Part shown: positions 1 to 64,000 of the stretch, piece by piece | Numbering within the stretch: position 1 is the first letter of the stretch | Layout: every line of letters begins with the position of its first letter | Assembly (NCBI GenBank): GCA_963810275.1 | Contig: CAWENF010000014.1 | Location: forward strand, 32,001 to 96,000 | From: an uncultured archaeon | Lineage (GTDB): Archaea; Thermoproteota; Bathyarchaeia; Bathyarchaeales; Bathycorpusculaceae | DNA length: 64,000 nucleotides | Direction of reading: 5' to 3' | Translations under genes and position numbers: made by a program | Notes under the pieces: model-generated | Databases searched by the model: none | What the model was told of the DNA's origin: nothing | Seen by the model: only the letters and a program-made list of their open reading frames with translations

Positions 1-23
1 CCTACTCGCAACGCAGCTATGAG

Positions 24-551
24 TTAGAGCATTTTTTCTTTGACGACAGCCAAAACGTCATCTGGCTTAATCAATGCTAATCCCGTTAGGGCGCCTAAGG
101 TTTCGATTTGAAGAACCAAATCGGGGTTGTGTAGGTCGACTTTGCGGTTTATATCGCCTGCTGCGGCTTGGATAAGGTCCTTTGAGTGAAGTTCAGTGAA
201 CCGTTTCTCGACGGTAACTCGAAAAGATTGGTTTTCACCGATTTTTTGCGCCAACTCCACTCCTGCTTTTTTGATTTGCGCCAAATCTGTGGCCACAACC
301 CGCTGGACTGGCACGATACGGAGCGCGTAGCGGAAGGCATAGGGGCGCTCGCTTAGGATTTCTCGGAACTTTGCCATCACCTCAAGGGGATCAAGGCTGG
401 TTTTAGCTACGATTAAGCCGCGAATTTTGGTTTTGGCTGCTTTGGCCTCTTGATCTCCGAGCTCATCTTTCAGGAGGAAGACTATTTCCTTGGTCATGGC
501 GCGCTCGTTACCGCGCGCTGTGGTTGCGATTAGATTGAATTCGGGTATCAT
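24..551 (-). CDS. THUMP domain RNA-binding protein (Tan1-like)
   Basis: 175 aa; C-terminal SFRVTVEKR...KVDLHNPDLVLQIE matches the THUMP pattern. Confidence 0.85.
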   Translation of the reverse strand: MIPEFNLIATTARGNERAMTKEIVFLLKDELGDQEAKAAKTKIRGLIVAKTSLDPLEVMAKFREILSERPYAFRYALRIVPVQRVVATDLAQIKKAGVELAQKIGENQSFRVTVEKRFTELHSKDLIQAAAGDINRKVDLHNPDLVLQIETLGALTGLALIKPDDVLAVVKEKML

Positions 552-942
552 TGGAGTCTCAAGCTAAACTGGGGCGGCGGGTTATTTTTGCTTTCCTGAG
601 TTCCTTTTTGTCTTTATACAAGTGTTTATATTTTTACGGTACCACAAGACGGTTGTTAATGAAGCTGTTTTGAGATTACAAAGACGATTCCTGCAACCTA
701 ATGTGGTGTGACTGCCGCTTTTTTTGTACACGCTCAATATGGCTCTCTATGTTGAAAACGGCGCAGCGTTAAAGTGATGATACATGCGACTAAGAAGAAT
801 CTATACGAAAACCGCAATAAAACTTTATAGAAAAACCGTTTTTCCCAAAAAAACACAAATATTCAGGCATCTTCCACATAAAGCTACCACTAACCATAAA
901 TGTATGAAAAGCAAATTGTCCAGTGAGGCTTAAGTACACCTA

Positions 943-1089
943 ATGTCAATGAGAGACCCAGTTTGCGGAGCTGTTCTAAACGATAACACCGCGAAGTTCA
1001 AAATATCCTATGATGGAGAAACTTACCATTTCTGCAGTTTAGGCTGCAAGAAAAGGTTCAAGCGCCAACCAACAAAATTCGTAAAGTAA
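943..1089 (+). CDS. Small YHS/TRASH-domain metal-binding protein (48 aa, not in ORF track)
   Basis: Manual translation MSMRDPVCGAVLNDNTAKFKISYDGETYHFCSLGCKKRFKRQPTKFVK; DPVCG...YxFCSxxC is the YHS signature. Confidence 0.85.
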   Translation: MSMRDPVCGAVLNDNTAKFKISYDGETYHFCSLGCKKRFKRQPTKFVK

Positions 1090-1152
1090 CATCGTTGGTC
1101 GCGGGAAGGTCAAAAAAAAGCTCCCATAGAGCAGCTAACCCAGGTTTTTACG

Positions 1153-2430
1153 CTACAATTTTTCGTTATCAGAAATATCCATCATCGCAATTCCCGAAAC
1201 TAGTTTCGGGTAAAAATCGGTGCTTTTCTCAGGCAAAACCTCATGCTGAACCGCAACCTCAACCACCGTCTTAGCAGGAATTGGATTCACCAGAAAAGCA
1301 ACACCGGCTTCTCCTCTGTCAACTCGGGCAAGTGCATCTTTGGTCCAACGCTCATAAATGATAGTTTCATCAATATCAAGCTCCCCGGTTTTCATAATCT
1401 GCCCAAAAACCAAATCCCGCAGTATGACCACATCAAAGATTTTGGTGTCCTTGGAAGCAGTTGCGTTAATGAACTCATAGACTGCCCTGTCATGCCTCAA
1501 AGTTAAGCCACAGGCTTTCTCGCCATCATACACGCAAAACGCATGCTCACCCATATGACTGCTCAAGTAGGCGTTGACGGCGTCCGCTGTTGGTTTGATT
1601 TCTTCTATGTTGAAAAAGCTACGTATACCCTCCACGACTTCGGGAGTTAACCTTTGATTCTTAAGCAGCCTGTGCGTAGGCAACACAACCAGACCCTTCT
1701 CCTCCACAGGTACAAGGAAACACATATAATAATTGAAAGCCGAATCCTGCGTCCAGTCGGTTTTGCTGCGCATTTCGTCTCGGTAAGCAACTGCGCTTTC
1801 GTATCGGTGATGTCCATCAGTGATAACCACAGCTTTTGGCGCTAAAATAGCTTGCAACTCGTCGATTTTTTGGGGGTCAGAAACTTTCCAGATTGTGTGG
1901 TGTACGCCGTATTCGTCGGTGACTTTGATAAACGGCTGGGTCTGAGCAATCTTAGCCATTAATTGTATAGACTTTTCCTGGGGGTCTTGATACATTAAAA
2001 ACACAGGTTCGAGGTCTTTCTGAACTGTTCGTAACATTTTGAGGCGATCAGCTTTGGGTGCTTTGTAAGTGGCTTCATGAGGAAACACGACGTTTTCACT
2101 GTAAGGGTAGAGTTTCATGGCGACGATTAAGCCTGTCCGTGTAAAACTTTTGCCGTTTAAGATGAATTCTTGACGAGAAACAAAAATTGCTGGCTTCGCA
2201 AGTTTAGCTATAACACCCTCCGACAGCCAACTGGTGATGCGTTGATGGGCGACATTATATTTGTCGGCTTCAGTGGGCAGAGTTAGGCGGCAGTAGTTGT
2301 AGGGGGACTTCTCGTAGTAAGCTTTCTGCATCTTTGGACTTATTTTGTCGTATGGCTGCGCTATGAGGTCTTTGGGGTTGCCTGCTTTTGGCGTGTAAGT
2401 AATGGCTCGAAACGGTTTAACATCGACCAA
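1153..2430 (-). CDS. DUF1015 family protein
   Basis: VKPFRAI..QPYDKI, PHExT, ITDGHHRYESA, PTHRLL, PEKSTDFYPKL motifs; likely TTG start at 2430 (ORF track extends to 2469); last gene of the aminotransferase-serA operon. Confidence 0.85.
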   Translation of the reverse strand: MVDVKPFRAITYTPKAGNPKDLIAQPYDKISPKMQKAYYEKSPYNYCRLTLPTEADKYNVAHQRITSWLSEGVIAKLAKPAIFVSRQEFILNGKSFTRTGLIVAMKLYPYSENVVFPHEATYKAPKADRLKMLRTVQKDLEPVFLMYQDPQEKSIQLMAKIAQTQPFIKVTDEYGVHHTIWKVSDPQKIDELQAILAPKAVVITDGHHRYESAVAYRDEMRSKTDWTQDSAFNYYMCFLVPVEEKGLVVLPTHRLLKNQRLTPEVVEGIRSFFNIEEIKPTADAVNAYLSSHMGEHAFCVYDGEKACGLTLRHDRAVYEFINATASKDTKIFDVVILRDLVFGQIMKTGELDIDETIIYERWTKDALARVDRGEAGVAFLVNPIPAKTVVEVAVQHEVLPEKSTDFYPKLVSGIAMMDISDNEKL

Positions 2431-2443
2431 GGGAGCTGTCAAC

Positions 2444-3346
2444 TCAGAGGTTAAGTCTTTCAAGCGCATCTATAATGTTATTGGCTATTTGTATGCTTGC
2501 TCTATGTTGGGCCTCGAAAGTTTGAGCACCAATATGCGGTGTAGCAATCACGTTTGGAAGCGAAAGAAGCTTGCTGTTTTTGGGCGGCTCCTCCTCAAAA
2601 ACGTCCAGTGCAGCGCCTGCGACTTTGCCTGTCACCAACGCGTTGTAGAGGGCTTCCTGGTCAATGACTCCACCGCGTGAGCAGTCGATTATGCGCACGC
2701 CTGGCTTCATCAACTCAAATTCCTTGACAGAAATCATATGCCTAGTCTTGGGTGTCAGCGGTACGTGAATTGTTATAAAGTCTGCTTGGGGCAACATTTT
2801 ACCCAACGGAACAAAACGGTCTTGCACGCATTCCTCAACTACAATCACCCGCATCCCAAACGCCAATGCTAGGCGCTCCACATCTTTACCTATGAAACCG
2901 CATCCAATAACGCCAAGTGTTCTGCCGTTAAGTTCAGTGCCCATCAACTTGTCTTTTTCCCATTTACCCTCACGCAACGAATTAGTGCCCTGCACAATGT
3001 TGCGTGCAAGCGCAATCATGTGACCAAGGGTCAGCTCGGATACGCTGATGTAAGATACATGCGGCGTGTTCACCAAGGCGATCCCCCGCTGTTTAGTACG
3101 TTCGTAATCCACGTTGTCTAAGCCTTCGCCTGCTCTGCCAATCACCTTAAGGTTTTTAGCGTTCTCTAACAGTTCGCCACGGACTTTGGTAGCGCTACGC
3201 ACAATCAAAACGTCATATTTTCCTATGATTTTGGGCATGTCGGATTTGGGGATGTCCCAGCCCCGGTTAACGCTGTACCCTTTTTTTTCGAGGAGTTTAA
3301 TGCCTTCGTCAGCGATTTTGTCGCTAACGAGGATTTTTATGGTCAC
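2444..3346 (-). CDS. serA: D-3-phosphoglycerate dehydrogenase (short form, no ACT domain)
   Basis: VRSATKV, GRAGEGLDNVD, GVIGCGFIG Rossmann motif, SRGG, DVFEEEP, TPHIGAQT. Confidence 0.85.
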   Translation of the reverse strand: MTIKILVSDKIADEGIKLLEKKGYSVNRGWDIPKSDMPKIIGKYDVLIVRSATKVRGELLENAKNLKVIGRAGEGLDNVDYERTKQRGIALVNTPHVSYISVSELTLGHMIALARNIVQGTNSLREGKWEKDKLMGTELNGRTLGVIGCGFIGKDVERLALAFGMRVIVVEECVQDRFVPLGKMLPQADFITIHVPLTPKTRHMISVKEFELMKPGVRIIDCSRGGVIDQEALYNALVTGKVAGAALDVFEEEPPKNSKLLSLPNVIATPHIGAQTFEAQHRASIQIANNIIDALERLNL

Positions 3347-4416
3347 TATAATCCCCAGATTTCTTCGATGCTTCCAATTACTTTTCTGATGCCGTCAACG
3401 TTCCATTCGCCCATGTGGCCAATGCGGAAGGTTTTCTCTTTGAGTTTGCCGTAACCAGCGGAAATCATATAACCGCGTTCGGCGAGTTTCTGGTTTAGGG
3501 CGTTGACGTCTTTGCCTTCAGAGTTTATGCAGCTAACAGTTATGGATTCGTAACCCTCTTCGGGGAACATGCTGAAGTGCCGTTTAGCCCAGCCTTGGGT
3601 GAACTTTGCCATGTCGAGGTGACGCTTGTAGACTTTGTCATAGGTTTCCTCCAGCAGCAGATCCATGCGTTTGTTGAGGGCATAGAGTAGTGAAATGTTA
3701 GGGGTGAAGGGTGTTTGGTGCTTCTTTTCAAACTCAAAAATGTCAACCAAATCGGTGTAGGCACCTCTGCTAGGAACGGTGGTGGCACGCTCAAGGGCTT
3801 TGTCGTTGACTAAGCCGACTGCGAGTCCTGGCGGTAGGGCGAAGCATTTTTGTGTGCTGCCAAAAAGCACGTCCACGTTCATTTCTTGAGGTAGCGTTTT
3901 GTCACCGGCGATTGAGCTGACTGCGTCGACGGCGAATATTGTGTTTGGGAATTCATTTTTAACGATTTTCCCTATTTCAGCAACAGGACTGCGTACTCCA
4001 GTGCTGGTTTCGTTGTGGCAAACCCATACCGTGTCGTATTTGTCCGATGCGAGTTTTTCGGCAACCATCTCGGGTTTTATAGCTTGACCCATCTCGACTT
4101 CGAGGATGTCGGCTTTTTTGCCGCATGCTGTGAAGGTTTGAGCAGCACGTTTGCTGAATGCCCCGTTAACGCATACGAGTGCTTTATTTTGTACAATGCT
4201 TCGGGCGACTATATCAAACCACAAAGTGCCTGAGCTAGTGGTTACGGTGGGTTTGTATTCGGCTGGTAACTGGAAGAACTTTGTGAGTTTTTCTGTGATT
4301 CCGCCATATAAATCGGAAAATGCTTTTTCTCTGTGCCCAATCATGTATTGGGCTTGTTCGGTTAAAACTTCTTTACTTACTTCGGTTGGACCGGGAATCA
4401 AAAGTTTTTTGTGCAT
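3346..4416 (-). CDS. Class V PLP aminotransferase (archaeal phosphoserine / serine-pyruvate aminotransferase type)
   Basis: LIPGPT, HNETSTG, VDAVSS, STQK (PLP lysine), FRIGHMG; stop/start overlap with serA. Confidence 0.85.
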   Translation of the reverse strand: MHKKLLIPGPTEVSKEVLTEQAQYMIGHREKAFSDLYGGITEKLTKFFQLPAEYKPTVTTSSGTLWFDIVARSIVQNKALVCVNGAFSKRAAQTFTACGKKADILEVEMGQAIKPEMVAEKLASDKYDTVWVCHNETSTGVRSPVAEIGKIVKNEFPNTIFAVDAVSSIAGDKTLPQEMNVDVLFGSTQKCFALPPGLAVGLVNDKALERATTVPSRGAYTDLVDIFEFEKKHQTPFTPNISLLYALNKRMDLLLEETYDKVYKRHLDMAKFTQGWAKRHFSMFPEEGYESITVSCINSEGKDVNALNQKLAERGYMISAGYGKLKEKTFRIGHMGEWNVDGIRKVIGSIEEIWGL

Positions 4417-4482
4417 GGCTAATCCTTCAGTCAGAAATGGTATTCTCTGAAAATATAAGGCTTATGCGAAGAGAATTGTGGG

Positions 4483-5641
4483 TTAGATGTCTGTTTGGTT
4501 CCAGTAGTACACTGCCTTGTAGCTGTCCGGAACCGGATAGGCAGGGTCTTCGTAGGCGATGTCCAAGTTGTACCCATAGTGACCCAGCATCAACTGCACC
4601 TTATCCCAGATGACGGGTGATTTTTCGTCGGCAGCCCAGAAACCCCAAATCTTATCCTCGGGATGACGCATGCCCCACCCATAGTTATGCGGCAAAACCA
4701 GCACTACATCTGATTGCGGCGCCCGCTCGATTTCGCCGTTTTGGATGCCGTTCCAGAGCCGCTCTATTGCGTCAAAGTGCTCCTGCTCCATAACACCATA
4801 CGGGTTAGTGCTGTTATAGGGGAAATCAAAAACTACGAGGTATTTGGCGCCAGCAGCGTAAGCGTCCCGCATCTGGCCGTAAACCTCATCGCCACCTGCA
4901 AGATACGGGGGCTCCGTGTACTTCCAAGTAACTATGACACCCCAGTCTTTGTGTTGAAAGTTTGCTGCACCACGAACCAAAGCGATGTCCTGCACCAGCG
5001 TTTGATTCCAACCTGCCTCAGCCAACATAACATCGTACCCTGACGTGTAATCAAACCAGTAAAGAGTGTAGTCGGAGCAGAAAATAGGGATACCTGCCTC
5101 TTTGAGGGCTACTGTTCCCCCATCCCGCTGGAACATCTCTTCAAATCGTTGGGCGGTGGCATCATAGTCAACGCTTTGAGGCATGTACCAGCCTGCGGCT
5201 TGGTCTATCCAGATGCCGCCCCGCTCATCATAGTAGTAGACGCCTAAGAATTTGTCACCGTATGCTGTTTTGGCGTCTTGAACAAACATTAGGCGCCAGG
5301 TAAGGTTTTTTTGTTCTAAAATGTCAGGGGCTAAGTCGCCAAAGGAGACTATGAGGTTTAAGCCTTGGACGGTGGCGTATTCGCAGATTTGGCGGGTAGC
5401 GGATTCGTTGATGCTTAGGGGTCCTGACTGCAAAATAAACAGGTTACTGTAAGCTTTGGTTTTGTCGATTAGTGCTTTGGCTTGCTCGTAGGTGTCGCCG
5501 CCAAACGCTACCCCAATATAGCAGTTTGCTTCGCCGTCTGGAGGCATCTGGCGGTGATTTAGTAAACAACAAAAAACTAACTATAACAATCAATGCAACC
5601 GCCAACAAAGCAACAGTCAAGTGTCTCTTGGGAAGCCTCAA
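4483..5641 (-). CDS. Membrane-anchored extracellular hypothetical protein, split by an apparent +1 frameshift near 5540
   Basis: N-terminal hydrophobic anchor LRLPKRHLTVALLAVALIVIVSFLLF (frame of ORF 5444-5716) joins the 354-aa ORF if one base is removed. Confidence 0.65.
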
Positions 5642-5785
5642 CCTTACACGCAACCAGAAACAAGTTCTGCCATATAAAATAATAAACGTTAAGGTAAGCA
5701 TTGAATTGGCGAGCACCGTTTATTTGAGCAGTAACTTTTATTTGCTTAAAGTTCAATTGTTGTGTGTTCTGGGCATATTTCGGGC

Positions 5786-5859
5786 GCCTCGATAGCTCAG
5801 CCCAGTGGAGCGGCTGCCTTGTAAGCAGCAGGCCGCGGGAGCAAAGCCCGCTCGAGGCT
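5786..5859 (+). tRNA. tRNA-Thr(UGU)
   Basis: Acceptor GCCTCGA/TCGAGGC, anticodon arm GCTGC-CTTGTAA-GCAGC, T stem GCGGG/CCCGC; atypical T loop AGCAAAG. Confidence 0.9.
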
Positions 5860-5921
5860 CTCCAAAAATCTTTTGTAGTAACAAAATAGCTGTCGAATAA
5901 AAGTAAGGTAAAAATGAAAAT

Positions 5922-6173
5922 TTATGCTTTTTCCGAGCCGTCTTCTGTCTTAGCTGCAAGCTTCACTTTAATCGCCTTCGTGTCATTAATCACGAGTTTG
6001 TATTTGCGGGCTTGCGTAGAAATAATTTCGTTCTCAAACAGTTTGCGCAGTGAACGGAAAACCTTCTTGTTGGTTTCACCAGATTTGTCGACGATTTCCT
6101 GCAGCATTAACTCTTTTCCTTCAGCTTGAAGTACTGCAACAACTTTTTCATCAGTCTTGTTAAGTTTTGCCAT
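5922..6173 (-). CDS. Small winged-helix protein
   Basis: 83 aa; helix pattern LQEIVDKSG...KKVFRSLRKLFENEII followed by a wing-like strand. Confidence 0.6.
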   Translation of the reverse strand: MAKLNKTDEKVVAVLQAEGKELMLQEIVDKSGETNKKVFRSLRKLFENEIISTQARKYKLVINDTKAIKVKLAAKTEDGSEKA

Positions 6174-6453
6174 AATCCAATCCTCTAATCGGTTGGTTTC
6201 TTTTTCCCATTATGGGCAGATTGCTTTTGTATTTTGCGGTTCAATTGAGCGGCGAACCATTGAAGCACTGTGGCAATCAGTGGATTTGGCGACTCCATTT
6301 TCCACAGCAAAACTTGCTAAAATCACAGGTTACACAGGGACCTTTCACGCCTATTTAACATTGTACTGTATTTTGTTTACTCATAGTCAAACCCATTCCC
6401 AAACACATGTTATAGGGTTTAGATATTCAGAAGCTGATTAAACCTATTGTCAG

Positions 6454-7080
6454 CTAAACACTAAGCTTGCCCATAAGAACCCTAAAACCACTCTCACGCG
6501 AAAGCACTTCGCAGCCGCCAAACATCGTCTCAAACAAGACAGGCAAGGTTTTGGAGCCAATTTTACTGCGGATCACCATTTGAAAAGTACCGCCACCCGA
6601 GAGGACTTTGGGCGCACCCTCGATTATCGCCTTCACAGTGTCCATACCAGCACTCACCGGCGGATTCGACAACACACAATCAAAACTGGTGCCATCGACG
6701 GGTTCATAGAGGTGACCATAGCGAACTTCAGCGTTTCGAACACGGTTTGTTTCAATATTCTGTTTGGCTAAGCGTACTGCCCGCATGTTAACGTCAGTCA
6801 TAACCACATGCAACTGAGGGTTAACTGCAGCCGCCGTGATGCCCACCGCACCGTATCCGCAGCCAATATCCAGCACGACACCTGCCTGCGGCAATATCAT
6901 AGCATCTATGAGAACATGGGTTCCTAAGTCGATTTTACGTTTAGAAAAAACGCTAGAAGAAGTCAAAAACTCTAATCTTCTGCCTCGCAAGTGGGCTTTT
7001 ATTAAGCCAAATTGGTCGTTACATTTCGGCACCGAAGTAAAGTAGTGGTCGTGGCCAATGTGTTTACTGTTCTTGGTCAT
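6454..7080 (-). CDS. Class I SAM-dependent methyltransferase (RsmC/MTS-like)
   Basis: VFS...IDLGT, LDIGCGYG motif I, SNPP motif IV. Confidence 0.88.
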   Translation of the reverse strand: MTKNSKHIGHDHYFTSVPKCNDQFGLIKAHLRGRRLEFLTSSSVFSKRKIDLGTHVLIDAMILPQAGVVLDIGCGYGAVGITAAAVNPQLHVVMTDVNMRAVRLAKQNIETNRVRNAEVRYGHLYEPVDGTSFDCVLSNPPVSAGMDTVKAIIEGAPKVLSGGGTFQMVIRSKIGSKTLPVLFETMFGGCEVLSRESGFRVLMGKLSV

Positions 7081-8080
7081 TGCCGCTCTTCCAAACTTTG
7101 GGGTAAATGTTTCTGGGCATAAGCACCCTAGCCAAAGTCGCTACCACCCCATGACGCATATCCATGATTTGCTCTGTGGAAACCTGCGCCCTGCCCAAAG
7201 CGATTGCTTCGCCTTTAAGGGTAAATATAGCACAAATACGGCTTTTCTCAATGCCCGTATCAACTTGACAAACGCCCGGAGCCGTCAAATTGGCCCCGTG
7301 GCATAATGCGTCCACTGCGGAATCTCGCACCACCATTTTGGGCAACTGAATAAGTGCATTCTCCATGGGCTCGATAAACTTGTGGAGGTAGGTTATATCT
7401 TTGGTGCGTTCGAACTCGCCAAACCAATATGCCACGTCATGCAACGTTACGCATTTTCTACTGGTTTCCGTGAAGGGTCCAGCGCGGCTTCTTCGCAGCT
7501 CCTGCATGTGACCGCCGACACCTAGGATTTCGCCTATGTCAAAGCAGAGTTTACGGATGTAAGTGCCGCCTTCACAGCCCACTTTAAACAGCACGTTTCT
7601 GCCGTCTCGCTCAAAGTAGTCAATGTAATAGATGCGCCTTGTGCGCAATGCACGCTTAACTGAGCTACGCAACGGTGGGCGCTGATAAATCTCATCCTCA
7701 AAAACTGAAAGCACATGCTTAATACTGGGCTCGTCCACGTCACCATGCAGTTTCAGCACACAAACGTATTCTTTCCCGCTGTGAAGCAGCGCCTGAACCA
7801 TCTTTGTGGCTTCCTCCAACGTGATGGGCAAGATGCCTGTAACTTTGGGGTCAAGTGTTCCACCGTGTCCTATGACGTCGATTTTGAGAATTTTTTTAGT
7901 CCATGCCGCAACTTCGTGGCTGGTAGGTCCAGCTGGTTTGTCAAGATTTATGGTGCCAAACTTGATGTACTGCTTAGCGGTACGTTCCATCGGTTTTGTG
8001 CCGTATTTTGGGTCTGTGTGACCCTCGGATTTGGTGAGTAATTCACGTTTGGTTTCCCATGGTGGAAGCATTCGAGGCAT
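7064..8080 (-). CDS. cbf5: H/ACA RNA-guided pseudouridine synthase Cbf5
   Basis: LDKPAGPTSHEV, GHGGTLDP with catalytic Asp, GTYIRKL, C-terminal PUA domain. Confidence 0.95.
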   Translation of the reverse strand: MPRMLPPWETKRELLTKSEGHTDPKYGTKPMERTAKQYIKFGTINLDKPAGPTSHEVAAWTKKILKIDVIGHGGTLDPKVTGILPITLEEATKMVQALLHSGKEYVCVLKLHGDVDEPSIKHVLSVFEDEIYQRPPLRSSVKRALRTRRIYYIDYFERDGRNVLFKVGCEGGTYIRKLCFDIGEILGVGGHMQELRRSRAGPFTETSRKCVTLHDVAYWFGEFERTKDITYLHKFIEPMENALIQLPKMVVRDSAVDALCHGANLTAPGVCQVDTGIEKSRICAIFTLKGEAIALGRAQVSTEQIMDMRHGVVATLARVLMPRNIYPKVWKSGNDQEQ

Positions 8081-8144
8081 GCCTTGACGAGTCTCCAGAG
8101 TTGAGGTAAGAAAAAGAAATACGTGGTATTAAAGTTTAAAAAGT

Positions 8145-8414
8145 TTAGAACAAAAGCGTCATTTCTTCAGTTAAGCCTGCGGCGTCGAGTGCTTGGGCTA
8201 CTTCATCGTCAGATGCGCCCCTTTTAATGTCGATTTTGTCTTCAATTGGCATGAGGTGGTTAATGTTGGCGCGTCTGCGTTTGAGACCTGTAACCTTTTT
8301 TGGTCCAGTGACTAAAACGAAGCTTTTGTCAAGGACATCGACGACGACGCCTTTGGTGCAACATTCTCGACCTGCTTGTTTTATGCATATTCTGCCGACT
8401 TCAATGGCGGGCAT
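8145..8414 (-). CDS. rpl14e: 50S ribosomal protein L14e
   Basis: MPAIEVGRICIKQAGRE...VLVTGPK.VTGLKRRRANINHL; start taken at ATG 8414. Confidence 0.93.
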   Translation of the reverse strand: MPAIEVGRICIKQAGRECCTKGVVVDVLDKSFVLVTGPKKVTGLKRRRANINHLMPIEDKIDIKRGASDDEVAQALDAAGLTEEMTLLF

Positions 8415-8787
8415 ATTTTTCTGTTCTCCTAAGGCACATGTACTGCAATCGGGAAATATAAGGATAACACAGTTTTGTTGTGATTTGTGCACATTTGGCG
8501 GCTGTTTTTGTTTGATGGTATTCGATGATATTCTTCATCTTCTCTTGGTTGGCGGCGTAAACTGTTTTTTATAGAGTACGAGGGGATTGCATACGGCACT
8601 TCCTAAAGCCCTGCCGCTAATCAACAGTTGCTCCTCCTGCTCAAGTTCACCACACAAGAACCATCAACACTCGTAAAAGAACCAACGTGACATCTTGCAC
8701 CCCAATATAGACTCAATTGAGATAAACTGCCAGAGTCGGTCTGTGAAGGTGAAGCAATTGGCGAAAGATGGTTTGCTGGAGGAATAG

Positions 8788-8991
8788 TTACAGTTTAGGT
8801 GCTGCTCCAAGCACTTTCTTCGCCCTTGAAATAAAATGAAGCAAAGCCATATTAGCGGATTGGGCGGCTAATTTAACATCGTTTAGTATTGTTTCAAACT
8901 CCGCACGATCCATAACTTGCCATATTTTTTTATCCGTTACAATGCAAGTGCCCAAACGTTTTAAAAGAAACCCAGCGTAACTTGTTTCCAT
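8788..8991 (-). CDS. Possible small hypothetical protein
   Basis: 67-aa ATG ORF in an otherwise empty interval; no recognised motif. Confidence 0.3.
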   Translation of the reverse strand: METSYAGFLLKRLGTCIVTDKKIWQVMDRAEFETILNDVKLAAQSANMALLHFISRAKKVLGAAPKL

Positions 8992-9028
8992 CTCGCAGTG
9001 AATGAATTTGAGTTTAAACTACCATTAC

Positions 9029-10067
9029 ATGCAGTTACCCCGCGAAGTCATAGTCGGAAAAAGGACCTCTAAGTCGCATTCCCGAAGTAGTATCCAGACT
9101 GGGACTAAAAGGCAAAGCCCTTGTAATCTCTGACGATAAATGCTACAAGGTAGCAGGCAAAAAAGTTTCAACCTACCTTCAGCAATCAGGACTCATACCT
9201 GACTTTTTACTTATCAAAGCTATGACTGTTGACGAGTTAATAGTAGTTGAGAAAGTCCTCAAGGAGCAGAAGCCACGAGTGGTTTTCGGAGTCGGTGGCG
9301 GAACCATAATAGATGCCTCCAAACTTAGCAGCGCAAGCCAAAACATCCCGTTTGTCAGCGTCCCGACCACGGTTAGCCACGACGGTATCGCTAGCCCCTT
9401 AGCTTCCGTTAAAGGTTCAGACAAACCCTACTCGGTCCTCGCCCAAGCCCCCATGGCAATAATCGCCGACACAACAGTCATCTCTAAAGCTCCATGGCGC
9501 TTTGTCATAAGCGGCTGCGGCGACATAATCAGCAAATTCACTGCCGTAAAAGACTGGGAACTCGCACACCAAGAAAAGGGCGAATACTACGGCGGATACG
9601 CAGCCAGCCTCGCACTTATGAGTGCTAAACTGGTGACAGAAAACGCACAGTTGATTGTAAAAAAGAAAGACGAAGGCTTACGCGTACTAATCGAGGCGTT
9701 GATTAGCTGCGGAGTAGCCATGAGCATCGCTGGCAGCAGCAGGCCATGCAGCGGCGCTGAGCACCTCTTCAGCCACGCCCTAGACATACTTAACCACAAT
9801 CATGCCATGCACGGAGAACAATGCGGCGTAGGAGCAATCCTAACCAGTTTCCTCCACGGATCTAACTGGCAAAAAATCAAAGCCACCCTTCAAAAATTAG
9901 GCGCACCCACCACTGCACACGAATTAGGAATAAAAGATATGGAATTAGTTAAGGCGTTGCAGGTGGCGGCACAAATCCGCCCAGAACGGTACACTATCCT
10001 GCACAAGCTCAACTTGGGCTTTGACGCCTGCGAAACCGTCGCCCGAGCAACCGGCATCATAAGCTAA
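9029..10067 (+). CDS. egsA: sn-glycerol-1-phosphate dehydrogenase (N-terminus frameshifted near 9060)
   Basis: MQLPREVIVG upstream in another frame; GVGGGTIID, PTTVSHDGIASP, SRPCSGAEHLFSH, HGEQCG. Confidence 0.92.
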
Positions 10068-10450
10068 GTTTTCATAAGGGGCTCTAGTATAGCGAATGCA
10101 TTGCCTTCAGGGTCTTCCGCTGCTGCTATCCACCCTACTTCTGGAACTTCCTGTTTTGCCTGCGTGATTTTGCCGCCTAACTTGACTATTTTATCGAGGA
10201 ATTCGCTGACGGATTCGACGGCGATGTAGTTGATGGGTTTGCTCTCTGGAACTAAACACTTGTATAGTCCACCGTTGACGCCTGGTGCTTGGAGCATACC
10301 CTTGTCGTCGGTGGGTACGGTTTGTATTATCCAATACTCGACTGGCCCGCCTGCTTGGACGATTTTCCACCCGAAAACTTGTTCGTAGAAGCTTTTGAGT
10401 TTCTGTACATCGTTTGCAGGGATTTCAAAATGAACAACTGTGTGATTCAA
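10064..10450 (-). CDS. VOC/glyoxalase family protein
   Basis: VVHFEIPA.D.....FYEQVFGW and DPEGNAF motifs. Confidence 0.88.
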   Translation of the reverse strand: MNHTVVHFEIPANDVQKLKSFYEQVFGWKIVQAGGPVEYWIIQTVPTDDKGMLQAPGVNGGLYKCLVPESKPINYIAVESVSEFLDKIVKLGGKITQAKQEVPEVGWIAAAEDPEGNAFAILEPLMKT

Positions 10451-10584
10451 ACTTTCTTCACCTCCATCTACCTCAACCGTAATGGATAGAAATACAATCT
10501 ATAGGTAGAGCACTTTGGAGATTTAACTCTTACCAAAACAAGAAAACAAAAATTAGCTAAATAGAAGAAAAGGGTTTGAGACGC

Positions 10585-11391
10585 TTACTGAGGCGCTTCA
10601 GTTTTTGCTTCTTCAGCAGGTTTCTCCTCCGCGGATGCAGGAGTCTCGGCTGCTGGTGCTTCTGCGGCGGGTTCTGGCGTAGGTGCGGGGGCTGCTTCGG
10701 GTTTAGGTTCTGACTTGAAGGTTTCGACGAACTTTATTTCAGTAAAGTCAGGAACGAATTTTTGAATATCCATGGCGATGCCGCGTTTGTAGATTTCAAG
10801 GTGCTCAATGTAGAATGCGTCTTCAGGAACATCAATTGTTAATGTAGCGCCATCTAAAGTGAGGGTGAATTTCCCTTCTTCGACAATGGGGATTCTACGG
10901 TGGACCAGCGAGTTGATTTTATCTTCTTTGCCTTCGAGCTGTTTGGTAACTGTGACTTCGTAGACGAGCGTTCTGCCTGCCAAGGGCGGGTTGAAGTCAA
11001 GTAAAACGCGACCTGCGCCAATGCTGCGGACTGTGGCGTTTTTGCCTTGGAACTCGATTTGTGCACCGATGACTGGGTTGATTTCTTTAGCGTAAAGTTG
11101 CTTGATTGGGACGCGTTTGATTTTTTCTGGGTCTCTAGGTCCGAAGCCTTTCTCAGGCGAAATCTCCACGGTTGCCGGTTTGGCGACTTCCATGGTTTTT
11201 AGAGAATCGTCAAGGGCTTCCATAACCCAGCGTTCTCCGATAACTACGAGTTTAGGTTCGTATATTCTGCCTTCTTTGAAAAGGTGCTCTTTTTTAGCGA
11301 CATCTTCTTGGGTTGTGTCAAAAACTTCGTTTGTTTCTTTAACTTTAGCTACGTAATCGATGAGAATGAAATCTCCTTTTTGTAGGGCCAT
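10585..11391 (-). CDS. Long-type archaeal FKBP peptidyl-prolyl isomerase (SlyD-like)
   Basis: GDFILIDY, VFDTT, PEKGFG, DFNPPLAGRTL; acidic Pro/Ala-rich tail. Confidence 0.9.
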   Translation of the reverse strand: MALQKGDFILIDYVAKVKETNEVFDTTQEDVAKKEHLFKEGRIYEPKLVVIGERWVMEALDDSLKTMEVAKPATVEISPEKGFGPRDPEKIKRVPIKQLYAKEINPVIGAQIEFQGKNATVRSIGAGRVLLDFNPPLAGRTLVYEVTVTKQLEGKEDKINSLVHRRIPIVEEGKFTLTLDGATLTIDVPEDAFYIEHLEIYKRGIAMDIQKFVPDFTEIKFVETFKSEPKPEAAPAPTPEPAAEAPAAETPASAEEKPAEEAKTEAPQ

Positions 11392-11723
11392 CTTTTATCA
11401 TCCTTTAACTGTACGGGGAAGTGTAGAGTTCCAAAGCGCAATAAAAACTTTGTCCAGCCAGAAACGTATGTAATGACACAAAAACAGCGCTTTATTCCTC
11501 AAAAAGGAAGAATAGCTTTTAGGAGCCTTTTCAATAGGGAACTATGTATATAATAGATTTGGTCATAGGTAGTTTAGAGAGCGTCTATTTTTTGTGTAAT
11601 ATGTCAAATCTAGAAATATAGTTCATAAGTAAAAATTGTGAATTAAGATTTGAGAAGGCAAGCGAGGATGAAGGAGAAGGTTCATGTATTCTATTAAGAC
11701 CGGTATTCTGCCCAGCCTTCATA

Positions 11724-12032
11724 TTGGTAGCTATGGGGACAATAGACTGCATAACCACAGTAATCGGCACCCTCCATTTTGGCGCTACGGAATCCAACCC
11801 AATCATGGCATCCGTAGTAGGTAATGTCCCTCTTTTCATGTCGCTCAAACTCGCAGCAACATTCTGCATCGCAAGCACCTACGTTTTAGCCAATAAAATC
11901 CTCCACAGCAGCCTGGACAAAACCACCAAAGGCTTCCAGGTTGGCAGCAAAATAATTAAAGGCACATATTCTGGCTTAATTATGTTCTTGGTTGTGGTGG
12001 TAGTCAACAACTGCTTAGTGCTCATAGTATAA
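11724..12032 (+). CDS. Small membrane protein, DUF5658-like
   Basis: D..TT..G...GA.E.NPIM...........LKL...NN pattern; three hydrophobic segments. Confidence 0.65.
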   Translation: MVAMGTIDCITTVIGTLHFGATESNPIMASVVGNVPLFMSLKLAATFCIASTYVLANKILHSSLDKTTKGFQVGSKIIKGTYSGLIMFLVVVVVNNCLVLIV

Positions 12033-12198
12033 ACCCCGCTGGGACACCAGAAAACCACTAATATAAGCCATAAGTATGGGCGTAGAAACACAAATCAAAT
12101 ATTTAGGTGCCAACAAATCTAACTTGTACAAGCGCCAACGCGTAAAAAGCTAAGAAACGCTTAACTGAGAAACAGTACATATCAGGTTGTGAAACCAA

Positions 12199-12837
12199 AT
12201 GCCGTTCAATTTATTCCACAGAAAAAAGCCAGAACAAGAAGAACCAGAAGCAGCCCCAACCACCGAACAGGCACCTGAGCCCACGCCAGAAGCCCCAGTT
12301 AAAGCTGCATTTGAACCCATAGAGTCTGAAATGGTTGAGGAATCCAAAACAAATCTACAATCAGAACCAGAGCCTAAACCTGAACCCGAATCGCCAGCAG
12401 CGGAACCCGAACCTCAAGAACACCCCGGAGAGCAACCAGCCGAGGCGCCAATAGCATTAGAACCGCAGCCAGAACCTGAACAACCCGTTAAATCGCCGTC
12501 AGAGGAACCCCAAGCACCGTTAGAACCAGAACCTACATCTAAAATTTATCTAAAAGCCATGCCGCTCAAAGAATTAACGGATGTAGAAAACGTAAAAGAA
12601 GCAGTAACGAACGGCAACATAATAATTTTGCGAATCACACCTCTTGCTGGAAAGAGCATAGAGGACGTCAAAAAAGCAGTTAACGACTTGTTCGAGTTTT
12701 CTGAATCCGTGGGTGGCGACATCGCCCGCCTTGGTGAGGAGCGTGTTGTTATCTGCCCTAAAACAGTGCGAATTTGGCGTGAAAAAACTCCAGTGCCAGT
12801 CCCGAAAAGAGATCCGCTTCCGCCTACAACAGCCTAA
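12199..12837 (+). CDS. sepF: Cell division protein SepF with long Glu/Pro-rich N-terminal linker
   Basis: C-terminal KIYLKAMPL...GNIIILRITPL...GGDIARLGEERVVICP is archaeal SepF-like. Confidence 0.8.
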   Translation: MPFNLFHRKKPEQEEPEAAPTTEQAPEPTPEAPVKAAFEPIESEMVEESKTNLQSEPEPKPEPESPAAEPEPQEHPGEQPAEAPIALEPQPEPEQPVKSPSEEPQAPLEPEPTSKIYLKAMPLKELTDVENVKEAVTNGNIIILRITPLAGKSIEDVKKAVNDLFEFSESVGGDIARLGEERVVICPKTVRIWREKTPVPVPKRDPLPPTTA

Positions 12838-14749
12838 AGGTTTCCAGCGCAGACGGAACCACTGTATGTATTCCGGCTTTGTTGTCTAGGAAGTTGCCGA
12901 AGTTTAGGGTCTTTTGTCTTTCGCCGTGCACTACAAAGATGCGTTCAGGTTTAGGAGACAGATGGGTGAGATAGTTGACAAGTTGGCGGCGGTCGCTGTG
13001 TCCACTGAATCCTTCCACGGTTTGTACGCCCATTTTGACGCTGAAAGCAGCCATTTTGCCCTCGTTATCCATCATGGTGACTTCGCCAACGCCTTTCTGC
13101 ACGCGTCTCCCCATGGTGCCCTCGATTTGGTAGCTGACAAAGATGATTTGGTTTAGCTCGTTTGAAGCCCAGTTCTTAAAGTACTCAATTACGGGACCGC
13201 CTTCAAGCATACCGCTCGTGGCGAGTACAATACAAGGTTCACCTTCCATGATGCTACTGCGTTGGCTTGGGTGATCAACAATAGTGAAGTAATCAGATTT
13301 GAAGGGGTTAACTTCCTCGTGGAGGATGCTGTGCCGCACTTCGCGGCCAAGGTATTCGGGGTAGGCGGTGTGGATGGCTGTGGCTTCGCTGATCATGCCT
13401 TCAATGAACACTGGCGCCTCCTTCATTAGACCCCGCTTCATGTAGCCGTCGATGACCAACATGATTTCCTGAGCTCTGCCCACGGCGGGCACGGGTATGA
13501 GAACTTTGCCTTTACGTTCCAAGGTCTGGTTGATTGCTCGGGTTAGAGATTCTTCAGCTTCTACTCTGGTAGGCACAATGTCATCGGATCCACTGTAGGT
13601 AGATTCGGTGATGACAGTTTCGATTCGTGGAAACTCTGTGGCAGCCGCTTCAAGGAGCATAGTTCTTCCGAACTTGTAGTCGCCAGTGTAGACAATGTTA
13701 TGGAGGCCTTCACCTATGTGGAGGTGAACCATTGCGCCGCCCAAAATGTGACCACTGTTGTGTAGTGTTAAGCGGATATCGGGAGCGATGTCGGTGACGA
13801 CACCGAACCTGAGAGGGATCGTGTGAAGCACAGCTTCGCGAACGTCTTTTTGGTCGTAGAGGGGTGTAACGCCCTGCTTGTTGGCTACGTCGAGGTAGTC
13901 AAGCTGAAGCATAGTCATCAGATTTGACGTTGGCGCAGAGCAGTATATGGGTCCGTCGTAACCATACTTGTATAGGAATGGCACAAGCCCACAGTGATCG
14001 AGGTGCGCGTGACTTATGACAACAGCGTCAAGCGAGTCTATTTCAAACTCGGGACTGTCGAAGCGTGGGAATGACTCAAACGGTCGGGTAGAGCCAGGAT
14101 GGATACCACAGTCCAGTAGTACAGATGATTCGCGGGTTTTAATTAGGAATGCGCTGCGTCCAACTTCCTGTGCACCGCCCAAAACTGTCATGCGAACGTC
14201 GCCGACTTCGTAGCTTTTTGGGCGGAAAATACGTTCACCCACGGTTCGCAAAATGCGTTCGCGTTCTTTGCTTTCTGAGTGCAAGTAATGGCGCATATGA
14301 GTTACAATTTTAGATTTAATCGGCGGGCTACGTAGAACATGTGGACGCCACTTGGTTTTCTTAATTATTTCCTGAAGCACCGCGCCGTTTCTACCAATGA
14401 CTAAGCCAGGTTTTTTGGTTTCGATTATGATTTCGCCCAGTGAAGGGTCGAAGTTTATGTCGGTGATTTCAGCTTCGGGCGAGATGAGTTCACGGGCGAT
14501 TTTCTCTGCTTCCACCTCGGGGATACGCACGGATGGGTCGGGACGTATAACGATTCTTTTACGTATGACGCCGACTATCTCGGCCACGATGCTACTTTTG
14601 TCAACCAGAATTTCTGGACGTTTAGTGTAAACTGCAAGCATAGGACCCTCATATTCGATGCGGGTGACCTCTGCTTCGCGGGGAACTTTTTCGAGAATAT
14701 ACTGGCTAATTTCTATTTTATCCTTGTCTTTGTCTTGTGTTCGAGCCAC
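12824..14749 (-). CDS. Beta-CASP ribonuclease aCPSF1 / transcription termination factor FttA
   Basis: N-terminal KH domains, SHAHLDHCG, GHILG, YTGD, PAVGRAQE, FSGHSD; immediately downstream of psmB. Confidence 0.95.
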   Translation of the reverse strand: MARTQDKDKDKIEISQYILEKVPREAEVTRIEYEGPMLAVYTKRPEILVDKSSIVAEIVGVIRKRIVIRPDPSVRIPEVEAEKIARELISPEAEITDINFDPSLGEIIIETKKPGLVIGRNGAVLQEIIKKTKWRPHVLRSPPIKSKIVTHMRHYLHSESKERERILRTVGERIFRPKSYEVGDVRMTVLGGAQEVGRSAFLIKTRESSVLLDCGIHPGSTRPFESFPRFDSPEFEIDSLDAVVISHAHLDHCGLVPFLYKYGYDGPIYCSAPTSNLMTMLQLDYLDVANKQGVTPLYDQKDVREAVLHTIPLRFGVVTDIAPDIRLTLHNSGHILGGAMVHLHIGEGLHNIVYTGDYKFGRTMLLEAAATEFPRIETVITESTYSGSDDIVPTRVEAEESLTRAINQTLERKGKVLIPVPAVGRAQEIMLVIDGYMKRGLMKEAPVFIEGMISEATAIHTAYPEYLGREVRHSILHEEVNPFKSDYFTIVDHPSQRSSIMEGEPCIVLATSGMLEGGPVIEYFKNWASNELNQIIFVSYQIEGTMGRRVQKGVGEVTMMDNEGKMAAFSVKMGVQTVEGFSGHSDRRQLVNYLTHLSPKPERIFVVHGERQKTLNFGNFLDNKAGIHTVVPSALETFRLL

Positions 14750-14753
14750 AGTA

Positions 14754-15398
14754 TTAACTTCCTGCCTGTAGCAGCTTAGATTTCTCCTCGTCGGTTAACT
14801 CTTTGTAACCGAGCTTGGTGATTACTATAATGTTGTAGTTGTTGCCGCTTGCTACGTCGCGTTTCATGGCTGCATTGACAGCCTTAGCGATGGTAGGCAA
14901 CGTTTCTTCTATAGTGGAGTCTTCTTTGAATTTGTCTTCCAAAACACCATAGGCAACTGGGCTGCCGCTGCCGGTGGAAACCATTTTTTCTTCGGTTAAG
15001 CTTCCGTAAGGGTCCAAGTTGAACACGTGAGAACCAGATTCGTCTACGCCGCCGACAAGCACTTGAGTTTGAAGGGGAATATATCTGCCTTGGAAAAGAA
15101 GGTTTGCAACCAGTCTTGCCGCTGAAGCAATAGGTATGGGGCGGTTCAGGTTGGTTTTGTAGAGTTGAGCATTGGCGGTTAAGATGTCGACGACGCGTTG
15201 GGCATCTGCGACTGTTCCGGCGATGGTCATGCCGATGTGGTCGTCAATTTTGTAGACTTTTTTGCCTGCTTTGTGAGCAACGTAGTAACCCATGGTTACA
15301 CGGGTGTCAGAGGCTAAGATTACGCCGTCTTTGCATACGACGCCGATTGTTGTGGTTCCTTTGAGGATTAATTGGCTAGCTGGGTTATTTTGTGACAT
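14754..15398 (-). CDS. psmB: Proteasome beta subunit
   Basis: Propeptide followed by LKG|TTTIG catalytic Thr, and STGSGS. Confidence 0.95.
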   Translation of the reverse strand: MSQNNPASQLILKGTTTIGVVCKDGVILASDTRVTMGYYVAHKAGKKVYKIDDHIGMTIAGTVADAQRVVDILTANAQLYKTNLNRPIPIASAARLVANLLFQGRYIPLQTQVLVGGVDESGSHVFNLDPYGSLTEEKMVSTGSGSPVAYGVLEDKFKEDSTIEETLPTIAKAVNAAMKRDVASGNNYNIIVITKLGYKELTDEEKSKLLQAGS

Positions 15399-15574
15399 AG
15401 TTTTTTGCTCCTAAAACTCCGTTTTGCGGAATGCCATCCACTAGGAAGATGCATGAAGTAATCAATCTATGAGCCTAATTAATATTTCGCCAAACATTTA
15501 GAGCAACATATTCCCATATAGAAGTGGCAAAGAGAGGAACATTTTTAGGTAACTGGCGATGTTAGTTGCAACTC

Positions 15575-15644
15575 GGCGCGTGAGTGGTGCTTCCCACCCG
15601 TTGCGCCAAATAAAATAAAACCCGGAGTAGGGAGGCAAATACAG
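15575..15644 (+). promoter_or_regulatory. Structured 5' leader of queT-queC; candidate preQ-type riboswitch
   Basis: Stem GGCGCG/TGCGCC enclosing GTGG-TGCTTC-CCAC, then a 13-nt A-rich linker, then CCCGGAGTAGGGAGG (contains the SD) complementary to the hairpin loop. Confidence 0.5.
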
Positions 15645-16175
15645 TTGAAAATACGAACCAAAGATTTAGCTCTAATAACAATATATGCCGCTTTATATGC
15701 GGCGCTTGTAGTTGGATTAGCACCACTCTCTTATGGACCCCTTCAAATTAGAATCGCCGACGCTATGGTTGCATCAATACCCATCTTTGGCATGGCTGGT
15801 GTTTTGGGACATACACTGGGCGTTTTTGTTGCGAACATGTTCTCACCTTTAGGATTTATTGACTTACTCAACACCATCCCCTCGTTTGTTATGGCATTTG
15901 TGGTTTATTATGTGTATAAACGCACACAAAACGACTACACCATCATCGCTACGTGTCTGACGTATTCAGCGGTTTTGGGCGTTACAGTAGGCTGGATGCT
16001 GTCCCTTTTTGGGGCTCCACTGCTCTTAACTATGGCGTACGTTGGAATTGGCAATGCAATCGCAAGCGTAGCAATCGGTTGGCCCATCTTCAAAGTGCTC
16101 AAAAGCATCGGCGTCTACAAATGGTTCTGCAACTGCACGTACGCCCAGCCTCCGGCAGGCAATGGTTCAAGTTAA
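15645..16175 (+). CDS. queT: QueT family (COG4708) 7-deazaguanine precursor transporter
   Basis: AALYAAL...PLSYGPLQIRIAD...LGVFVANMFSPLG..D pattern; multiple TM segments; adjacent to queC; TTG start with GGGAGG upstream. Confidence 0.85.
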   Translation: MKIRTKDLALITIYAALYAALVVGLAPLSYGPLQIRIADAMVASIPIFGMAGVLGHTLGVFVANMFSPLGFIDLLNTIPSFVMAFVVYYVYKRTQNDYTIIATCLTYSAVLGVTVGWMLSLFGAPLLLTMAYVGIGNAIASVAIGWPIFKVLKSIGVYKWFCNCTYAQPPAGNGSS

Positions 16176-16187
16176 TGGTGAAAAAAT

Positions 16188-16841
16188 ATGGAATCAAGAA
16201 AATGTATAGTCGTCCTAAGCGGCGGACCAGACTCCGCAGTTGTAGCGCACTGGGCTAAAGCTCAGGGTTACCAAATCCACCCCATCACCTTCAAGTATGG
16301 GCAAATCGCCGAGAAAGAAACCCAAGCTGCAAAACAAATCGCCGAGAAACTTGGTACCACAACCAAAGTCATTGACCTCTCAGCGCTTAAAGAAATCTTT
16401 AGCGGCAACACCAGTCTGGTTAGCCGCGATATTCCGTTAACAGCGCAGTTCAGCAGCCCCATCATCGTACCCTTCCGAAACGCCATATTCCTGTCCGCGG
16501 CTGTTGCCTACGCCGTCACCGCCGGAGCACAAATAATCTTTTACGGCGCACACGGCAGCGACGAGCCATTCTACCCTGACTGCCGCAAAGAATTCTACGA
16601 AGCGTTCGAAAAAGCCGCCCGGTTGGGCACTGACTGCAAAATCAGCATCCAAGCACCGTTTAGCGAACTCAAAAAATCTGAAGTTATAACAGAAGGCGAA
16701 AAACTCAATGTACCCTTTGAGTTAACCTGGTCCTGCTATCTCGACGGCAGCAAACACTGTGGAAGATGCGAGTCCTGTGTCAACCGCAGAAAAGCATTCA
16801 AAGAAGCAGCAATCTCTGACCCAACAGCCTACGATGCTTAA
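16188..16841 (+). CDS. queC: 7-cyano-7-deazaguanine synthase
   Basis: VLSGGPDS PP-loop, YGQ, VPFRNAIFL, YPDCR, TWSCY...HCGRCESC zinc site. Confidence 0.95.
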   Translation: MESRKCIVVLSGGPDSAVVAHWAKAQGYQIHPITFKYGQIAEKETQAAKQIAEKLGTTTKVIDLSALKEIFSGNTSLVSRDIPLTAQFSSPIIVPFRNAIFLSAAVAYAVTAGAQIIFYGAHGSDEPFYPDCRKEFYEAFEKAARLGTDCKISIQAPFSELKKSEVITEGEKLNVPFELTWSCYLDGSKHCGRCESCVNRRKAFKEAAISDPTAYDA

Positions 16842-17914
16842 AATAGGGTTTTCTGTTTATCGCAAAATTGCAGGTTAGAAACCCTAACACCAATAAGCCT
16901 CATTTTTCTTCCATTAAGACATGGCAGTAACAACTCTTTTGAAGTTTTATTTAAATCCTCCACTCTGCCGGTCAGGCGTGGAAGCGTTTTGCTTTTCGTA
17001 TGCGTTTCGAAGCCTTGGTAACGGATTTTGACAGTGACTGTTTTGAATAGCAGTTTCTGTTCGGCGGCTTCTTTTTGCACTTCCATGCACAACTCATCGA
17101 GCACTTTGAGGATAGCGTCTGGATACGCGGTGTCCGCCTCAAATGTAATTTCGTGACTGATGCTTTTAAGACCCTCACGCTCTTCCACTTCACTCTGATC
17201 CACGCCTTTAGCGTTTAGATGCATCTGCATACCCATCACACCAAACATGGAAGCCAAAGCGGTTGGGTCGTAACGGGCTAAGTCGCCGACTGTTTTTATG
17301 CCTAACGCTTTGAGTTTAACTTCGGTTTTTCGTCCCACCCAAAGTAGTTTGCGCACATCAAGTGGTGCAAGAAAAATTTGGGCGTCCTCCTCTCTGACCA
17401 CAGTTAAGCCATCGGGTTTTTGGTAGTCACTGGCAACTTTAGCGACCAGTTTGTTGGGTCCAACCCCTATTGAGGCTGTAAGATGCTCTTTTTCCTTGAT
17501 TTCTTGTTTGATTTGGCGAGCTAACTCCTCAGCATTTTCCCAGCTATGAACAATATCCGACACGTCGAGAAAAGCTTCATCTAAGCCCCATTGTTCAAAT
17601 CTGCCAGAGTACCGCCGTGCTATCGCCATTATTTCCCCAGAAACCTTGATGTAAAGTGGGAAACGAGGCGGCAAGTACACCGCATCTGGGCAAAGCCGCC
17701 AAGCCTGCGAAATCGGCATCCCACTTCGGACCCCGGTTGCTCTTGCCTCATAGTTACTGGTGCTCACAACACCTCTGCCTTTGCCCCTTTTAGGGTCTGC
17801 TCCAACCACGACAGGGGTGCCTGCAAGCTGAGGGTCTTCACGTTCCTCCACCGCCGTGTAGAAGTGATCCATATCGAGGTGGAGGATGAAGCGTTTTTTC
17901 TCCCTCATTACCAT
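16838..17914 (-). CDS. dinB: DNA polymerase IV (Y family)
   Basis: HLDMDHFY, STSNYEAR..GVRSGMP, GLDEAFLD, ASIG..PNKLVAKVASD..KPDG. Confidence 0.93.
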   Translation of the reverse strand: MVMREKKRFILHLDMDHFYTAVEEREDPQLAGTPVVVGADPKRGKGRGVVSTSNYEARATGVRSGMPISQAWRLCPDAVYLPPRFPLYIKVSGEIMAIARRYSGRFEQWGLDEAFLDVSDIVHSWENAEELARQIKQEIKEKEHLTASIGVGPNKLVAKVASDYQKPDGLTVVREEDAQIFLAPLDVRKLLWVGRKTEVKLKALGIKTVGDLARYDPTALASMFGVMGMQMHLNAKGVDQSEVEEREGLKSISHEITFEADTAYPDAILKVLDELCMEVQKEAAEQKLLFKTVTVKIRYQGFETHTKSKTLPRLTGRVEDLNKTSKELLLPCLNGRKMRLIGVRVSNLQFCDKQKTLF

Positions 17915-18016
17915 AAAGAACCTTTTGCACAATTAGAAATTTGAACCTATCGAAGAATCAGCCTGTCAAACCTAATATTCAACAGGAACCATAGTGAATC
18001 AGAGAGGATAAGTAAG

Positions 18017-18568
18017 ATGGATGTTTTTGAAGCTGTTCGAGTTCGCAAATCAATCCGAGCCTACCAAGATACGCCGGTTCCCAGAGAAAAACTTGAACGC
18101 ATTTTGGATGCGGGCAGGCTTGCCCCTTCGGCACGTAATACCGAGCCGTGGCATTTCATAGCCGTCACAGACACAGAAAAACGCAAGCGCCTCGCAGGCG
18201 GGTTATACGCCAAGTTCGTCGCCGAAGCGCCGCTCGCCATTGTTGTTTTGGGTGACAAAAAAGCCTCAGCAGATTGGTATGACGTAGATGCATCTTTAGC
18301 TTTGGAGAACATGGTTTTAACAGCGGTAAACGACGGACTAGGAACATGCGTCGTGGGTAGTTTCGACGAAAAAGATGTAAAAGACTTGCTTAAAGTGCCA
18401 GAAAACTTTGAAGTCATCGCTTTGATTGCAGTCGGCTACCCGAAAGAGAAAATAGATTTAACCGGCAAGTTGTTACGCCTAGTGAGCACCCGCAAAATCT
18501 TAACAGAAATCGCCAGTGAAGAAGAATACGGCAAGCCCTTCGTACCCAAAACATGGCTGCAAACCTGA
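18017..18568 (+). CDS. Nitroreductase family protein
   Basis: RKSIRAY, APSARNTEPWHF, GLGTC, IAVGYP. Confidence 0.9.
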   Translation: MDVFEAVRVRKSIRAYQDTPVPREKLERILDAGRLAPSARNTEPWHFIAVTDTEKRKRLAGGLYAKFVAEAPLAIVVLGDKKASADWYDVDASLALENMVLTAVNDGLGTCVVGSFDEKDVKDLLKVPENFEVIALIAVGYPKEKIDLTGKLLRLVSTRKILTEIASEEEYGKPFVPKTWLQT

Positions 18569-18660
18569 TTTTCTTTATATTTACGATTGGCATGTACCAT
18601 CCAGTAACGGCTAAATACGACAAAGCATAATCCGTTGATTACTTAGCAGGGGATACCATT

Positions 18661-19998
18661 ATGAAAGACGTTCCTGAAATCGTGCATGAACTTATTGAAG
18701 CATCCAAGAAGCATGAGCAGTACCGAGAGAAAGAATGCATAAACATGATCGCCAGTGAAGGCATAAAGTCCCCCGCCGTATGCCAGATGTTGGACATGAG
18801 CCACGACCTCGCCACCCGCTACGCTGAAGGCGAAAACGACGCCGAGGGTCATGTTAAGAAACGGTATTATCAGGGTCAAAAGTATATGAGCCAAATAGAG
18901 GACCTCGCCTGCGACGCTGTGAAAAGCTTATTTGGAACTAACTGGGCGGATGTCCGACTGATTTCTGGTACACACGCCAACACCGCCACCTTCAAAGGCC
19001 TTTCGTTGGCTTCCAAAAATAACAAGATGGTTGTAACACCATTGAGCTGCGGCGCACACATAAGCCATGACTACACGGGTTTAGCAGGCAGCATACTTGG
19101 CATAGACAATATCAACCACGTTTACGACATTAACGAGTTCAACATTGACGCTGAGAAATCTGCCTACGTCATCCGAGCTGCTAAACCAGGCATTGTCACC
19201 TTCGGCGGCAGCCTGTTTTTGTTCCCACACCCAATAAAAGAACTCAAGGCGGTCTGCGACGAAGTAGGCGCATACGTAGCATACGACGGAGCCCACGTCC
19301 TCGGCTTAATCGCAGGCGGACAATTCCAAGACCCCCTTCGCGAAGGCGCAGACTTCATAACAGCCTCCACCCACAAAACCTTCCCCGGACCACAAGGCGG
19401 CGTCATCATGGGCAACTCTGACTCTCCAGCAAAAGAAAAAGCCATCAAAAAAATCCAGCATGCAGTCTTCCCCCTAACAGCATCCAGCACACATCTCGGC
19501 AGACTTCCCGCATTGGGCATAGCCTGCCTTGAAATGAGCATTTTCGGCCAACAGTTGGCGGCGCAAATCGTCAAAAACGCTCAAACCGCAGGTCAATACC
19601 TCTTTGAGAACGGCGTCAAGGTGCTTGCCGAGCATAAAGGTTTCACACGCAGCCACCAAATCGCACTTGACGTCCGAAGCTTCGGCGGCGGCAACAAAAT
19701 CGCCCAAGACCTAGAAGACGCCAACATCATCCTAAACAAAAACTTGCTACCCTATGACGACCAAGCAGGAAAAGAAAACCCATCTGGTTTGCGTGTAGGC
19801 TTCCAAGATGTAACCCGCCATGGGATGATGGAAAGCGACATAAAGCTCCTCTGCGACTTGATGCTTGACGTCATCAAAGGCAAACGCACCCCCGCCGAAG
19901 TCAAGGTGGATGTGTTGGCGCTCAAAAGCGGGTTCTGCGGCGTCAAATACGGCTTCCAAACAGTCGAAGAAGCGATAAAATACGTCAAATCTGCTTAG
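18661..19998 (+). CDS. glyA: Serine hydroxymethyltransferase (archaeal type)
   Basis: NMIASE, RYAEG, GAHISH, YDGAHVLGL, STHKTFPGPQGG (PLP lysine), NKN, SGLRVG. Confidence 0.95.
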   Translation: MKDVPEIVHELIEASKKHEQYREKECINMIASEGIKSPAVCQMLDMSHDLATRYAEGENDAEGHVKKRYYQGQKYMSQIEDLACDAVKSLFGTNWADVRLISGTHANTATFKGLSLASKNNKMVVTPLSCGAHISHDYTGLAGSILGIDNINHVYDINEFNIDAEKSAYVIRAAKPGIVTFGGSLFLFPHPIKELKAVCDEVGAYVAYDGAHVLGLIAGGQFQDPLREGADFITASTHKTFPGPQGGVIMGNSDSPAKEKAIKKIQHAVFPLTASSTHLGRLPALGIACLEMSIFGQQLAAQIVKNAQTAGQYLFENGVKVLAEHKGFTRSHQIALDVRSFGGGNKIAQDLEDANIILNKNLLPYDDQAGKENPSGLRVGFQDVTRHGMMESDIKLLCDLMLDVIKGKRTPAEVKVDVLALKSGFCGVKYGFQTVEEAIKYVKSA

Positions 19999-20079
19999 CC
20001 CCGAAATTGGGGTTTTCCTTTTGTTTTTTGATAAAACTTAATTAACAGTTTTTTTAATCTCATGGTGACTTGAACGGCT

Positions 20080-20364
20080 ATGCATATTGATTTGCTTTCA
20101 ATAATGTTCATTATTGTGGCTGTCGGCGCAGTGGTGCTATTCACTTTACTGCCAAGGTACGGTCCGCACTACACTTCGCGATTAACATGCCCAGTATGCA
20201 AGAAAACTTTTAATTTCCACTGGATACCCGGCGCAACCTTAACCTCACTTATCCGCCGTAACTACCGTGACCTAAAATGTCCCTACTGTCACCGCAAAGC
20301 CACATACGACGTAATGGTCACTCGAGTGCGCACGCCAAGACCTCTGAAAAAAGTCAAGGCGTAA
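20080..20364 (+). CDS. Small membrane-anchored zinc-ribbon protein
   Basis: N-terminal TM helix followed by CPVC...CPYC. Confidence 0.65.
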   Translation: MHIDLLSIMFIIVAVGAVVLFTLLPRYGPHYTSRLTCPVCKKTFNFHWIPGATLTSLIRRNYRDLKCPYCHRKATYDVMVTRVRTPRPLKKVKA

Positions 20365-20449
20365 GCGTAGCAGCGCTCTGTTTGTTGTAGATGGATTTAT
20401 TATTTAGCAGTACAATCATTTTTCCTGTACCGATTCAGGTGAAATCTGC

Positions 20450-21636
20450 ATGAAAGTATTACTTAACGATGGTTTAGAGAAGGAAGGCTTAGCTATTTTC
20501 CAAGAAGCAGGCATCGAAACCGACACTAAAAAACGTGACCCCCAGCAGTTGGTCGCAGACATAGCCGGCTTCGACGCCATAGTAGTTAGAAGCGCCACCA
20601 AAGTCACCCGCGAAGTTATCGAGGCAGGCGCCAAAGGAAAACTCAAAATCATCGGACGCGCAGGCGTAGGCTACGACAACATCGACTCAGCCGCCGCCTC
20701 AGAAAATGGAATAGTCGTTAAAATCGCTCCATTTGGCAGCACCAACTCCGTCGCAGAACTCACAGTCGGGTTGATGATTGCAATTTCACGAAACACTCCC
20801 CAAGCACATCATTCACTCAAAAACGGTGTGTGGTTAAAGAAGAAAATGAAGGGCAGAGAACTCAAAGGCAAAACGATAGGGTTAATCGGCTGTGGGAGAA
20901 TAGGTCAGAAAGTCGCCCAAATCTCCAAACGGGGCTTTGACATGGAAATAATCGGCTACGATATTTGTCCTTGCCCAGAGAGCGGTATCAAATTCCTCGC
21001 CACCAAAGAAGAGGTCCTCAAAGAAGCAGATTATATCAGCGTGCATACAGGTGGCAAAGCAGTCATCATCGGCGCACAAGAACTCGCAGCCATGAAACCC
21101 ACCGCATACATTATCAACACCAGCAGAGGCAACAACATCGACCAACAGGCGCTGTACGCTGCACTCAAAGACGGTAAAATCGGCGGTTACGCAACCGACG
21201 TCTACAAAGAGGAACCCAAAATCGAAGGCGACCCCTTCAACGACAAACTAAAAGAACTTGCACAACGTCGTGTTAAGCAGCCACCTTGGCGCATCCACCG
21301 TTGAGGCACAACAGTGAAACTGCTACCGAAATGGCACGCGTGCTCTGCAGTTACTTGCTGGGTGGCGACTTTACTAACGCCGTTAATGCAGGCGAATGCA
21401 TCGAACTGGAAGAAAAAGAAATTTTCACGTTGTTTGTCCATCACAAAGACGTACCTGGAGTATTCGCTAACATTGACAAAGTATTAGCTGACAGCAACAT
21501 CAACATCCGAGCTAACTATTCTCGCCAAATCAACACTGGTTACGCCATCAGCGTATATGTATTACACCAGAAAGCGCCCGAGGAAGTCGTGGTCAAACTA
21601 AAAGCTATCCCCAACGTTTGCAGCGTAAAATCCTAA
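20450..21636 (+). CDS. serA: Second phosphoglycerate dehydrogenase-like enzyme with C-terminal ACT domain (two apparent +1 frameshifts near 21260 and 21310)
   Basis: GRAGVGYDNID, GLIGCGRIG, NTSRG; an intermediate frame gives NVVLSSHLGASTVEAQ; ACT motif HKDVPGVFA...NINI. Confidence 0.8.
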
Positions 21637-21693
21637 AAAAGCCCATTTTATTCAAAAGGGCATATTAACATCTTTTTCTTCTTTTCTGTAACC

Positions 21694-22373
21694 ATGAACC
21701 TTTGCGTGCTGTTTTCAGGAGGCAAAGACTCCACCCTCGCACTGCACATTGCAGCGCAAAAGGAAACTGTAGCTTGCTTAATTACCGTTGAGTCCAAAAA
21801 CGTCGAGAGCTTCATGTTTCATACTCCAAATATCGACATGACAACCATGCAGGCAGAGGCACTTGGGTTGCCGCTGGTCAAAGTGGAGACAGAAGGACAA
21901 AAAGAGGCTGAGTTGAGGATTTGGAGAGCGCCATCAATGAAGCTAAAACCCGCTACAGCATCAAGGGAGTAGTGACAGGCGCTGTTGAGTCGGTTTATCA
22001 GGCGTCTCGGGTGCAGCGCATCTGCAAGCAGACTGGATTTGTGGCAGTTTAATCCTCTTTGGAAAACAAACCAAAAACAGCTACTTGAAACACTCGTCGA
22101 AAAAAAGTTTGAAGTCATCATTTCAGGCGTGTTTGCTTATCCGCTAGATGGAAAATGGCTGGGAAAATGGATAAACTCCGAAATAATCGCCAAACTTGTA
22201 AGGCTCCAAGGCGAGTATGGCATAAGCCCAAGTGGGGAAGGGGGCGAAATTGAAACAACCGTATTGGATGCACCGATGTTCAGGCAAAAATTAGAATCAC
22301 AGAATCCGAAGCCAAATGGAGCGGCAGTTCAGGCGTATACCAAATCAAGCAGGCGAGGTTAACTCCGAAGTGA
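21694..22373 (+). CDS. Diphthine-ammonia ligase (Dph6-type PP-loop ATPase); frameshifts near 21915, 22027 and 22290
   Basis: LFSGGKDS, SFMFH, VVTGAVESVYQ in the shifted frame, PLW, SGEGGEIETTVLDAPMF. Confidence 0.82.
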
Positions 22374-22914
22374 TTATTGTTGTCGACATGAACTGGAAAC
22401 CCGACTCACTGGCTTTTAGCGAGTTTGTATCGCCCATCTTATCGGCAGTCGAAGGCATCGAACCTGTACTGGTCATGCATTACCTTGAATTGACCCTGCA
22501 GGACTTGAAGGAATGCAGCCGCATAATTCTATCAGGAACTACACTAAAGGATTTTGAGGCACAGAAGCACCTTGAAACGTTTGGGTGGCTGAAGGCCTGG
22601 GAGAAGCCTGTTTTGGGGATATGCGCAGGCATGCAAATCATCAGCCTCGTCTTTATGACGTGCCGTTGGCAGATTGCATGCAAGTGGGGATGACCGAAAT
22701 CGCTACAGCCAAAGAGAACCCACTGTTTGGAGGAACTTTTCAGGCATACACTCTTCATAGTCTCTCTGTAGCACCCTCAGATATCTTCGAAACTTTGGCT
22801 AATTCGGAAAATTGTATCCAAGCCACAAAACACAAACAAAAACCCATCTTCGGCGTTCTGTTCCACCCAGAAGTGAGAAACCCAGAGATACTAAAAAAAT
22901 TTGTTTTGATTTAA
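22370..22914 (+). CDS. Stand-alone class I glutamine amidotransferase (frameshift near 22655)
   Basis: IILSG, PVLGICAGMQ nucleophile Cys, GVLFHPE His-Glu; GTG start overlaps the Dph6 TGA (GTGA). Confidence 0.78.
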
Positions 22915-23144
22915 CAAAAAAAAGAAAAATGGGGGTGGGTCAGCTTTTAGGTTGCTACTTACCCAGTTACTGACATCGGTAGGTCAAGTACATATATAGT
23001 GGTGTACGGTTGACGAATTCATCTGCGTTAAGCCGCATGAAGTCTCAGTAAAACGGCGGCTTCATTAAGTCACCTTAGAGCTTGGCAAAAAAAGTTAAAT
23101 GGCAAAACCACCTTTTTCAATAGTGAAGTTTTGGTGGAGTCATT

Positions 23145-25556
23145 TTGATTAACAAATTACCTGTTGAGAAACTACGCAACACCTGTAACGCAGACTTCTT
23201 GCACTGTGAATCCACAGCCGATTTGAAGCCCAGAACTGAAATCATTGGGCAAGAACGCGCCGTCCGAGCGCTCAAATTCGGGTTAGGTATAAAAAACCAC
23301 GGCTTTAACATGTACGTGGCAGGCTACCCAGGCACAGGCAGAAAAACCGCAGTGAAAAGCTTTGTAGAGGCACAGGCAAAGAAGCAGCCGGTGCCCAGCG
23401 ACTGGTGCTACGTCAACAACTTCGGCAACCAATATGAACCTAAAGCCATCGAGCTGGAGCCGGGCAGAGGCAAAGGGTTCAAAGAAGACATGAAAAACTT
23501 CATTGAAAACGTCAGAAACGATCTGCCTAAAGCGTTTGAAAGCGAAGACTACGCATCACGCCGAGAAGCTACCCTTAGTAACCTTGAAAAGCAACGCAAA
23601 CGCTTAATCGACGAGTTAAACGCTAAAGCCCAAAGTGAAGGTTTTGTTATTCAAACTACGCCTGTGGGGCTACTGCTTGTGCCAGTCTTGGATGGCAAAC
23701 CCCTTAGTGAGGAAGAAATGCTTGCTCTGCCACAGGAGACTAAGGATAAGCTATCTGAAAAACGCGAGAAGCTGGAGGGGCAGTTTCGTAATGCGATGCT
23801 TCAACTCATCGATATGGAACGTCAAATCCACGAGACACTCAAGAAGCTAAACAAAGAAGTGGCACTCTACGCCATCGGCAGCCAACTCCAAGGTCTATTG
23901 GACAAGTACCAAGGCAACACGCAGGTCACAGATTACCTCAAAGCTGTGGAAAAAGACATAATCGAGAATCTACCGCAGTTTGTAGGTAGAGGGGAAGAGA
24001 AAAAACAGCCTTTTCAGCTACCATGGATGCGTGAGGAGCCATACCGGAAATACGAAGTAAACGTTGTCATAGACAACTCGGAAACAAAAGGCGCCCCCGT
24101 AATTATGGAAACCAACCCCACTTACCCTAACCTGCTGGGCAAAACAGAGAAAGAAGCCCAATTCGGCGCCCTAAACACCGATTTTAGCATGATAAGGGGC
24201 GGTAGCATCCACAAAGCAAATGGCGGCTTCCTCATTGTCCCTGTCGAAGACCTCCTCAGAAACCCACTTGCCTACGACGGCTTAAAACGCGATCTAAAAG
24301 ACTCAAAAATGGCCATTGAGGAGCCCGAGGAACGCTACGGCTTTCTAAGCATAAAAACCATCAAGCCCCAACCTATACCTCTCACAGCCAAAGTCATCTT
24401 AATCGGCGACCCCAACCTTTACCAGATGATGTACAGCTTAGATCCTGACTTTCGCGAACTTTTTAAAATCAAAGCAGAATTCGACACCAAAATGCCCCGC
24501 ACCGACGAAAACGCCCGCCAATACGCCGCCTTAATCTGCGGACTATGTGAAAAAGAGGGAATGAGGCACATTGACGGCGGCGGCTTAGCCAAACTCATAG
24601 AGTACAGCAGCCGGCTTGTGGAGGACCAACAGAAGCTCTCCACTCAGTTCTCGCTTGTCGCCGACGTGATTAGAGAAGCAAACTTTTACGCTAACCAAGA
24701 AGATGCCAAACGCATAACTGCAAAAAATGTTGAGAAAGCGATTGAAGAAAAACTCTACCGCAGCAAACTAATCCAAGAAAAAATGCAGGAGATGGTTAAC
24801 CGTGGATTTTTCCTCATTGACACTTCTGAGGTTAAAGTGGGACAAATTAACGGACTCTCTGTGGCTGGACTTGGCGACTTCTCCTTTGGCATGCCCTCAC
24901 GCGTCACCGTCAGTATAGGGTTAGGCAAGGAAGGCATCATCGACATCGAGCGAGAAGCAAAAATGGGTGGCCCCATTCACACCAAAGGCGTCTTAATCTT
25001 AAGCGGCTACTTAAACGACAAATACGCACGCGACAAACCGCTTAGCCTAAGCGCCAGATTGGTATTCGAGCAAAACTATGGCGGCGTCGAAGGCGACAGC
25101 GCGTCCAGCACGGAACTATACAGCATCCTATCAGCACTTAGCGGCGTGCCCATAAAGCAGTTCTTTGCTGTCACTGGTTCTGTTAACCAGAAAGGTGAGG
25201 TACAAGCTATTGGAGGAGTAAACGAAAAAATTGAAGGCTTCTTTGAAATCTGCAAACTCAAAGGATTAACAGGCAATCAGGCGGTTATGATTCCAGAGAG
25301 CAATGTACAGAATCTCATGCTTAAAGAAGAAGTTCTAGATGCAGTCAAAGAAGGTAAATTCAGCATCTACTCAGTTAAATCAATCGACGAAGGCATCGAA
25401 GTCCTCACAGGCGTTAAAGCAGGTGTGCTTCGACAGGACGGCACCTACCCCGAAGGCACCTTGAACTATAAGGTAACTAAAGCGTTAGGAGAGATGGCTG
25501 AGAAACTAAAAAGCTACGCAGCCCCCGAGGCTAAGACGCCAGAACCAGACAAATAA
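23145..25556 (+). CDS. Lon-like protease, LonC / AAA_32 type, soluble
   Basis: IIGQERA, GYPGTGRKT, DWCYVNNF, HKANGGFL, GQINGL, VEGDSASS (Ser), GGVNEKIEGF (Lys). Confidence 0.9.
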   Translation: MINKLPVEKLRNTCNADFLHCESTADLKPRTEIIGQERAVRALKFGLGIKNHGFNMYVAGYPGTGRKTAVKSFVEAQAKKQPVPSDWCYVNNFGNQYEPKAIELEPGRGKGFKEDMKNFIENVRNDLPKAFESEDYASRREATLSNLEKQRKRLIDELNAKAQSEGFVIQTTPVGLLLVPVLDGKPLSEEEMLALPQETKDKLSEKREKLEGQFRNAMLQLIDMERQIHETLKKLNKEVALYAIGSQLQGLLDKYQGNTQVTDYLKAVEKDIIENLPQFVGRGEEKKQPFQLPWMREEPYRKYEVNVVIDNSETKGAPVIMETNPTYPNLLGKTEKEAQFGALNTDFSMIRGGSIHKANGGFLIVPVEDLLRNPLAYDGLKRDLKDSKMAIEEPEERYGFLSIKTIKPQPIPLTAKVILIGDPNLYQMMYSLDPDFRELFKIKAEFDTKMPRTDENARQYAALICGLCEKEGMRHIDGGGLAKLIEYSSRLVEDQQKLSTQFSLVADVIREANFYANQEDAKRITAKNVEKAIEEKLYRSKLIQEKMQEMVNRGFFLIDTSEVKVGQINGLSVAGLGDFSFGMPSRVTVSIGLGKEGIIDIEREAKMGGPIHTKGVLILSGYLNDKYARDKPLSLSARLVFEQNYGGVEGDSASSTELYSILSALSGVPIKQFFAVTGSVNQKGEVQAIGGVNEKIEGFFEICKLKGLTGNQAVMIPESNVQNLMLKEEVLDAVKEGKFSIYSVKSIDEGIEVLTGVKAGVLRQDGTYPEGTLNYKVTKALGEMAEKLKSYAAPEAKTPEPDK

Positions 25557-25743
25557 TAACAACTAACCAGCCCTTCATTTTTTATCTATGTGTGAATAGC
25601 AGAAATTTACCGCCTTATTTCTTAGCAAATGGTGTTTTCTTTTACTTTTCGTGAGTGGTTGCTGAAGAATGGTTTTACTTGTCAACAGCTACAGCGACGC
25701 AACTATTATTAATACTTAATACACACTAAATTTTGGTGACAAC

Positions 25744-28116
25744 ATGACTTTTAATCCTGACATAAAAAAAACCCTGTCAACAAGACCCGCAATCAGCAGA
25801 GCAATAAAGCAGCCAACCTCAACCCGAAATAAAACTCCCGTTAGTATAGTAGTATCTTTAAAAGTACTAGACGAAGCAAAACCCGAAGACATTCAAAAAG
25901 GAATAGCGTATGCTTTTTCCAAAGGAGGCACATTTCTCGCAAAGGCAAACCTAACCCCCAAAGGAACCGCCCAGTTAACATTGAATTTACCCATTTCCGA
26001 GACCGCACAGTCAATACGAGTAATCGTTGGCCCAGATCTATCAGAAAAACAAACCGTAACTGAACTGCTACGCTTTGGAGGCGAACAAGTATATGTTCAG
26101 ATACCGCCAAAGATACGCCAACAAACCGCAGTTATTCAGGTAATCTCAAAGCAGATACTATGCTGGATTCTGAGCCGCTGCATAGTGCGTGGAACAGTCC
26201 TAAAAAGAGTGGTAAGCGGCGGAATCACATTGGATTTGCCTGTATGTGGAGCAACAGTCGAAGTCTACGAAGTTGACCCAGTATACCTTCTGATACCTAA
26301 ATTACCAATCGAAATTATCGAGCACATAAGAGAATTCATAACAAACCCCCCACCTCCTTGGCCCCCAATCAGAGAAATCATTCAGAAACAGCCCTCAATC
26401 GGCCCATTACCCCCACAACCTCTCGTGATAGGCAGCAACAAAATAAAAGAGATCTCAATTAACAAATCATTGGAACCGCAGATTTTAATGCAGAAAAGGA
26501 GCTGCATTAATGCCTCCGCATCGGAGGGTAACACACTTCAGGAAAACTCCACTGACAAAGACATGGCAAATCTACGAGTTTTAGCCCTAACCACCAACAC
26601 TGAACAATTCAGGCAAGTTTTAATAAATTACGCTGAAGTAACAAAATCCATCATATGCATGTTTCCTTTTGCAACGGCTCATATGGATCTAGTAGCGACA
26701 GCAGTAACTGCAGAATGCGGCAAATTTAAAGCAATGTTCTTCAGAGGATGTTACAACACAGACAAACCAGACCTCTATTTCAAGGTTAAACAAAAAATAT
26801 TCCCAACGTTCCCGCCAATTAACATCTATGCACCAACACCAGTGCTTTGCAACACATTCTGGAATTACCAATGCGGAACACAAGAAGTAACCCTTCACGT
26901 TACTCATCCACTTGCAAGAACCAATGCACCCTGCCAACCAGTAGATGCACCACTAAACTGGGTATTATTTATGGCAATCGGCAACCACCCACTAAGCAAA
27001 ATCCGTGGGACCAGCACCACACTTTCAGCATCAACAACCACCGACAACTTGGGCTTAACAGATACCGATGCGCCATTTGGAGAAACATTAAGGCCACGCC
27101 TCGAATTTGACAACAACCTGCGGGAAGACTTAGGCGTAAAATACTATCAAGTATCTTACCGCAAAGGAACCACAAGTGCTTTTGTTCCACTTACAGCCAC
27201 TATTAATCGACATTACACACATGAAATAGGCGACGACCTAGTGCTTGAAGTTTATAACCTTGGACCTAAATCCGAAAAAGCCCCGGGCGTACCCTTGGCA
27301 AACCAAAACCTCTTCGAAATCCCACCGGCACTTCCACCAACAGGTCAATGGAGCACACCTGACGCAGTTGAAGATACTGCCAGCGCTAAATTCCCAACCG
27401 TGAACTTGGCTGAACTTCATGAACCAGGCGTAATGTGGCCTGAAAGTGGATTATACCAAATCAAAGTTGACCTCTTTGACGCAGACGGACAAATAGTCAA
27501 CATCGATGCCCTGAACATAAAATACCGTATTCCATCATCAACAGATCTTTCAGGTACAATTGAAACCGAAGATGCCGCCAGCGGTCTGCTGGAAAATGGC
27601 GTACCTGCAAGTTCAGGATTAATCTATGATGACAACGGCGACGGTAAAAAAAGCATGATTATCACATTAAACATCGACAACAGCCTGTGCAAAGCGGAAA
27701 TCCCAGCACCAACACTTGACGGTGTAGCTGCAGGAGATGATTGTGGAGTAATGAAATACGATAGCGGACCAGGTCCACTAAAAGCCCCTGAAGGATCAGT
27801 GGAGCTATACTACAGACCAGAACATCCGCTTGGAGTCGGAACCAAAGGTTTTGCAACCTTCAGCTTCTCACTCACACGCGGAGGAAACCCTCAACAACTG
27901 ATAGATTCAGGCAGAACACCTTTACCCCCCGCAATTAACTCAGCAACTCGCACTTCCCAAGAAATCCTCGGATTCTGCGACACCGCAGGCTTTGTTGAAC
28001 ACATGCATGTCTATGCTATGGCTACTTCAGGCTGGCGTAGACTCCATGAGTACGACGCTCAAGCAGTAAGAGGATTTGTTTTAGCGCCAAAGGGTAAACA
28101 ACAAGGACCGACATAA
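25744..28116 (+). CDS. Large hypothetical protein (790 aa) with Pro-rich linker
   Basis: Long uninterrupted ORF, GGTGA SD upstream, T-rich terminator downstream; no family recognised. Confidence 0.8.
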   Translation: MTFNPDIKKTLSTRPAISRAIKQPTSTRNKTPVSIVVSLKVLDEAKPEDIQKGIAYAFSKGGTFLAKANLTPKGTAQLTLNLPISETAQSIRVIVGPDLSEKQTVTELLRFGGEQVYVQIPPKIRQQTAVIQVISKQILCWILSRCIVRGTVLKRVVSGGITLDLPVCGATVEVYEVDPVYLLIPKLPIEIIEHIREFITNPPPPWPPIREIIQKQPSIGPLPPQPLVIGSNKIKEISINKSLEPQILMQKRSCINASASEGNTLQENSTDKDMANLRVLALTTNTEQFRQVLINYAEVTKSIICMFPFATAHMDLVATAVTAECGKFKAMFFRGCYNTDKPDLYFKVKQKIFPTFPPINIYAPTPVLCNTFWNYQCGTQEVTLHVTHPLARTNAPCQPVDAPLNWVLFMAIGNHPLSKIRGTSTTLSASTTTDNLGLTDTDAPFGETLRPRLEFDNNLREDLGVKYYQVSYRKGTTSAFVPLTATINRHYTHEIGDDLVLEVYNLGPKSEKAPGVPLANQNLFEIPPALPPTGQWSTPDAVEDTASAKFPTVNLAELHEPGVMWPESGLYQIKVDLFDADGQIVNIDALNIKYRIPSSTDLSGTIETEDAASGLLENGVPASSGLIYDDNGDGKKSMIITLNIDNSLCKAEIPAPTLDGVAAGDDCGVMKYDSGPGPLKAPEGSVELYYRPEHPLGVGTKGFATFSFSLTRGGNPQQLIDSGRTPLPPAINSATRTSQEILGFCDTAGFVEHMHVYAMATSGWRRLHEYDAQAVRGFVLAPKGKQQGPT

Positions 28117-28120
28117 ACAC

Positions 28121-28140
28121 ATCTTTTTTCCCTTTTTTTA
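28121..28140 (+). terminator. Archaeal oligo-T terminator
   Basis: CTTTTTTCCCTTTTTTT immediately after the stop of the 790-aa ORF. Confidence 0.5.
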
Positions 28141-28301
28141 TATAAAAATAATCAATAGATTGCTTTTCAGCCAGTTATGTTTACAAAAAAGATGTCGTTA
28201 GTATGTATCAGTCACAAATGCTTATACACCTAGCGGCGTGTCTTTAGTTTAAGCAAAAGGTAAAAGTCCAAAGGAAAAACCACCAAGCCTCGTAAGAGGA
28301 G

Positions 28302-28628
28302 GTGAAACATATTTCTAAAACATTGGCAAACATAGGCTTCATTTTGGCTTTAATCGGCAGTTTAATTCTGATAATAGTTGGAATAGGAGCAGCGCTTGGA
28401 ATCTTTTTTTTCATATTCTATCCACTGTACTCATTAGGCGCTTTTTTCTGGGGGATCGCCATGATTGTTGTAGGCATCTTAGCGGCAGGGTCTTCAAAAT
28501 TTGTCAGTAACGTTGGAGCAGCGATTTGGCTGATAATTCTCGCCATCATCGCAGGAATCTTCGGAGCCGGATTTGTAGCCTGGTTAATTGCAATCGGAGC
28601 AATACTCGGATTATTATCAAGGCTATAA
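28302..28628 (+). CDS. Small Gly/Ile-rich membrane protein
   Basis: GGAGG directly upstream; three to four hydrophobic segments. Confidence 0.7.
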   Translation: MKHISKTLANIGFILALIGSLILIIVGIGAALGIFFFIFYPLYSLGAFFWGIAMIVVGILAAGSSKFVSNVGAAIWLIILAIIAGIFGAGFVAWLIAIGAILGLLSRL

Positions 28629-28877
28629 CTTACACTATCGACGATTAGATACGAAGTAGCCAAATCAGAAAATAGAAGCCACCTGACACTGACCGTTTAT
28701 TACTGAATAAGCCTTGCCATAATCCACCTTTTTCCAAAAGTTTTTTGAGAAACGCCCAAAGTTTCCTTTACGGGAAATCGTCTTCGTATTTGTTTTGCGA
28801 GTTTTAAATTAAAGAAAGGTAAACTAAAAAAGGGAAAAATTAGCCACGCCTTATTTCGGTTAATAAAGCCTAAATTA

Positions 28878-29150
28878 TCAGTGTCTTTCAGTTCTTATTC
28901 CTACACGCATGCCTTCAAGATCTGAATCGGTAAGTTCTTCTTTAAGAATAACAGACTCTCCACTGATAGAGCCCATCTTGCTTGTTGGCAATGGCACGAT
29001 CTTCTTTTGTAGAAACCCCAGCTTTTTCACGTAGATTTGAAGTCTGCATCATCTTTACATCGACTACGTTAACAGTCCAGTTATTGTCGTCAATTTCAAC
29101 GTCTTCGACTTGGCCTATTCTTAATCCGCGTTTGGCATGCCTGTACGCAC
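28878..29150 (-). pseudogene. PRC-barrel protein, frameshifted or degraded
   Basis: Manual translation GLRIGQVEDVEIDDNNWTVNVVDVK, then in another frame KKLGFLQKKIVPLPTSKMGSISGESVILKEEL. Confidence 0.6.
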
Positions 29151-29890
29151 ATAGGAGAGTTGGATTCGCTCTATGGCAAGGTAGTTTCTCTCTGATGAAA
29201 GTAAAGTGCGAATAAGAGCCAGTTGCGTGTTGTCATCCAAAAAAGTCAGAAACTCCTTCACTTAAAAGATAGATTTTGTGAACTTTAAAACGTTGCAAAC
29301 GCGTTTAGCCAGCAGAGTTTTGTTGGTTTTTTAGTCTGTATCATGAGTTATCAAAGCTTTTCTGTGGTGTAGCAAGATTTACTGGTTTGATGCGCATTTC
29401 GGTTAGTAAAAGAAGAAGCAAGCGGAGAAGCAAAACCTTAATGTTGCTTATGCTTCCGCCGCTGGTCTCTCGGGCGTTAGTCGGTTACCTCATAAGCTGG
29501 CTGTATTATTCGCGTCAAAGAACATGAAAAACCCGACGTAACACCGAAAAAACGCGGAAACGAGGAAGGCTTAACTTTTATCCCGCGTTTGACAAAGAAC
29601 GCCTATCACAAGAAATCCGCCGGTAACGACGATGCCGTGCGCTTGGGTAGGGCTTGTTGTTGATGGTATGCAATCACAACGCCATTTATACCTTGTAGAG
29701 AGAAGTATTTCTTGCGAGAAATAGCCATCCAAGAGGTACACCCAAAGCTTGGCGGGTCAACTGTTAACTTGGGCATCAATCGCTCAAGACCCTAAAGGAA
29801 GGATTAGGGATCGCCTTTTGATTTGTGCCCTGTGTTTAACCGTGGTTGGTTCGCCAAGCCTACTTTTAGTTACCCCTCCCCTCTAAGGGT

Positions 29891-30304
29891 ATGTCGTATC
29901 TATGTAGCAGTTATATGCTTTTTAGAAGTATTCATAGCTCCGTGAAAACCGTGAGTTATAAACAGCTAATGCATCCAAAAGTAAGCAAAGCCGAAATTGA
30001 AGTTTTCAAAACCCTCAGCACTCAGGGCTTAACAGGTGGCTTGGTCACCCAGCAACCTATTATCCTCAAATCCACCATACCCGACTTTTGCTGGGTGGAG
30101 AAACGCAAAATCATCTACCTTGACGGCAACCCAGTGCACAAAAAAGACAAGCAACTAAGAAAAGACGAGGAAATCGACGAGTTACTGGAGCAGCAAGGCT
30201 GGGATGTGCTACGCATTCCGTATGATCCACCTTTGACTGAGAAGGGTTTGCAGAAGGTAATGGCGCAGATTAAGCGATTTCTAAATGTCATCGACGATGA
30301 GTAA
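29891..30304 (+). CDS. DUF559/Vsr-like PD-(D/E)XK endonuclease domain protein
   Basis: IPDF....KIIYLDG..VH......KDEEIDELL...GWDVLRI; true start probably 29942 or 29969. Confidence 0.75.
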   Translation: MSYLCSSYMLFRSIHSSVKTVSYKQLMHPKVSKAEIEVFKTLSTQGLTGGLVTQQPIILKSTIPDFCWVEKRKIIYLDGNPVHKKDKQLRKDEEIDELLEQQGWDVLRIPYDPPLTEKGLQKVMAQIKRFLNVIDDE

Positions 30305-30490
30305 ATAGTCTAAAGAATTCTCTTACTTCTTCGTTGTTATTTCGGGGAGTTTTTTAAATTTTTTTATTACAAAAACCAAAAATCCTTTTTTTAACCGCAG
30401 TCACGCCGAAAATATCTTTCTGGAGTCACAAAACGCAGAGCGCCGAAGGAAAAATTTTAGATGTGATAAAAGTATAACATACGCTTAGGT

Positions 30491-31174
30491 GTGACAGAAA
30501 TAGGCGACTCTCCGCATGTAACCTTCAAGCTTGGAACTGGAGAATCAAAAAGCGACCGCGAAATGCTGAAAAAGAAAAAAGATCAATACGAAAAGAATTG
30601 GTGCAAAACAGGAGCAAAAGTCCTCAAGAAAATAGAGTACTTATGCGGTGACTCATTCCCCAAGAAAGCTACACAAGACGGCATAACCGTCATTCTCCAC
30701 AAGAAGACCCCTAAAAGCCAAGTCAACGCCTACCTCAACGAACAAACGCCTCTTGAAATTCACTTGTATTTAAACAGGAACGACAAAACAGCAACAATGA
30801 AGGAACTCTTAATCCGTATGCTTACCCAATCGTTTATCCATCAACATTACGAGTTTCATTTTCGGATAAGAGAACAAACTCTTTTTGAAGACATCTTAGC
30901 AGACGAGTTGGTGACTTCTAAAATCAGTTTTATGGTTATAGGTCGGAAGCTGGGGCGGGCAAACTGCGCTAAAGCACTCGACGAAGCGGTAGAGCAGACG
31001 ATTTATCGATTATCACAGAAATCAGCGCGAGACAAGCTAACGGAGTTCACTTACTTTTTTTTTCAGGATTCTCAAGTTAAGGGTAAACAGCAGAAAACTG
31101 ACGTTTTAGCGAAACGTGAAGAGTTGATTGCAAAGTTGCTTGAGCTTCTGCCAAAAACAGTAATCATCGAATAA
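30491..31174 (+). CDS. Hypothetical protein
   Basis: 227-aa open frame; no motif recognised. Confidence 0.6.
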   Translation: MTEIGDSPHVTFKLGTGESKSDREMLKKKKDQYEKNWCKTGAKVLKKIEYLCGDSFPKKATQDGITVILHKKTPKSQVNAYLNEQTPLEIHLYLNRNDKTATMKELLIRMLTQSFIHQHYEFHFRIREQTLFEDILADELVTSKISFMVIGRKLGRANCAKALDEAVEQTIYRLSQKSARDKLTEFTYFFFQDSQVKGKQQKTDVLAKREELIAKLLELLPKTVIIE

Positions 31175-31190
31175 ACTTAAAAATAAATAG

Positions 31191-31305
31191 TGGCGCCGAG
31201 AGGGGGATTTGAACCCCCGTGGCCCCGAAAGACCACAAGCTGTCAGGTACCACCTGAAGAGGTGAATCTCCAGGCTTGCTCCCTGCCGGGCTAGGAGACC
31301 TCGGC
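31191..31305 (-). tRNA. tRNA-Ser(GGA) with 26-nt intron at 37/38 (31242-31267) and encoded CCA
   Basis: Acceptor GCCGAGG/TCTCGGC, discriminator G plus CCA, anticodon stem CAAGC/GCTTG, long variable arm, T arm GGGGG-TTCAAAT-CCCCC. Confidence 0.92.
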
Positions 31306-31596
31306 ACACACATAGCAGGTTTGCACAACTTTCTTGAGTTACGCAGAATTTAAAGGTTTATCGGAAAAAACAGCACAAGAAGTAAGGCTTGAGGTAACTT
31401 CAATCTGTGCCACATATTAATTGCGGCGGATTAACATAGAGTCTATTATGGTATGTACAAGATAAGGTGTTGCCACATCGCGTCAGGCGCCAGGAAACGT
31501 TCTGAATCAACGAAGCAGCGGCAAGCGCAAGCAGTCGTCTGATGCACATGTAATTTGCCATACGCACATTAAGAGAAAAAATAAAAAAAGGAGCTA

Positions 31597-33381
31597 CTAG
31601 ACGCCTGCCCAGAACGGAACCTTCTTGCGCATCATGTTGACGTATTCTTTAAGCAGTTCCTGCTCGGGAAGAGTCAAGTCCTCATTGTGTGTTGTCAAAA
31701 GCGCCTTCGCATCCGCCTCAGGCACCTTCACATAAAGCACGTCACGCTCAAACACGTGTCTACCAGCGATTGGTTTATCCATGGAAATCGCCACCTGCAT
31801 ACCAGCTTTAGCTTCACGAATTGATTTGCCTTCGTCCTGCACCTGCTGCACCTCGCCTAACTCAGAGCCGTCTTCAGCGCGCATAAGCGACACCCTCGGC
31901 TTGATGCGGCCAGCCTGAACCTCCACACCTATCACTAAAGGTTTAGCGCGGCGAAAAATACAGTTAGGCAGTACCATGATTTTGCCCGGCTTATATAGTG
32001 CCTCAAATTCTTCTTCACTTTTACGTTCCTTCTTCTCCTTAATCCAAGCCAAGTAGGCGTCAACGAGGTTGTAGATAATTGGGTCACGGAACACCTTAAC
32101 ACCACTTGATTCAGCTTCAATCTCCGCGTCAGGTAGGGCTTTGACGCCGAAAGCCAAAATCGCACCCATTAACGGGTCATGCTGTTTAACAACTGAAGCT
32201 TCTATGACGTCGCGTTTGCTAATTTCACCGATATCTGCGCTTCGCACCTGTACGTTGTTGGCTCGCAGGATTTCCGCAAGGGCCTCCAACGAACCCAAGG
32301 TGTCAGCTTTAACGATGACGCCGTCGATTTCTTTGGTGATTCGGATTCTACCAACTTCTTCAGTAATCATGCGGCAATACTTGGCTACGTTTTCTCCTGG
32401 AGGCACAGCTAACATTGGGGCACCCGCCAAGGCGTCCTCAAGTCCAGGAGCGACGATTTTGACTCCTGCACTGGCGTAGACGCATTCGACTCCGGAAAAT
32501 TTGTCTCGGGGGTCACGCATCTCATCCAGCGGCTTTGGAACCAGAATTGTGCGCACGCGTGCGGATATAGGGCCGTCTTTGCCACCAACTACTACCAAGT
32601 CGTCCTTGTGTAGCGTGCCATCGTAGACGATTGTGTTTAGGGTCATACCTAAGCCGGGTTCCTCTTTGACTTCTAGTATTGCACCTTTTGCTGGGCCGCC
32701 GGTGGTTTGGAGACGTTTTTTGAGGAACTGCTGCGTTAAACCCACAAGTACCATAACGAGCTCTGCGAGTCCCTCGGCGGTTTTGGCGCTAGTAGGCACC
32801 AGCGCGATGTTTTGGGTGAAGTCTCGGATGTGGTCGAATCGGTCTGTTTTAAATCCAAGCCTGCTGAAGTCACCCATGATGCGGTAAAGACTGTTGTTCA
32901 TTTCCTCTTGAACAAAGTTTGATTGAGTAGCAAAAGACTTTAGAAAAGGCATGCCATGCTGAGGCTTCCAACCAGGGATACGATCGATCTGGTTAACAGC
33001 AACGATAAAGGGAGTTTTACGTGCCTTGAGAATTTCGATACACTCAAAAGTCTGCGCTTCAAAGCCTCTCACAGCGTTCACGACGAGTATGGCGATGTCA
33101 GCGACGCTCCCGCCTCTACGCCTAAGGTTAGTGAACGCTTCATGTCCAGGGGTGTCCACGATTAGGAGACCGGGGATTTCGATACCTGTCTTAAAAGTTG
33201 ACATGTATGGTCCGATAAGTTGTTTTAGGGTTTCCACTGGGAAAAAGCTGGCTCCAATGTGCTGGGTCATGCCGCCTGCTTCGCGGACTTGGACGTTGGT
33301 TTTTCGCAGTTCGTCTAGAAGCGAGGTTTTACCTGAGTCGACGTGTCCGAGAACGCAGACGATTGGTTGACGAGTTGGCAC
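31597..33381 (-). CDS. infB: Translation initiation factor aIF5B (IF-2)
   Basis: RQPIVCVLGHVDSGKT, MTQHIGA, DTPGHEAF, KADTLGSLEAL. Confidence 0.96.
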   Translation of the reverse strand: MPTRQPIVCVLGHVDSGKTSLLDELRKTNVQVREAGGMTQHIGASFFPVETLKQLIGPYMSTFKTGIEIPGLLIVDTPGHEAFTNLRRRGGSVADIAILVVNAVRGFEAQTFECIEILKARKTPFIVAVNQIDRIPGWKPQHGMPFLKSFATQSNFVQEEMNNSLYRIMGDFSRLGFKTDRFDHIRDFTQNIALVPTSAKTAEGLAELVMVLVGLTQQFLKKRLQTTGGPAKGAILEVKEEPGLGMTLNTIVYDGTLHKDDLVVVGGKDGPISARVRTILVPKPLDEMRDPRDKFSGVECVYASAGVKIVAPGLEDALAGAPMLAVPPGENVAKYCRMITEEVGRIRITKEIDGVIVKADTLGSLEALAEILRANNVQVRSADIGEISKRDVIEASVVKQHDPLMGAILAFGVKALPDAEIEAESSGVKVFRDPIIYNLVDAYLAWIKEKKERKSEEEFEALYKPGKIMVLPNCIFRRAKPLVIGVEVQAGRIKPRVSLMRAEDGSELGEVQQVQDEGKSIREAKAGMQVAISMDKPIAGRHVFERDVLYVKVPEADAKALLTTHNEDLTLPEQELLKEYVNMMRKKVPFWAGV

Positions 33382-33534
33382 TTTTGGTCTCCTCTTTGCA
33401 AGTTTATTGGGTTCGGATTGTTAGGGGTTAAGGATTAATAAATACGTTCATGCTATTTTGTGTTTTCAGCTTCTTGTGCTTTCATACTTCGGTAAGCTAT
33501 TATCACTCAAGCTTCCTCTTTGAAGCATGGTAAA

Positions 33535-33856
33535 ATGCTGCCTTTCTGTGTTAAATGGCGGTGCAACCCTAAAAGCTGACGATAAATACTGCATACAATG
33601 CGGTGCAACGACAGCCAAATTAATCAGAGAAGAATTACCAAGTTGCAGGCAAAGATGTAGGCGCCAGAGTACAGGAGCTTTTGCATGAAGGTAATGTAAC
33701 TCGCATAATTGTAAAAGACGAAGCTGGTAAAACTTTGCTGGAAATCCCAGTAACAATGGGTATGGTAGGGATTGTGGTTGCGCCTTGGCTTACGGCTTTG
33801 GCGTGATCGCAGCGTTGGTAACTAACTGCTCAATTGTGATCGAAAGAAGAGAATAA
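33535..33856 (+). pseudogene. Zinc-ribbon plus DUF4342-like protein with several frameshifts
   Basis: Pieces KYCIQCGA, VQELLHEGNVTRIIVKDEAGKTLLEIPVTMG and GVIAALVTNCSIVIERRE lie in shifting frames. Confidence 0.7.
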
Positions 33857-33862
33857 AGCGGT

Positions 33863-34063
33863 TTACTGTGATGGCTTCAGGATAAGTAGTACTACGCCAA
33901 TTATGAGCAAGACGACGCTGATGAAGCCGAAGAGAGGGCCAAAACCGCTGATTTCTGAGGTTGTAGCGGTGAAGTAAAGCATGACTGCGCCTATAACAAT
34001 TAAAACTAAACCTAATATCCTCTTAATTAGGGAAGCCCAGAACGAATCGCCTTCAGCACTCAT
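33863..34063 (-). CDS. Small two-TM membrane protein
   Basis: 66 aa with two clear hydrophobic helices. Confidence 0.65.
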   Translation of the reverse strand: MSAEGDSFWASLIKRILGLVLIVIGAVMLYFTATTSEISGFGPLFGFISVVLLIIGVVLLILKPSQ

Positions 34064-34410
34064 ACGTTGTTTTGACCCCTGCTTGCCTTTTTATCTTGTG
34101 TTTCTCTGATATAAACAACAGGAGTTATTTTAAATTTTGGTAAACTATGTTTGTTGAGGCATCGATTAATTTAAGGCAATATTGCACAAAAACTGTGTAG
34201 GGCAACATTAATTTAACCAAAACCTGCTAAGCTCAGCCAGTTTAGGGTGTGTTTGGGTTTGCTGAGGTCCCGAATAGACTTAAGGAGAAAAAAGACGCTT
34301 CCACAATCATTCTTAGCAGATACATATCGTAAACAAGAGCCTTCTCAGCCCTAACTAAGCACCTATTTAAAACAAAAAAAGAAAGAGAGATTGTTTAGTT
34401 TTTTCACAGC

Positions 34411-37071
34411 TTACTTTTTGCGAAGAGCAACTATCAATATGGCGATGCCCATAATCACTATAACTGCGATTATGGCGCCTGACATGGGTAGGAAGTATTC
34501 GTCAGCCATTGATGGTGTAGGTTCAGCTGTTGGTACGGTTGTTGCAGCATTGTCCACATAGATTCCTGTTTGAGCACTAGAAGGATAGTATGAGCCTGTG
34601 CCGGTAAAGCTTGCCATAACGGTATATTCTCCTGCAACTTCTGGTGTGAAGACCATCTTGAATGCGCCGCTGATGTCAGTGGTTGTTGTGCCTACTGGGT
34701 AATAGTTACCGTTGGGGTCAACTACGCTGACTGTAACGTCAACACCGGTAGCATTTGTTGGTTTCTCTTGATCCATGTAGACGTATTCCATCCATGCTGC
34801 CTGACTTCCATCAGACATAGCTGGAACGCCACTTGGGAACCGGAACGCCTGCTCACTTTGCGCTGTACCTGAAGAGATGTCAATGACAGTTCCTTCAACA
34901 ATCACTTTATCTCCTTCCATAGAGACCTTAGGTGAAGCTGTCACGGATGTCTGGCTTGGACCTTTAGCAACTGCATAGAGTTGATTGTCATAGTAGTTGT
35001 AGTAAACCAATGTTCCATCTGCTAGTACTGCTGTTGATAAGCCTTGTCCGCCGGTTTGTCCTGACCAGCTAAGCATCTTGTAAATTTCAGACCCATCAGT
35101 AGCATTAATGCAGTAGATACTGTAGCCTTTGTATAGTGGACTGTTTGGAGAGTGCTCATTGTTAAATGCATAGACTTTGCCATCAGCGATAGCTCCGATA
35201 AAGATTGGCATCAAACCCCATGCTGTATCAACACCACTACTTGTATTGTTGTATTTCCAGAGGGTTTCACCTGTTAAGGTATCAATGCAGAACATTTCTC
35301 CACCAAAACCTTGAGTGTAAATGTTTCCGTACGCCGTTGTACATCTTTGACCTGCACCTGAACCGCTACTGAAGAACTGCATTGGCCGGATATCTTCATG
35401 AGTTGCCCATATTTGATTTCCGTTGTCCAGGCTGTAGCCTTGGTATTGCATGTCTTCGGCTGTGGTTGTGGTCCAAACGCGGTTTACTGGATCGATTGGG
35501 CCAAGGTTGAGTGTCATGTTGTTTGAGGGTGCATTATATGATTTCTTCCAAAGCAGGCTGCCTATGCTGTTCTCTTCTAAGCTTAGTGTCCATACTTGGT
35601 ATGGGTTAGCTGTGCCTCTTTCTCTTAGGACACCGGGTGCAATAGATGGTGTTGTGCCAAGCAAGATGTCGCCGGGGATTACATATTGTATAGTTGGGTT
35701 TTCTGATGCTAATGCACCTGTTAGGTCTGCATTGATAGTTACGTTCCATGAATATGCTTGGCTTGCGTCGATGACTTTGCCGACTGGTCTGTATTGCAGT
35801 GCGTTGCTTCCAGATCCTGGTGGGCTTCGTGGTACGTCGTCTGCTGCGGTCCAATTCCATAGTGCTAGCCAGCCTGACTTTGCAGTTCTATCGTAGTTGA
35901 AAACGTATTTGACGATTTCACCTTGGTTAGTATATGCAGTTGTACCAGTTGGAACACCTGTAACATTGAATAGCCATTTACCAGTCAATGAATCCCAAGC
36001 TATCCAAGTGGAGCCGACTGCTTGCCATAGGTAGCCGTTTGGAATTGTCCCGTGCTGGTTTGGTGATTCATAGGTATAGAGTTCGCCGAATGTTGGGTTA
36101 ATGTCTGGGTTTGTCCAGATGATTTCGCCTGTTCGCAAATCTCTACACATATAATCGCCGGCACCTGTTGCGCCCGTGCTGACTTCGTCGCTTAGGGGTG
36201 ATTTATAATAGAGTCTGCCGTCAATGATGAGTGCGTTTTGGAATCTGCCTTCATATGAACCGCCCGAATAGAAAGTAGCGCCGTCAATGCCTGTGTTGAT
36301 GCCGCCAACAACGCCTCCGTCTTCAAGAGGCGCGGTCCACATGATGTGTGGGCTGTCTGGTCCGATTCCGCCGGTTTGCCATAAACTCATACCAGGCTGT
36401 TGGAATGTTCCAAAGTAGTTGGCACTTGAGGCATATGAAGAACTGCCGCTACCTAACCAGTGTGAGCCGATTACGTACCAGTTGAAATCTTCTCCATAGA
36501 TTGGTCTGCTCCAGTACTCGGTTGGAAGCGCCGAGTTAGGTGTCATAGGAACAGGGTCAGCTTGGACAGTCAAAGTTGCTGTTGCATTTGCCGCCAAAAA
36601 TACGACGCCAGTGTATGCATTGTTACCGCCTTCTGCGGATGTCCATGTGTAAGTTTGATCGGGGTAGTAGAAGTCAAATGTGTAGGTTCCTTCCTGATCG
36701 GGGGTAAACGAAGCTGATTGGACACCAGTAGTGTCTGCAACGCGATCCCAAGTTTGCTTGGTTACGTGTCCGTCTGGAGCTGTTATGGTGAGTTGATAAT
36801 CGTGTCGTCTGATGTCATTGGCTTCTGTTGCACTAGGCAAAGGTACGTCAACCATCATAGCGATGTAAGTAGCTTGACCTACACCGACTGGGTTAGGTTC
36901 AACAATAAGATAGGCGAATGAGGTCATTTCGTTTGAAGATTGTGCACTAGCGAGTGGCAATGAAACTACAGGAAAAGCAATGAAGAACGCTAGAATAGCT
37001 GCTAAAATAATGTTTTTTTTGTTTCGATAATTCATTTCCTTTTTCTCCGTTTTATGGGAAAAATATTTCAA
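34411..37071 (-). CDS. Large secreted/surface protein with PQQ-like beta-propeller repeats and C-terminal TM anchor
   Basis: Signal peptide; repeats DLRTGEIIW, DSLTGKWLF, DTLTGETLW, NATDGSEIY; Thr/Pro linker, TM helix, RKK end. Confidence 0.85.
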   Translation of the reverse strand: MKYFSHKTEKKEMNYRNKKNIILAAILAFFIAFPVVSLPLASAQSSNEMTSFAYLIVEPNPVGVGQATYIAMMVDVPLPSATEANDIRRHDYQLTITAPDGHVTKQTWDRVADTTGVQSASFTPDQEGTYTFDFYYPDQTYTWTSAEGGNNAYTGVVFLAANATATLTVQADPVPMTPNSALPTEYWSRPIYGEDFNWYVIGSHWLGSGSSSYASSANYFGTFQQPGMSLWQTGGIGPDSPHIMWTAPLEDGGVVGGINTGIDGATFYSGGSYEGRFQNALIIDGRLYYKSPLSDEVSTGATGAGDYMCRDLRTGEIIWTNPDINPTFGELYTYESPNQHGTIPNGYLWQAVGSTWIAWDSLTGKWLFNVTGVPTGTTAYTNQGEIVKYVFNYDRTAKSGWLALWNWTAADDVPRSPPGSGSNALQYRPVGKVIDASQAYSWNVTINADLTGALASENPTIQYVIPGDILLGTTPSIAPGVLRERGTANPYQVWTLSLEENSIGSLLWKKSYNAPSNNMTLNLGPIDPVNRVWTTTTAEDMQYQGYSLDNGNQIWATHEDIRPMQFFSSGSGAGQRCTTAYGNIYTQGFGGEMFCIDTLTGETLWKYNNTSSGVDTAWGLMPIFIGAIADGKVYAFNNEHSPNSPLYKGYSIYCINATDGSEIYKMLSWSGQTGGQGLSTAVLADGTLVYYNYYDNQLYAVAKGPSQTSVTASPKVSMEGDKVIVEGTVIDISSGTAQSEQAFRFPSGVPAMSDGSQAAWMEYVYMDQEKPTNATGVDVTVSVVDPNGNYYPVGTTTTDISGAFKMVFTPEVAGEYTVMASFTGTGSYYPSSAQTGIYVDNAATTVPTAEPTPSMADEYFLPMSGAIIAVIVIMGIAILIVALRKK

Positions 37072-37148
37072 GTATTCAAGCTTTAAGTTTTTCGCAATTA
37101 ATATCCGTAAAAATAAAATACATAGTCAAACAACCCAAAGATAATTCG

Positions 37149-37825
37149 ATGCCCATGTCAAGCCTCGTTAATTTAACAATCGAAGTGACCTCTGCAATCT
37201 TGTGCTTTGCACTTTTAAGGTTCATGTTCAAACCCTATGAGCTCACAAGCGAGGGCAGATACCTGGGGTTACCATTAGGATTTATGTTTCTTGGATTAGC
37301 TGAAATCTTTCTGGGCACAGGGATTTTTATTAACGTGGAAGAAATAAGAGTGTTCTCCCTTATCCTACGAACTTTCGCATACGTGTTTTTAGCAGCAACA
37401 TATTACTTCTTTACTTCTCCAAAAAACCTACAAGAAACAGCCGAATAATTTGGAACATAACTTTTAGCCTAATCGTCGTGATTTTAGTCGCTCTATCAAT
37501 CGTAATTGTAAACGGTTCAATAATTATTAACCAACCTATGAACCCAAGCATTTATTTCCGAATAATTGCCCTCACATGAATAGGATACATATGCATCCAA
37601 ACCTTAAGAAGCCATATACAAAACCCAGAAAGTGATACGATATGGATTCCCATAGGGTTCATTCTGCTCGGCATAAGCCAGTACTCTTTACTAATTTGGG
37701 CATCAGACGTCAACTATGTTTATGGCATTGCATTTATGGGTGGCTGGATAGCAAGAATAGCCGGATTAAGTATTTTCGTTGCAGTTTATTACTTAACTTT
37801 GCACAAAAGACCTGAAAAACCATGA
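37149..37825 (+). pseudogene. Seven-TM membrane protein disrupted by an 8-nt tandem duplication (37403-37418) and an in-frame TGA (37577)
   Basis: Removing one TTACTTCT copy restores a hydrophobic frame ending at TGA 37823-37825, overlapping the next ATG. Confidence 0.7.
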
Positions 37826-38091
37826 AGCTTCGAAGAGATAGATTAAAAATCTACGGAGATCTCTTGGAATATCTTAGCGCTGAGGCTAACAGCGAAAAAA
37901 TTATCATTACAAAAATTCAGCTAAAAACAAATGTACTTTTTGACAGGTTAAAGAAATATATCGATGAATTGAAGGCGTTGGGCTTAATTGAGGAAAATAA
38001 TCTCAAAGTTACAGAAAAAGGAAAACAATATCTAATAGAGTACGAAGCGGTGCTTCAATTCATGAAGCGAATGGGACTTTCCTACAATTGA
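37822..38091 (+). CDS. Winged-helix transcription regulator (archaeal HTH_45-like)
   Basis: RRDRLKIYGDLL...TKIQLKTNV.F.RLKKYIDEL...GLI.....VTEKGKQYL. Confidence 0.85.
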   Translation: MKLRRDRLKIYGDLLEYLSAEANSEKIIITKIQLKTNVLFDRLKKYIDELKALGLIEENNLKVTEKGKQYLIEYEAVLQFMKRMGLSYN

Positions 38092-38558
38092 ATGCGCAAT
38101 TAAAAACTAATTAATGACTAAGTTAAACCGGGCTTGCTCTGGGACTTCAGTTTAAAAAGCTAACTAACATGAGAATCTACTCATGCAAATAAACAAGTAC
38201 AGATTTTTTACGCCAATAAAAAAGCAAGCGGGTACTGCATGAATACTCATAATAGCTATGAGTTGGATGAGAAAAAATGTTATAATTTGGGATCATAATG
38301 AACTTAAAAAAACTGTAAACGTCAAAAAACCCGTTTTCTTAGGTTCGAATGTTTCCAGTCAGTGACCACCCGATTGGGATGCATGCTTTTGGTAAGCAGC
38401 AAGGGCTATAACCATGTCAGAGGAAACAATGCCTGTTTTATGGAAAAATAACCAACACATTGTTAAGATAGCTCAAGAATATTTTAAGGAATTATTCAAA
38501 AAAGCAAAATGGAAGCCGTAAAGAAAATAAACATTTACTTTAGAAGGAAAGGACAACT

Positions 38559-39509
38559 ATGCAATCGAAAATAGACGAGATTGACCTTAAAATTCTTAAT
38601 GACTTACTTAAAGATGGGAGGAAGACCTTCGCCGACATAGCCAAAGATTGCGGCACAACAAAAGGCGTTATCGCTCGACGCTTCAAACAAATGGAAGCTA
38701 AAGGAATAATCGTTGGAGCGACAATACAAAACAGTATTGAATGTTATAATAAGAAAATGATAGCGATGATGTACCTTCACATTGAAGAAGGGAAAACCGA
38801 GCAAGTTTTAGAGTTCTTGGCAAATTTTCCTCAAATTACACAGGTTTTTCCGTCTAAGGTGGAGCCACTCGTAATTTTTTGGGTTGTTCTGGGAGACTCA
38901 GAAGAGTTTGAGAGTCTTCGGCAGCGGCTTCTTGATTCACAATTCGTCACCCGCCTGGATTCACAGATCTTTTTTGGAGTGAGAAATCATCCCGAGAACC
39001 TATCGATTTTTAGAAACAAGCCAGAAATAAAAGAAATCAAATGCTCGAGTTTGAAAACAAAAATCAGTGATTTAGATAAATTGTTGATAGAGAAACTGGC
39101 AGCAGACGGTCGAACGACGTTTAGTCAAATCGCTAAAGATTTGGGAACCACCACAGAAACTATCTCGCGCAGATATGAACGACTAAAAAAGGGCGGTTTG
39201 ATACGAGTTATTATCAGAATTGACCCTAGAAAAATTGGCTATGTTGCTTTTTCTTCAATTAGTATTAAACTTTCCAAAGCAGACATAAACATAATAGATA
39301 AACTATCAGAAATTCCGGATATAACCCAAATTCAGCGAACAAGCGGAAAATTCGATTACTGGATGATAGCAATGCTTCGCGATTTAGAGCATCTACTTGA
39401 TATACAGTTCAAAATAAGAGCAATTCGAGGAATAGACAAAATGGAGAGCGACATCATCCCCCTGTTTTTTCCTTGGCCGACATTTAGGGAGTTTAAATCC
39501 ACAGAGTAA
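38559..39509 (+). CDS. Tandem (double) Lrp/AsnC family regulator
   Basis: Two HTH-RAM units: IDEIDLKILNDLLKDGRKTFADIAK and ISDLDKLLIEKLAADGRTTFSQIAK. Confidence 0.88.
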   Translation: MQSKIDEIDLKILNDLLKDGRKTFADIAKDCGTTKGVIARRFKQMEAKGIIVGATIQNSIECYNKKMIAMMYLHIEEGKTEQVLEFLANFPQITQVFPSKVEPLVIFWVVLGDSEEFESLRQRLLDSQFVTRLDSQIFFGVRNHPENLSIFRNKPEIKEIKCSSLKTKISDLDKLLIEKLAADGRTTFSQIAKDLGTTTETISRRYERLKKGGLIRVIIRIDPRKIGYVAFSSISIKLSKADINIIDKLSEIPDITQIQRTSGKFDYWMIAMLRDLEHLLDIQFKIRAIRGIDKMESDIIPLFFPWPTFREFKSTE

Positions 39510-39553
39510 GAACCCTTTTCTTTCAGTAGCCCCACACATTTGAAGGGAGACGA

Positions 39554-40321
39554 ATGAAGCTTAGTTTATCCAATGGAATTTTTAGCAAACTCAGCATAGC
39601 CGAAAACTTCGGCGCCGTCAAAAAGCTGGGTTTTACACAAATCGAGTTTAACATGAAATCCATCAAAAAGGAACACGACACCGACGTGTACCGAGAACAA
39701 AGGGCACTGACCGCGTCCGGTCTTAACTGCATCACCCTGCACTCGGCTGTTTTGCACGTTAAAGATCCCATTGAAGTGCACCAAGCCGTCTACTACAGCA
39801 AAATCTCGCTAGAATGCGCCCGAGCCCTCAAAGCATCCCTGATGACTGTGCACTCCGACATCGCCAAGAAACTGCCGCCAAACTTGCGGGAAGAGTCTCT
39901 CCTTGAAGTTTTTGGGCACATCAAACCGTTCGCTAGAAAGCTTGGCGTCAAATTGTCGCTTGAGAATCTGTCGTTTAACTCTACAGGATATGGCAAAAAC
40001 GTGGAACAACTCGAAGAAATCCTCTCCGTAATAGACCCAGAAAGCGAGTTCGGATTCACGTTTGACTTGTGCCACGCATTGGAAACCAACGTAGTTGACG
40101 AGTTACTTGACAGGTACGGAAGCAGAGTCTGTAACGTTCACATGGCAAACAAATCGCATGTACCTTTCACTGAACCTAAACCCGAATTAGTCAGCTTCCT
40201 TGATGCATTACATGGTTACGGCTACGAGGGACCGATTACTTTAGAATTGAAGCACGGTACCAGCATGCAGGAAATAGCAAAAAGTAAAGACCTCTTTGAT
40301 AGTCTGCTTGAAAAGTACTAA
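39554..40321 (+). CDS. Sugar phosphate isomerase/epimerase, AP-endonuclease-2 TIM barrel family
   Basis: GFTQIE, LSLENL, FTFDLCHA, NVHM, ITLE metal-ligand pattern. Confidence 0.8.
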   Translation: MKLSLSNGIFSKLSIAENFGAVKKLGFTQIEFNMKSIKKEHDTDVYREQRALTASGLNCITLHSAVLHVKDPIEVHQAVYYSKISLECARALKASLMTVHSDIAKKLPPNLREESLLEVFGHIKPFARKLGVKLSLENLSFNSTGYGKNVEQLEEILSVIDPESEFGFTFDLCHALETNVVDELLDRYGSRVCNVHMANKSHVPFTEPKPELVSFLDALHGYGYEGPITLELKHGTSMQEIAKSKDLFDSLLEKY

Positions 40322-40490
40322 CGGAAATGAGAAGTTACGTGAAGCTAAAATAGTCTTTTACTGAATACATCAACTAGTTTAATAGAAAGGTAGAGAACTT
40401 TTTTTAAATAACAAAGCAATTTTGATAGCTCAATACAAGTTATGGTTCACAATCGCCTAACGTAGGAAGAGAGTTGCTGGAGCAAAAAAA

Positions 40491-42764
40491 TTGTTTGAAG
40501 AGAAACAGAAAATAGCAATAACGTCAAAATACGTTTTAACAGCTATTATAGTTATAGCCAGCTTGGTTGGACTATACTTTCTCTCTAGCTACGATTACTT
40601 GATTTTTCATGTTATTGTGGAATTTTTCAGCATAGTCATAGCCTTTGCCATATTCACCATTGCATGGAATACAAAGCACATAACTGAAAACTCGTACTTC
40701 CTGTTCATTGGCATAACATTCGTTTTTGTGGCAATTTTAGACCTTTTCCACATGCTATCCTACAACGGTATGAACATTTTTTCACCGGAACAGTTTCCTG
40801 GCGCTAATTTAGCCACCCAGCTTTGGTTGGCAACCCGCTACCTCTTTGCCGTATCGCTTCTTCTACCTTTGCTGTTCATTCGCAGTAAAGTGAAGGAAAA
40901 CACAATACTTGCGGCTTACACAATAGTAACCGGGCTGCTTTTTGCTTCAATTTTAGTTTGGCAAAATTTTCCACTCGCTTACATAGCAGGAACGGGTTTA
41001 ACTATGTTTAAAGTGGCAAGCGAGTTTGCGATATCAGGCATAATTCTTGTCGCTATAGTCTTTTTGGTGAAGAAGAGAAATGAATTCAGCGATGAAATAT
41101 TCAAACTGCTATTAGCAGCTATGGCTCTTGGTATAGCCACTGAAATGGCTTTCACCGTCTACACCGACGTCTACGGCATCATGAACATGGTTGGACACCT
41201 ATTAAACGTCATTTCATTTTTCTTCATCTATGTGGCGTTAGTCCAAACATCTCTAACCAAACCATACAACCTCTTGTTCCGTGACCTCAAACAAAGTGAA
41301 ACAAACCTCGCTAAACACTCAGAAGAATTAACCAAAGTCAACGAGAAACTCGCCCAGGAAATTGACCAACGCACAGCCGTCCAGAAAGCGTTGGAGCAAA
41401 GCGAGCAACAGTTGAAGTTAAAACTTGATGCTGTACTTTCTCCAGATATCGAGTTAACCGAGGAGGACTTAACCAACATAATAGACGTGACTTCGCTGCA
41501 GGCGACGATGGACTACCTCTACCGTGTCACAAACATGGCGTTTGCATTAATAAATCTCAAAGGCAAAGTTTTAGTGAAAACTGGATGGCAGGATATATGC
41601 ACTAAATTTCACCGCGTAAATCCCGAAACCTGCCGTAACTGCATTGAAAGTGATCTTGAGCTTTCAAAATGGATTGAAAAAGGCAATGTTCGCCTATATA
41701 AATGCAAAAACAACCTTTGGGATGTTGCTACGCCCATCTTTCTCGGAGACAAACATGTGGGAAACGTGTTTTTTGGTCAATTCTTCTTTGACGACGAGCC
41801 ACCTGACCGAACGATCTTTGAGAAGCAAGCAAAAAAATATGGTTTTGATAAAGAAGCATATCTAGCGGCGTTTAACCGTGTACCGAGGTTTAACCGCAAA
41901 GACATAGACAGCCTGATGGTTTTCTACGCTCAAATGTCAGAGACAATCTCAAAGCTCAGCTACTCCAACCTTAAACTCGCAAGAGGCTTAAACGAGCAGA
42001 AGGAACTGCAACTTAGACTTGAAGGTAAAGCTGCTGAAGTAGAGGAGTATGCATCTCAGATGGAGGAGTTAGCTCAGGAGAGGGCGAAAAAACTTCAGGA
42101 TGCAGAGAGGCTCTCGGCAATCGGCGCCACTGCTGGCATGGTTGGACACGACATAAGAAACCCTCTTCAGGCAATAACCAACGAACTTTACTTAGCAAAA
42201 AAGTCTATCGAGTATCTTCCGCATCATACAAAAGCCGAGCTGGAAGAGAGCATCCAAAGCATGGAAGACAACATCGTCTACATTAACAAGATAGTTGCCG
42301 ACTTGCAGGACTTCGCTAAACCCCTTAACCCAAAGAGGGAGCAGGTTGACGTTGAGAATGCAGTTAAAGATGCACTTGCAATCGTAAATATCCCGGAAAA
42401 CGTTGCAGTTTCAGTTAAAATAGCTCAGAACCTGTCGCCTTTGATTGCTGATTCAACTATGATTAGGCGGGTAATAGTTAACTTAGCGCAGAATGCGATT
42501 CAAGCTATGCCGGAGGGCGGGAACCTTACAATAACCGCTGTGTATAGAAAACGCAAAATAGTGATTGCCCTCCAAGACACCGGCGGAGGAATACCAAAAG
42601 AGGTACAGCCTAAACTGTTCACCCCGCTGATGACAACAAAGTCAAAAGGGCAAGGCTTTGGATTAGCCGTTGTTAAACGCATGACAGAAGCCATGTGTGG
42701 AAAAGTCAGCTACACAAGCCAACAAGAGAAAGGTACAACTTTCACGCTTGAATTCCCAGCTTGA
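40491..42764 (+). CDS. Sensor histidine kinase (MASE3-like membrane domain, PocR domain, HisKA, HATPase)
   Basis: Multi-TM N-terminus (FHVIVEFFSIVIA..F..AW); PocR motif GWQDICTKFHR...C..SD...YKC..NLWD; GHDIRNPL, NAIQAM, DTGGGI, GFGL. Confidence 0.9.
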   Translation: MFEEKQKIAITSKYVLTAIIVIASLVGLYFLSSYDYLIFHVIVEFFSIVIAFAIFTIAWNTKHITENSYFLFIGITFVFVAILDLFHMLSYNGMNIFSPEQFPGANLATQLWLATRYLFAVSLLLPLLFIRSKVKENTILAAYTIVTGLLFASILVWQNFPLAYIAGTGLTMFKVASEFAISGIILVAIVFLVKKRNEFSDEIFKLLLAAMALGIATEMAFTVYTDVYGIMNMVGHLLNVISFFFIYVALVQTSLTKPYNLLFRDLKQSETNLAKHSEELTKVNEKLAQEIDQRTAVQKALEQSEQQLKLKLDAVLSPDIELTEEDLTNIIDVTSLQATMDYLYRVTNMAFALINLKGKVLVKTGWQDICTKFHRVNPETCRNCIESDLELSKWIEKGNVRLYKCKNNLWDVATPIFLGDKHVGNVFFGQFFFDDEPPDRTIFEKQAKKYGFDKEAYLAAFNRVPRFNRKDIDSLMVFYAQMSETISKLSYSNLKLARGLNEQKELQLRLEGKAAEVEEYASQMEELAQERAKKLQDAERLSAIGATAGMVGHDIRNPLQAITNELYLAKKSIEYLPHHTKAELEESIQSMEDNIVYINKIVADLQDFAKPLNPKREQVDVENAVKDALAIVNIPENVAVSVKIAQNLSPLIADSTMIRRVIVNLAQNAIQAMPEGGNLTITAVYRKRKIVIALQDTGGGIPKEVQPKLFTPLMTTKSKGQGFGLAVVKRMTEAMCGKVSYTSQQEKGTTFTLEFPA

Positions 42765-42774
42765 GGGAGCTGAA

Positions 42775-43149
42775 TTGATAGAGAAACTGTTTGTCTACGG
42801 AATATTAACTCAGGTTAAGGTTCGCCGTGAAGTCATCAGCGAAGATAATCTGCGATATTTAGGTGAAGGCTCGATTGAGGCAGAACTTTACGATTTAGGC
42901 GCACACCCAGCAGCGATTCCATGCAATGGCAAACGGGTTAACGGCACCGTGTATGAGTTAGCCGATTTAGGTGTTTTAGAACAACTCGACGAGTTTGAAG
43001 AGTATAAACACTCTGACCCCAAAGGCAGTCTTTACGTGCGTGCAGTTGCTGAAGTCACTTTGGAAAATGGCAAAACAGTTGCTTACGTTTATTTCTATAA
43101 TCGCAGTGTCAAAAAAGCCAAGAAAATTGTCAACGGAAAATGGAAATAG
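42775..43149 (+). CDS. Gamma-glutamylcyclotransferase (AIG2-like)
   Basis: LFVYGIL, LYDLGAHPA, VNGTVYE, LDEFE, AYVYFY; TTG start at 42775. Confidence 0.82.
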   Translation: MIEKLFVYGILTQVKVRREVISEDNLRYLGEGSIEAELYDLGAHPAAIPCNGKRVNGTVYELADLGVLEQLDEFEEYKHSDPKGSLYVRAVAEVTLENGKTVAYVYFYNRSVKKAKKIVNGKWK

Positions 43150-44001
43150 TCATTTTTTGAAGCTAACTGCGGCATATCCGACAACACTTGAGTGGTCACC
43201 TGTAATGTCGCCGCTGTTGTGGTAAGCAAGCAAATCAGCTTTTGCGTTAACCCCGAACGCGTAGGTGAGGAGGCTGGTTATGGGGGCGTACCCGCAGGCA
43301 GAGACATCTCGTTCTTCGATGATTTCGTAGAAAGCTTTGGCATCTACTGCGATGGCGGCGTCTAAAGCTGCTTGGTCTTTTTGGGATGCGGTTTTGGCAG
43401 GTTCGTAGTGGGTCATGTCGGAGGATGCAATGACGACCGAGTTGGTTGCGTCAAGGGATTCAGTTAGGGCTCTGCCGATTTCCACTGCAGATTGGTAGTC
43501 ATGCATCATGTAGCAGATAGGAACGATTTTGAATGTGTTGCCGTAGAGGAACTGAAGGAAAGGCAACTGCACTTCAAGAGAATGCTCAAAGCGATGTGCA
43601 AGTTCGTCAACGTCCAGGACCGACGTTTCTTGAAGAATGTCATCGGCGAGTGCCGTATCGATTTCCACGTTCCCAAACGGCGTCTGCCATGTGCCTTCAC
43701 GCATAACCGACAAAGCGGAGCCGTAGCCAGTATGATTAGGGCCTAAAAGTATGACGGTGTCGGGTTTGCCGTCTAAAGCTAACTGGTAAAAAGCGTGTGC
43801 CGCCACGGGACCGCTGTAAAGATAGCCAGCATGGGGAGAAATAAGTCCGACGATTTTGCGTGGGTGAGTTGATGTGTTAACAGTGGGGAGTTTTTGGGGT
43901 CCGAGTTTGCTGAGAAAACAACCGCTAAGTTGTGCTCTGAGTGCTTCGGCGTTGTCCTCGTAAAATTGAGAAGCGACAACTGCTCGCCGAAGCGGAGCCA
44001 A
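43150..44001 (-). CDS. AmmeMemoRadiSam protein B (MEMO1 family)
   Basis: PHAGYLYSG, GPNHTG, EHSLEVQLPFLQ, ASSDMTHY, CG, VVGY. Confidence 0.92.
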   Translation of the reverse strand: MAPLRRAVVASQFYEDNAEALRAQLSGCFLSKLGPQKLPTVNTSTHPRKIVGLISPHAGYLYSGPVAAHAFYQLALDGKPDTVILLGPNHTGYGSALSVMREGTWQTPFGNVEIDTALADDILQETSVLDVDELAHRFEHSLEVQLPFLQFLYGNTFKIVPICYMMHDYQSAVEIGRALTESLDATNSVVIASSDMTHYEPAKTASQKDQAALDAAIAVDAKAFYEIIEERDVSACGYAPITSLLTYAFGVNAKADLLAYHNSGDITGDHSSVVGYAAVSFKK

Positions 44002-44003
44002 CT

Positions 44004-44903
44004 TTAGGGTTCATCCTCCTCGTCTCGGGTGACTTTAGCTTCGAAGTCTTCGATGCTGACTGAGGGATCTTTGTCTGGGGCTAGTTCGCCTCTTTCTCTT
44101 AGGACTTGGCGTGCCAGCAGCCAGAAGATGACTGCGAGTGCGCGGCGGCCTTTGTTGTTGGTTGGGATAACTAAGTCTACGCCGCTGAATTCGTTGTCGG
44201 TGCTGCATAGCGCCACGATAGGTATGCCGACAGCGGATGCTTCTTTGACTGCCTGAGCGTCTGCGCGTGGGTCTGAGACGACGATGACTTCGGGGTCAAC
44301 TCTGTTTTGGTATTGCGGGTTGCTAAGTTGTCCTGGGATGAATCTGCCAATGATGGGAGTCGCGCCTGTTAGTTTGCAGAACATTTTAACTGGTTCATGG
44401 GCGTATAGACGGGTGGCTGCTATAGCTACTTTACTGGGTTCGTAACGTGAAAGGAATTTGGCGGTTGTGCGGATGCGGTCGTCTGTTTTTTTGACGTCTA
44501 AGACGAATAAGCCATCTGGTCGGACACGGTAGATAAATGGTTCCATGTCTAGGGTTTTCATTCGGGTACCGATGTGTATACCTGCGGAGAGCAGGGTATC
44601 TCGTGGTAGAAGAAGAGTTTCTTCAGGTCCCGTTTCAACCGGTGCTTGTGGTGCTTCAAATTCTTCTTCCTCTTCTGATTCTTCGCTTTCTTCTTCGACT
44701 GGTGTCTCTTGGACAATTTCTTCAGATGCTTCTTCTTCAGCTTCTTGAGCAAATGGAGCTTCAGTTTCTTCTTCAGTTACGGTTTCTTCTGAAACTGGTT
44801 CATCTTGAGGTTCAGCTTCAACGGTTTCTGCTGGCTCCTCAACTGGTTCTTCTTCTAATTGGGTGTCTTCGGGTAGGTTTTCTTTTGTTTGATCTTCAGA
44901 CAT
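44004..44903 (-). CDS. rps2: 30S ribosomal protein S2 with long acidic N-terminal extension
   Basis: [41 protein letters not shown]. Confidence 0.95.
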
Positions 44904-44920
44904 TCTTATTCATCTTCTCT

Positions 44921-46174
44921 TTAGCGTATATTTAGGTAAGCCATTCTGGCTCTGTTTCCAAGGAAATGCTCAATGCGTATGAGCTCGTTTAATTTGGCGA
45001 TGCGTGCGCCTTCTACCACACCTGTTTTGATAACCGGGCATCTATATGCTACAGCTAAATGGGCGATGTGCCAATCGCATGTGTCCCCGCTACGATGCGA
45101 AACCACAGGGGAGTAGCCGTTAGTTTGGGCTGTTTCGATTGTTTCAGCTGCATCGGTTAAGGTGCCTATCTGGTTAACTTTGATGATGATAGCGTTTCCC
45201 GCGTTAATCTTAATTCCGTTATTTAACCTTTCAGTATTGGTTGTAAACAAATCGTCACCGCAAATTAAACAATTCTTCGATTTCTTTGTGAGTTCCGCAA
45301 AGCTTTCGAAGTCATCCTCTTGGAAAGCATCCTCCACGTAGACAAGGTGGTACTTCTCTATTAAATCAAGCATGTACTCCAGTTGCTCTGCTGTGTCGCG
45401 TTTCACGCCGTCTTGGGTGTAAACGTATTTTTCTTCTTTTGGCTTCCAAAAGTTGGATGCCGCCACGTCAATACCAAAACCGCATTCGAAATCCAACTCA
45501 TTACCTACTTCCTCACAAGCACGGGCGATTACTTCAAACGCATCATCGGTTGTGATGTTGGCTATCCATGCACCCTCGTCGCTCTTGCCGCCGTTAAAGG
45601 TAGTGCTTTTCTTCTTAAGAGAGTCGCTGATGCGTTTGTGGATTAGGGTGTTGGCGGTTTGGGCTTCAAGGAAACTTTCTGCGCCGTGGGGTAAACTGAG
45701 GTATTCTTGGATTACGGGTGCTTTGCCGCGTGCGTGGGCGCCGCCACTTATGCAGTTGCCCAATGGAAATGGCATAGTGTTGGCTGCATTTCCGCCTAAG
45801 AATTGGAACAAGAGCAAGCCATGGCTGTTGGCTGCTGCTTCTGCGTTTGCAAGGCTTATGGCGAATGCGGTGTTGCCGCCTACATTTTTAAAGTCGGCGG
45901 TGCCGTCTATTTCGTGAAGAGTGTTGTCGATTTCCTCTTGGAAATCAGCGTTTAAGCCTGCAAGCTCTGGAGCAACTATTTCATCAACTTTTTTGATGGC
46001 TGCCTCAACGCCTCCCGTCGGGTAATAAGCCACTTCGGCTTTTCCTTTGCTCTTACCGGCTGGCGCGCCTGAGCGTCCGAAACCGCCGGCAGTAATAACA
46101 TCTACTTCTATGGTTTCTTCTCCGCGGTTATTGAAAATTTTTCTTGCGATGAGGTCCTCAATGATTGATGACAC
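44921..46174 (-). CDS. eno: Enolase
   Basis: GGAHA, QE, DEG, GIDVAAS, GDDLFTTN, IKVNQIGTLT, SHRSG, KTG. Confidence 0.92.
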   Translation of the reverse strand: MSSIIEDLIARKIFNNRGEETIEVDVITAGGFGRSGAPAGKSKGKAEVAYYPTGGVEAAIKKVDEIVAPELAGLNADFQEEIDNTLHEIDGTADFKNVGGNTAFAISLANAEAAANSHGLLLFQFLGGNAANTMPFPLGNCISGGAHARGKAPVIQEYLSLPHGAESFLEAQTANTLIHKRISDSLKKKSTTFNGGKSDEGAWIANITTDDAFEVIARACEEVGNELDFECGFGIDVAASNFWKPKEEKYVYTQDGVKRDTAEQLEYMLDLIEKYHLVYVEDAFQEDDFESFAELTKKSKNCLICGDDLFTTNTERLNNGIKINAGNAIIIKVNQIGTLTDAAETIETAQTNGYSPVVSHRSGDTCDWHIAHLAVAYRCPVIKTGVVEGARIAKLNELIRIEHFLGNRARMAYLNIR

Positions 46175-46411
46175 GATAATATTAACCTCAAGACGCTATA
46201 GTTTTGTAGTCGGGTTATTTTAGGTTTCGGAAAACAGGATGTTATAACTAGCCTCTCAAGTGTTCAACCTGCCTTTTTGTTATAAATAGCACTCTTGCTC
46301 TATGTTGATCACAGGTCACTCACTTACATAAACCCTTGAATATTTACAGCGTCATTCTTGTAGAGTTTTTGGCTGAACTAACAGTTTTTAGTTAGTTTCT
46401 TGACAAATCTG

Positions 46412-48443
46412 CTAAACCAGCTTCCGCTTCTGCCTGAGCCACCGTTGCAAAACTAAAACCACAGCCAAAACCGCTGCAACCACAATCGCAGCTACAGCAA
46501 TAGCCAGAAAGGGAAACGCCTCGGCCGAATCGGATGCGGCAACCACGTAAGGGCGCATCATCTCATTATCTTCATGCTCCAATAGGTGACAGTGCCAAAC
46601 GTAGCCGGGGCCAGCGGTTGCGTCGAAAGAAAATGGAGCGCCGTCCTGCTGGGGTCCACCGTGCCCGAATTGTGACGACTTCACCTGAGTTGACAATGAC
46701 TGTGTCTTTCCAGCCTTGCTCGCTTGGAGCAGCTGGCCACGGTTCACCTGTTAGATACGGGCTTAGGGATTCGACGTTTACAGTGGGGTTTTTTAGTGGT
46801 AGTTCGCCATTAAGGTTGTTCCAGTCTTCGAGGTAGCTAGTTATGTCGAAATTTTGGCGGCTCACCACCTGGAACTGGATTAGGTGTAAGTGGATAGGGT
46901 GTACATCCATCATGGTGTTGACCAGTGCCCAGTCTTCGGTTGACCCAACTATAGGGTTTTCGGAAATAGATGCTGACCAGTCCTGCCCGTCAAGAAGGAG
47001 TTCTTGGTCACCGTTTGGACCCCCAATGCCCGTCAACGTTAGAATTCTCGTTTTTGAGGGGGCGGGCAAAGTTGGGTAGTTGCCTGCCAGCAGGGGGTTA
47101 AGGTTTTGAGGGAGGTCGGGTGCGACTGCACTCTGTTTATCCAAGACGGTGAACTGCATGATTTTCCCTGTTGTGTCAGCGGTGGATGAGTCTATTTCGG
47201 CAATGTTTTGCAGGATGATTTGTTGTCCTGCTGGAATGCTAGAGAAGTCGACAAGGATGTCTATGCGTTCGGCTGGCGCAACCAGCTTTGAAGTTAATTC
47301 TACTGGGGATTTAAGGTAGCCGCCGTCCGAACCGACCTGCGTAAAAGACATTCCATTTGAGAATTGCAGCTGGTAGAAACGACTGTTGGAGCCATCCAGA
47401 ATGCGGAAGCGGTAGACGCCCTGCTCCACATTCATGTTCGGCCACACCTTCCCGTTGACCACGAGAGTATTGCCAAGAAATGTCGGTTGCCATATGGGGT
47501 GAAAATCGGGGTAGTTGCCTTCGGTGGGGTAGTATAGGGAGCCGTTTTGGTAAAAACTACGATCTTGAAGCAGCAGAGGTATGTCGTAGGCGCCACTTGG
47601 CATAACTTGCTCAACTGGATTTGTGCTGTTTCTTAAGATATAAAAACCAGCTAACCCCGAAAGAACGTTTAGGCGGGTTACACCCAATGCGTGGTCGTGA
47701 TACCACAAGTTGGCTGGGGGCTGGGTGTTGGGGTAGATGTAGACGGCGGCATTTGGGTCGGTGGGCTCTTCGGTAGTGTAGGCGGAGCCGTGTTTGCCAT
47801 CGGGGGTGTACCATGATTCGGGGAAGCCATCACTGACGGAGGATACTTCACCGCCGTGCAGGTGCGTGACAATGGGGACGGGCGAGAGGGCAGAGGCAGT
47901 CGTGGAGACGGTCGCTTGCGGGTTCACTCCGCCCATAGATAAACCGTTAGGGTTAGCCCAGTGAATAGTAGAGTCCACCGGCAAAATGTAGCTTAACAGG
48001 TTGCCTTTGGAGTCCACCAGGCTGTTAACCCATTTCACCTTAACGGGCACGCCCTGAATCGCCTCAAAAGTGCATCCGGGAGTAAAGCCTACCATCCCCA
48101 AGTCGGCGCCTGTGACTCCGTCTTTAGCTGGACCTTGGTAGCCCCAAACCGTTGTCGATGGATATTCAGTTGGGGAACCATCTTCGTGAATGGTGGGCAG
48201 CATCTGCTGGTTAAACTCTCTGACTTCGACGGTGTAGTCCTGTCTGATGAGGGTTTCTTGGCTGTCGGTTACGTTCACTGCTTCGAAAACTGGTGGTGGA
48301 TTGGTGAGTTGATTTGTGAATTTAGGGATTGCAGCGGGGTCAAGCAGCTGCGGTCCTGTTTGTCCACTAGTTGGTTGAATTGGAATCACAACTAGAGCGG
48401 TGATTAGTGCCGTGAGAAGTAAAGTTTTCAGTACAGATGTCAT
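46412..48443 (-). CDS. Multicopper oxidase (CotA/bilirubin oxidase-like), signal peptide and C-terminal TM anchor; +1 frameshift at the G run 46651-46654
   Basis: All four copper motifs present: THLHGG, WYHDH, HPIHLH and, in the second frame, [14 protein letters not shown]. Confidence 0.9.
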
Positions 48444-48613
48444 TTTTTAATCCTCAAAACTCTACAGTATCTTTGAGAGGTTGAAATAGAAAACACTTCC
48501 GCTTTTCCTTATGCAAACGGCTTGCGGAGACATCTTTGCAGTTTGGCAATCAGGGGTTTGAATGTGAATGTTTTTATCTCCAACCACAATACAATCAGGT
48601 CAAGGTGTAACTT

Positions 48614-49549
48614 ATGGGTAAAGGGTCAGGTTACGGTAAAGTCATCCTGTTTGGCGAACACTTCGTTGTGCACGGCGTGCCCGGCGTAGTTTCCGCCATC
48701 GATTCCTCAACGGACGCAGAAGTAAAGAAATCAGCTAAAATGAGCATTAGAGACGAGCGGAAAACCGCTAAAGGCTACAGCGAAGAGAAAAAGATGCAGC
48801 AAATCGAATCCATCGAGCGCATGCTCAAAGCCATGGATTTGGACTCCAAAATGGCGTTTGACATCTGGATAGGCGGCTCTCTACCAGGCTTCAGTGGACT
48901 AGGCGCATCCGCGGCCTCCAGCGTTGCCATTGCACGAGCCATTTCTGAAGAGCTCAACTTGGGTTTGTCTAACGATAAAATCAACTCGGTTGCTTACGAA
49001 GGCGAAAAAGCCTATGCAGGCAACCCGTCGGGTATCGACAACACCGCAGCCACCTACGGCGGGTTGATGTGGTTTAAGAAAAACCCCGCGGGTGGACAGG
49101 ACTTGGTGGAGAAAATTCACATTAAACGCCCAGTCGAAATCGTAATCGGCAGCACAGGCAAAGTCGCCAACACTAAAGCCATGGTGGAAGGCGTAGCTGA
49201 CCGCAGAAAAGCCAACCCAGCCAAATACGACCCTCTGTTTAAGCAGGCAGAAAACATTGCAGTTGCAGGCAGAAAAGCGCTGGAGGCAGGCGACCTTAAA
49301 AAAGTCGGCGACCTCATGAACGAGAACCACAGGATTTTGCAAGAAATCGGCGTGTCAAGCAAAGAACTGGACTTGCTCGTGGACATTGCCCGCAAGCAGG
49401 GCGCTTTTGGCGCTAAGTTGACAGGCGGCGGCGGAGGCGGCTGCATGGTTGCGTTATGCGGCGGCAAAGAGGTCGCTGGTAAAATTGTGGGTGCCTTTAA
49501 GGGCGCTGGCTTTGAGTATTTGATGACTAGAATCGGCGTCGTAAACTAA
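48614..49549 (+). CDS. mvk: Mevalonate kinase
   Basis: GKVILFGEHFVVHG, PGFSGLGASAA, PSGIDN, GAKLTGGGGGG. Confidence 0.92.
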   Translation: MGKGSGYGKVILFGEHFVVHGVPGVVSAIDSSTDAEVKKSAKMSIRDERKTAKGYSEEKKMQQIESIERMLKAMDLDSKMAFDIWIGGSLPGFSGLGASAASSVAIARAISEELNLGLSNDKINSVAYEGEKAYAGNPSGIDNTAATYGGLMWFKKNPAGGQDLVEKIHIKRPVEIVIGSTGKVANTKAMVEGVADRRKANPAKYDPLFKQAENIAVAGRKALEAGDLKKVGDLMNENHRILQEIGVSSKELDLLVDIARKQGAFGAKLTGGGGGGCMVALCGGKEVAGKIVGAFKGAGFEYLMTRIGVVN

Positions 49550-49824
49550 TAGAATCTTATTTTGGGCCACCTTTGCCCTTATTGTTTTTCTAAGTTTCTT
49601 AGTCCAGAAACCTTGACAAAACACTGACAGAAAACCGGATAAAAAACGATTATTAACCGCCCACGAACTCAGAACACATAAGAACACTAAGCAAAGTCTC
49701 AGCCCTACATCTGGTGTTGGAGGAGGCAACCATAGCAGCTCCAAACATGATTTAAGCATTCACCACCTCAAATCCAGCATGGCACCCCGGTTTGGAGTAG
49801 CACCTTTTGCGATGAGAGTTATGA

Positions 49825-50253
49825 GTGGGCTTTTTGTGTGGTTCAAACAAGCGACTCAGGATACTCCCTTGCGGGGTACACACTATTTCTTGTGGTGCGG
49901 GTCAGGCGGATGTTTGGCTTGTTAAAGTGGACTCTTTCGGATGCCAAGAATGGAACAGAACCTTTGGCGACGCCGGGTTTGATTGGGCTTCTTCGCTGAT
50001 CAAACATCTGACGGCGGGTTTGCGTTGGCTGGAACAACTTATTCTTCTGACGAAAGAGGCTATGATGCTTGGCTAATCAAAACCGATGGTGCAGGAAGTT
50101 GCATGGAGTCGAAGCTTCGGCGGTGTAGGCGACGACCAAGCACTCGCAGTGGTGCCTGTGGGTGACGGCGGGTTTGTGCTGTGCGGCTCAACCAATACCT
50201 ATGGGGTTGGTGCGTGGGATATGTGGCTGTTTAAGGCTTCAGGCAGCCCATAA
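49825..50253 (+). pseudogene. Fragment of a repeat-containing (beta-propeller-like) surface protein
   Basis: Repeated DVWLVKVDSFG..WNRTFG, QTSDGGFALAG and DAWLIKTD units in broken frames. Confidence 0.6.
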
Positions 50254-50371
50254 AACGGGTTTTTCATAATCCACTGCGGGTTATTGATATTTATTCCTCT
50301 GTTCTGTCAAAGCATTTTTCCAAAACCTATAAACGCAGACTCAACATCTTTTCCAATTTGAGGCAAACAGT

Positions 50372-51685
50372 TTGACACTCAGAGGCTTCATAGAGCAACT
50401 AAAGCAAAATGGAGAATTAACACAGATTACAAAGCCCGTCTCAGTCGAGTACGAGATGGCAGGCATTATCGATGCAAACAGCGAGCGGCCAGTCATGTTT
50501 GAAAACGTCAAAAAATCCGCTGTGCCGGTTGTGGCGGGTTTGGTGTCTTCGAAAGATTTGATTTGCAGAAGCATCGGCATCACCAAAGAGCAGTTGCTGC
50601 CCAAGTTGCTTGACGCCATCGAAAACCCAGTGGCGCCCAAACTGGTCACGGAGGCGCCGTGCCAGGAAGTGGTCGAATGCGGCGCAGACGTTGACTTAAC
50701 CAAGCTGCCGATCATGCATTACACTGACAAAGACGGCGGCAAATACATCGCCAGCGCAGTCTCAATCGTCAAAGACCCCGAACTGGGCCAAAACATGTGT
50801 TTCCATCGCCTGATGCTTAAAGACAAAAACCACTTCGTCGCCCGCATAGTGGAACGCAGAGGCACCGATACTACGCTGCAGAAAGCCGGCGGCGAACTCG
50901 ATATAGCCATCTGCCTGGGAAACTCCACACCAGTGCTTCTCGCAGCAGCTACTACGTTGCCGATGGGCGTCAACGAACTTGGAATGGCAAACGCCATAGA
51001 AAAAACCGACGTGGTGAAATGCAAAACCATCGACGTGGAAGTGCCAGCCGACTGCGAATATGTATTAGAAGGCAGAATCACCAAAGAGAAAGCTTCCGAA
51101 GGACCCTTCCTCGATTTGACAGGCATTGTTGACCGCACCCGAATGCAGCCTGTGGTTGAAATCAAATGCATTACACACCGCAAAAACCCCATTTACCAAA
51201 CCATCCTTGCCGGCCGTAACGAGCACAAGTTCCTCATGGGCATGCCAAAAGAACCCACAATCTTCAAAGAAGTCAGCAAAGTCTGCCAATGCAAAGACGT
51301 CTACATCACCCCTGGCGGATGCAGCTGGCTCCACGCAGTCGTCCAAATCAAAAAACAGGCACCTGACGACGGTAAAAAAGCCATCGAAGCCACCTTCAAG
51401 GGCCACGGCTCACTCAAACACTGCGTCATAGTAGACGAAGACATCAACATCTACGACCCGCACGATGTGGAGTGGGCAATCGCCACACGGTTTCAGGCAG
51501 ACAAAAACTCGGTTATCATGTCCAACCAGCCCGGCAGCAGCCTTGACCCCTCCGGCGACTTATCCGAGGGCAAGAAGGCAACCACTGCCAAAGCAGGCTT
51601 AGACGCCACCATTCCGGAGTCAACCACGGGCAAGGGCTTCGCAAAAGTAGACTACGTAAAAGTAGACCTAAACAAGTACATGTAA
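50372..51685 (+). CDS. UbiD-family decarboxylase, probable trans-anhydromevalonate 5-phosphate decarboxylase
   Basis: EGPF.D.TG, GGCSWLH, VDEDINIYDP..VEWAIATR, GSSLDPS; operon with AcnX subunits next to mvk. Confidence 0.88.
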   Translation: MTLRGFIEQLKQNGELTQITKPVSVEYEMAGIIDANSERPVMFENVKKSAVPVVAGLVSSKDLICRSIGITKEQLLPKLLDAIENPVAPKLVTEAPCQEVVECGADVDLTKLPIMHYTDKDGGKYIASAVSIVKDPELGQNMCFHRLMLKDKNHFVARIVERRGTDTTLQKAGGELDIAICLGNSTPVLLAAATTLPMGVNELGMANAIEKTDVVKCKTIDVEVPADCEYVLEGRITKEKASEGPFLDLTGIVDRTRMQPVVEIKCITHRKNPIYQTILAGRNEHKFLMGMPKEPTIFKEVSKVCQCKDVYITPGGCSWLHAVVQIKKQAPDDGKKAIEATFKGHGSLKHCVIVDEDINIYDPHDVEWAIATRFQADKNSVIMSNQPGSSLDPSGDLSEGKKATTAKAGLDATIPESTTGKGFAKVDYVKVDLNKYM

Positions 51686-51695
51686 GTGACCAACC

Positions 51696-52893
51696 ATGGA
51701 GTTAACACCACAAGAGCAAGCTATGCTGGACGGCAAAGAAGGCTACGCTGTCCGCAAAAGCATGCAAATCCTTGTTGCGCTGGGAGAAATCTTTGGCGCT
51801 AAAAACCTAATCGACGTTGGCAGCGTGCAAGTTGCGGGCGTCAGCTACCACAACCTCGGCGACGCAGGCTTGGAGTTTCTCAACTCGCTTGCGGCGGATG
51901 GTAAAGTCAAAGTCTTAACCACGCTTAACCCCGCAGGCATGGACTTGGAGAACTGGCAGCAACTCGGCATCAGCCCCGACTTCGCAGACAAACAAAACCA
52001 AGTCATCGACGCTTTCGAGCGGATGGGCATCCTCATCAGTTGCACCTGCACACCCTACCTAATCGGCAACCTCCCACTCTTTGGCGAGCATGTTGCATGG
52101 TCAGAAAGCAGTGCAGTGACGTTTGCGAACTCTGTTTTGGGTGCAAGAACTAACCGTGAAGGCGGACCATCAGCGTTGGCGGCGGCATTCGTGGGCAAAA
52201 CCCCCTGCTACGGCTTGCACCTCGACGAGAACCGCGTCCCCGACATCCACGTTCAAGTCAACACCCCCATGACTAAACTTTCAGACTGGGGCGCACTCGG
52301 CTACGCCATTGGCAAAAAAGCGGAAAACAAAATACTCCTACATTACAGGAATCAAAAACGCCAGCCTCGACGAACTCAAAAGCTTCGGCGCCTCGCTGGT
52401 GACGTATGGGGCGAAGCCGCTTTTCTACATGAAAGACGTAACCCCCAGCTGGGAAGCCCAACAGCAGCCTATAGAAACAGTTACAATCGAACAAAGCGAC
52501 ATCAAAGCAGCCTACGACCACATAAACGACGACGTATCAGAAATCGACTTTGTCTGCGTTGGCTGCCCTCACTGCAGCATCAAAGAGATTCAGGAAATCG
52601 CTGAGTTAATCAAAGGCAAAAAAGTCAAGGAAGGCACCGAACTCTGGGTAGCAACGTCACGTACAGCCAAACAGCTCTCAGACAAGCGGGGCTATACGAC
52701 GGTGATTGAGGCGGCGGGCGGCAAATTCGCCTGCGACACCTGCATGGCCGTGGCGCCGCTAAAAGGCAGATTCAAGGCGTTGGCAACCACTTCAGCCAAA
52801 GGGTGTTTCTACTCTCGTCAGAATTTGATGAAAACAAAGATGGGCAGCATGAAGGAATGCGTCCAAGCAGCGGTGAATGGAAAATGGAATTGA
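51696..52893 (+). CDS. Aconitase X large subunit / phosphomevalonate dehydratase large subunit (+1 frameshift near 52337)
   Basis: GVSYHNLGDAG, TTLNPAG, CTCTPY, WSESSAV..ANSVLGARTNREG, GCPHCS, DTCMAV. Confidence 0.9.
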
Positions 52894-53267
52894 AAGGCAG
52901 AATAATCTACAAAGGAAAAGCCCAAGCAGAAGCGCTCGTTACTTCGATGCCGATTAGCTTCTACGGTGGAGTTGACCCCAACACTGGCGAAGTCATCGAG
53001 AAAGGACACGAACTCAAAGGTGTAAGCATCAAAGACAAGGTCTTGGTTTTTCCGCAGGGCAAAGGCTCAACGGTGGGTAGCTACACGTTGTATCGACTCA
53101 AGAAGAATGGCGTCGCACCCGCAGCCATGATTAATCGAGAGACAGAGACCATCGTCGCAGTCGGAGCTATCATAAGCGAAATCCCATTCGTAGACAAAAT
53201 CGACACTGCCAAAATCAAGACTGGCAACAAAGTTAAAGTAGAAAACGACACCGTAACTCTCCCATAA
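52884..53267 (+). CDS. Aconitase X small (swivel, DUF126) subunit / phosphomevalonate dehydratase small subunit
   Basis: ISFYGGVDPNTG, GKGSTVGSY, APAAMIN, IVAVGAII. Confidence 0.92.
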   Translation: MELKGRIIYKGKAQAEALVTSMPISFYGGVDPNTGEVIEKGHELKGVSIKDKVLVFPQGKGSTVGSYTLYRLKKNGVAPAAMINRETETIVAVGAIISEIPFVDKIDTAKIKTGNKVKVENDTVTLP

Positions 53268-53670
53268 ATTCTCTTACTTTTTTGTACCTTAAAACATCTT
53301 CAGAAGAAAACTAGGCGATTGACTGGGCGCAATAGAGTTGTTCGAGGCAACAAATCTTGTGATTTTAGAAAAGATAGGACTTTACATAGTCTTTGTCGTT
53401 GCAAGTTGCTACAGCGCCTGAACTTGATACAGAAGGCACGGTTTTGCTTTGTAATAGGCATTCTTTTTGAGTATAAGCCGCCTCAACCGACCCGAATTGC
53501 ATCACAGACACGGCATAAAAACATTTTGCTGTGAACAATTCCTAAGAACGATGCACTCTTCTTTTGATAATTAAAAAATAAAAAACACCCTGAACCCCAG
53601 TCTTGAAACGGATACGTTTATATCTAAATCCTTAGTTTTAGTGACTGCGCAATCAAGGAAATGACGCTAT

Positions 53671-54063
53671 ATGTCTACTCACAGCAGTTTACGTAAAAGG
53701 AAACTTTCAGGCGGCAAAAAACGCGCCAATCGCACCAAAAAACTGTACGAAGCAGGCGGTTACCCAGCCGAAACCATCCTAGGCGAACCTAAACGCAAAA
53801 CCAAACGCACCATGGGCGGCAACACAAAAATCAAGGTTCTAACAGAAAAATTTGCCTCAGTAACTGATCCTAAAACCGGCAAAACCGAGAAAACCCAAAT
53901 CGTACGCGTAGTGAAAAATGGAGCAAACGTTGACTATAACCGCAGAGGCGTCATCACCAAAGGCGCAGAAATCGAAACCGCCCTCGGACATGCCAAAGTC
54001 ACAAGCCGACCAGGTAACGACGGCACAATTGCCGCAGTCTTAGTAGGCAAAGAAAAAGCATAA
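53671..54063 (+). CDS. rps8e: 30S ribosomal protein S8e
   Basis: RK.SGGK, RTMGGN.K, RRGVITKGA.IET..G.AKVTSRPG.DG. Confidence 0.96.
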   Translation: MSTHSSLRKRKLSGGKKRANRTKKLYEAGGYPAETILGEPKRKTKRTMGGNTKIKVLTEKFASVTDPKTGKTEKTQIVRVVKNGANVDYNRRGVITKGAEIETALGHAKVTSRPGNDGTIAAVLVGKEKA

Positions 54064-54090
54064 CTTTTTCTTAAAAAATATATTTTTTGT

Positions 54091-54408
54091 TTATCTTCTT
54101 CTAGGCTGCTCAGAAGCCTGTTGATTCTTGACTTTAATTAGATGCTTAGATAGCTTTTTGATTATGGCTTCTTTCGGCTCGTTTTTCTCAACAATCAGCA
54201 TGCCGCTTTTCAGCCACGGCGCTTTAGGATAGTGTGCTTCCAAGTTGATTTCGCTTTCCAAGCCCAGTCTCTCTGCGGCTTCTTTGACTTCAGCAATTTT
54301 AGGCGACAGTACAGCTTGGCTTTTAGGGATACGACGTCCTTCCTTGCGCGTTCTGTTGATGTCAAAGTATACTGGCCAGATTATTGCTTGGTCATCTAGT
54401 TTACGCAT
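54091..54408 (-). CDS. srp19: Signal recognition particle 19 kDa protein
   Basis: IIWPVYFD...TRKEGRRIPK, YPKAPW. Confidence 0.93.
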   Translation of the reverse strand: MRKLDDQAIIWPVYFDINRTRKEGRRIPKSQAVLSPKIAEVKEAAERLGLESEINLEAHYPKAPWLKSGMLIVEKNEPKEAIIKKLSKHLIKVKNQQASEQPRRR

Positions 54409-54420
54409 GCTTCTGTTCTC

Positions 54421-56172
54421 CTATTTCTGTGCGAAATAAGCTGTTAACTTTTCGCCTACATCGTCTATGCGGACGAAGCCGTAGCGTTCAAACTGTATAA
54501 TGTCGTCTCGCTTTAACTTTTTGCAGACAACCTCCGCGTAACCCCATGTAACTGATGCGTCTTGTTGCACCACTTCTGTGGGGTACTCATAGCCTTTAGG
54601 TATCCATTGTATAAGCTGGACTTTTTGCTTGCGTGCGTCCTCGTATGACTCGCTGGCAAAAGTTGCTGTGACAGTTTTGTCGATTGCGGACTGGATTGTT
54701 ATATTGAAGAGCTCCATAAGTCGTAAAGTCTGCCCTGTATGAATGGCTTGGGCGTCTTTTTTGCTTATCCAGAATGATGCCATTGTGCTATTGGCTTCAG
54801 GCAATACAGCGTATTCTCTGAAACCACGATTGGGATGCTCAGGGTGCAGGGGCAATTTCGCCAAAAATGTCTTTGGCAACCCCGAAACTTTCAGGTTGAC
54901 AGGTTCCGCCACGAAAAAGTAACGGTCACTGGAAGCATCCAAAACTTTGCGGTTATAAGAATTCAAGGTCTCCCAGCTAAGCGTTACGTCATTGGGTTTC
55001 ACACCAACGTCAATTATGACTTTCTTAATTGCTTCAGGCGTTATGCCACGTTTTTTTAGAGCTTGAAACGTCCCCAGTCGGGGGTCATCGAAGTCCATAA
55101 ATTCGCCGCCTTCAATACCCGCCACGATTTTAGATTTGGATAAAGAGGCACCGGTGATTTTTAGCCTGCCATAATGGATAGCGTCAGGATACTCCCAGCC
55201 CAAATGCCGATACATGTACTTCTGTCGCTCCATGTTTGTGTAGTGCTCTTTACCCCTGATTATGTGAGTCATGCCCATCAGGTGGTCGTCAACGCCCGCT
55301 GCAAGGTTATACAGTGGCCACAAGAAGTATTTACTGCCCACACGAGGATGTGGATGCGTTACAGTATCGATTACCCGTAGTGCTGGCCAGTCGCGAATGG
55401 CCGGGTTAGGATGGTTCAACTCGGTTTTGACACGCACAACCGCTTCACCTTCGAGGTATCTGCCAGAACGCATTTTCCGCCACCTTTCCAACTGCTCGGA
55501 TTGGCTGAGGCTACGGCAGCAGCAAGCTTCCTTAGCTATGATTTTGCTGCGGAAAGCCTCAGGTTTACATTCACAAATGTAAGCATTCCCGTCGCCGACC
55601 AGTCTCTCCACAATGTCATAATAGATGTCTAAGCGATCGCTTTGGATGTACTCCTCGTCAACTTTGACGCCGAGCCATTTGAGGTCGCTTCGGATTGCGT
55701 CGTAAAATTCGAGTTTGGGCCTCTTCGTTTTGGGGTCGGTGTCTTCGAAGCGTAGTATGAATTTGCCGTTGTAGATGCGGGCGTATTCGTGGCTTAGGAG
55801 TATGGCACGAGCTGAACCCAAGTGCAGTACGCAGTCGGGGTTAGGTGAGAAGCGGGTGGTTATCTGCTTGTATTTGGAAGCGTTTGGCAATGGGGACAGC
55901 TTTTTCTCTTCGGCTTCGGGTTTTTTCTGGGTGTCTGGCCAGTATTTCTCTACAATTGCTTTCTGCTCGGACAAAGGCAACGCGTTGACTTCGGCGACAA
56001 CTGCGTTGATTATAACTGAGAGTTCTTTGACTTTACTGCGGAGGTCTGCGCGTTCGCCAAGTACTTTGCCGACCATGGCACCTGCCTGAGCTTTACCGTC
56101 GTGGCTAACTGAATTTAGTAATGCTGCTTTTCTAATAAGTTCCCTTAAATCGCTGTCGTTTTCTAGTGCCAA
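54421..56172 (-). CDS. gltX: Glutamyl-tRNA synthetase (archaeal)
   Basis: TRFSPNPD..LHLG (HIGH-like), LRFEDTDP, THIIRGKEH, LSKS, IIQFERYGF. Confidence 0.95.
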   Translation of the reverse strand: MALENDSDLRELIRKAALLNSVSHDGKAQAGAMVGKVLGERADLRSKVKELSVIINAVVAEVNALPLSEQKAIVEKYWPDTQKKPEAEEKKLSPLPNASKYKQITTRFSPNPDCVLHLGSARAILLSHEYARIYNGKFILRFEDTDPKTKRPKLEFYDAIRSDLKWLGVKVDEEYIQSDRLDIYYDIVERLVGDGNAYICECKPEAFRSKIIAKEACCCRSLSQSEQLERWRKMRSGRYLEGEAVVRVKTELNHPNPAIRDWPALRVIDTVTHPHPRVGSKYFLWPLYNLAAGVDDHLMGMTHIIRGKEHYTNMERQKYMYRHLGWEYPDAIHYGRLKITGASLSKSKIVAGIEGGEFMDFDDPRLGTFQALKKRGITPEAIKKVIIDVGVKPNDVTLSWETLNSYNRKVLDASSDRYFFVAEPVNLKVSGLPKTFLAKLPLHPEHPNRGFREYAVLPEANSTMASFWISKKDAQAIHTGQTLRLMELFNITIQSAIDKTVTATFASESYEDARKQKVQLIQWIPKGYEYPTEVVQQDASVTWGYAEVVCKKLKRDDIIQFERYGFVRIDDVGEKLTAYFAQK

Positions 56173-56190
56173 ACTGATACGCCTACACAG

Positions 56191-57261
56191 TTATTTGTTG
56201 CGCCTAACCAAGAATTCGGCGAACGCTTTTAATTTTTCCTTAGCTTCAGGCGTTGGCAGCAATAGGTCTACGTCAGTCCAGCTGTCGGTGACCATTTTTT
56301 CAGCGACTGTTTTGACGTGTTCAAAGGCGCCGTACTTTTTGATTATGGCTATAGCTTCGTCCCGCAATGGCTGCTCGTAAGTGTGCATGGCAAGTACCTC
56401 CAGAAGCCGCTCTCTATCAAATTCAGAAGCGTTTTGAAGTGTATAGATTACGAGAAGTGAGCGTTTGCCTTCGCTAATGTCGCCGCCCACACAGCCCTTG
56501 CTCTTAGCGAACTCCTCACCAGTTAAGTCCAATATGTCATCCTGCATTTGGAACGCAACGCCAATAGATTCAGCTAAGCTGCCCAGTTTCTCGACCAGTT
56601 TGGGTTCTGCACCTGCAACAACCGCCGCCATCTTTGCTGCCATGCGGGCCAGCGTGCCTGTTTTGTAGGCGCACATTTGCAGATAATCCTTCTCGATAAG
56701 CTGGTCAGCGTTGGCGATGCCTCTGTGCCATGCAATGTCCATGGCTTGCCCCATACTGAGGTTAATCATTTCCTGTACATAAATCTCGTAAATGTCCCTC
56801 TGCACCTCAGCCGAAAGCTGGTCTCGGTTAACCATTATGGGCAAAAGCGGCAGGTAATACATAGCGTTGCCAACGTTGATGGCTATGTCGTTACCGTAAA
56901 TTTTGTAGCTGCATGGTTTTCCCCGTCGGACTTCAGAGGAGTCCTCAATGTCGTCAACTACGAGGGTACCGTTGTGGATGACTTCTGGAATAATTGCGAA
57001 GTCAAGGCACCAATCCCCCTTTTTGCCCAGAGCTTCGCAGATAATCAGGAATAGTGCGGGGCGCCAGCGTTTGCCGCCTCGGTCCAACATATCCCACACT
57101 GGGTCCGCTATGGCTTTGTTTAGGGGCTCAAGGTTGTAACTGTACATAGGCGGCGTAACTTTGAATGAAACCGCTTTTTCTGTGAACTGTCTGGGTAAGT
57201 ATTTTTCGATGGCTTTGTCGATTTTGGGTGCTGTTTCTTCTAGGAATTGTTCGATGTCCAT
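56191..57261 (-). CDS. idsA: Polyprenyl (geranylgeranyl) diphosphate synthase
   Basis: GGKRWRP, DDIED..RRGKP, GQAMD, KTG, FQMQDDILD. Confidence 0.92.
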   Translation of the reverse strand: MDIEQFLEETAPKIDKAIEKYLPRQFTEKAVSFKVTPPMYSYNLEPLNKAIADPVWDMLDRGGKRWRPALFLIICEALGKKGDWCLDFAIIPEVIHNGTLVVDDIEDSSEVRRGKPCSYKIYGNDIAINVGNAMYYLPLLPIMVNRDQLSAEVQRDIYEIYVQEMINLSMGQAMDIAWHRGIANADQLIEKDYLQMCAYKTGTLARMAAKMAAVVAGAEPKLVEKLGSLAESIGVAFQMQDDILDLTGEEFAKSKGCVGGDISEGKRSLLVIYTLQNASEFDRERLLEVLAMHTYEQPLRDEAIAIIKKYGAFEHVKTVAEKMVTDSWTDVDLLLPTPEAKEKLKAFAEFLVRRNK

Positions 57262-57262
57262 G

Positions 57263-58366
57263 TTATTGTGCTCCTCTTTTAGCGTATTTCTGCAGGTTAA
57301 AGCCTCGTGCGGTTAGCCACTCGGCGGTTTTGCTTGTGATTACGACGGGTGATTTGGGTAAGTCTGAGATTTTTTTGACTCCTGTTAGGAACATAATGTT
57401 TCGTAGTTCCTCGATTAGGCATTTGAGGTTGGTTTGGGTTTCCGCTGCGCCTTTAACGGCTGTCTGCAAAATCGGCTGCGCAATGCTCGCTAAATCAGCG
57501 TTAAGTGCGAGTGCTTTGGCGATGTCGGCGCCGCTTCGGATGCCGCCTGAAGCGATTAGTGGCAGTTTGACGGTCTGTGCGTTCTCAATTAAGCTTATTG
57601 CTGTGGGTATTCCCCAATCCCACAGTGCTTCGCCCAGAAAAAGCTGCACTTCACCTTGCTCTTTGGAGACCCGGTGGTACTCGACTGCTGCAAAGCTGGT
57701 TCCGCCTACTCCACCGATGTCAATGGCTTTAACTCCCGCGTTTTCCAGTGCTTTGGCGTCTTCCGCAGATATCCCTGCACCTGTTTCCTTCACGATAACA
57801 GGTACGTCAAGCGCCGAGGCGATTTCGCAGATTTTCTCCAGAACACCGTGGAAGTTGGTTTGCCCCTCAGGCTGCACTGCCTCCTGTAAGGCGTTTAGGT
57901 GGATTGCCACTGCGTCGGCGTCAATCATTTCTGCAATACATTTGACTTCTTTGACTCCGAAGCCATGCACCAGTTGAACGCCGCCGACGTTGGCGATTAA
58001 AAAAGCGTTTGGGGCCTTTTCGCGGGCGACGCGGTAAGTGCGTTCTAAGCTGCGGTTTTCGATGGCTGCTCGTTGGCTGCCTACACCCATGCCTAAGCCG
58101 AGGTTTTCGACTGCCGTTGCGATGTGGGCGTTGATTTCTGTGGCTTCCTCAGTGCCGCCAGTCATAGCTCCAACAATTATGGGGGCAGAAAATTTTTTGC
58201 CCAAGAAATTGGTGGATACGTCGATTTCTGATTTGTTTATTTCAGGCAAAGCGCGGTGGACTAGCTGGATGTCTTCAAAGCCAGAGGTCGCCCTCTTAGC
58301 TTGCGCTTTATCATCCAAACAAATCCTGATGTGGTCAACTTTGCGTTTGCCGGTTTCCTCAGCCAT
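57263..58366 (-). CDS. fni: Type 2 isopentenyl-diphosphate isomerase
   Basis: RKVDHI, AMTGG, GVGSQR, HLNALQE.VQPEG, KETGAG, GGTSF, ASGGIR. Confidence 0.95.
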   Translation of the reverse strand: MAEETGKRKVDHIRICLDDKAQAKRATSGFEDIQLVHRALPEINKSEIDVSTNFLGKKFSAPIIVGAMTGGTEEATEINAHIATAVENLGLGMGVGSQRAAIENRSLERTYRVAREKAPNAFLIANVGGVQLVHGFGVKEVKCIAEMIDADAVAIHLNALQEAVQPEGQTNFHGVLEKICEIASALDVPVIVKETGAGISAEDAKALENAGVKAIDIGGVGGTSFAAVEYHRVSKEQGEVQLFLGEALWDWGIPTAISLIENAQTVKLPLIASGGIRSGADIAKALALNADLASIAQPILQTAVKGAAETQTNLKCLIEELRNIMFLTGVKKISDLPKSPVVITSKTAEWLTARGFNLQKYAKRGAQ

Positions 58367-58371
58367 CGTGC

Positions 58372-59172
58372 TTACTTCTCTATTTCAGTGCCTAACACGC
58401 TTTGGTCAGTTAAGGCTCTGTAGATAGATAACTTTTTTGTGGCTCCGGTGACGGTTACGTGGACTCCAGCTTCAATTGCTGGGATTAACTCTGCGATTTT
58501 GCCGGCCATTCCGCCGGTGACGTCTGTTCCTTGTGCTTTGCCCAGTTTTGGCTGGAGGTCTTTTAGTTCTTTTAGTTTGAGTGTTTTGTATGCTTTGGCG
58601 TCAGGGTTATTTTTTGGGTCGCAGTCGAATAAGCCGTCGGTATCTACGCCGACAACGATTTTTTGTGCTTTGTATTTAAGTGCTAGGTAAGTTACGAGTT
58701 GGTCACCTGATAGAACAGTGAAGCCGAGTTTGTCGTCGAAAACCACGTCGCCATAGAGAACTGGCGTGTAGATGAGTTTTGACATTGCTTTCAGGGCAGT
58801 GTCGTCGAAGAAGTTGATTTTACCGTTTTCGGTTACGAAACAGTTTGATGGTGCAACGCTTATTGCGGGGATTTCATGCCAAATCAACGAGTCCATTACC
58901 AGCCCGTTTAGTACGGTCATCATGTGGTGTGTTTCTGCGAAGCCGAATTTCTGTGCTGGGTCTTCTTTGTAGCCGTCTTTTATGGCGAATTTGGCTGCTT
59001 CGGGGTGACCGAAGCTTCCGCCTCCGTGGACAACGATGAGGTTGTCAAGGTCTGCCCGTTTAATTTCCTCCGCGAGTTGGTTTATGATTTCAGTTCGGGG
59101 AGTGGCTTCTTGGGTTTTGTCGGTGATGGCTGAACCGCCGAGTTTTAGTATGATTGGGTTGTCATCGTTCAT
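58372..59172 (-). CDS. ipk: Isopentenyl phosphate kinase
   Basis: LKLGGSAITDK, VHGGGSFGH, LYGDVV, SGD, DVTGGMAGK. Confidence 0.93.
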   Translation of the reverse strand: MNDDNPIILKLGGSAITDKTQEATPRTEIINQLAEEIKRADLDNLIVVHGGGSFGHPEAAKFAIKDGYKEDPAQKFGFAETHHMMTVLNGLVMDSLIWHEIPAISVAPSNCFVTENGKINFFDDTALKAMSKLIYTPVLYGDVVFDDKLGFTVLSGDQLVTYLALKYKAQKIVVGVDTDGLFDCDPKNNPDAKAYKTLKLKELKDLQPKLGKAQGTDVTGGMAGKIAELIPAIEAGVHVTVTGATKKLSIYRALTDQSVLGTEIEK

Positions 59173-59717
59173 CGTGATCGTAACCTACTATCAGTATTTA
59201 CGTACTGCTAATTTAACGTTGCAGTTTTCTATCTGTAACGTATGGGAGTGTGATGTTGCGAGTTGTTTTATGTGCGGCGCTCAATTTTTCATATGCATAA
59301 AAATCTTATGATTGATTTTTTTATTTTCTCTATTGGTAGATAATGGAAGTGATTCTGTTACCAATTCTTTCTGGAGGTTATACTATTTTTTCTGTTTAGT
59401 GGCTGGTTAGTGGGAGCGACATGCTATTTGGTTGTGCTTGGTGTTAGAAACAGCTTGGAAAACCTTTTTCTCTTGTTTTTCTACCTTTAAAGTGAACATG
59501 ACAGTTCCTACCGACACCAAAAGACAGATCATGCCCGTTGTTGTTTTTTGTTGCTTCGTTGTGTCGCTACGGCTGTTTCGGTGCGGCGCCATGCAGAATA
59601 CGCCAAACAGGGGCGCATAGCCATCCCAGAATTAGCAACAAGCATCCGTTTGCCAGTGTTTAGCCTAATACAAGTAGCTATTGTTGCATTTACGCTAAGA
59701 AAGAATAGCAGGCTGGA

Positions 59718-60473
59718 TTATACTTGCCTAAATGTGGCTCCCTGCGATTGTTCAGATTCTTTTATCTCCGCCAATGCCTTGCGTTCTTCCTCGCCTTCTT
59801 TGCGTTCCCGCTCCGCAATGTCCTCTTTAATAGCTTCGCCAAAAATCTTGCGCAGATCTCTTTTTAGCACTGTTTGGTCTTGTGTTAACCCAAAATAGTC
59901 AGCAAAGTAATCAGTGGTTTTCAGGGCCAGCGAGCGCCCGCTTCGTTCGGTCATGATTAAACCCATGTCTTTTAAGAGTTTGACATGTCCGTAGGCATGT
60001 TGCCCGCGGACTTCGATAACGCGCTTTTGCAGAATAGGCTGGCGGTAAGCGATGTAGGAGAGCGTCTTTAGGGGACCTGATGACAGCAAAGGGCGGTTAA
60101 CCAACTTTTTGATTAGCGGGGTAAATTCGGGTTTAACCTGTAACACGTACCGCTCGTCTTTAAGTGCCAAAATCTCCATAGGACTATTACGTGCTTTGTA
60201 CTGTTCGGCAAGCGTTTTTGCGTAGCTGATTACTCGTTTTTTGCTTCTGCTCCCCACCGCCTGGCACATCTCATTAACGTCTAAGGGACGACCTGCAACG
60301 TATAGTGCAGCTTCAACCAAATTGAGAGCATGTTGTTTACGTTCATTAGTTTCCACCATCAACTCCGTTGCTTCTTGGGTTTCAATCTGAGGTTTTTCAG
60401 GCACCGTCTTTGGTGGAGCCGCCTGTGTCGGTTGATTGGCTTGTTTAACCGGTTGTTCGTTAGTTTTTTGCAA
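59718..60473 (-). CDS. scpB: Segregation and condensation protein B
   Basis: VEAALYVAGRPL, LKTLSYIAYRQPI, VRG, TTDYFADYFGL. Confidence 0.92.
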   Translation of the reverse strand: MQKTNEQPVKQANQPTQAAPPKTVPEKPQIETQEATELMVETNERKQHALNLVEAALYVAGRPLDVNEMCQAVGSRSKKRVISYAKTLAEQYKARNSPMEILALKDERYVLQVKPEFTPLIKKLVNRPLLSSGPLKTLSYIAYRQPILQKRVIEVRGQHAYGHVKLLKDMGLIMTERSGRSLALKTTDYFADYFGLTQDQTVLKRDLRKIFGEAIKEDIAERERKEGEEERKALAEIKESEQSQGATFRQV

Positions 60474-61167
60474 CTTTTAATTTCCCCACAGCTATGTATA
60501 GTTCTTCAGTTTCCTCATTCTGCCACAGGCTAACTAAGCCATCTTGCGCGAGGAACAATAGATAGATAAACATCCTGAGCGCCTCAATCCGCGTGGCACC
60601 CTTAGAGAGAGTGGTGAAGTCAATTATGCCTTGTCCGCCTGTCTTCTCGACAAGTATGGCGTATAGCTGGTCCACCTGAAGCTCAAGTTCAGCTATGAAT
60701 TTGTCAAATTTAGGCAACAAATCTATCACCGCAGGCAAAACGGGGTGTTGATCTACCACTGGGCGCAAGATGAGGTCTTTTTCACCTTTGAGCACGTCAT
60801 CAAGGACTTCAAGTAAGTGCTGGATGGTGGTGGATGTAAGTTCATGACGCAACGGCAGAAACAGCGGTGGCGGCACAAAGTCGTTGGGTACACGAGGCAC
60901 CGGACGAGGGGGTTCTTGCAAGGTAAGCAACAGCTTAGATTTCATCAGGTAAATCAAAGCAGAAGAGTCCAATGCCACACCTGAAGCGCGAAAATCAACC
61001 TTCTCAGGGTTGGACCGCTCCATCTCCGAAAGGAAACTGCGCAGCAAATAGGCGATGTTGACGTTCCAAGGCGTGAGTTTTTCGAGTTTACTGATTTCAA
61101 AAAGGATGTTCCAGGGAGGACGCAAATAGAAAGGACGCCGCATGGGAGCCGTCGAAGTAGACGACAT
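60460..61167 (-). CDS. scpA: Segregation and condensation protein A (kleisin)
   Basis: PWNVNI..L...L, A.IY.MKS.LLL, FIYLLFLA..G.V.L.Q; lies between smc and scpB. Confidence 0.88.
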   Translation of the reverse strand: MSSTSTAPMRRPFYLRPPWNILFEISKLEKLTPWNVNIAYLLRSFLSEMERSNPEKVDFRASGVALDSSALIYLMKSKLLLTLQEPPRPVPRVPNDFVPPPLFLPLRHELTSTTIQHLLEVLDDVLKGEKDLILRPVVDQHPVLPAVIDLLPKFDKFIAELELQVDQLYAILVEKTGGQGIIDFTTLSKGATRIEALRMFIYLLFLAQDGLVSLWQNEETEELYIAVGKLKVAKN

Positions 61168-64000
61168 TAGGCTGCTGGCACCTCCGACGGGAACTTGGCA
61201 GTCACAACGTTAGAGATGCCGTGGCGTTCATAAACACCATACACTTTCTGAGCTTTGTTAACCATCTCCGGGCGGAGACTAATTACTATGAACTGGGTTT
61301 TATCCGCCTCATCACGCAATGTCTCAGCAAGTTTGGCGGTGTGATAAGCGTCCAAGTGGGCGTCCACCTCGTCAAGGATGTAGAAAGCCGCAGGTGAGAA
61401 TTCTTTTAGTGCGAAAATAAAAGCTACAGCCGAAATCGAGCGTTCCCCACCTGAGGCGCCGCTTACCACGATGCTGGGTTTGTCGGGAAATTGCACAAGC
61501 ATATCGATGCCGCCGGTGAATGGTTCATCAGGGTTCTCCAATTTCAGGGTGGCATTGCCGCCACCAGTCATCTTGTCAAAGTACAGGGTTAGGCTGGCGT
61601 TGATTTTGTCAAACGCAGTCATAAACACTTTGCGCTTTTTAGCTTCAATTTCATCCATAAAAGCGACTATGGCTTGTTTTTCTCGTTCCAACTCGTTTAA
61701 ACGTACGGACAGTTCCCGGTAACGGCTGATTTGATCCACGTAGTGGTCGGCGGCAAGTTGGTTGATAGCGCCTATACGGTCAAGCTCGAATTGCATCATA
61801 CGGATGGTGGTTTCTGCTGCTTGCACCTGTTGTGGCATAGTATCCAAGGGTTGCTCGTAGCCGTACTGGTTAAGCTGCGCCAACAGCTGCTGCAACCTTA
61901 GCTGGGCGGTTTCTAAAGAGACGTTAAGCTGGTTTTGGAGGCGATCTGCCTGCTCATATTCAGCGTCTAATGTGCGCAATTCGGCATCGATGACGTCGAT
62001 TTGGGAAGTAAACTTTTTAGCTTCTTCACGGGCGGACAACACAGCAGTGGATAATTCGACGCGTGTCTTCTCCAACTCGTTAGTCTCGATCTGCACGGCA
62101 TCCCGTTCGGCAGTGGCATCGGAGATTTCTTTTTGCAGCTTGGCCTGTTGTTGAGCAATCTTATCCACCTGAAGCTTAGCGTTCTTGTACCCGACACGTA
62201 GAACGTGGTCGAACTGGGATTGATTAGTGTTAATCTCCGTCTGCAACGAACCTATCCGTTGCCGAAGGGTGTTACCTTCTTCGCCGAGCTTTTCACGTTG
62301 CACTTCAAGCTCTTGGATGTGTGCCACGTCGGTTTTTAGCCGTAATACACCGATTTCTGTGTGAATTTTTTTGAGGCCGTTTTGGATGCTGTTGCGTTCG
62401 TTTCGGTAAACAGCCATACGCCCACGGAACGATTCGGCTTCACGCTGGAGTTTGTTGCCGTACTTGCCGATGTGGCGAATGTTTAGTTGGGTACGTTTGA
62501 CACCTCTGCGAACGCGGATGATTTCCCGTTCTAAGGTAGCGATGCCATCTTGAAGGCGGGTCATCTCGATTTTTGATTGTTCAAGCTCCTCGTCAATGGT
62601 TTCGATGTCTGTGCCACGTTGGGTAAGGTGGGTTTGAAGGGCCTTCACAGCTTCATCTAGGCTTTTAAGCGCCGATTCGCTAGGAATTATGGTGGAGAAG
62701 TCTATGGGAGCGCGGTAATAGCCGCTTTCAAACGCTCCGGGCTCATATAGGTCGCCGTTAACGGTTACGGCGCGATACCCCTCGTTTGATAATGCGAAAG
62801 CGGTTCTGTCATTGGAGACCACGATGGTGTCACCAAACACGTAGTTAACCGCCAAAGCATATTGACTGTCGTATTTCATGAAGCCTGAAATTACGCCTAT
62901 GACACCTTCCCGTTTGGGGTTGGACTTGTTCTTGAGGTTAATTGCGCCATGCAAGGGGATGATTTTGATTCTGCCCAATTTCATACGCCGAAGAGTCTCA
63001 GTGCATGTAAACGCTGTGTCAATGTCTTTTACGACGAGTGCGTCAAGCCAGCCTGTTGCAGCGGCTTCGATAGCTTTTTTAAAGCTACGGTCAATCTTGG
63101 TCAAACTACGCAGTCTACCGTGGATGCCGTTAATTGCGCCGACAGCCCCCATTTCCTCAACTGCACGCAGCGCCTTCTCTTCAGCCGCAATCGTCGCAGC
63201 CAAATCCCGCTGAGTAGCAAACTCGATGACGGCGTCTTTTGCACTTCCAGCAATTTTCTGCGCCTCAACAATCTCCCGCTCAACAGTCTCCTTCTGAATC
63301 TTTTTCTTCTCAATTATGTGTTCGAGGTTTTTTAGCTGCGCTTTCTGGTCGCACTGCACCTGCTCCAACTCGGAAAGGGACTTTTCGATTTCGGCGTGGC
63401 TTTGGACGAATTTTTCTTTGCGCACGTTGAGGTTTTTGAGTCTTCCAACGCAGAGCCGCAACGCCGCCTTATCCTGTTTGTATTCAGAACGCAAGAAAGC
63501 CAATCTGCGCACGTAGCCTTCAATTTGCCCTTCGAGGCGACGGATTTGCTGGTTGTTCCCTTCCAAGCCCTCCCAGAGCCCTGCGGTTTCCTTGGCGATA
63601 GCTTCATGCTGAGTCTGCTTCTCAGCAAGTTCAACATCAAGTTTAATAAGTTCGCTTCGGAGCTGCCGAATTTTAAGTCGGTTTTCCTTAATTTCGTTTT
63701 GCAAAGTCTGATGTTGGTTGATGTTATTTTCTCTCACACGCTTAAAGCTATCAAAGCTTGCTTGCCCCGAGTTGATTTTAGAGTTCAACTCTGTAAGTTT
63801 GCTTTTGAGTTCGCCGATTTTAATCTGAACCTTAAGAATTTCGCTACCACCCTGCTCTAGACCTTCGCCGCTGAGTTTACGCCAATCTCCCTCGATTTCA
63901 TGGCGTCGGTCACGGCGCAGGTCCCGATGCTCCCGCAGTTTATCCACTCGATCCTTGACTTTTACGGCTTGAGATGTAATTTCCTCGATTTTGGTGGATT
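61167..64000 (-). CDS. smc: Chromosome segregation protein SMC (5' part outside the window)
   Basis: Coiled coils, hinge (GIHGRLRSL, RAVTVNGDL), ASGGERS signature, ILDEVDAHLD; frame open to the window edge. Confidence 0.96.
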   Translation of the reverse strand, partial: STKIEEITSQAVKVKDRVDKLREHRDLRRDRRHEIEGDWRKLSGEGLEQGGSEILKVQIKIGELKSKLTELNSKINSGQASFDSFKRVRENNINQHQTLQNEIKENRLKIRQLRSELIKLDVELAEKQTQHEAIAKETAGLWEGLEGNNQQIRRLEGQIEGYVRRLAFLRSEYKQDKAALRLCVGRLKNLNVRKEKFVQSHAEIEKSLSELEQVQCDQKAQLKNLEHIIEKKKIQKETVEREIVEAQKIAGSAKDAVIEFATQRDLAATIAAEEKALRAVEEMGAVGAINGIHGRLRSLTKIDRSFKKAIEAAATGWLDALVVKDIDTAFTCTETLRRMKLGRIKIIPLHGAINLKNKSNPKREGVIGVISGFMKYDSQYALAVNYVFGDTIVVSNDRTAFALSNEGYRAVTVNGDLYEPGAFESGYYRAPIDFSTIIPSESALKSLDEAVKALQTHLTQRGTDIETIDEELEQSKIEMTRLQDGIATLEREIIRVRRGVKRTQLNIRHIGKYGNKLQREAESFRGRMAVYRNERNSIQNGLKKIHTEIGVLRLKTDVAHIQELEVQREKLGEEGNTLRQRIGSLQTEINTNQSQFDHVLRVGYKNAKLQVDKIAQQQAKLQKEISDATAERDAVQIETNELEKTRVELSTAVLSAREEAKKFTSQIDVIDAELRTLDAEYEQADRLQNQLNVSLETAQLRLQQLLAQLNQYGYEQPLDTMPQQVQAAETTIRMMQFELDRIGAINQLAADHYVDQISRYRELSVRLNELEREKQAIVAFMDEIEAKKRKVFMTAFDKINASLTLYFDKMTGGGNATLKLENPDEPFTGGIDMLVQFPDKPSIVVSGASGGERSISAVAFIFALKEFSPAAFYILDEVDAHLDAYHTAKLAETLRDEADKTQFIVISLRPEMVNKAQKVYGVYERHGISNVVTAKFPSEVPAA

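Follow-up and report, generated by a model that had tools for sequence, protein, structure and literature searches.

The queT-queC locus and its 5′ leader

We analysed a 64-kb stretch of DNA (64,000 nucleotides, hereafter the window) from an uncultured archaeon of the class Bathyarchaeia, in which queT, encoding an ECF-type S component predicted to import 7-deazaguanine precursors (PF06177, E 6.1e-25), lies 13 nt ahead of queC, encoding 7-cyano-7-deazaguanine synthase (PF06508, E 3e-62). The two genes are presumably co-transcribed in the window. They are flanked by a divergent proteasome beta subunit gene upstream of the queT leader and by a convergent gene for a DinB-type polymerase downstream. 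The identities given to queT and queC in the first-pass annotation, which had been made from the sequence without database searches, are confirmed by these profile matches, and queT orthologues begin at the same position with either ATG or TTG.

The same annotation had proposed that the queT leader forms a riboswitch, and every element that it described was found in place: the outer stem strands GGCGCG (15575-80) and TGCGCC (15602-07), the inner hairpin strands GTGG (15584-87) and CCAC (15594-97) with the loop TGCTTC (15588-93), the A-rich linker (15608-20), the succession of CCC, GGAGTA, GGG and AGG (15621-35; CCCGGAGUAGGGAGG) and the TTG start at 15645. The 5′ leader of the queT-queC mRNA, at about 15572-15644 of the window, comprises a compact RNA of ~60 nt, and the parts of this RNA, named here according to the structure supported below, are listed with the surrounding features:

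14754-15398, minus strand: proteasome beta subunit gene, divergent, upstream of the queT leader
15536-15549, plus strand: predicted archaeal promoter, a purine-rich BRE-like stretch and the TATA-like TTTTTAGG, centred ~30 nt before P1
15575-15580, plus strand: P1 5′ strand, GGCGCG, pairing with 15602-15607
15581-15587, plus strand: L1, UGAGUGG, conserved and mostly unpaired; its GUGG could pair with CCAC at 15594-97
15588-15600, plus strand: P2 5′ strand (anti-Shine-Dalgarno), UGCUUCCCACCCG; in the window RNA's centroid fold its partner is 15623-15637
15601, plus strand: L2, one U that links P2 to P1 (column 34 of the alignment, U in 95%)
15602-15607, plus strand: P1 3′ strand, UGCGCC, pairing with 15575-15580
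15608-15622, plus strand: L3, an A-rich linker ending in AAAACC, its 5′ part variable in length
15623-15637, plus strand: P2 3′ strand, CGGAGUAGGGAGGCA, containing the Shine-Dalgarno sequence GGGAGG (15630-15635)
15645-16175, plus strand: queT, with a TTG start
16188-16841, plus strand: queC

A leader motif conserved across Bathyarchaeia

A search with the QueT protein found queT in 49 of 61 related genomes. When the leaders of 24 orthologues from the same genus (QueT 58–81% identical) were compared, they had in common the block GGCGSGUGAG-variable-CUCCYACCCGUUSCGCCAA..AUAAAACCCGGGAGUAGGGAGG, with spacers from promoter to block and from Shine-Dalgarno sequence to start codon that vary freely, so that the leader is kept and its flanks are not. 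We built a covariance model, R1, from 26 leaders with the long-range helix (P2) alone as its structure. In the genome from which the window comes, R1 had a single match (74.3 bits), lying exactly at 15575-15636. It also had matches in 115 of the 151 genomes sampled from the order (53/63 genera), 92 of the 151 sampled from the class Bathyarchaeia (52/79 genera) and 27 of the 151 sampled from the phylum, usually in one copy per genome. Beyond the class, matches in the phylum sample came from three families only (9/15, 3/3 and 2/2 genomes). McrA was present in all three genomes tested from the family with 9/15 matches, which is probably Methanomethylicia-like. The order, class and phylum samples, and hence all genomes with the motif, belong to Thermoproteota. 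The first-pass annotation had named a lack of conservation in front of orthologous queT genes as grounds for refutation; the outcome of this check is strongly positive, and the view of the queT(-queC) leader as a structured cis-acting archaeal RNA is borne out by this conservation together with the covariation described below. We also inspected viral contigs, where 38 stretches fitted the sequence pattern; 0/38 passed R1, and these stretches were taken as chance occurrences.

Association of the motif with queT was close to exclusive. Each of the 100 genuine R1 matches lies directly upstream of a same-strand ORF, which encodes QueT in 95 cases, QueC in one and an unclassified ECF-S-like membrane protein in four. 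A simple rule called the ORF for 93 matches, giving 87 QueT by phmmer, one QueC and five left unassigned, and eight further QueT were judged by eye from translations (L092, in another frame, and seven matches with no called ORF). Of the 93 called ORFs, 91 have a start codon between −2 and +12 nt past the end of R1, which places the 3′ strand of P2 at the ribosome-binding site. Of the 94 loci that extend 1200 nt or more downstream, 38 have queT and queC in this order on one strand, and roughly half of the loci have queT but no queC. The neighbours of the motif are queT, queC or unrelated genes, with no candidate regulator gene conserved alongside. Of the features by which riboswitches are generally recognised, a covarying structure, a position in the 5′ leader on the coding strand and a link to the genes of one pathway were found here.

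Two covarying helices form an H-type pseudoknot

The P1 helix has 6 bp, and the 3′ half of the loop that it encloses (15588-15600) forms the 5′ strand of P2, a long-range helix of 12–13 bp in which the hairpin-loop sequence CUUCCCACCCG pairs with CGGAGUAGGGAGG, the latter including the Shine-Dalgarno sequence, with two single-base bulges. The lower part of P2, CCG:CGG, is nearly invariant (the CGG is missing in a subgroup comprising L129, L133, L141-L143 and L146), and the upper part of 8–9 bp is the duplex between anti-Shine-Dalgarno and Shine-Dalgarno. With no base shared and one U between them, P1 and P2 combine into a classical H-type pseudoknot. A one-nucleotide L2 is typical of coaxially stacked pseudoknots of this type. 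Across the family, L1 is 8–12 nt long and R1 matches span 48–67 nt. For the window RNA on its own, the centroid fold is the long-range helix P2 and not the hairpin described in the first-pass annotation, and the minimum free energy of this RNA lies close to that of shuffled sequences (−21.5 kcal/mol versus a shuffle mean of −20.4 kcal/mol; z −0.35; 65/200 shuffles as good).

We evaluated the helices on two alignments, A2 (MAFFT, 26 sequences) and A3 (101 rows). Paired cells amounted to 96.1% in A2, versus 90.2% in shuffled alignments (0/500 as good) and 43–67% in slid controls, and to 91.9% in A3, versus 83.9% in shuffled alignments (0/500) and 44–61% in slid controls, with changes on both sides at 11 of the 18 pairs. 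Because P1 was absent from the structure of R1, its counts are unbiased: 98.8% of P1 cells are paired in A3, where pair 1-40 occurs as GC 64 times, AU 19, UA 2 and GU 5, and pair 5-36 as GC 88 times and CG 10, the window having the C-G version. Pair 5-36 underwent at least five independent flips between GC and CG by parsimony when mapped on a tree of the 87 QueT proteins encoded downstream, and six pairs of P2 underwent 7–20 changes each on the same tree, although these event counts are possibly inflated, the tree being built from a short membrane protein. In the upper part of P2, both-side changes occur at all eight pairs of A3. This alignment was fitted to P2 and so favours P2 counts, for which reason P2 was rechecked on the MAFFT alignment A2 and by an alignment-light test of cognate strands, in which cognate P2 strands paired at −15.8 kcal/mol versus −13.8 kcal/mol for non-cognate strands, with 0/5000 permutations as good. 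A3 includes one false match (L077:1479-1528, minus strand, E 0.97), which was kept in the counts for A3 pairing, the inner hairpin and the TGCTTC:GGAGTA register and left out of the figures for cognate strands, base conservation, QueC neighbours and folding energy. The compensatory changes demonstrate a conserved RNA with two helices, P1 and P2, in Bathyarchaeia and some other Thermoproteota, as seen in related genomes that are non-independent samples and all come from one phylum.

These results divide the pairings put forward in the first-pass annotation. Its outer stem is P1, upheld by A2, A3 and the QueT tree; its pairing of CTTCCC with the Shine-Dalgarno GGGAGG covaries and falls within P2; and its A-rich linker recurs across the family as L3 with an invariant AAA. 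The inner GTGG/CCAC hairpin fared differently as a conserved element, with 87% of cells paired yet no preference for cognate strands (1162/5000 permutations as good). This hairpin and P2 are mutually exclusive, both requiring CCCAC, and we retain the hairpin only as a possible alternative state. The proposed kissing or pseudoknot register between TGCTTC and GGAGTA was at chance level (63.2% versus 63.0% in shuffled alignments, 234/500). A local CCC/GGG hairpin (15621-23 with 15630-32), which appears in the minimum free energy fold of the 73-nt leader, was likewise set aside: column 71 covaries with column 23 (CG 73, UA 18), and C57-C59 are invariant.

Outside the helices, several positions are invariant or nearly so among 97 distinct sequences, namely U7 (100%), U34 (95%), A51 (99%), A53-A55 (100%) and C57-C58 (100%), along with G12 (99%) and G13 (95%) in the conserved L1 sequence UGAGUGGG. 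The G6-U35 wobble that closes P1 is also near-invariant (97 GU and one GC in 98 rows). The invariant unpaired bases and the wobble all lie at or near the junction of P1 and P2, where such bases would, as expected, fit a tertiary fold or a ligand pocket. No convincing resemblance to a tRNA D-arm was seen by eye.

Predicted promoter and position in the transcript

In the 96 loci that include 70 nt upstream, A+T content is highest, with a fraction of 0.83–0.89, at positions −32 to −29 from the first base of P1. The counterpart of this peak in the window is AACAUUUUUAGG at 15538-49, and the ACNTTTTTAGG box is also present in relatives from the genus. The archaeal TATA box is centred ~26–27 nt upstream of the transcription start. 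This spacing and the A+T peak together predict an RNA 5′ end a few bases before P1, and the leader RNA would then be the 5′ end of the transcript, its start being placed by the position of the TATA-like box. The first-pass annotation had named a transcription start downstream of the hairpin as a result that would refute its proposal; the predicted promoter sits upstream of the stem. Contigs from three RNA runs and one DNA run extended over the proteasome gene and the 3′ end of queC only, leaving the leader uncovered in RNA.

Comparison with known RNA families

Searching the 64-kb window against Rfam 15 at the gathering score matched tRNA alone. A search of 15400-15720 (321 nt) at E ≤ 10 matched nothing in Rfam 15, including the preQ1-I, preQ1-II and preQ1-III models (RF00522, RF01054 and RF02680), in agreement with the earlier remark that the leader fits no exact preQ1 consensus; the likeness to a GGUGCUU stretch of class II, put forward in the same annotation, was not substantiated, as RF01054 had no match at E ≤ 10. 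In nine related loci, RF00522 had no match at E ≤ 1. A second type of leader (L027-L030) was considered as preQ1-I and dropped, as 91-nt searches gave no Rfam match at E ≤ 10. Full-text searches of the literature found no description of such an RNA, while motif lists in the supplements of papers could still contain it. Shine-Dalgarno-sequestering H-type pseudoknots are also the basis of the SAM-II/SAM-V, NAD+-II and guanidine-III riboswitches, whose general architecture and translational logic are similar to those of the queT leader RNA, whereas their conserved sequences and genes are others and none of them was matched in Rfam.

The closest comparison is with preQ1-I (RF00522; types 1–3), which is likewise an H-type pseudoknot. 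In both RNAs P1 is short and rich in GC, the A-rich L3 possibly occupies the minor groove of P1, and Shine-Dalgarno bases form part of P2. PreQ1-I exerts translational control over queuosine and 7-deazaguanine genes, transporters included (PMC11625349). The queT leader RNA is about twice as large, however (48–67 nt versus ~34 nt), with a P2 of 12–13 bp and two single-base bulges versus ~4 bp, an L2 of one U versus ~6 nt and a conserved L1 of 8–12 nt versus 2–3 nt. In preQ1-I, the cytosine that confers specificity is found as UC (type 1) or AC (types 2 and 3) before the 3′ strand of P1, and the ligand stacks at the junction of P1 and P2 (PMC11625349). This cytosine is missing from the queT leader RNA, which has GUU instead (G32 100%, U34 95%, U35 100% and paired with G6). 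With preQ1-II (RF01054, the COG4708/queT motif), in which the ligand was proposed to lie between coaxial helices (PMC11625349), our RNA has in common its place before queT and the sequestration of the whole Shine-Dalgarno sequence in a pseudoknot helix. It differs in having two supported helices, while preQ1-II, which occurs in Bacillota alone, has the HLout pseudoknot fold and four helices, among them an embedded P4 hairpin.

PreQ1 riboswitches are known to act on bacterial queT genes (Zallot et al. 2017, PMC5372724; PMC11625349), and a 2024 review of preQ1 riboswitches gives bacterial phyla alone as hosts and nowhere mentions archaea (PMC11625349). Very few riboswitch classes are known from archaea, mainly those for TPP and fluoride, both of which are bacterial classes that archaea share (McCown et al. 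2017, PMC5473149). Like these, the queT leader RNA acts in cis from an archaeal 5′ leader; the genomes in which it was seen are all from Thermoproteota, the phylum sampled. Taken as a whole, the comparative evidence indicates that the motif is a real, widespread and uncatalogued cis-regulatory RNA. It appears to work like a Shine-Dalgarno-sequestering pseudoknot of the preQ1-I or preQ1-II type, yet falls outside both families in the membership tests, and should for now be treated as a candidate for a new class of riboswitch.

7-Deazaguanine metabolism in the host and its relatives

One TGT is encoded in the window's genome, which is 92.6% complete and in which neither QueD nor QueF was found. 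This combination indicates that the organism is dependent on the 7-deazaguanine pathway. QueD is present in 13 of the 61 relatives and was not found in the other 48, and in the related genomes full-length QueC, where present, adjoins QueT according to our reading of the coordinates. The rarity of QueD and the placement of QueC beside QueT point to salvage of 7-deazaguanine through QueT, and these archaea look like 7-deazaguanine salvagers by this route. Salvage of preQ0 had already been predicted in archaea (Zallot et al. 2017). Given that QueF was not found, the intracellular end product is likely to be preQ0 rather than preQ1.

A candidate 7-deazaguanine-responsive translational switch

We propose that the queT leader RNA is a new class of translational OFF riboswitch for preQ0 or a close 7-deazaguanine, a reading to which we assign a probability of roughly 0.6. 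The ligand would be the 7-deazaguanine that is both the cargo of QueT and the product of QueC, with preQ0, the precursor of archaeosine, as the likeliest candidate. Under this mechanism, the nascent RNA would first fold into P1 and the local GUGG/CCAC hairpin, leaving the ribosome-binding site free. A 7-deazaguanine may then bind at the junction of P1 and P2, where the conserved residues are the G6-U35 wobble, U7, U34 and the invariant AAA and CC of L3. Binding would stabilise the pseudoknot, bury the Shine-Dalgarno sequence and shut off translation of queT and, where present, queC. When ligand is scarce, the 5′ domain (P1 and the local hairpin) would compete with P2. The energies are compatible with such competition, as the alternatives in the window are nearly iso-energetic (P1 with the inner hairpin −16.0 kcal/mol, P2 −16.9 kcal/mol), and the family means are −15.6 kcal/mol for folding of the P1 domain and −15.9 kcal/mol for the P2 duplex, the latter figure omitting the loop penalty. 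As the inner hairpin has no covariation, it is a conjectural switch partner, and P2 might form constitutively.

A riboswitch with another logic or another ligand is unlikely, though the most probable of the alternatives. The RNA could be an ON switch, or could respond to CDG/ADG, guanine or another purine instead of preQ0. In the ON variant, the ligand-bound RNA would retain P1 and the inner hairpin, and its pseudoknot would be limited to the short CCG:CGG pairing, so that the Shine-Dalgarno sequence is exposed; the stability of P2 alone (−16.9 kcal/mol) is sufficient for it to be the default state, and L1 (UGAGUGGG) is conserved far beyond the needs of a linker, whereas the lack of covariation in the inner hairpin and the prevalence of end-product repression among riboswitches of cofactor-like importers and biosynthetic genes speak against this alternative. 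The genomic evidence on the ligand is also two-sided, since the relatives in which QueD was not found (48/61) and the loci with QueC beside QueT (38/94) fit import of a QueC substrate, for example CDG, but the roughly half of loci that have queT and lack queC fit import of preQ0 itself. A trans-acting factor that binds the leader and controls access to the Shine-Dalgarno sequence, such as the archaeosine transglycosylase ArcTGT or some other regulator that binds RNA, or else a tRNA that is uncharged or unmodified, is somewhat less probable again. The invariant unpaired nucleotides could equally be used as a surface for protein recognition, and enzymes of the TGT family in bacteria recognise small RNA hairpins. 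Against such a factor, however, no regulator gene is conserved beside the motif, inspection by eye revealed neither the GA pairs on both strands of a k-turn nor, by the same token, an L7Ae site, and the size, pseudoknot topology, A-rich linker and gene link are typical of small-molecule riboswitches.

We regard it as improbable that the leader is a ligand-independent structure, be it a constitutive attenuator, an RNA stability element or a thermometer masking the Shine-Dalgarno sequence. Such masking is the core function visible in the sequence and the switch partner is conjectural, but a mask requires neither P1 nor an invariant G-U wobble nor the invariant AAA and CC of the linker, and would not be expected to stay with one transporter family, at one copy per genome, in at least 50 genera from varied habitats. 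Least credible of all is a very divergent class I preQ1 riboswitch in place of a new class. The topology (H-type, P1 of 5–6 bp, A-rich L3, Shine-Dalgarno sequence in P2) and the gene target are indeed shared (PMC11625349), but RF00522 was unmatched at E ≤ 10 in the 321-nt search, there is no UC or AC before the 3′ strand of P1, and L2 (1 nt versus ~6), P2 (12–13 bp versus ~4) and L1 (8–12 nt versus 2–3) all depart from that class.

For the OFF riboswitch that we favour, a more specific formulation can be given, towards which we lean only slightly. The RNA may be the first riboswitch class native to archaea and essentially confined to them, a preQ0 sensor (‘preQ0-I’ or a fourth preQ class) with its own pocket at the junction of P1 and P2, composed of the invariant G-U wobble, U7/U34 and two linker cytosines, and governing how the archaeosine precursor is taken up by Bathyarchaeia and mcrA-bearing Thermoproteota, which are mostly apparent obligate salvagers. 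If true, this would give riboswitch biology an archaeal example, with a class that is widespread in a very abundant archaeal lineage and missing from Rfam 15, would amount to a fourth structural solution to the sensing of 7-deazaguanines and would provide a direct handle on archaeosine-precursor supply in uncultured Bathyarchaeia. Methanomethylicia is a class with cultured members. The small size of the RNA (~60 nt) and its occurrence in probable Methanomethylicia thus make the hypothesis directly testable.

The motif could also serve as a marker of gene function, as it flags the unclassified ECF-S-like membrane protein mentioned above as a likely importer of 7-deazaguanines. This protein of ~230 aa follows the motif at four loci (L084, L086, L087 and L088). 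It matched no Pfam or NCBIfam family and resembled QueT weakly by hhalign (probability 10%), and its closest clusters in the ESM Atlas (score 0.94) bear the name ECF transporter S component.

Possible salvage of 7-deazaguanine precursors

QueD (PF01242) was detected in only 13 of the 61 genomes comprising the window's genome and 60 relatives, and a search for it in the window's genome itself did not find it. By contrast, in many of these genomes the gene for the preQ0 synthase QueC lies directly 3' of that for QueT, the S component of a predicted ECF-type importer of 7-deazaguanine precursors. These distributions suggest that such archaea salvage a QueC substrate (CDG) or preQ0, rather than relying on synthesis de novo.

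Within one family of Bathyarchaeia, the leader motif stands ahead of a membrane protein of ~230 aa in place of QueT (loci with L numbers come from related genomes and carry their own coordinates):

Genes for the ~230-aa membrane protein
L084:1566-2267, membrane protein gene
L086:1566-2267, membrane protein gene
L087:809-1495, minus strand, membrane protein gene
L088:1563-2258, membrane protein gene

Searches of this protein against Pfam and NCBIfam assigned no family, and its closest ESM Atlas clusters are named ECF transporter S component (score 0.94). The protein is a candidate for a new 7-deazaguanine importer.

A second leader ahead of a paralogous QueT

A few genomes of the window's family encode a paralogous QueT (~33% identity to the window's QueT) that is preceded by a distinct leader, unlike the motif:

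Occurrences of the second leader
L027:1452-1494, second leader
L028:1452-1494, second leader
L029:1995-2038, minus strand, second leader
L030:1456-1498, second leader
L151:171-213, second leader
L152:519-561, minus strand, second leader
L155:1501-1543, minus strand, second leader

Its 5-bp stem (GGUAG/CUACC) is flanked on the inside by UUU, 3' of the 5' strand, and by AC, 5' of the 3' strand; the linker UUAAAAAAC follows and then C(C)GG, which can pair with the loop CCG. Compared by eye, this leader agrees with the hallmarks published for class I preQ1 riboswitches, but an Rfam search at E<=10 returned no match. The second leader is rare (1 strong match among 151 genomes of the class), and one genome that carries it, G029, also has the motif.

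Variant and irregular leaders

Six motif loci (L129, L133, L141, L142, L143 and L146) form a subgroup without the CGG of the lower part of P2, the long-range helix whose upper part is the anti-SD:SD duplex. They have AAACCCCAAAAGG where it would stand and CUCCGC replacing UUCCGC, and they retain the invariant AAACCCC and a perfect anti-SD:SD helix of 6-7 bp. At L146:151-320, the motif match is followed by ~90 nt, a second CCGGAGUAGGGAGG-like SD segment and then QueT; the arrangement may reflect either duplication of the 3' half or the presence of a short upstream ORF. The QueT leader at L153:100-140 lies in a genome (G054) without a match to R1, the covariance model of the motif. Its only hairpin, GGCGGG-UUGAG-CUCCGCC, resembles P1 and precedes UUUACCCC; this leader may represent a degenerate or variant form.

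Other features of the window

The sole Rfam match at gathering score within the window is a tRNA gene (5786-5859). Metatranscriptome contigs from three runs lie over 15300-15438 and include the 5' portion of the proteasome beta gene, which is encoded on the minus strand. These contigs end at 15428-15438, 30-40 nt past the start codon at 15398, a weak hint of the 5' end of the proteasome beta mRNA.
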